Source: Macrostomum hystrix (taxonomy: Eukaryota; Animalia; Platyhelminthes). Taken from it: 64,000 nt of DNA. Where the stretch lies: the NCBI GenBank assembly GCA_950097015.1, contig CATNEN010000001.1, forward strand, positions 24,366,001-24,430,000, written 5' to 3'. Under the pieces are notes generated by a model, which had not been told where the DNA came from, did no database searches, and was given only the letters and a program-made list of their open reading frames with translations. Made by a program: the position numbers and the translations under genes. Of the stretch, positions 1 through 64,000 are shown in pieces. Numbering within the stretch: position 1 is the first letter of the stretch; each line of letters opens with the position of its first letter.

Positions 1-124
1 ACAATTGTCCCGGGATTCAACGAGCCGTGTGGGATGCCAACATTCATAATGCATCATTTCTACGAAAATGAGAAACAGCGTAAATCTCTTGAGAACTGCT
101 CAACTGGTTGGGCGGGTTACTCAC

Positions 125-284
125 CCCATCCGATAGCCATGTAGTTTCCTGTGCTCAGCTTGGCTGTGGACATTGTGTTCACGAAGATCAGCATGTAGAG
201 GTGCAGAGCCTCGACTGAGACCCAGGCAAAACTGGCCAGCACACTGTACGTCATCAGAGCTTGGTTCGCTCGGCACGGAATGCT
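125..284 (-). CDS. GPCR exon: TM3-ICL2-start of TM4
   Basis: [53 protein letters not shown](G); ttgcag| acceptor and |gtgagt donor. Confidence 0.93.
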
Positions 285-3200
285 CTGCAATGAAATATTC
301 ATTCATTTCCAAATGTCTTCTATGGGTCGGCTTTGAGCCGCAGCCGCAAAAGTCTTTCGTAACCATAAAGTCTAAGGTGCACTGAGTTGTCGGATAATTA
401 GATCAGCTGCTCCATTACCGGGTCCCTAGATCAGCTGCTCCATTATCAGGTCTCTAGATCAGCTACTGTCCCTAGATCAGCTACTGTCCCTAGATCAGCT
501 ACTATGTCCCTAGATCAGCTACTGTCCCTAGATCAGCTACTATGTCCCTAGATCAGCTACTGTCCCTAGATCAGCTACTATGTCCCTAGATCAGCTACTG
601 TCCCTAGATCAGCTACTATGTCCCTAGATCAGCTACTGTCCCTAGATCAGCTACTGTCCCTATATCAGCTACTAAGTCCCTAGATCAGCTACTGTCCCTA
701 GATCAGCTACTGTCCCTAGATCAGCTAATGTCCCTAGATCAGCTACTGTCCCTAGATCAGCTACTATGTCCCTAGATCAGCTACTGTCCCTAGATCAGCT
801 ACTATGTCCCTAGATCAGCTACTGTCCCTAGATCAGCTACTGTCCCTAGATCAGCTACTAAGTCCCTAGATCAGCTACTGTCCCTAGATCAGCTACTGTC
901 CCTAGATCAGCTACTGTCCCTAGATCAGCTACTGTCCCTAGATCAGCTACTGTCCCTAGATCAGCTACTGTCCCTAGATCAGCTGCTCCATTATCAGGTC
1001 TCTAGATCAGCTACTGTCCCTAGATCAGCTACTGTCCCTAGATCAGCTACTATGTCCCTAGATCAGCTACTGTCCCTAGATCAGCTACTATGTCCCTAGA
1101 TCAGCTACTGTCCCTAGATCAGCTACTATGTCCCTAGATCAGCTACTGTCCCTAGATCAGCTACTATGTCCCTAGATCAGCTACTGTCCCTAGATCAGCT
1201 ACTGTCCCTATATCAGCTACTAAGTCCCTAGATCAGCTACTGTCCCTAGATCAGCTACTGTCCCTAGATCAGCTAATGTCCCTAGATCAGCTACTGTCCC
1301 TAGATCAGCTACTATGTCCCTAGATCAGCTACTGTCCCTAGATCAGCTACTATGTCCCTAGATCAGCTACTGTCCCTAGATCAGCTACTGTCCCTAGATC
1401 AGCTACTAAGTCCCTAGATCAGCTACTGTCCCTAGATCAGCTACTGTCCCTAGATCAGCTACTGTCCCTAGATCAGCTACTGTCCCTAGATCAGCTACTG
1501 TCCCTAGATCAGCTACTGTCCCTAGATCAGCTACTGTCCCTAGATCAGCTACTGTCCCTAGATCAGCTACTGTCCCTAGATCAGCTACTGTCCCTAGATC
1601 AGCTACTGTCCCTAGATCAGCTACTGTCCCTAGATCAGCTACTGTCCCTAGATCAGCTACTGTCCCTAGATCAGCTACTATGTCCCTAGATCAGCTACTA
1701 TGTCCCTAGATCAGCTACTGTCCCTAGATCAGCTACTGTCCCTAGATCAGCTACTATGTCCCTAGATCAGCTACTATGTCCCTAGATCAGCTACTGTCCC
1801 TAGATCAGCTACTGTCCCTAGATCAGCTACTATGTCCCTAGATCAGCTACTGTCCCTAGATCAGCTACTGTCCCTAGATCAGCTACTGTCCCTAGATCAG
1901 CTACTGTCCCTAGATCAGCTACTGTCCCTAGATCAGCTACTGTCCCTAGATCAGCTACTGTCCCTAGATCAGCTACTATGTCCCTAGATCAGCTACTGTC
2001 CCTAGATCAGCTACTGTCCCTAGATCAGCTACTGTCCCTAGATCAGCTACTGTCCCTAGATCAGCTACTGTCCCTAGATCGGCTACTGTCCCTAGATCAG
2101 CTACTGTCCCTAGATCAGCTACTGTCCCTAGATCAGCAACTGTCCCTAGATCAGCTACTATGTCCCTAGATCAGCTACTGTCCCTAGATCAGCTACTGTC
2201 CCTAGATCAGCTACTATGTCCCTAGATCAGCTACTGTGTCCGTGGAGTCGCAATGCTCCTCGGTCTCACCGGTTCATCATTGAGCACAAAGTAGGCTACA
2301 AAGTGACTGATGGCCCGCAGCATGAAGGCAACAAACAGGTTGATGTGGATGGCATTCCGTTGACAGTGCAGCCTCCTAAATATTCAAGTTTAGTTTTCGA
2401 GTTAGTTTACACATTTTGGGGATGAGTAATAAAACAGGCTGCGCTTATCCCACCTGAACGCGGCGAGCACAATGATGGCCAGCAGCAGGCAGGCCATAGA
2501 CAGCCCGTAGCCCACGTGACCCATGATGTGAATGGCCTGAATCACAGCGACAGGAATCTGTGAATAAAGATTAACAAATTTATTGCTTGACGCCATGCTG
2601 CACGACATAAAGTGGTTTCCTTGCCCAGAACCGCAGGTTGAAAAACTCATGAAGCTAATTGCTTTTCTCATAAACATTTACGATTCGTCCATCTGATCAA
2701 GTTAATTCCTTTTGCCCCTAAAGGCAGACATTTTTAGTAAGACTTTTCCATTTTGTGTTTCTTAATAATTGTAAGTGTTTATGCTAATTTTTTTTATTTC
2801 CATGCCGATACCGCCTTGGCAACCATATTCTTAACTAGATAGAACAAGGCAGAATTTCCAATACCCACATTTTTCTTTTTTCCATATCTCCCTATATGTC
2901 CAGATCTACCCAGATCTTCTAGATCTACCTACATCTGCCTAGATCTACCCAGACTTGTCTAGATCTACCCAGACTTGTCTAGATCTACCTATATCTGTCT
3001 AGATCTACCCAGATCTTCTAGATCTACCTACATCTGCCTAGATCTACCCAGATCTGTCTAGATCTACCTAGATCTGCCTAGATCTACCTATATCTGCCTA
3101 GATCTACCTATATCTGTCTAGATCTACCCAGACTTGTCTAGATCTACCCAGACTTGTCTAGATCTACCCAGATCTGTTTAGATCTACCCAGACCATACGT

Positions 3201-4693
3201 TGATGAGCCAGCAGCAGCAGCCACGGATTCACCTTGGTATTTTCCTCGTCCTTGAATGCGTAGCACTCGGTGAAGTTGGTCCAACCCTCCGCCATGGCTT
3301 CGGGACTTTTAGCCACGACGGAGTCCGGCCAGAGCCAGCTACCATTGGCCAGGCAGGTTCGCCAAGCCAGGCGGTTCCGGGAGAGATCGTTGAGGTGCCC
3401 TGGACAGGTCATGTAGACCCGGCTGTCAGCGGGAGCTCCGTGCCAGCAGAGCGCGCTGTCGAAGGCTGGCGGACAGCCTCCTCTGCCTCTGACGAATGAC
3501 ATCTGCATCAGCTTGCAGGTGATCTTCTCCAGTTTCACTCGTCTGAACTGGGTATCCTGGGACACGCGGGTCTTGGCCATCTGGAGCAGTTCAAAAACAA
3601 AAGCAATGACGTGTTGGGTTCATTGGATTGAATTGATCAGGGATTATCAATAAACAATCGGTGCGATAGAATAGGGGGTCAAGTGGTCACTCAAGGGGTA
3701 TAATCGTGGGAAGAATCGTGTCGGTAGAATCCAGGTGGTAGAATCCAGGGGGTAGAATCGAAAGGGTAGAATCCAGGGGGTAGAATAGAGTGGGTAGAAT
3801 CGGGTGGGGATAATCAAGGAGTATAATAGAGGGGATAGAAACTAGCAGGTAGAAACTAGAGGGTAGAATCGGGTGGGTAGAATCGGGTGGGTAGAATCGG
3901 GTGGGTAGAATCGGGTGGGTAGAATCGGGTGGGTAGAATCGAGGGGGTAGAATCGAGTTGAAGAATCGAGAGTGTAGAATCAAGAGGGTAGAATCAAGAG
4001 GGAAGAATCAAGAGGGTAGAATCGAGGGGGAGAATTGAGGGGGTAGTATTGTGGGGGTAGAATCGAGGGGGTAGAATTGAGGGGGTAGAATTGAGGGGGT
4101 AGAATTGAGGGGGTAGAATTGAGGGGGTAGAATTTAGGGGGTAGAATCGAGGGGGTAGAATCGAGGGGGTAGAATCGAGGGGGTAGAATCGAGGGGGTAG
4201 AATCGAGGGGGTAGAATCGAGGGGGTAGAATTGAGGGGGTAGAATCGAGGGGGTAGAATGTAGGGTTGAAAATAAGGTTAGATTTTAGAGGTAGAATTAG
4301 TTGTCGAAATGAAGCAGGCACGACTTTCTCATTGTGAGGCAGTGTACAGTTTCACAGCCGCCTCTTCGCCTGGCAGATTAAGTTTAAAATGAAGCTCAGC
4401 CTTTCTCTGCACTGAAAATGCTTCTCTGCACTTTTAATTCCACAGAAGCAGCAAGTTTCTGAGTCAATATTATTTCCGCTCGTGTTGTTTTTGATCAGTT
4501 TTGTATCGAATTGCGACAGATTTCGTAGAGGAGTGTTAAAAAGAAGCCAAATTTAGAATGAGATGACGCGCGGGTCAAAATGTCAGAACCGAAGGCACCT
4601 GGCGTGTTTAGTCGGCTCAGCAAATATTTCTCATGCCGCACTTTCCTAACCCGGCCTCTGGTTGGCAACAACCTGCCTGGCAGTAACTGGCTT

Positions 4694-4756
<63 letters not shown>

Positions 4757-6594
4757 CTCTAAATAGTAAGACTCAGAGTCGGAACTCAAGGTCAGTCACA
4801 GAAAAACGTTGAGCACAAACGTTGAGAAAATGAATAGTAAGAAAAAAGTTTTTTAACGGAGCAGAAGGGAGGGATTTAAAAAAGTGGAAATTTTGAAATT
4901 TTACCCCAATCCTATTCTATTTTCGAGAATTTCTAATCCTTGCTCATTTCGCTTTTCAGAAAAATTAGGAATAGGAATATTTTTTTCTCTCGCTGAAATG
5001 GAAGGGTAGCATTGTGTGCAGTTCTCTAGATCAAGCATTTTTTCTAAGAATGAGCTCTCGCGAGCGACTGATAAGAGAGACTGACTGGCCGAAAGCCGAC
5101 ATCAGCTGATTCTGAAACTGCTGGCAGGATTGGGAGTGGGGCGGTCAGGGACTGCTCAGGATGAGGAATGCGAGAGCACAGCTGCTCGGAGATGGGGGGC
5201 CGTCTACCGAAATTTGATATTCAAGTGTTGCAGCATTTTCTTAACGACAGGAAGGGAGATTAGCGTAGCGCATCGATACAAACCATCGATTGCTGGAGCG
5301 GTAAATGCGCTGCAGCTTGGCAATTTTTATGATTCACAATTTAACTGGCGGAATGCCATTTACTTTTGTCATTTTAACATTTATGTACTGCCTGCTTAAT
5401 CCTGTCTCCTTCCTTAATCCAGTCCTTAATCCTGTCTGCTTAATAAAGCCAGTTTTTTTATATTATCTGCACCTATCTGATCCATGTACAATGAGATTCC
5501 ACGAGATTCCGTGAGATTCCACGATATTCCACGAGATTCCACGAGATTCCACGAGATCTCACGAGATTGCATGAGATCTTACGAGATTCCATGAGATTGC
5601 ATGAGATTCCATGAGATTCCATGAGATTCCATGAGATTCCACGAGATCTCACGAGATCTCACGAGATTACATGAGATCTTACGAGATTCCATGAGATTCC
5701 ATGAGATTCCATTAGATTCCACGAGATCTCACGAGATTACATGAGATCTTACGAGATTCCATGAGATTCCATGAGATTCCATGAGATTCCACGAGATTTC
5801 ACGAGATCTCTCGAGATTACATGAGATCTCACGAGGTTACATGAGATTCCACGAGATTTCATGAGATCTCACGAGATTACATGAGATCTTACGACGTTAC
5901 ATGAGATCTTACGAGGTTACATGAGATCTCACGAGGTTACATGAGATTCCACGAGATTTCATGAGATCTCACGAGGTTACATGAGATTCCACGAGATTTC
6001 ATGAGATCTCACGAGGTTACATGAGATTCCACGAGATTTCATGAGATCTCACGAGGTTACATGAGATTCCACGAGATTTCATGAGATCTCACGAGGTTAC
6101 ATGAGATTCCCTGTGATTCGACAACGCCAAAAGCCGCACTGAATCCAAGGAATCAGTCTGGTCTGACGAAGTCTCACCAGTCTAGCCACCGTGTTGTACA
6201 GGCCACGCGGCGAGCAGCTGCTGTAGTTGGTGTACGAGCTGTCAATGACAATGAGCTTATTCGGCCTGTAGCTGTCATCCGCCGGCTCCTTCTCCGGCGT
6301 CGCCCTCGACTCCCAGTTGCCGTCGCCTCCGCAGCGCCTGGTCGCCGAGCCGGACGCGAAGACCTCAGCCGGGCAGGGCAGGTTGAGGCGGGTGCCAGCC
6401 GGGGTCCGCGGCCAGCAGATGAACCCGTCGAAGGAGTCCGGGCAGTGCGGCAGAGATGGCGACGTGGCATTCATGGGAGCCCAAAGCTGCTTTAGCAGGG
6501 CCTGCCGGATCTGGATGCCCGACTGCAGGCAGTCTGTCTCCCGCTTCTTCAGGGCCGCCTGCGCCGACTCTACCTGGGCCTGATCCCAATTGGC
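125..6594 (-). CDS. Class B1 (secretin-family) GPCR with two tandem hormone-binding ectodomains; partial (TM4 onward lies left of the window, 5' end unresolved)
   Basis: Exons 6594-6178, 3580-3233, 2557-2454, 2375-2270 and 284-125 are all AG/GT-flanked with matching phases (0,0,2,0,1). Motifs: [11 protein letters not shown] and [11 protein letters not shown] (ectodomains), GYGLSMACL (TM1), [15 protein letters not shown] (ICL1/TM2), [10 protein letters not shown] (TM3), IGWG (TM4). Confidence 0.92.
398..2236. repeat. 18/20-bp minisatellite (CCCTAGATCAGCTACT[AT]GT)n
   Basis: Direct reading; includes a 548-bp internal duplication. Confidence 0.97.
2270..2375 (-). CDS. GPCR exon: ICL1/TM2
   Basis: [35 protein letters not shown]; follows a 78-nt intron; donor gtgaga. 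Confidence 0.93.
2454..2557 (-). CDS. GPCR exon: TM1
   Basis: [34 protein letters not shown](R); ttcacag| acceptor and |gtggga donor. Confidence 0.92.
2900..3192. repeat. 10/20-bp minisatellite (AGATCTACCC/AGACTTGTCT)
   Basis: Direct reading. Confidence 0.93.
3233..3580 (-). CDS. GPCR exon: hormone-binding ectodomain 2
   Basis: 348 nt, phase 0-0, ctccag|ATG...AAG|gtgaat. Encodes ITC...[16 protein letters not shown]...TCP...RTCLANGSW...WTNFTEC, with six cysteines. Confidence 0.92.
3705..4262. repeat. 14-bp minisatellite (AGAATCGAGGGGGT)n
   Basis: Direct reading. Confidence 0.93.
4695..4753. repeat. (CA)n microsatellite
   Basis: Direct reading. Confidence 0.97.
5491..6110. repeat. 10-bp minisatellite (AYGAGATTCC)n
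   Basis: Direct reading. Confidence 0.95.
6178..6594 (-). CDS. GPCR exon: hormone-binding ectodomain 1
   Basis: 417 nt, phase 0-0, cgctag|GCC...CTG|gtgaga. Encodes [26 protein letters not shown]...[18 protein letters not shown]...PCP...RRCGGDGNW...TNYSSC, with six cysteines. Confidence 0.9.
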
Positions 6595-6611
6595 CTAGCG
6601 GGTGCGGGGTG

Positions 6612-8105
6612 GGGGAGAAGTAGGTTGGGAGAGAAGTAGGTTGGGAGAGAAGTAGGTTGTGAGAGAAGTAGGTTGGGTGAGAAGTAGGTTGGGTGAGAAG
6701 TAGGTTGGGTGAGAAGTAGGTTGGGTGAGAAGTAGGTTGGGAGAGAAGCAGGTTGGGAGAGAAGTAGGTTGGGTGATTAGTAGGTTGGGTGAGAAGTAGG
6801 TTGGGTGAGAAGTAGGTTGGGTGAGAAGTAGGTTGGGTGAGAAGTAGGTTGGGTGATTAGTAGGTTGGGTGAGAAGTAGGTTGGGTGAGAAGTAGGTTGG
6901 GTGAGAAGTAGGTTGGGTGAGAAGTAGTTTGAGAGAGAAGTAGGTTGGGTGAGAAGTAGGTTGAGAGAGAAGTAGGTTGGGTGAGAAGTAGGTTGGGAGA
7001 GAAGTAGGTTGTGAGAGAAGTAGGTTGGGTGAGAAGTAGGTTGGGTGAGAAGTAGGTTGGGTGAGAAGTAGGTTGGGAGAGAAGCAGGTTGGGAGAGAAG
7101 TAGGTTGGGTGATTAGTAGGTTGGGTGAGAAGTAGGTTGGGTGAGAAGTAGGTTGAGAGAGAAGTAGGTTGGGTGAGAAGTAGGTTGAGAGAGAAGTAGG
7201 TTGGGTGAGAAGTAGGTTGAGAGAGAAGTAGGTTGGGTGAGAAGTAGGTTGGGTGAGAAGTAGGTTGGGTGAGAAGTAGGTTGGGTGAGAAGTAGGTTGG
7301 GTGAGAAGTAGGTTGGGAGAGAAGTAGGTTGGGAGAGAAGTAGGTTAGGTGATTAGTAGGTTGGGTGAGAAGTAGGTTGGGTGAGAAGTAGGTTGAGAGA
7401 GAAGTAGGTTGGGTGAGAAGTAGGTTGGGTGAGAAGTAGGTTGAGAGAGAAGTAGGTTGGGTGAGAAGTAGGTTGGGTGAGAAGTAGGTTGAGAGAGAAG
7501 TAGGTTGGGTGAGAAGTAGGTTGAGAGAGAAGTAGGTTGGGTGAGAAGTAGGTTGAGAGAGAAGTAGGTTGGGTGAGAAGTAGGTTGAGAGAGAAGTAGG
7601 TTGGGTGATTAGTAGGTTGGGTGAGAAGTAGGTTGGGTGAGAAGTAGGTTGAGAGAGAAGTAGGTTGGGTGAGAAGTAGGTTGGGTGAGAAGTAGGTTGG
7701 GTGAGAAGTAGGTTGGGTGAGAAGTAGGTTGGGTGAGAAGTAGGTTGGGAGAGAAGCAGGTTGGGAGAGAAGTAGGTTGGGTGATTAGTAGATTGGGTGA
7801 GAAGTAGGTTGGGTGAGAAGTAGGTTGAGAGAGAAGTAGGTTGGGTGAGAAGTAGGTTGGGTGATAAGTAGGTTGGGTGATAAGTAGGTTGGGTGAGAAG
7901 TAGGTTGAGAGAGAAGTACGTTGGGTGAGAAGTAGGTTGGGTGATAAGTGGGTTGGGTGAGAAGTAGGTTGGGTGAGAAGTAGGTTGGGTGATAAGTGGG
8001 TTGGGTGAGAAGTAGGTTGGGTGAGAAGTAGGTTGAGAGAGAAGTACGTTGGGTGAGAAGTAGTTTGGTTGAGAAGTGGGTTGGGTGAGAAGTAGGTTGG
8101 TGAGA
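6612..8105. repeat. 16-bp minisatellite (GAGAAGTAGGTTGGGT)n
   Basis: Direct reading. Confidence 0.97.
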
Positions 8106-8930
8106 GGATAGAGACCTTGGAAGGGAGAAGTAGAAAAAATAAAGAAGTAGATAGAGGAGAGGAGTGGTCAGTAGATAGCGAGAGAAGTAGATAGAGAGAA
8201 AAGTAGATAATTAGACACCTGATGGGTAGAGAAGTAGGTAATGAGACAAGTAGGTAGGTCAACAAGTAGGTAGGGAAAGAAGTAGATATAGAGAAAGTAT
8301 ATTCAGAAAAAAGTACATCGTGAGGAGTATACCGAGAGAAGCAGATGAAGAGAAGTAGACAGGTTGAAAGGATACGATTGGTCTGAGCAAAATGTACTGC
8401 AGTGTCTGGTGCAGTCTGGAGTAGCTGAGCTGCAGTTTGAGCAGTCAGCGAGGTGGAGTGCTGAATTAGATAACACACAATTGCATTATGATCCGAGCTA
8501 ATCAGATCAGAACGGAGAGTTCAGCAGATGAAGCAGACACCTCAATGCTTGGAGCAATTTGTCTCAGTTTGACTTTAGTCCAACTCCCTGACTGTGCAAG
8601 ATAAATTTGTCTCCTAAAACTGCGGGCAGGCAGAGGTTCCGGAAGAACACACCTTCATCATTTGACGACTCATTAAAATGCTCAATATGAAGAGAGTGAG
8701 TTCGCCGGAACTCGTTAGCAACTGAAACACAATGAGCTTCCTTGCATCTGGGAGGCGTCTCCCGTGCCCATCACATGAGAGCCGGCCCCACCCTGTTTTC
8801 GCGTGTGAAATAGAAATTTCTAGAAATTTGTTTTTGAGGAGTTGCTACACTGGCTGAGTTCCACTGCTCAACTGGATACGGCTGTGCTCAGCTGGAGAGA
8901 AAAATCTGCCGGAGCTAGATTTGACTGTAT

Positions 8931-9688
8931 CAGACTAGACTAGATTAGACTAGATTAGATTAGATTAGACTAGACTAGACTAGATTAGATTAGACTAGAT
9001 TAGACTAGACTAGACTAGATTAGACTAGATTAGACTAGATTAGATTAGATTAGACTAGACTAGACTAGATTAGATTAGACTAGATTAGACTAGATTTGAC
9101 TAGATTAGATTAGACTAGACTAGATTAGATTAGATTAGACTAGATTAGACTAGATTAGACTAGACTAGATTAGATTAGACTAGACTAGATTAGACTAGAT
9201 TAGATTAGACTAGATTAGATTAGATTAGATTAGAATAGACTAGATTAGATTAGACTAGACTAGACTAGATTTGACTAGATTAGATTAGACTAGACTAGAT
9301 TAGATTAGATTAGACTAGATTAGACTAGATTAGACTAGATTAGACTAGACTAGACTAGATTAGACTAGATTAGACTAGACTAGACTAGATTAGATTAGAC
9401 TAGACTAGATTAGACTAGATTAGATTAGATGAGACTAGACTAGACTAGATTAGACTAGATTAGATTAGACTAGACTAGATTAGATTAGACTAGATTAGAC
9501 TAGATTAGATTAGATTAGATTAAACTAGATTAGATTAGATTAGACTAGATTAGATTAGACTAGATTAGATTAGATTAGATTAGACTGTATCAGGCTAGAC
9601 TATATTATATTAGACTAGATTAGACTAGGTTAGATTAGATTAGATTAGACTGTATCAGGCTAGCCTATATTAGATTAAGACTAGATTA
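8931..9688. repeat. Pentanucleotide array (TAGAY)n
   Basis: Direct reading. Confidence 0.97.
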
Positions 9689-10496
9689 AAAAACATTTAA
9701 AAGCCAGCTGCAAATCTAATTAACTATTGCATCATCCCTGACGTATCGCACCAGCGGTACTAGCAATCTTAACTGCCGTCGCGTGATCGATTCCCAGGTG
9801 TGCGGTATTCGAGGACACCCGAGGAAAGCCGTGGTTTATAGGAAAACTTTTCCTTCTAAAAGCAGCAGCAGCAGAGACAGGTGAAAAAAACGACAGTTAG
9901 TATTTTGCGTGCACAAAAACACAACCGGTGAATCCACGGTTGATTTATTGACTCCCCCCAGGTAGATATTTGAAACTCCCAGCCTGAGCTGAGAGACCCC
10001 GAGGGAAACAAGTGGAGCTCCCTAATTAGTAATCCGAACTCCGAGAGGCTCGATTCGAGCATAAAAAGGCGCAGGTAGGACGGCGGTTCGAGTTTGCCAG
10101 CTTATTTCTGGAATCCGGGAATTATTTTTGGGTGATTTGCCATCGCGGTTCACAGGTGGCTGTGCTGCTGAGCTGGGCGATTTCGGGATAATGAGTAAGT
10201 AAGAAGTAATAGGTTAGGACTCAGAATTCGGCTGGAGCTAATGAGTAGATACTCCGCTGAGTAAAGTGCAACACAAAAGGAATAGTGCGTTATTAATAAT
10301 TAGTTAGCTTTTGAGAACACCTGCGCAATGTAGGAACCTGATAGAATTGTACGAACTGATTTGGGATCTGATTGACGGTGTGAAACAGGGCAAAACTGTG
10401 AGTGACATCTTAACGGAATATGCTATGAGACGTTAGACTGACAATGAGATTAAGACTGGAGAGTGACACTAAGAGTGACAATGAGAGTGACACTGA

Positions 10497-11230
10497 GAAT
10501 TGGCATTGGGAGAATGACAGTGGGACAGTGGGAGAATGGCAGTGGGAGAATGGCAGTGGAAAAATGGCAGTGGGAGAATGGCAGTGGCAGAATGGCAGTG
10601 GGAGAATGGCAGTGGGAGAATGGCAGTGGGTGAATAGCATTGGCAGAAGGGCAGTGGGAGAATGGCAGTGGGACAGTGGGAGAATGGCAGTGGGAGAATG
10701 ACAGTGGGACAGTGGGAGAATGGCAGTGGGAGAATGGCAGTGGGACAGTGGGAGAATGGCAGTGGGAGAATGGCCGTGGGACAGTGGGAGAATGGGAGTG
10801 GGAGAATGGGAGTGTGAGAATGGCAGTGGCAGAATGGCAGTGGGAGAATGGCAGTGGGAGAATGGCAGTGGGTGAATAGCATTGGCAGAAGGGCAGTGGG
10901 AGAATGGTAGTGGGACAGTGGGAGAATGGCAGTGGGAGAATGGCAGTGGGAGAATGGCAGTGGCAGAAGGGCAGTGGGACAGTGGGAGAATGGCAGTGGG
11001 AGAATGGCAGTGGGACAGTGGGAGAATGGGAGTGGGAGAATGGGAGTGTGAGAATGGCAGTGGCAGAATGGCAGTGGGAGAATGGCAGTGGGTGAATAGC
11101 ATTGGCAGAAGGGCAGTGGGAGAATGGCAGTGGGAGAATGGCAGTGGGACAGTGGGAGAATGGGAGTGGGAGAATGGGAGTGTGAGAATGGCAGTGGCAG
11201 AATGGCAGTGGGAGAATGGCAGTGGGAGTG
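10497..11230. repeat. Compound 14/8-bp minisatellite (GGGAGAATGGCAGT / GGGACAGT)
   Basis: Direct reading. Confidence 0.95.
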
Positions 11231-12139
11231 CCCAAGACTGAAAATAAGAACTTGCCTGTCATATGGCCCATCTCGCAGCCTTTCGAAATAAGCTAAAAAA
11301 TTTCTGCGAACTCATTCAATTTGACCGCCCATGCCGTGTCAAATATAATTGACGAAAAACCCCGAGGCGCCAAAGAAACTAAAAACAGAATCTGGGCCCA
11401 GTCAGTGGGTAGGGCTGCACGGGTCTTTGCCGTCTTGTTTTTCTGAAGATTTCATATCACGTGACCTGAGATTTAAGTCCTAGACCTTTCAGCTAGACCT
11501 AGGCACAGGCATGGTGAACTCAAGTAGCCTAGGTGTACTCAAGTCTACGGACTCAGATTAATAGGGCCTCGCCGTGGAATCGAACTCAGGACCTTGTGTA
11601 AAATGTAAAAGCAAGGCAGCAAATATCTTACCGATGCCAAATGTCCAAAGTAGATTATTGTTAGGAAAATTGTTAGACAAAATTTATCTGTAAACTTCAT
11701 TGTTATGCTGACAGGTAGAAAAAAACAGCACTGGGTTGGATTGCAGCTTGAGCATATTGTGTGGTAGAGTGAGTCTAATATTTATGCTTTGGTTAAAATT
11801 CCGAGGAATTGGGAAAACAACTCTGCCCACGCTGGCCCTTCCGTGTGGTCAGATGGAGAGCCTTTTGACCAATGAAAGCCGGGCTGGTCTGTGATTGGCT
11901 GTCCTCCTGAGTCACGCCTGGGTTGGTGGTTGGTGTGGACTCAGGAGATGGTTTGGGGAGGATTGGAATTCTCTAGTTTGACTGTCCGAGCGGCTTAGAT
12001 CAAAGGCTTTGCCAACGGAATGGGGGGAAGGTAGTTTTCACAGATTGTGGGGGGCTGTGTGAGATTATGGGAGTTTCAACACCGTGAAATTATGACAGGG
12101 GGCTGGTTTCGATTGGCGAGGGAGGGAAAAAGCAGAATA

Positions 12140-12985
12140 GAGAGAAGGGGAAGAGGAGATTATTGGAAGAGGAGAGAAGGAGAATAGGAGATAATGGAAA
12201 GTGGAAAGAAGGGGAAGAGAAGAGACGGGGAAGAGGAGAGAAGGGGAAGAGGAGAGAAGGGGAAGAGGAGAGAAGGGGAAGAGGAGAGAAGGGGAAGAGG
12301 AGAGAAGGGGAAGAGGAGAGAAGGGGAATAGGAGATAAAGGAAAGACGAGAGATTGGGAAGTGGAGAGAAGGGGAAGAGGAGAGATTGGGAAGAGGAGAG
12401 ATTGGGAAGAGGAGAGATTGGGAAGAGGAGATAAGGGGACGAGGAGAGAAGGGAAGAGGAGAGATTGGGAAGAGGAGAGATTGGGAAGAGGAGATAAGGG
12501 GACGAGGAGAGAAGGGAAGAGGAGAGATTGGGAAGAGGAGAGATTGGGAAGAGGAGAGAAGGGGAAGAGGAGAGATTGGGAAGAGGAGAGATTGGGAAGA
12601 GGAGAGATTGGGAAGAGGAGAGATTGGGAAGAGGAGATAAGGGGACGAGGAGAGAAGGGAAGAGGAGAGATTGGGAAGAGGAGAGATTGGGAAGAGGAGA
12701 GAAGGAGAAGAGGAGAGATTGGGAAGAGGAGAGAAGGGGAAGAGGAGAGATTGGGAAGAGGAGAGATTGGGAAGAGGAGAGATTGGGAAGAGGAGATAAG
12801 GGGACGAGGAGAGAAGGGGAAGAGGAGAGAAGGGGAAGAGGAGAGAAGGGAAGAGGAGAGAAGGGAAGAGGAGAGAAGGGGAAGAGGAGAGAAGGGAAGA
12901 GGAGAGAAGGGGAAGAGGAGAGAAGGGGAAGAGGAGAGAAGGGGAAGAGGAGAGAAAGGGAAGAGGAGAGAAGGAGAAGAGGAGT
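12140..12985. repeat. Purine-rich minisatellite, about 16-17 bp (GGGAAGAGGAGAGA[TT/AG])
   Basis: Direct reading. Confidence 0.95.
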
Positions 12986-13597
12986 GGAAGGGGAGTGGAG
13001 TGTAAGTCGCAGTGTGAAAGATTGTATGCAAAAGTTATGAAGTTAGAAAATTTTGAGCCGGTCACTACTACGAGACAGGAATTACTCGTATAAAGCTCCA
13101 TTAGCTATGTTAGAAGAGGGAGAACTGACGGGAGAAGCATGGATGATGAGTGCAATGACACACAGAATAAATTGTGCCCATCAGTAAACAGAGAATAGTG
13201 GAATGGCGGAACTGATAGGGCAAAATCAATAGAGACACGAATGTTGGCCAGGTAGGTTGGGCTTCTCAATGCGGTGGATTACCTGTCGTATCCATGCGTC
13301 TAAGTAGATATAGCGGGCATTGAGGCTGACTCAACTCTCATACTGTCTTAATACAACTAGAGTCAATTGAGAGACAATGTGATGCAGAACAAATGCGACA
13401 TTAGTGCCCGTGCTTGACAATAAGCCCTGTACTTCAAAGCTGTTTGGCATGTCTGCCCTACAATAATGTTTTGCTTTTCAGTCTAGTACTTGTGAACAGC
13501 TTCAGAGGGAAGTCTTACAGTTGACAGTGGGTGGGTAACTGGGACACTGAAGGAGAAAATATTATTGTCTCACAGTGGGATATTACAGCGATCCTCA

Positions 13598-15150
13598 TGT
13601 CTAACAGCTGTCCATTTTGTATCTAACAGCTGTCCATTTTGTGTCTAACAGCTGTTCATTGTATCTAACAGCTGTCCATTGTATCTAACAGCTGTCCATT
13701 TTGTGTCTAACAGCTGTCCATTTTGTGTCTAACAGCTGTCCATTTTGTGTCTAACAGCTGTCCATTTTGTGTCTAACAGGTGTTCATTGTGTCTAACAGC
13801 TGTCCATTTTATGTCTAACAGCTGTCCATTTTGTGTCTAACAGCTGTCCATTTTTTGTCTAACAGCTGTCCATTTTGTGTCTAACAGCTGTCCATTTTGT
13901 GTCTAACAGCTGTCCATTTTGTGCCTAACAGCTGTCCATTTTGTGTCTAATTGTGTCTAACAGCTGTTCATTGTGTCTAACAGCTGTTCATGTATCTAAC
14001 AGCTGTTCATGTGTCTAACAGCTGTTCATTGTATCTAACAGCTGTTCATGTGTCTAACAGCTGTCCATTGTATCTAACAGCTGTCCATTTTGTGTCTAAC
14101 AGCTGTCCATTTTGTGTCTAACAGCTGTCCATTTTGTGTCTAACAGCTGTCCATTTTGTGTCTAACAGCTGTCCATTTTGTGTCTAACAGGTGTTCATTG
14201 TGTCTAACAGCTGTCCATTTTATGTCTAACAGCTGTCCATTTTGTGTCTAACAGCTGTCCATTTTTTGTCTAACAGCTGTCCATTTTGTGTCTAACAGCT
14301 GTCCATTTTGTGTCTAACAGCTGTCCATTTTGTGCCTAACAGCTGTCCATTTTGTGTCTAATTGTGTCTAACAGCTGTTCATTGTGTCTAACAGCTGTTC
14401 ATGTATCTAACAGCTGTTCATGTGTCTAACAGCTGTTCATTGTATCTAACAGCTGTTCATGTATCTAACAGCTGTTCATGTGTCTAACAGCTGTTCATTG
14501 TATCTAACAGCTGTTCATGTGTCTAACAGCTGTTCATTTTGTGTCTAATTGTGTCTAACAGCTGTTCATTGTGTCTAACAGCTGTTCATGTATCTAACAG
14601 CTGTTCATGTGTCTAACAGCTGTTCATTGTATCTAACAGCTGTTCATGTGTCTAACAGCTGTTCATTTTGTGTCTAATTGTGTCTAACAGCTGTTCATTG
14701 TGTCTAACAGCTGTTCATGTATCTAACAGCTGTTCATGTGTCTAACAGCTGTTCATGTATCTAACAGCTGTTCAAGTATCTAACAGCTTTTCATGTGTCT
14801 AACAGCTGTTCATTGTATCTAACAGGTGTTCATTGTGTCAAACAGCTGTTCATGTGTCTAACAGCTGTTCATTGTATCTAACAGCTGTTCATTGTGTCTA
14901 ACAGGTGTTCATTGTGTCTAACAGCTGTCCATTTTGTGTCTTACAGCTGTCAATTTTGTACTGAACAGCTGTTAATGTGTCTAACAGCTGTTCATTGTAT
15001 CTAACAGCTGTTAATTGTGTCTAACAGCTGTTCATTGTATCTAACAGCTGTTAATTGTGTCTAACAGCTGTTCATTGTATCTAACATCTGTCCAATCTGT
15101 ATCTAACAGCTGTCAATTTCGTGTCTAACAGCTGTCCGTCTTATGTCTAA
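13598..15150. repeat. 20-23-bp minisatellite (TGTCTAACAGCTGTYCATT[TT]G)
   Basis: Direct reading; includes a 411-bp internal duplication. Confidence 0.97.
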
Positions 15151-15838
15151 AAGTAAAAAAAATTGGCTGTTTCACGATAAGGGACTTGGGATGATTGATC
15201 GATTGATTGATTGACACTTGAACAAATTCCCGGTTAAGGCTAATTATCAGGTTTATTGATTACAAGCCAAGAAATGTTTTCTTAGAAAACTTGACTGGCC
15301 CAAACAGAGCATTCTATACTGAGCTGATCCAGTTGTTCCAGTAAATTTGTTCAGTCACTGTGGACTAGTGTTACACAATGTCCACACCATGTGATAACAA
15401 TGATTGACGGACAGAGCAAATCTGTATCGGCTAACAATTACCCAGTTGAGCAGGACTCAAGCAGTCCCTGAATTGCTCAAAACTGAGCAGACTCCTGTGT
15501 TCTCCTTAATAAGCAGCAACCGGATAGAAGAAATTATTGAGCTCAGAAGGGTGGATCCTAAATCAGTTGCTATGTCAAGTCCGCATGGGCCAATATTTGC
15601 AGATAAGATTCTGCGTGAGTAGGTCAGTCACCGGTGCTTGCAGTGACTGAGGAACTGCAAAACTCATCGTCTGCAATGAAGCGGACTCTAGGATTTGTTA
15701 TTATAACAAACTGATAATACCTTTAAGACCTAAATACTGAAGTACAATGCCAAACTTTTAGATATTATCTCGGCCAAGTGTGCCTTTGTCAAACAAAGGT
15801 ACTATGACCGACAGTATGACAGTGTTACTAATGTCTTT

Positions 15839-16622
15839 CCTTGTCTAACATCCAGACACATTGTCTAACATCCAGATACCTTGTCTAACATCCAGATACC
15901 TTGTCTAACATCCAGACACATTGTCTAACATCCAGACACCTTGTCTAACATCCAGATACCTTGTCTAACATCCAGATACCTTGTCTAACATCCAGATACC
16001 TTTTCTAACATCCAGACACCTTGTCTAACATCCAGATACCTTGTCTAACATCCAGATACCTTGTCTAACATCCAGACACATTGTCTAACATCCAGATACC
16101 TTGTCTAACATCCAGATACCTTGTCTAACATCCAGATACCTTGTCTAACATCCAGATACCTTGTCTAACACCCAGATACCTTGTCTAACATCCAGACACC
16201 TTGTCTAACATCCAGACACCTTGTCTAACACCCAGACACCTTGTCTAACACCCAGATACCTTGTCTAACATCCAGATACCTTGTCTAACATCCAGATACC
16301 TTGTCTAACATCCAGATACCTTTTCTAACATCCAGACACCTTGTCTAACATCCAGATACCTTGTCTAACATCCAGATACCTTGTCTAACATCCAGACACA
16401 TTGTCTAACATCCAGATACCTTGTCTAACACCCAGACATCTTGTCTAACGTCCAGACACCTCTGTCTAACATCCAGACACCTTGTCTAACACCCAGACAT
16501 CTTGTCTAACGTCCAGACACCTTGTCTAACATCCAGAAACCTTGTCTAACACCCAGACACCTTGTCTAACATCCAGACACTTTTGTCTAACATCCAGACA
16601 CTTTTGTCTAACACCCAGACAC
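15839..16622. repeat. 20-bp minisatellite (TTGTCTAACATCCAGAYACC)n
   Basis: Direct reading. Confidence 0.97.
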
Positions 16623-16970
16623 TGATGAGAGAACATTATAATTTATGTTGGCGAAAATCACCTGTGTCAATAACCACACCCTTATTATTGTCTTAACTTT
16701 CAAGTCAGTCGGCAATTTATTTATAATACATGCCTTACATGAAACCCATGACTTACTGGTCATGGTCAACAGATGGACTAATTTGATTTGGCTTGCAATG
16801 ATTTAAATGTAATTTGATATTCTAGACTTTGCTAGGCTGCTGACAGGCTAGACAAGTATTCGACTCGAGTTAATAAACTTTTCTTCCCTTTTTTCTAGGA
16901 TATTTTTTGTACTTTTACAGCTCTGTGTTACCCTCTTATTACACTCATGGTATACCCATGCTATATAAAT

Positions 16971-18541
16971 TTGTCTGACAGGTAGATTATCTGTCTAACA
17001 GGTAGATCATCTGTCTAACAGGTAGATCATCTGTCTAACATAAAAATAATCTGTCTAACAGGTAGATCATCTGTCTAACAGGTAGATCATCTGTCTAACA
17101 GGTAGATTATCTGTGTAACAGGTAGATCATCTGTCTAACAGGTAAATCATCTGTCTAACAGGTAAATCATCTGTCTAACAGGTAGATCATCTGTCTAACA
17201 GGTAGATCATCTGTCTAACAGGTAGATCATCTGTCGAACAGGTAGATCATCTGTCTAACAGGTAGATTATCTGTCTAACAGGTAGATCATCTGTCTAACA
17301 TAAAAATAATCTGTCTAACAGGTAGATCATCTGTCTAACAGGTAGATCATCTGTCTAACAGGTAGATTATCTGTGTAACAGGTAGATCATCTGTCTAACA
17401 GGTAAATCATCTGTCTAACAGGTAAATCATCTGTCTAACAGGTAGATCATCTGTCTAACAGGTAGATCATCTGTCTAACAGGTAGATCATCTGTCGAACA
17501 GGTAGATCATCTGTCTAACAGGTAGATTATCTGTCTAACAGGTAGATCATCTGTCTAACATAAAAATAATCTGTCTAACAGGTAGATCATCTGTCTAACA
17601 GGTAGATCATCTGTCTAACAGGTAGATTATCTGTGTAACAGGTAGATCATCTGTCTAACAGGTAAATCATCTGTCTAACAGGTAAATCATCTGTCTAACA
17701 GGTAGATCATCTGTCTAACAGGTAGATCATCTGTCTAACAGGTAGATCATCTGTCGAACAGGTAGATCATCTGTCTAACAGGTAGATTATCTGTCTAACA
17801 GGTAGATCATCTGTCTAACATAAAAATCATCTGTCTAACAGGTAGATCATCTGTCTAACAGGTAGATCATCTGTCTAACAGGTAGATTATCTGTGTAACA
17901 GGTAGATCATCTGTCTAACAGGTAAATCATCTGTCTAACAGGTAAATCATCTGTCTAACAGGTAGATCATCTGTCTAACAGGTAGATCATCTGTCTAACA
18001 GGTAGATCATCTGTCTAACATAAAAATCATCTGTCTAACAGGTAAATCATCTGTCTAACAGGTAAATCATCTGTCTAACAGGTAAATCATCTCTCTAACA
18101 TAAAAATCATCTGTCTAACAGGTAGATTATCTGTCTAACAGGTAAATCATCTGTCTAACAGGTAGATCATCTGTCTAACAGGTAGATTATCTGTCTAACA
18201 TAAAAATCATCTCTCTAACAGGTAGATCATCTGTCTAACATAAAAATCATCTGTCTAACAGGTAGATCATCTGTCTAACAGGTAGATCATCTGTCTAACA
18301 TAAAAATCATCTGTCTAACAGGTAGATCATCTGTCTAACAGGTAGATCATCTGTCTAACAGGTAGATCATCTGTCGAACAGGTAGATCATCTGTCTAACA
18401 GGTAAATTATCTGTCTAACAGGTAGATCATCTGTCTAACAGGTAGATCATCTGTCTAACAGGTAAATCATCTGTCTTACATAAAAATCATCTGTCTAACA
18501 CTTAAATCATCTGTCTAACAGGTAGATTATCTGTCTAACAG
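16971..18541. repeat. 20-bp minisatellite (CTGTCTAACAGGTAGATCAT)n with 260-bp higher-order repeat
   Basis: Direct reading; variant monomers recur every 260 bp. Confidence 0.97.
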
Positions 18542-18910
18542 TGAGGCAATTCAGAACAATATGACACTTTACATTAAAATCAAAAATATTTTATTCGCTT
18601 GCTCAATTAGCCTACTCAATAAGTAGTGTAGAACGAAAATTTTAAGCAGTAAATTAGTGCAGTCAATAAAAACACACAAATCGCACAAATAAAATATTCA
18701 TGATCTCTCTCTTTCTCATTAAATGCTTAGTGACGTGATAATTGCCTAGCTGTTTAAATATTTACTGTTTTCACTGCAACTAGAAGCTTTGTGAGAACAG
18801 GACTCGTGGCTGGGTCTAACTCAGTCCATTTGCATTTTATCAGGTGCATCGTCCCACAATTCCTTAATGCGGATGCTAAAAGTATTAAAGTACAAAATTA
18901 GACAGTAGTT

Positions 18911-19149
18911 AAAGCTACTGTCTAACAGTTGAAGCTACTGTCTAACAGTTGAAGCTACTGTCTAACAGTTGAAGCTACTGTCTAACAGTTGAAGCTACTG
19001 TCTAACAGTTGAAGCTACTGTCTAACAGTTGAAGCTACTGTCTAACAGTTGAAGCTACTGTCTAACAGTTGAAGCTACTGTCTAACAGTTGAAGCTACTG
19101 TCTAACAGTTGAAGCTACTGTCTAACAGTTGAAACTACTGTCTAACAGT
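18911..19149. repeat. 20-bp near-perfect minisatellite (TCTAACAGTTGAAGCTACTG), about 12 copies
   Basis: Direct reading. Confidence 0.97.
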
Positions 19150-19570
19150 ACAATAAACTTGAATCAAGCTGAAATCTAAGTGAATCTGATTCACAACTCA
19201 AAACCGTATCGCGTGACGATACAGATCAGTGAGCTGGCTTGGGCGATATCAACTAGCTTTGATTTTAACTGGGCGTGGCTCTTAGCGCGTGTTTTGCTGT
19301 CTCGGACTTGAAAGTCTTGTCGGACTTACAAGAACATGCTTTGCACATTCTCAATGGCTGAATAAAATAAAATAATAAAATAGAATAAAATTGAATAAAA
19401 TATGAAATTCTCAAGAGTTCAATTTTTATTACTAAGTTTTTATCTAGTAGTCTATGGTAGTGTTTCCGAATGATGTTGAGAAGCAATTTGGTTATGAGTT
19501 TTTATTTTAATATTTAGCCTGTTGAGTTGTCAGCATCTCTGAATTGGTCCTTCACAGTCGCACTGCTCAC

Positions 19571-19675
19571 CTGAGCGAATGGAGCACGGCCGGCTTCTGG
19601 AAGAACGCCATCAACTCTACCATTAACTCTACCATTAACTCTGCGCTTGACGTGAGTACGTTGGAGAGCATTGTG
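19571..19675 (-). CDS. Candidate upstream exon of the GPCR
   Basis: ttcag|CAC...CAG|gtgagc, 105 nt, open in phase 0 (HNALQRTHVKRRVNGRVNGRVDGVLPEAGRAPFAQ), which fits the phase-0 acceptor at 6594. No homology support. Confidence 0.35.
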
Positions 19676-19744
19676 CTGAATGGTAAATTATGTCTCACCG
19701 TCGTAAATGAATGAGAAGGATAATGGTGAACTGAGAGGAAGAGT

Positions 19745-19965
19745 GGCTTGAGTGAGAAGGAGAGGGGTAGAGTGAGAAGGAGAGTGGTAGAGTGAGAAGG
19801 AGAGTGGTAGAGTGAGAAGTAGAGGGGGGATAAGGGGAAAGGAGAGTGGTAGAGTGAGTAAGAGAGTTTTAGGGTGAGAAGGAGAGTGGTAGAGTGAGAA
19901 GTAGAGGGGTAGAGTGAGAAGTAGAGGGGTAGAGTGAGAAGTAGAGGGGTAGAGTGAGAAGGAGA
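19745..19965. repeat. 20-bp purine-rich minisatellite (AGAGTGAGAAGKAGAGKGGT)
   Basis: Direct reading. Confidence 0.9.
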
Positions 19966-20487
19966 AGATGAGAAGCAGAAGCTGAAATGATAATAGCACA
20001 GTAAGTGTGTGAGCCAGTGTTGGAGGTCACTGTCACGATAACCCATAGCCCCTCTCGTGACAGCTGGCTGATGTGACAGCGTCTGGGGCAATAAATCAAA
20101 GTTAATTAGATTAAAAAAAGTTGCTCATATACTTAAGCGCTGTTGTCGCCTGCTCTAAATATTTTCATGTTTATTTCCTTAATTGTGTAAAAAATTTAAC
20201 GATTTCATAAAAAATCGACGAATCAAAAGTGCACGACCTTTCGGTCAAGTCACCGAGAATTATAACTAATGAGTTAGGAAATAGTATTAAAGCTATACAG
20301 TATTAGTCTTATCAGCGACTGTCAACTGAAATTCAGCTCAATGATTTGTCATCTTATCGAAAAAAAATCTTTAGTCTGACCAGCTGGTGGGTCGCTTTTG
20401 ATGATTAATAGAATTTTCCATTATGTTATTGAGTTCCATTATCATCAGCCACGACTTCCGCCCCGCTGACAGTTGTGTGGAGACACA

Positions 20488-20538
20488 GATAGATAGATAG
20501 GTAGATAGATAGATAGATAGATGGGTAGATAGATAGAT
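20488..20538. repeat. (GATA)n microsatellite
   Basis: Direct reading. Confidence 0.9.
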
Positions 20539-21519
20539 GGTTTTACCGTGGACAAAGTGAATTGAAAAAGCAAATCAAAAGCTAAGATTACACTAGATTA
20601 CGGAAAACAATTAGGATAAAAGGCAAAGCTAGGTGAGGCATGGCGCAGATTGTGTGACTACAATTTTTTTAATTGGCAACAGAAGCAGCAATTTCGTGCG
20701 AGTCATCTCTAATTTCCCCCTGGGTAAGAGTGAGTCAGTCCCGCTAGCGAACAATTACTGGGGGAAAAAGATAAGACATATCAAATCCAGCATTTTTCAG
20801 GAGGAAATTACAAAAATCCCCAATCTCAATGGATTTTTGTTTCAACGTTTATGAAAAAGAAAAACTCATTTCAACGATAAGAAGATAAAAAAGGTATGGA
20901 GGCTTGTGAATTGGGAAGGTGTGATGATTTAGTCTCTGGGCTCACTGGCTGTTGCCAAGGCCTACCAGCGGTGCCGGTGGGGCAGAGACTCAGAGGTTGG
21001 TCAGAGTATGAGACTTGGGGCAGTGCTCACAAATCTAGTTTGCTCTGGATGCAGGTGAGATGAAGGTTTGAGGTATGCCGGCATCATTGTGTGTGAGTGG
21101 GTGGGGATGAAGCTGACAACCTCCCTCCTCCCCTACCCCGCTGCCTGTGAGCAGCGCATGCGGTTACAGACGGCGGGTGAGGCGGTCTTTTGGGAAGGGT
21201 TGGGGGTAGATGGATTTGAGAACAGAGTAAGCTGGGGTTGGCTGAGGTTTGGGGACCCACAGTACAACCCGACTGCACGGCTAGGGGGATCAGGAATTGA
21301 ATCTAGGTAGCAAAAATAAGAACGTGGTTTTTTGGTTTAAAAAAAATCTGTCTTTGCTGATTGGCTGGTCTCAGGCATTCGCATTCAAGCTTATTCGCCT
21401 TCAATATCTGGAACTGGCTGGCTCGGCGGGCTCTCGATGAGGCCGCTGCACTGACGGCTCACTGACTGGCCAGATCACGATTTCGCACCCAACCACCCCG
21501 GCATTGCAGCAGCTCTCAG

Positions 21520-23292
21520 GCTTTGGGTCACGTGAGCGGCACACTGCAGTCGCTGGAGTCACTAGTCCGCTGCTGTGGCGGCAGCCGCCACCGGCGACAC
21601 CGAAACAGCGGCGGCGGCGGCAGCAGCGGTTGCGATGGCAGCCACGGCGACTGCATTCGGCACTGTAGCGGAGTCTGTTGTCACTCGAATAGTCTTCAAT
21701 CCGAATTCCTAACTTCTAGCTTCGGTGACGGCGGTGACATTAAAGTACACAGCGAACTAGAATTCGAAGGAGGCTGCGACGGCGGCCTGTTCGGCGGCCA
21801 GTGGCGTCGGTGGTGCCCGCTGCCTGCGGGTTTGAGCAGCTATGAGCATCAGGTGGGCGGTCACGGCCTGCTCTGCGGCGAGAAGGTGAGCCCGGCAACC
21901 TGACCGGTCTTGGACGCTCAAAGCACCGGGTTTCATTCGAATCCGTTCTTATTATGGGTGCTCCAAAAATTGATAATAATTGCAGGAGGGCTGCGGCCAA
22001 TGGCACATCATTCGGTGACACTTGACACGCAGCCAGCGAGTACGCAATTCTGACCATCTCGCTGACTCCTGAGCACTTCATCTGCCCTGACTTTCTCATC
22101 GTCAGGCAGTGTACACTTGACTGTGCCTTGGAGGTTGGCCCTCAAGAGTGTAAATTGCACGACAAGCCACCAAGCCTTCTCTCCGCGGCTGCGCCCCAAA
22201 TGAATGCGGCCTCACCGCGGAATCGAACTCAGGGACCTTGGTGCGAGAGGCAAACGCGTTAGACCGCTCTGCCACCGACCCCCATAGCTGATCCAAGGTC
22301 TGCACTCTCCGGCACACACTCAGGAGTGTACACCTGCCCTGACTTTCTTATCGTCAGGCAGTGTACACTCTCACTGTAATAAAGAGATTGGTCCCACACA
22401 AATGAATGTGGCCTCGTCGCGGATTCGAACTCAGGGACCTTGGCGCGAGAAGCAATCGCGCTCTACCACTCACCCCGCTTACTCACAGGCTAAAATCCTA
22501 TCGGACGGTCGCGGCGCACTCTACAAACCTGTGCAACGCGAGCCGAAAGGCTGGCAGGAGGTGGACTTTTACCGCGCCGTGGCTGCCAGGCAACTGTCGC
22601 CAGGTCCAAGGACCTCCTCTGAGCCGCTGGTGGATCGCCTGGCGGCCTTCCTACCCCGCTATTGCGGCCTGTACCGGCATCCTACAAGCGGCAGGTTCTA
22701 CATCGGCATGGAGGACCTGCTTCGCGGCCTACGCAGGCCCTGCGTCATGGACTGCAAGATGGGCGGCAGGTCAACGCCACCCGGGGCGCCGGTATCCAAG
22801 CACCTGCTGCAGCGGGCCATGTACACCCACCGGGAGAAGCTGGGCTTCATCATCACCGGCTTCAAGGTGTTTCCGACTGGCAAGAAGGCCGCTCGCTACT
22901 ATTCAATCATGCACGGCCGCTCACTCAACGAGGAGGGCGTATTCGCCAAGGGCTTCCGTCCGTTCCTGGCGTCAGCCGGCAGTCAGGCTCGAATCTGCCG
23001 GGTCGCGGGCGAAGTCATTCGCCAGCTGGAGCTGCTGCGGCTCTGGTTCTCGGAGCAGCGCTGCTACCTGTTCTACGCGAGCTCGCTGCTCATCGCGTAC
23101 GAGTCGGCGCCAGCTCAGCCGGACGATCTGGGAGTTGTAGTCCGCATGGTGGACTTTGCACACGCCTCGGCTGCTTCATCAGCTGCGCCCGGTCCAACAG
23201 ATGACAACTACCTCCTGGGACTCGGTCGCCTCATTGACTACTATCGGCGAGTGGTTGCTGAGCACAGCAAAGCAGAGCTTATACTGACATGA
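21520..23292 (+). CDS. IPMK: Inositol polyphosphate multikinase (IPK family); two visible coding exons, start uncertain
   Basis: Exon A ends at 21885 (YEHQVGGHGLLCGEK|gtgagc). Exon B is 22489-23292 (actcacag|AKILSDG...). IPK motifs present: HQVGGH, PCVMDCKMG (PxxxDxKxG), ASSLL, MVDFAH, DDNYLLGL. The 5' boundary is inferred. Confidence 0.88.
22066..22283 (-). mobile_element. tRNA-derived SINE, copy 1 (IPMK intron)
   Basis: Minus-strand head GGTGGCAGAGCGGTCTAACGCG (A box) and GAGTTCGATTCC (B box); body shared with other copies in the window. Confidence 0.8.
22311..22478 (-). mobile_element. tRNA-derived SINE, copy 2 (internally deleted)
   Basis: B box GAGTTCGAATCC, plus the shared CCAAGGTCCCTGAG and GTGTACACTGCCTGACGAT.AGAAAGTCAGGGCAG blocks. 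Confidence 0.75.
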
Positions 23293-23740
23293 GGGCCTGA
23301 AGCAATGTCAGCTCATTATTTCAATGCGATAGTCCCCGCAGCCGTATGCCTGCATCTTAGGTCACGAAATACTTCAGCAAACGAGCGCCATACTACTTAT
23401 TAGTAGGACTGTTAGATGGCAGTCTTGATGTGAGAGTTTTTTCAGTGGCAAGAAAAGTATGAGCTGACAACTGATAGAGTATTTTGGTTTCGTCTTTGCT
23501 TATTCATAATTATTCATTATGCGCAATGTTTCTCAGTGTCCTGTTCCTCTGACTTTTGCTAATATTCTTTTTAGTCAAAACCTTCTCGCACTTAAAATAT
23601 CTGCACCGAATATGCCCTACTTGCTAGAAAAATTATTTATATTTCATGCAATAGATGACCAACTACAGTGCCATTCTGTTCTCTCCACAAGTATTAAAAT
23701 CCTAAACATTCTCTAAACCTCTTAGACTATCACTAGCCAT

Positions 23741-23959
23741 ATGTCCTCACACCCTAGACAATGTCCTCACACCCTAGACAATGTACTCACACCCTAGACA
23801 ATGTCCTCAAACCCTAGACAATGTCCTCACACCCTAGACAATGTCCTCAAACCCTAGACAATGTCCTCACACCCTAGACAATGTCCTCAAACCCTAGACA
23901 ATGTCCTCAAACCCTAGACAATGTCCTCAAACCCTAGACAATGTCCTCACACCCTAGAC
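23741..23959. repeat. 20-bp minisatellite (ATGTCCTCAMACCCTAGACA), 11 copies
   Basis: Direct reading. Confidence 0.95.
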
Positions 23960-24638
23960 TATGCCTTCATGGAACAAGATATCGATAAATTTTCCTTTAT
24001 GTTTTACTTTTTCTGGATGTTGTTCATGGTTTTCTGTCCGCGTCAATTATATATTTCTGTGTCAAGCCAATTCTTAAAACCTTTAGACTGCTTTGCTTTC
24101 ATGTCCGACCCCACATGTCAGTCTGGCCTCACTCCATCCCGTCTGTATTCAAATTATTACTCAGTGCTATAAAAAGCATTTTTATTTAAGTGTATTTAAA
24201 ATAGAATGCAGTCCGCAGTTCATCAAGCAACTGTGAGCACGAATTTCAAGCGGTAATGCCAAAAATCTTAACAGGAAAGTTTTTAGCTCAGCAGAGCGTG
24301 ATAGCGCGTCCAGACACAATGACCCAGGCTCATTTATTTTCCTGAGTTGTGCTCAAACCAGCCGACTCGCCGGTGTGTTGTCAGTGACAACAAAAACTCA
24401 GTCAATCTTTCCCACCCCCTTTTCCTGTCAGTCTGGGGACAGCCGACACTGACTTGGCAGGAATCCCGGCTGTTCAGGGGTAAAATCTGAAGCAAAATCT
24501 GATAAACAAACTAAAACGATCATTCAGAACGAGATTGATCAGGTGTCTGGCGATGGCTTTTAACTTTAGACTGAAAACTGTCTCGCGAAAGTTAACTAGA
24601 GGTCATAAAACCGACTGGTTATCAAGCACTGAATCAGT

Positions 24639-24870
24639 TCGTTAATCTCATTAGATCGTTAATCTCACCAGCTCGTTAATCTCACCAGCTCGTTAATCTC
24701 ACCAGCTCGTTAATCTCACCAGCTCGTTAATCTCACCAGCTCGTTAATCTCACCAGCTCGTTAATCTCACCAGCTCGTTAATCTCACTAGTTCGCTTATC
24801 TCACCAGCTCGTTAATCTCACCAGCTCGTTAATCTCACCAGCTCGTTAATCTCACCAGCTCGTTAATCTC
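24639..24870. repeat. 17-bp minisatellite (CGTTAATCTCACCAGCT)n
   Basis: Direct reading. Confidence 0.95.
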
Positions 24871-25599
24871 TAAGTTACTGATAAAGAGAACTAGAAATTT
24901 TTTTCTCTAGAATATTGTAATCTCTAGAATATGTTAAGCGCTTGAGTCTCGAAAGGAGATTTTATTCAATTTAATCCTGTTTAGCGGTACAATTTTCGTT
25001 GGTTGCATCTCTACTTCAAGTAGGAGGCTGTGAGCATGCACAGTAAATAAACAATAAATTCAATCCCGGAGGTCTTGGACATTACAAATCTGAATTCAAC
25101 AATGAACGAACAAATACTTCAATATAATATCTATATAATAATTGCATACCGTCAACTCCTTTGAGCTAAATACATGAATCAATGTGATGCTGCTCATTTG
25201 GAAATAAGTAAATTTACATTTCTAAGTCAAATTCAGTCTTAATAGTCGCTTTGTAGTCAATGCAGTAAGCAAAACAATTTTTGCCGAATTTTGAGACAAA
25301 AACTTCTGAGAAATGAGATAATTGTGAAATCTGACAAAACTAGGTTTCCATCAGCACTGCCAAGAGAGGCACTGTACATTTGAGAAGCTATTTTTAGACA
25401 AACCAATAAGAGTCAACAGAAGGGGGAGAAAAAGTTAATGTACGAGTACGCGACTGATTTTCCGTCTCCTTCAATAGCCAATCAAAATAGAGTTAAAAAA
25501 AATGATTCAGCAAATTTCTCACGATACTCTTTTGAAAGACATTTTTTTCAGTGAATTGAAGCAAAACCTACTAGCTATAGGATATTATCGAATGGGATT

Positions 25600-51794
<26,195 letters not shown>

Positions 51795-52539
51795 AGATCA
51801 AAGACTTGTTGATCAAACAGCCGACTGTATTGCTGTATAGGCAGAACTGCACAACTGTGCGTGCTGCTGAGCTGGTGGGTTTGGCTACGCAAATAGAGAG
51901 CTCTCAACTGAATTTTAAAAAGAATTGAGATTGAGTCAGCAGGGGGAGGGAGGTGAGTGGTGTTCGCAGGTGCTGAGACGGACTCAATAGGTGTGAACGG
52001 CCGCGCAACTTGCACACGCGCTGTTCATAGCTCTGTGGGTGCAGAGATGGGCTGTTGTAGTCCTGAGATGCTCTTTCCTAGCACTAAATTATGCCGAACA
52101 AAGCATTGGGGAGGGAGTATGCTGCGGGTCAAGGGTCTGTTGGAGGATTTGGGAATCCTAGATTTTTATTGTCCTTCCCTTGGAAACGTGCTGCGCTGCC
52201 GCGTCTGGGGGCTGTCTGAATATATACTTTTTCAAATTCCGTCTTCAGATGCGCACCGCGCCTAGCTAGGGGTGTGTTTTTTATTTCTGCTAGACCGCGG
52301 CTGCAGGAAGGAAGCCAAGATTTGAATGTCGGCCGGAGTGGGTCGCTTTCTTGCAGGCCTGCCTTGAATTGGCCGCCCACCTCCCGCCTCCAGAAGGCCT
52401 TCCGCTTCTCATTGGCTTGGGCCATAGGGAATTCCATTGGTGTGGAATTGAGGCAAAAGCCTCTTAGCCAACCCCAAATGGGCCACTAGCAATTCTAGCT
52501 ACTAGCCAATCCAGTAGCGAGCTGGAGCTAGACGTGATG

Positions 52540-52889
52540 GACAGTCGTTAGACAGTCGTTAGACAGTCGTTAGACAGTCGTTAGACAGTCGTTAGACAGT
52601 CGTTAGACAGTCGTTAGACAGTCGTTAGACAGTCGTTAGACAGTCGTTAGACAGTCGTTAGACAGTCGTTAGACAGTCGTTAGACAGTCGTTAGACAGTC
52701 GTTAGACAGTCGTTAGACAGTCGTTAGACAGTCGTTAGACAGTCGTTAGACAGTCGTTAGACAGTCGTTAGACAGTCGTTAGACAGTCGTTAGACCAGTC
52801 CGTTAGACAGTCGTTAGACAGTCGTTAGACAGTCGTTAGACAGTAGTTAGACAGTCGTTAGACAGTCTTAGACCAGTCCGTTAGACAGT
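52540..52889. repeat. 11-bp near-perfect minisatellite (GACAGTCGTTA)n
   Basis: Direct reading. Confidence 0.96.
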
Positions 52890-54572
52890 TTTTGTGCATT
52901 CCCACTGTTTTAAGTGTTGGCACGCCACCCTGCGGGTTTGTGACGTGACGCAGCGCGCATCTCCTATAGGTCCACAAAGCTGTCAAAGCAACTATTACTT
53001 TTCAACGCACAAAGTATCGTGTAAATGTATCGTACTAGCCATGCAATCTTTGAGGCTCATGCCTCTTGCAGACGATTGCAAAATGAAAATTGAGTTTACT
53101 ATAATGGAATACGCATACGTTTTGGTACAAAAATCGAAATATTTCATAGCTTCTCAAAGCTACAACATTATTTACACATAAATACTTACTATTGATACGG
53201 TTTAACATAACTGTGTTCTAGGGCAAACATTACCAAACAAACAGTGGAGACAGGCTTAATGCGTGTCCGAAGGATCAAATCGATTGCTCTATGGTCATAC
53301 TTTTGGCCATAGACAACTTGCATTTGAAAATCGGCCTGAAACGCTTGGATTTTGCCACTGTGGATTAAATCGAATGCTCGAAGGATCAAATGGTAGATTT
53401 ATGCTAGGCTTCCGAGTGCGTAAATAGTGGTAGTGTTATAGTGTTATAGTGTTATATATTAGTAGTGTTAATAGTGCTGTGCTTGTGAATGCTAGAATAT
53501 GTGTTAGAAATGTAAAAAATATACGCTTAAAGCTCTCACTAGTATATTTCCACCTCTTGAGTTGAAGAAGTGGTTTAATTACAAAGCATTTTACGTTAGT
53601 TTAAAACGCTAAAACGTTAGTTTAAAATAAAAAACACATGACATACAAAATCACTTACGCAAAAATGTACAGCGGGTTTTAGTTTACATTTAAAACAAAA
53701 AAGTGCATCTAATTGTCCTTACCTTTGATTTGATTCGTGCTTAAATACAAATATATATTATCATTCAAAGAATTCAGACAACATAATAAACTGATTTATA
53801 CGACAGATTTCATTTCTCTAGCAACTGAAAGCTGCCAATTGATTTAAATGAAGCTTTTAAGTAATTATACGTTACGTTCAGTTCATAACCTACCTATAAT
53901 ACCTATCAAATTTAAAAGTAAAAAAGGCTGTATTGACAATCAAAATTGTATGCCTACTCTTCTATATATTTAGCAATTAATCTGATTATAATAAAGAAGT
54001 TATTACAAAAGCTGTAGAATAAAGGAATGACTACGTGAATAATCTTAATTGTGACTAAGCTATAGTATAATTGTATTTTACATTGTTATAATTTTTGAGA
54101 CTTTTTTTATTAATCACACGTAGGAAGCTTTCGTAGATTTTTTGTAAATATGTAAATAATTTAAAGCTAAATTAACATATGAGCAGTTTTTATAAATTTT
54201 TTCTTTTCAACATTTTAGTCCTGTGTAAGTAACTCATAGAGCAGTTAAACTTATTTTCAATATATTCAGTTTATCTTCGCTTCATCCATTACTTTCCATA
54301 GTTTCGGTTTCGGTTTCCATAATTTTCGGTTTGTGAATCTTTTTTACGGCAATTATGATATGAGAATAACACAATTTTGCTACAAACATGACTCATTGTA
54401 TGTCGAATCTAACTAAAAAATATTATTAGTAAATTTAGCTAACTTAAATACAATATTGCTCTTTAAAAATGAAATTAATGTTTTGTCCTCCACAGCTTGC
54501 TGGCAGTCTAAGCGGAATCATTGACGAGAGTAAAATCAAAGACTAAATAAATCAGTATAAGCAAACAAAATA

Positions 54573-57500
54573 ATGGTGTACAACTACACAAAACCTCGCG
54601 GCCCAGTCGCTGCCATGTACAGTAGCCCAGGCCCCAAGTACGGCCTCCCTGGCCTGGTTGGCCAGCCTCATCACGACCCGCGCTCCGTGCACAACCGCGG
54701 CCCGGCTTATCCGTTCGGCGTTCGGCACGGCAAGTTCGCCGACGACTCGAGCCCGGGACCATGCTATCTCCCCCAGGACAAGACCTACAGAGACGGTCGC
54801 GATGGAGCGCCTCAGTACTCGCTCTATGGCCGGCCCAAAGACGGAGCACTGTTCTCAGCTCCGGGCCCGGGCGCCTACCGGCCCGAGGAGGCTTCGAAGG
54901 ACGCCTTCGGCAAGTCGCCGAGCTACAGCTTTGGCCTGCGGCATCATCAGTTTAAGACTGACAACACGCCGGGTGAGACCTTGGAAACACGGGGAGCACC
55001 CGAGGTGCTGGTGCAACATGGCTTTCTGGCGAAGGCCGTCTGGAAACGAGACTTTCAGGAACACTGTTTCTTGAAATTAGACGTTTTAGAACACTTGGGT
55101 ACTTGTCACGCTTGGGTTGAAGGCTGTGGAAAAATGAAACGCACAATTTGTTTTCTTTAAGAATAATCACATTTCTGTGTTGTCTCTATCAGGCCCCAAT
55201 GCCTACATGCCGGACACAATGGTGGGCAAGACGATTCGCAGCCAGAAGAAGTCCGCCCCGGCCTACTCGCTGACCGGCCGCTCAAAGATTGGCGGCTTTC
55301 ACGAGGATCTGCAAAAGGTATTTGTTGTTTCTAAACTTAAAATCTCCGCAAATTGTGGTGTCAAATTAAATTTATAAGCTACAATCAGGCTGCAACTTTT
55401 TAATCACCTGGCTCCGTACAGACGCCAGGACCTGGTGCTTACAACACCACGGAGTCCGCGCACTACAGGAACAGTGCGCCAAGCTACAGCATGACCAGCC
55501 GCAATGCCATGCCTGGGGACACAACCGTGAAGCCCGGACCGGGAGCTCACTCGCCTGAAGGGGTGAGACTGTGCAATTGACAAATATGACACTGATGTGT
55601 CTTTAATAATAAATTTCTGATGATCAGTGTCTGCTCAGTGCCTGGTAGATGTGGATCAGCTCATGAGGTCAGTGCCTGGTAGATGTGGATCAGCTCATGA
55701 GGTCAGTGCCTGGTAGATGTGGATCAGCTCATGTGGTCAGTGTCGCGGAAATCATTATTGTTAAACTGTTATCTATCTATTATCGATTTTTCCCCGTGTC
55801 CCTTTCCATACTGACCCCCCCTCCAGTCTAGCTTCTGCACCCACCTTGTTTTCTCTCCCTCTACGCACGTTATTGTATGTTAACCCCAATGTACATCCAC
55901 CCAGGGTTTCGTACCCTCTTTTGTCTCTCCTCACTGTCGGCCCCAATTCCTTCCTTGCATATCGAAATATAATATAGTTAGAGGCCCGGGGCAAGGCCTT
56001 TGTCGGTCGTTCACTTTTGTAGCCCGTTCAAATCAACACCATTAGTTAACCTCATTTTCTTAACATGGCGCCCGATGAAATTGAACCCTTGTGAATTTTA
56101 CGTGCATATCGACTGTGTTAGTCGCATTCGTCTTTCGCCATATCGGACTCGTTGGCGCTAGTGTCTCGAATATCATTAGCGTCAGTTTCGACTCGTATCT
56201 AGTATATGCCAGCCTATCTTCAGTGAACCCGTTTTCACTTGAGCTGGTTGCTTCGTTAGAATTCTGCTCGCACTAGGACTCAGATTCGTCGGCCCGATTT
56301 CGGAGTTCTCTGGTCTACTGGTCAACTCTCTCGTCAGCAGCAGTAAGGTTCTCGGATCCGTAGTCACGTCTCGTTCTCGGTGGATCGGGTGACCGGCTGT
56401 CTCATTCTCTCGTGTCGCCAGGGTGCTCAAAAGCGGTCCGACTGTAATCAACGCGTCCTAAGCTAAGCAAAATTTCGTGCCATTCTGCTATACTAATTCT
56501 CTAACTGCTCGTTTTCCACTTGTTTTGTTTTCGCTGAACGCTATCCCCAATTATTGTTATTTAAAAATTTCGGTTGTTCTTGGTCCATTGCGCTCCCTCC
56601 TTGGCTCACTCATTGTTGCTACCCGTTGCTGGTCGCGTTTCCGTTCCTGATGTCGTCTCAGATGAAGAAGAGGTCAGTTATTCGTGCAGCAGTCACTCGG
56701 ACTATCAAAAGAGCCGAGAAAATCTTGAGTTTGGAATCTCTGGATGCGGAGGCAAAGGCTGATGCGGAAGCATACATAGACTTACTCGAGAACAAGCTGG
56801 AAGCTCTGGAAGAGGCTGACGCATTAGTTCAGGAAGAGCTGGCGGAAGATAAGATGGAAGCTGAGCTTGAAGAAAGTTATGAATATTCGTTTCGTGGTCG
56901 CAAGTATATCAAACTCTTAGGAAGCATTTTAGCATCAACTGTGAAATCGCATTCGCCGGATGCTCCTTCGCAATCTGAGCATAGCGCTCAACCTCAGGCT
57001 CAGGCCCTTCCTCAGGTCAAACTTCCTAAGCGTGAACTGCCCACATTCAACGGCACAATCGCTGGTTGGCAACCCTTTTGGGATCAATTCTCTTCTTCTG
57101 TGGATTCAAATTCGTCCCTCGCTGAGGTTGACAAGTTTAATTATCTGCTTGCATCTCTTTCCGAATCGGCAAAGGCTTGCATTCGGGGTCTCGCTGTGAC
57201 TGGTGCCAATTATCAGGCTGCTATCGAGATTCTCACAGGTCGCTTTGGCAAGCCAGATCTCATCATTAGAGACCTCATGCACCAGCTTTCCGAACTTCGG
57301 CTAACGGACACTTCTCTGTCCAGCCTTCAACGATTTCACGACGATGTTTCGGCTGCTGTCCGCAGCCTAGAAGCTCGAGGCGTGAATCCGACCTCTTATG
57401 AGAGTCTGTTGCTGCCGAACTTGCTCAAGCGATGTCCCGACGAGTTTAGACTGGAGCTTCTTAAATCAGCGAATCAAGCAGGTGCGGATTGTGATTCCAT

Positions 57501-60500
57501 CAAAGAGTTCTTGCGTCTTCTGAGTGCGGACATTGAGGTTCGCGAGAAGGCTGCCGTCATTGGCAAAAGGTCAGGTCAAGATCGGGATCGGCTTGCCAGC
57601 CTGCCAAAGCCTTCGCTTTCTACCTTAGCAGTCCAATCCGGCCCGAAGGATTTCTCGAGGGGGTCTGCGGGACAGGTGTTCTGCACCTACTGCGGGTTAG
57701 GGCACAGGTCCGAAGCGTGCAACAAGTTTGCCACGGTTGCTAGTCGCCGCGCCCGCCTGCAACAAGAGAATCGCTGTTTTCGCTGCTTGCGCATGGGACA
57801 TGGGCTTCGCATGTGCAATGATTCACGGAAATGCAGAAACTGCGGAGGAGCTCATCACGTGAGCATTTGCGTCCCTGCAACTCATACACCTAAAACTAGC
57901 GGTCAGCACATACATGTAGCTCAAAATGAAGGCGGGAAAAAGGGGAAAAGACCCATGTCACGTGACCAGTGTCTACCGACCTCCGCCGAGCAGACAGATG
58001 CCACACTTCAAAAACAGTCTACGTCTACGCTCAACAACTGGAACCCAGCGTCAGCTGCTGGTTCCTCGGTCACTGTGTGTGCCACACGAGATGATCGGAA
58101 ATTGTCGGGTTCACCGACGATCTCTTCAAACCATTTTACAGCGACAATGTTTGTCAGTAGTAATCCATCAGTAGCCCTTCCCGTTGCCAAGGCTATTCTG
58201 CTTAGCCCTGACGGTCAACGAGAGCTTCTAGTTCGGGTTCTGTTGGACACGGCTAGCAATAGGTCATACATTAGGGAAGATGTGTGTGAGCTCTTAGGCA
58301 TCGAGTCCGCCACAACTGAATCATTGACGGTATCGACCTTCACAGGTATCAAGGCTACAATTGCATCAGGTAGCGTCTCAATCTCAATTCGAAAAATTGA
58401 TTCGCACCAGGTTCTGAAATTGCGTGCTAATATTGTCAAAGAGATCTGCCAGCCTCAGCGCTCAGTCTTAGTGAACGAATTTCCTCATCTGCAAGGCTTG
58501 GACTTAGCGGATCCGTACGACCCGCGTGATGCAAGCACACCGATCTCGATCCTAATTGGCGCTGATCACTACTACGATATTGTCGGTGGTGAAGTCGTTC
58601 GTGGGCGTGATGGACCAGCAGCTGTGTCGTCCAAGCTGGGATTCGTTCTCTGTGGACCAGTGAAACTTGGAGACACATTGTCTAGTCGCTCCAGTAGTGC
58701 CACGCTTGAAGGCCAGCTCCACGCAACTCAAGCTCTATGCTGCTCTGCTGCTGATCCGCTTGTCATACGAAAAACGCATGAGTGTGAACTCTCAGACTTC
58801 TGGAGACTCGACACGCTTGGTATCCTAGGAACTCAGCATGAATCGTCAGTCGATGCATTTGCCTGTGAACCTCAGCTGGTCAATGGACGATATGAAGTCA
58901 AACTTCCGTGGAAGCTGCCGCAAGAGTCTCGATCGCTGAAAGATCACTTCGACATGGCATACAAACGCCTGAGCTCGTCGGTGCGTGCTCTTTCCCGGAA
59001 TCCCGACATCGTCGAGAAAGCGAACCAGATCATTAGAGAACAGGAGGCGAGTGGCATTATTGAGAAAGTTCCTGGCACAGATCTGCAGGAGTCCGTCGAC
59101 TGTCACTATCTACCACACAGTTGTGTGACTAAGATGGACAGTGAAAACACGAAGTTGCGGATTGTCTTCGATGGCTCTGCACGTGCTGGTCACGGAGATT
59201 TCTCCATTAATGACCACCTTCAAGTGGGCCCGACCGACCTTCCCAGAATTCCAGCGATTCTTATTCGCTTTCGCCGCAATCCAGTTGCTGTTCTGGGAGA
59301 TATTGAGAAGGCCTTCCTTCAAATCTCTATTCATGCTAGCGAACGTGACAAGCTGAGATTCTTATGGCCTGATCCTGATAACGAACAGCAAATTTTGCAT
59401 TATCGGTTCTGTCGTCTGCCTTTTGGCTTGACATGCTCACCAGGTATTCTGAGAACGACCATTCTACATCTAGTTGACACGCACGAGTCGGTCTTTCCGC
59501 AGTATGCTCAAATCATTCGACAAGACCTCTACGTCGACAACTTAGTGACCAGTTGTAAGTCTGAGGCTGAGGCTCTCGACCTCTACAGTGCAGTCAAACG
59601 TCTGTTTGGCCTAGCAGACATGAACATGCGACAGTGGATGTCGAATTCTGACATTTTCAACCAAGCACTGCCTGCTCAGGATGTTGGTCACGCTGCCAAA
59701 GTCTTAGGTATTCAGTGGCACGCAGACCGAGATGCGTTCACCTTGGACTTTCGCGAGTTGGCGAGTCAAACAGAGAGACCCTCTTCAAAACGCAACATGC
59801 TTCGCCTACTCGCGACTGTGTATGACCCAATCGGCATTCTGGCACCCGCCGTGATTATTGCAAAGGTGTTACTGCAGCAGTTGTGCATCCGGAAAGTCGA
59901 GTGGGATGACAATCTTCCGCTGGATATTGATCAGGCCTGGACATCGTGGCTAAAGTCCTGGTCCAACAGCGTTTTTGAGGTCCCTCGCTACATTTTCAGG
60001 CGTTAGATTCCTTTCCAAGCAACATCGAACTTCACGGCTTCTGCGATGCAAGTGAGACAGCCTTTGCTGCATGCATCTATGCCCGCGCCAAATCTGAATC
60101 TGGCGGTATCTCTACGACGCTGCTCTTGGCAAAATCGCGTGTCGCTCCACTTTCGAATCTGTCCATTGCTCGGTTGGAGTTACTGGGTGCACTCATCTTA
60201 GCACGCCTCATGCATCTCGCGTCACAGCAATTTCCTGACGCTGCTCGCTTCTTGTGGACAGACAGTTTAACTGCGCTCTGTTGGATTAAAAACACCGACA
60301 AGCTACGCAAGTTATTTGTGCAAAATCGGGTCAAGGAAATTCGCAGTCTAACAGCGGTCTCGGAGTGGCGACATGTGCCAGGTGAGCAGAATCCAGCAGA
60401 TATCCCATCTCGTGGTTGCTTGCCAGTCAAGCTTCGTGATAATTCGACTTGGTTCCATGGACCGCCATTCCTGCTGACTGACCAATACCCCTCTGCTGAG

Positions 60501-63321
60501 CGCACAGATCTTCCAGCACCCGTTCGCGAAGCCGTTGAAGTCGAATCTGCTAAGGTGCTTAGTGTGACAGCTTCCGACACAGAGCATTCGGATAGCGTGG
60601 CTCTTGACCCACCGGGTTATGGCATCTCAACGCTTCTGGAGATCAAACGTTTCTCTTCATTCAACAGGTTGCTCCGCGTGACATCATGGGTCAGGCGGTT
60701 CATCTTTAACATGCGTGCTTCTGTGACGAGTTTGCCACTGCTCCAATCTACGTTTCTAACGGCAGCTGAGCTGAACGAAAGCGAAGTCTTGTGGCTTGGC
60801 GCAACTCAGCGGGCGGCCTTCGAAAAGGAGTTCAACCATTTACTTGGAAAGACAGCGACCACACCGCTTAACAGAGATCTGAACCTGTTCGTTGACAGCA
60901 ACGGCCTGCTTCGTTCCCAAGGCCGCATTGGTGAAGTGTTCTCATTTCAAACCAATAATCCCATTCTGATCCCACGGCACAGTCGTCTCGAGCAGCTCGT
61001 TATTGAGCGAGCTCATCGGTCTGTCGCACATGGGGGAGTGGCGGCTACGCTATGCAAAATCCGAGAGAAGTTCTGGATACTCAAAGGCCGTCAGAGGGTG
61101 AAGCAGGAGCTTTCGCACTGTGTTGTATGCCGGAAGATGCAAGGTCGCGCTTACTCAGTGCCTGTTATTCCCCAATTGCCGCAGTTTCGGTTGTCAGATG
61201 TACGTCCCTTCCAGACGGTCGGTCTCGACTATTTTGGTCCGATTTTATATCGGACGGGGGAGGGTGATGGCGCTAGCCAGCTGCTGTCTAAGGCGTACGT
61301 CTTACTCTTCACGTGCTCATCCTCTAGAGCAGTGCACCTAGAGCTTCTGCCAGACCTGTCGACTCAGCAGTTTTTGCACGGACTTCGACGTTTCGTAGCG
61401 CGTCGAGGCATTCCTTCCTTAATTAGCGATAATGCGAAGACTTTCCGGTCTGCTGCACGAATCCTCGGTGCAAGCACTAGTGAGCAAGTGCAATCTTTCT
61501 GCGCTGAGAAACGAATTGTCTGGCAGTTTATTCCCGAGAAGGCCCCTTGGTGGGGTGGATTTTGGGAACGACTCGTCGGTGTGGTGAAAAGCGCTCTGAA
61601 GAAAAGCGTCGGTCGCGCACAGCTCGGCTTCGATCAGCTGGCCACAACAACAATAGAAATAGAAGCTGTCGTCAACAGTAGACCGCTGCTTTACGTCTCC
61701 GCAGATGACAAGAGCGAAGTCATTACACCCTCACACTTTCTGAGTGGTGTACGTCTTACTCTTGAGCCTGACAAGTACTCTGAATTTTCGTCCGTTGTGC
61801 TGCCACTTTCGAGCCGTCTTAAATTGCTTCGAAAGGCGTTGAATTCATTTTGGGACGTCTGGCACACGTCGTATGTCACAGCCCTCCGGGAGAAGTCGTT
61901 AAAGGTGCAAGGTGGGGGCCCGGAGCCCAAACCTGGCGATGTTGTCGTCGTCAGCGGCGAGCCGCGCCAACCTAGGCTGTCGTGGAAGTTGGGTGTGATT
62001 GAGTCAGTCTGCAGAGGTCGGGACGGTTTCTGTCGCTCGGCTCTAGTGCGGGTAGTCAGTGGTGTAGGGGGTCGAAGGTTGGAGCGCATTAGACGACCAG
62101 TGCGGGCCTTAGTGCCACTTGAAGTCTCTGAATAGCTATTTGTTGTTTCAGTGTATGCCTTGAAGTTTCCATAATCAATGTGAAATAAACTTCAAGCAAA
62201 TTTTCTTGTGCTTTGTCCATTTAAGATTGTAATTCATTCGCTTATCCAGTCTCTCATCCGTGCTTATCTCGTATTAGCGTTAAGTAATTTCGCCTATGGT
62301 GTTGGTGTATTTATTAAAATTTCTTCACCAGTCAGCAATGGCTACTCACTCTAAACTGTTACGCATGCTTGTTACTTCGCTCGTGTTTCGCCTTGGTGTT
62401 GGTGTATTTTTCCCCATATTTTCAATCCAAAAAACCATGCTTATTCCCTTTGAACTGTCACGCCTGCTTTTGAGCAAGGTCTCGTTTTATTAAATTTTTC
62501 ATGAAAAATGGTTCCCATTTTTGGGGGAGTGTCGCGGAAATCATTATTGTTAAACTGTTATCTATCTATTATCGATTTTTCCCCGTGTCCCTTTCCATAC
62601 TGACCCCCCCTCCAGTCTAGCTTCTGCACCCACCTTGTTTTCTCTCCCTCTACGCACGTTATTGTATGTTAACCCCAATGTACATCCACCCAGGGTTTCG
62701 TACCCTCTTTTGTCTCTCCTCACTGTCGGCCCCAATTCCTTCCTTGCATATCGAAATATAATATAGTTAGAGGCCCGGGGCAAGGCCTTTGTCGGTCGTT
62801 CACTTTTGTAGCCCGTTCAAATCAACACCATTAGTTAACCTCATTTTCTTAACAGTCAGTGCCTGGTTGGTGTGGATCAGCTGATGAGGTCAGTGCCTGG
62901 CAGATGTGGATCAGCTGTTGAGGTCAGTGCCTGGTAGATGTGGATCAGCTCATGAGGTCAGTGCCTGGTAGATGTGGATCAGCTCATGAGGTCAGTGCCT
63001 GGTAGATGTGGATCAGCTGATGAGGTCAGTGTCTGGTAGATGTGGATCAGCTGATGAGGTCAGTGCCTGGCAGATGTGGATCAGCTGTTGAGGTCAGTGT
63101 CTGCTACTCGTTGATGTGCATCAGCGGATGTGGTCTGTGCCTGTTAGATGTGGAGCCGCTGAGTTCTGGATTTGACTCGATCAATCAGGTTTCGTCTATT
63201 TCTCAAAACGTTGCCACTGCAGGTTTTTGACCACACCAAAAAGGCGGCGCCAAAGTTCAGCTTTGGAATTCGCCATTCGCAATACAAGGGCGAGTTCATC
63301 ACGGATGCCGATCTTGAATAG
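54573..63321 (+). CDS. ODF3: Outer dense fiber protein 3 / SHIPPO-repeat ciliary protein, 254 aa, four coding exons
   Basis: Exons 54573-54972, 55193-55317, 55422-55562 and 63223-63321 total 765 nt with phases 1,0,0. Repeated PGP(G)AY and P.(Y/F)S(F/L/M) motifs; C-terminus [13 protein letters not shown]. An upstream acceptor ccacag| ends at 54495. Confidence 0.93.
55741..56065 (+). repeat. 5' LTR (325 bp)
   Basis: TGTCGCGG...CTTAACA; no differences from the 3' LTR on visual comparison. Confidence 0.97.
56066..56075 (+). promoter_or_regulatory. Primer-binding site
   Basis: TGGCGCCCGA directly follows the 5' LTR and resembles the complement of a tRNA-Lys 3' end. The match is short, so the tRNA identity is tentative. 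Confidence 0.7.
56650..60006 (+). CDS. BEL/Pao gag-protease-reverse transcriptase polyprotein, part 1
   Basis: First ATG at 56650. [11 protein letters not shown] gag motif; three Cys/His knuckles (CTYC..H..C, CFRC..H..C, CRNC..HH..C); protease LLDTAS; RT motifs [12 protein letters not shown] and YVDN. Confidence 0.93.
60000..62135 (+). CDS. BEL/Pao RNase H-integrase polyprotein, part 2 (-1 frame relative to part 1)
   Basis: Frame is open from 59979. Motifs: [29 protein letters not shown] (RNase H); [27 protein letters not shown] (integrase). Confidence 0.93.
62530..62854 (+). repeat. 3' LTR (325 bp)
   Basis: Same sequence as the 5' LTR; preceded by the polypurine tract GGGGGAG (62523-62529). 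Confidence 0.97.
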
Positions 63322-64000
63322 AGACACAAACTCGGCACGGCAGCTGACAAGCAAATGGAAAAATTACCATTTTATCACTGTTGATTTTGTTTAAACTTTT
63401 CTCCCCCCTTCGTTGCAACTTTCCTTGTTTTTAATTTCTTTAATCTTCGTTTTTGTTTCGTTTAATTTTGCTTCTCTAGTCTGTGTGCCTCTAATGTAAT
63501 AAAAAACTTGGCATTTTGTTTGGAGTTTTCGAATAATTAAAGAAATCGTAAAAATCCTTTTGCTAAGAGAACTACAGCGAACCCTAAGCGAACACTGCTG
63601 AATCATGGCTTGTTTTTGCCATTCACGTGGCTAGCATAACTGGCACAACGTAGCAACCCGATCGCAGAATATCAGTGCACATTTTCAGTTTGATTTTTAA
63701 TTCCAATTTAGGAAACATTTTCTAGTCACAAATTTGATTCCTATTTTCATGAATTTACTTCTTCTCTTTCTTTCTATCACGAGTAGTAACTAAAGGAAGT
63801 TTAAAGATCTAGTCTATTTTTAGTCAGTCACCAGAACAAGATTTCAATGTGTTTGGATTCACGTACATGTAAATGTACACTAATGCGACAACGTTTGTAA
63901 GAATAAATCTAAAATAAATTATTATGGGATTGCTAAAGGACTACTTCTCTAGACCTGTCGCAAGGCGCTCATATATTTTTCCCTGTTTTTTAGTCTACAC

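Follow-up and report, generated by a model that had tools for sequence, protein, structure and literature searches.

Two intact hormone-receptor ectodomain exons in a predicted PTH-receptor-like class B1 receptor gene of Macrostomum hystrix

The canonical class B1 (secretin-family) receptor has one ectodomain and acts as a two-step peptide sensor. Among fish, a pufferfish calcitonin receptor with four hormone-binding domains was reportedly cloned and expressed by Nag et al. in 2007. The PTH receptors have one ectodomain, whereas the flatworm gene described here encodes a further, complete ectodomain in front of it. The membrane-proximal ectodomain (ECD2) matches those of PTH2R and PTH1R best, both by sequence and by fold. 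The best full-length relatives are likewise PTH-receptor-like, namely a model from Mya arenaria (P0164, 30% identity) and salmonid PTH2R, and the TM2 motif RRLHCxRNxIHxNLF is of the PTH-receptor kind. The flatworm 7TM region is very divergent from these relatives (~26-30% identity). By its sequence the gene is classed as a class B1, PTH-receptor-like GPCR gene; this subfamily call rests on best matches, the flatworm ECD2 exons forming a clade without a supported link to the PTH2R rows in the HRM tree.

Gene layout and the two ectodomains

The window is the whole 64,000-nt stretch of DNA that was analysed, and positions are counted from its first letter. The receptor gene lies on the minus strand and appears to span ~19 kb, with coding sequence continuing past the window start, below position 1 (Table 1). 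The 7tm_2 core is complete, with Pfam PF00002 matching the TM1/TM2 and TM3 exons and tblastn supplying the rest; TM5 is covered in part. The TM1 exon aligns with TM1 of PTH receptors and stands in frame after the ectodomain exons. All introns checked in this gene and its paralogs have strong GT-AG splice sites. The borders of the ECD1 exon are ctag/GCC and CTG/gtgaga; an in-frame stop lies directly upstream of its first base, so the exon cannot start further upstream. The ECD2 exon is bordered by ccag/ATG and AAG/gtgaat, with the ATG immediately 3' of the acceptor.

Table 1. Features of the receptor gene (window positions unless another sequence is named).
Feature	Position	Strand	Description
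Candidate first coding exon	11632..11700	-	putative 23-residue signal peptide (MKFTDKFCLTIFLTIIYFGHLAS), phase-0 end, GTAAGA donor
ECD1 exon	6178..6594	-	417 nt, 139 codons, phase 0-0, membrane-distal hormone-receptor domain
ECD1-ECD2 intron	3581..6177	-	2597 nt, mainly minisatellites (14-mer, 20/40-mer) and a (CA)n run (Tandem Repeats Finder)
ECD2 exon	3233..3580	-	348 nt, 116 codons, phase 0-0, membrane-proximal PTH-receptor-like ectodomain
TM1 exon (stalk and TM1)	2454..2557	-	104 nt, phase-0 start; 7tm_2 match C1:24368282-24368383
TM2 exon	2270..2375	-	106 nt; tblastn 69% identity to P0001 and PTH2R-like TM2 match
TM3 exon	125..284	-	160 nt; 7tm_2 match C1:24366123-24366302, E 2.7e-10
TM4 to C-tail	L001 ~6321-2314 (below window position 1)	-	tblastn of P0001, P0164, P0165

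The candidate first coding exon is the only one within 19 kb upstream of ECD1 that combines an ATG, a hydrophobic core and a phase-0 donor, and it probably encodes the signal peptide of the receptor. An analogous signal-peptide-like exon was found at the paralog C38 (L002:1902-1961), so that such a phase-0 exon precedes ECD1 in two paralogs. In three paralogs, this gene included, the intron separating ECD1 from ECD2 was found to hold no signal-peptide-like exon.

Each ectodomain exon was searched separately against Pfam HRM (PF02793), for which the curated cut-off is 26.2 bits. ECD1 scored 53.1 bits (E 4.3e-14) and ECD2 47.2 bits (E 2.9e-12). Both contain exactly six cysteines and the C-x3-FD-x3-CW core. 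When folded singly with AF2, ECD1 gave a pLDDT of 84.6 and ECD2 one of 88.3. Foldseek matched the ECD1 model to the ectodomains of CLR, CTR and PTH1R (probability 1.00, TM by target up to 0.80). The top match of the ECD2 model was 7f16 (rmsd 2.7), the PTH2R entry that is also the top PDB sequence match of ECD2 (E 9.7e-8, residues 13-109). In MAFFT alignments every ectodomain was stacked on a single domain of P0001, a two-domain Macrostomum lignano database protein. ECD1 and ECD2 are just ~20-25% identical to each other. The tail beyond the last cysteine is 12 residues long in ECD1 vs 10 in ECD2, and ~35 residues lie between the last cysteine of ECD1 and the first of ECD2. Prediction of an ECD1-ECD2 complex gave a score of 0.02, which is neutral and counts neither for nor against docking.

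Both domains are intact and fold-competent, and their reading frames fit together. The architecture is conserved: all four paralogs share it, and so does M. lignano, another species of the genus. An earlier note, made from the sequence alone, had described two whole ectodomains on symmetric phase-0 exons that join in frame to each other and to the TM1 exon. This description held: there are two Pfam HRM matches with six cysteines each, AG/GT borders, lengths that are multiples of 3, fitting phases, and a TM1 exon in frame. In place of the Pfam scan of the spliced protein that the note had proposed, each exon was scanned singly and passed, and P0001, used as a two-domain proxy, showed two HRM stretches and 7tm_2. 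Structure prediction, also proposed there, returned confident class B ectodomain models for ECD1 and ECD2.

Paralogs and age of the duplication

The whole 220-Mb genome contains only 12 HRM matches. Eight of them lie two by two on one strand at four places, with 7tm_2 exons after each pair. The order HRM-HRM-7tm_2 is thus present at four loci, and all eight ectodomain exons pass Pfam. Chance pairing was ruled out by these counts (8/12 matches paired, each pair ahead of 7tm_2 exons), and a pseudogene by the retention of all structural residues across five orthologs and paralogs. The genome was also searched for a processed retrocopy; the sole other strong open-frame HRM (C1:17728619, L008) belongs to an adhesion-type GPCR.

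The lengths of both ectodomain exons are multiples of 3 at all four loci. The ECD2 exons measure 348, 369, 336 and 390 nt, and within a pair the two exons differ by 18-105 nt, with the ECD1 acceptor uncertain in both C25a and C25b. The introns between them range from 545 to 3888 nt. In every paralog the stretch ahead of the first cysteine of ECD2 is 21 residues long and follows one pattern (x3-T-x-V-S...). Three of the four paralogs begin the ECD2 exon with Met; C25a begins it with Leu, as does its ortholog in M. lignano, and in these two the exon must therefore be an internal coding exon.

The search for the architecture in related taxa, suggested in the earlier note, led to P0001 of M. lignano, in which both HRM domains stand in tandem ahead of 7tm_2. 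ECD2 is the better conserved of the two domains, with 75% identity to M. lignano vs 49% for the faster-evolving ECD1. A word-based protein search with the ECD1 exon gave no match within its length band, and searches with both halves of P0001 returned that protein itself and distant PTH-receptor-like proteins, with no further flatworm ortholog. In the HRM tree, from which the fish HRM rows were left out, the ECD2 exons form one clade (100/99). Among the ECD1 rows, those of this gene, C25a and M. lignano cluster at 94/68, and support for the five together is weak (34/85). The ECD2 clade and the ECD1 grouping indicate that the ectodomain duplication is older than the four paralogs. The old, maintained duplication proposed earlier agrees with its occurrence, domains intact, in the four paralogs and in M. 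lignano.

Joint or alternative use of the ectodomain exons

The reading preferred here, to which a probability of about 0.6 is assigned, is that of a single gene whose main transcript would include both ectodomain exons, giving an N-terminus of signal peptide, ECD1, ECD2 and 7TM. Joint inclusion of the two exons in the mRNA is suggested by the strong splice sites, by the failure of every exclusion mechanism checked to apply, by the placement of the signal-peptide exon and by the ECD2 exon of C25a, which has no start codon. The P0001 gene model, which joins both domains, was also counted in favor; it is an automatic model with errors (TM1 is absent), and predictors fuse any exons that are in frame. 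Precedents for co-translation are the open reading frame P0012 of a Logan contig, which holds two HRMs in a single open frame, and arthropod RefSeq isoform pairs, all of which retain both HRMs. In such a tandem receptor ECD2, which adjoins TM1, would perform the canonical step of capturing a peptide hormone by its C-terminal part, and the peptide N-terminus would then enter the 7TM core. ECD1 would be a complete distal accessory module. It may capture ligand at a second site, whether to accommodate a longer or an additional peptide or to raise the local ligand concentration; alternatively, it may regulate access to ECD2.

About half as probable is the use of the two exons as mutually exclusive exons or cassettes, which would yield single-ectodomain receptors of distinct ligand specificity on a shared 7TM core, the tandem form being rare or absent. 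Mutually exclusive exon clusters resemble the present pair in that homologous neighbors of equal phase encode the same structural unit, and the ECD1 and ECD2 exons, homologous, adjacent and phase 0-0 in 4/4 paralogs, look like a classic product of tandem exon duplication. Several features counted against the tandem receptor point the same way. The phase symmetry lets either exon be skipped, and the exon tails are similar enough in length for either to run into the TM1 exon. The ATG placed exactly at the acceptor in 3/4 ECD2 exons suits an alternative start, and the mollusc PTH-receptor-like isoform P0164 begins at the homologous Met, its first residue lining up with the start of the ECD2 exon. 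However, the flatworm gene has none of the simple features that enforce exclusion in such clusters (frame-shifting lengths, a very short intron, U2/U12 mismatch): all three were checked, and the exon lengths are multiples of 3, the introns exceed 500 nt throughout and all are GT-AG. In a non-exhaustive look for competing RNA pairing, the inverted repeats of the compact C38 locus were short (12-20 nt) and chance-like. The unequal exon lengths within pairs and the low identity between ECD1 and ECD2 also speak against interchangeable exons, and the far faster evolution of ECD1 suits a peripheral domain more than an equivalent alternative.

It is doubtful, and less probable again, that the pair is a regulated module kept in four paralogs, by which a cell would select an ECD1-only, an ECD2-only or a tandem receptor and one 7TM core would read different hormones. 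No description of whole-ectodomain swapping by splicing was found for any class B1 receptor in the literature searched.

Least probable, and hardly to be expected, is that the ECD1 exon belongs to a separate upstream gene (such as one for a secreted, ectodomain-only decoy) or is an unspliced relic, the receptor starting at the ECD2 ATG: that codon does come first in 3/4 paralogs and its acceptor could serve SL trans-splicing, which is common in Macrostomum, but the ECD1 exon is free of stop codons and closes with a strong donor, neither a terminal exon nor a signal-peptide exon was seen in the ECD1-ECD2 intron, a receptor beginning at ECD2 would have no signal peptide, C25a and M. lignano carry Leu at the place of the supposed start, and ECD1 has stayed whole, keeping every structural residue, across the four paralogs and both species, which excludes a relic.

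Comparison with other receptors with several ectodomains

The two-ectodomain build that the tandem reading assigns to the gene appears unusual, yet neither unique nor new to class B1. The uniqueness that the earlier note had implied did not stand, since two-HRM class B1 models exist in several arthropod lineages and a four-HRM model exists in a fish. Value is limited in this respect, the architecture being already visible in databases. The literature searched yielded no paper on class B1 receptors of flatworms or arthropods with HRMs in tandem.

Teleost calcitonin/CGRP-type receptors (Nag et al. 2007, Gen Comp Endocrinol 154:48; Stegastes partitus XP_008287491) share with the flatworm gene HRMs in tandem N-terminal to 7tm_2. 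P0003 and P0151, the proteins of the teleost comparison, have four HRM stretches and 7tm_2. The teleost receptors are vertebrate members of the calcitonin subfamily with four copies, whereas the flatworm receptor is PTH-like with two. A cluster in the Atlas, of ~75 chordate receptors of ~791 aa, may hold further multi-HRM examples.

The arthropod two-HRM models are from Ischnura, Cloeon, Centruroides, Nymphon, Penaeus and Condylostylus, and are calcitonin-receptor-like or PDF-receptor models. They share with the flatworm gene the order HRM-HRM-7tm_2 and the better conservation of the membrane-proximal HRM. Their 7TM region and second HRM are calcitonin- or PDF-receptor-like, unlike the PTH-like flatworm counterparts, and their inter-domain linkers are ~40-100 residues long vs ~35 (Cys to Cys) in the flatworm. 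The HRM tree shows the Condylostylus pair as a recent, separate duplication (100/92), and the arthropod first HRMs stand apart from flatworm ECD1. Flatworm ECD1 joins none of the other extra HRMs in this tree, whose resolution is weak, and is most simply read as an independent duplication. The ectodomain appears to have been multiplied on at least three independent occasions, in flatworm PTH-like, arthropod calcitonin-like and fly PDF-receptor-like receptors, with the fish rows outside the tree.

That a second complete ectodomain has outlasted both gene duplication and speciation suggests that the sensor end of a class B1 receptor can be multiplied. M. lignano is a transgenic model, in which the role of the extra domain (avidity, second ligand or autoinhibition) is accessible. 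The flatworm case could in this way help to explain the little-studied fish and arthropod cases.

Ectodomain exons and their predicted folds

The receptor gene contains two complete ectodomain exons, ECD1 and ECD2, as the earlier note had observed from the sequence. Each exon was searched singly, not as a joined protein, with the Pfam HRM profile (PF02793; cut-off 26.2 bits), and the two matches that the note expected were obtained, one per exon: E 4.3e-14 (53 bits) for ECD1 and E 2.9e-12 (47 bits) for ECD2. Six cysteines stand at the expected positions in each ectodomain, and the invariant positions C..FD...CW, CP and R.C are present in both. The exon lengths are multiples of three with AG/exon/GT borders, and the ECD1 acceptor position is forced by an in-frame stop codon directly preceding 6594. 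TM4 through the C-terminal tail is located in the 10 kb adjoining the window, and the receptor core is therefore intact. Minisatellite arrays (periods 10-40 nt, ≤97 copies, 76-93% matches) fill almost all introns of the gene, and several read as long spurious ORFs. An Rfam scan at the gathering threshold across L001:6400-10000 (the TM3-TM4 intron, 0-3.6 kb below the window start) returned no family match.

Features of the window gene and positions of the four HRM-HRM-7tm_2 loci
Feature	Position	Strand	Remarks
ECD1 exon	6178-6594	minus	139 residues; ctag/GCC...CTG/gtgaga
ECD2 exon	3233-3580	minus	116 residues; ccag/ATG...AAG/gtgaat
TM1 exon	2454-2557	minus	downstream of ECD2; in 7tm_2-matching set
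TM2 exon	2270-2375	minus	in 7tm_2-matching set
TM3 exon	125-284	minus	in 7tm_2-matching set; gene then exits window
Minisatellite arrays	450-2237, 2897-3192, 3708-4259, 5491-6110, 6610-8105, 8915-9651, 10495-11228
Candidate signal-peptide exon	11632-11700		MKFTDKFCLTIFLTIIYFGHLAS/gtaaga
Pyrimidine tract + AG	11701-11730		tttttttctacctgtcag
Locus C1	window locus		genome scan
Locus C38	11.73 Mb		genome scan
Locus C25	3.36 Mb		genome scan
Locus C25	5.04 Mb		genome scan

AlphaFold2 models were built from a 38-row alignment, following a suggestion of the note, and each domain models as a class B ectodomain. The ECD1 model (pLDDT 84.6) has a long N-terminal helix, a beta core and a short C-terminal helix, with only an insert at about 100-120 poorly defined; the ECD2 model has a pLDDT of 88.3. 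Foldseek against the PDB returned class B ectodomains solely: CLR, CTR, PTH1R and GLP1R for ECD1 (TM by target ≤0.80), and PTH2R (7f16, rmsd 2.7), then CLR and PTH1R, for ECD2. The sequence match of ECD2 to PTH2R spans almost the full length (E 9.7e-8), and those of ECD1 to several class B ectodomains are confined to the core (~2e-5). Both domains are predicted to be complete folds.

Receptor family and age of the ectodomain doubling

When the whole genome (220 Mb, 42 contigs) was scanned in six frames, HRM matched at 12 places. Eight of these make up four pairs, each with both members on one strand and with 7tm_2 exons behind it. All eight ectodomain exon translations pass Pfam. All four genes have a phase 0-0 ECD2 exon (348, 369, 336 and 390 nt) and a phase-0 donor on ECD1. 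A profile built from the eight exons was searched against 1.84 billion representative proteins. The top match (P0001, E 3.3e-60), from Macrostomum lignano, is 583 residues long and carries two HRM stretches together with 7tm_2. P0001 is the ortholog of C25a, one of the two C25 paralogs, with 75% identity in ECD2 vs 49% in ECD1. The best matches of its 7TM half and of the window exons are PTH-receptor-like (Mya arenaria 30%, then salmonid PTH2R); the family is provisionally filed as PTH-receptor-like.

In a maximum-likelihood tree of HRM domains, with the four paralogs and M. lignano as flatworm rows, all five ECD2s form one clade (support 100/99) and the ECD1s group weakly (window, C25a and M. 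lignano 94/68; all five 34/85). Ectodomain doubling therefore preceded the expansion of the gene family, in agreement with the old duplication suggested in the note. Three other class B1-like loci (G000:C34:4327360, C39:8964426 and C3:6244088) match the first half of the HRM profile only, in one frame, and their single ectodomains are for this reason read as intron-split, whereas the PTH-like family has its ectodomain on one exon. A 432-residue ORF elsewhere in the genome (L008:1778-3076; G000:C1:17728277-17729575) contains EGF/laminin-like Cys-rich repeats, one HRM and then a GAIN-like stretch; it was considered as a retrocopy of the two-ectodomain family and rejected as an adhesion-type GPCR fragment.

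Joint or alternative use of the two exons

Tandem inclusion of ECD1 and ECD2 in one receptor is the probable reading of the sequence (about 0.6). From ECD1 to TM1 there are six splice sites, all of strong appearance, and in each of the four paralogs the reading frame is preserved when both exons are included. Simple devices of mutual exclusion (frame, intron length, splice-site class) were checked and are absent: the ECD1-ECD2 introns measure 545-3888 nt, all introns checked are GT-AG, and the compact C38 locus has chance-like inverted repeats only. When ATG, a hydrophobic core and a phase-0 donor were required, a sole signal-peptide candidate was found in the 19 kb upstream of ECD1, and a sole one upstream of ECD1 in C38 (MASYECSSLAIIILIICASL/gtgagt); a laxer scan of the ECD1-ECD2 intron of three paralogs gave no candidate. 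One signal peptide per gene is therefore predicted, in front of ECD1. The note had proposed either tandem ectodomains or a cassette (mutually exclusive) system; this is supported in part, the splice sites, the lack of exclusion devices and the single signal peptide favouring the tandem arm. The pyrimidine tract with its AG stops 7 nt short of the candidate start codon (ATG at 11700) and may represent a spliced-leader acceptor.

The 21 residues preceding the first Cys of ECD2, from the exon's fourth residue, vary in neither length nor pattern among the paralogs, which fits a constrained junction. ECD1 evolves faster than ECD2, judged by identity to the M. lignano ortholog, as would be expected of a distal accessory domain and not of an equal alternative. 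Precedents exist: P0012, an ORF from a Logan contig, has two HRMs within a single uninterrupted frame, and both domains are retained in all listed RefSeq isoforms of arthropod two-HRM receptors. P0001, which joins both domains, is an automatic, partly faulty model, a point counted against tandem inclusion. Alternative use of the exons is the rather doubtful second reading: phase symmetry equally permits skipping of either exon, the tails of both are able to lead into TM1, and the ECD2 exon opens with ATG at the acceptor in three of four paralogs, the corresponding residue also being the start of a mollusc isoform. This ATG (window 3578-3580; L002:4518 in C38; L005:5856 in a third paralog; residue 1 of P0164, Mya arenaria X2) could be an alternative start, a trans-splice acceptor or a mere conserved residue. 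In favour of tandem use, the exon opens with Leu in C25a and M. lignano, so ECD2 is not a start exon there. Regulated swapping of whole ectodomains, if borne out by RNA data, would raise interest sharply. That ECD1 is a separate gene or a relic is highly improbable; it keeps every structural residue, yet diverges quickly.

To our knowledge, every solved class B1 receptor has a single ectodomain directly before the stalk and TM1, the position that ECD2 would occupy in the tandem receptor. ECD2 is the conserved, PTH-receptor-like domain of the pair and most likely follows the usual two-step scheme, in which it would catch the C-terminal helix of the ligand. For ECD1 the likeliest roles would be to bind a longer or an additional peptide at a second site, or to act as a lid tuning access to ECD2.

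Comparison with other multi-HRM receptors

In the same profile search, HRM-HRM-7tm_2 models from damselfly, mayfly, scorpion, sea spider and shrimp came up under calcitonin / CGRP-receptor-like names. A fly contributed a PDF-receptor model, and the fish Stegastes partitus a receptor with four HRMs. The ESM Atlas holds a cluster of 75 chordate receptors (~791 residues) that may be of the multi-HRM kind. Two more matches, in Tachypleus and Haliotis, have the order HRM-7TM-HRM-7TM and resemble fusions of adjacent genes. Three proteins from ENA metagenome assemblies (P0002, P0162 and P0163; 1062-2866 aa) consist of 19-47 tandem 54-residue units, which match the central HRM profile only (positions 51-97). 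A pufferfish calcitonin receptor with four hormone-binding domains was reportedly described by Nag et al. in 2007. Papers on tandem HRM domains in class B1 receptors of flatworms or arthropods were searched for and none was found; a survey of flatworm GPCRs by Zamanian et al. (PMC3261222) gave a schistosome PTH-receptor-like gene only "an HRM domain".

In the HRM tree the two fly domains stem from a separate, recent duplication, and the flatworm ECD1 joins no arthropod first HRM; the doubling therefore occurred at least three times independently. Receptors of fish and arthropods already show multi-HRM builds of this kind; the flatworm PTH-like version is a variant that probably arose independently.
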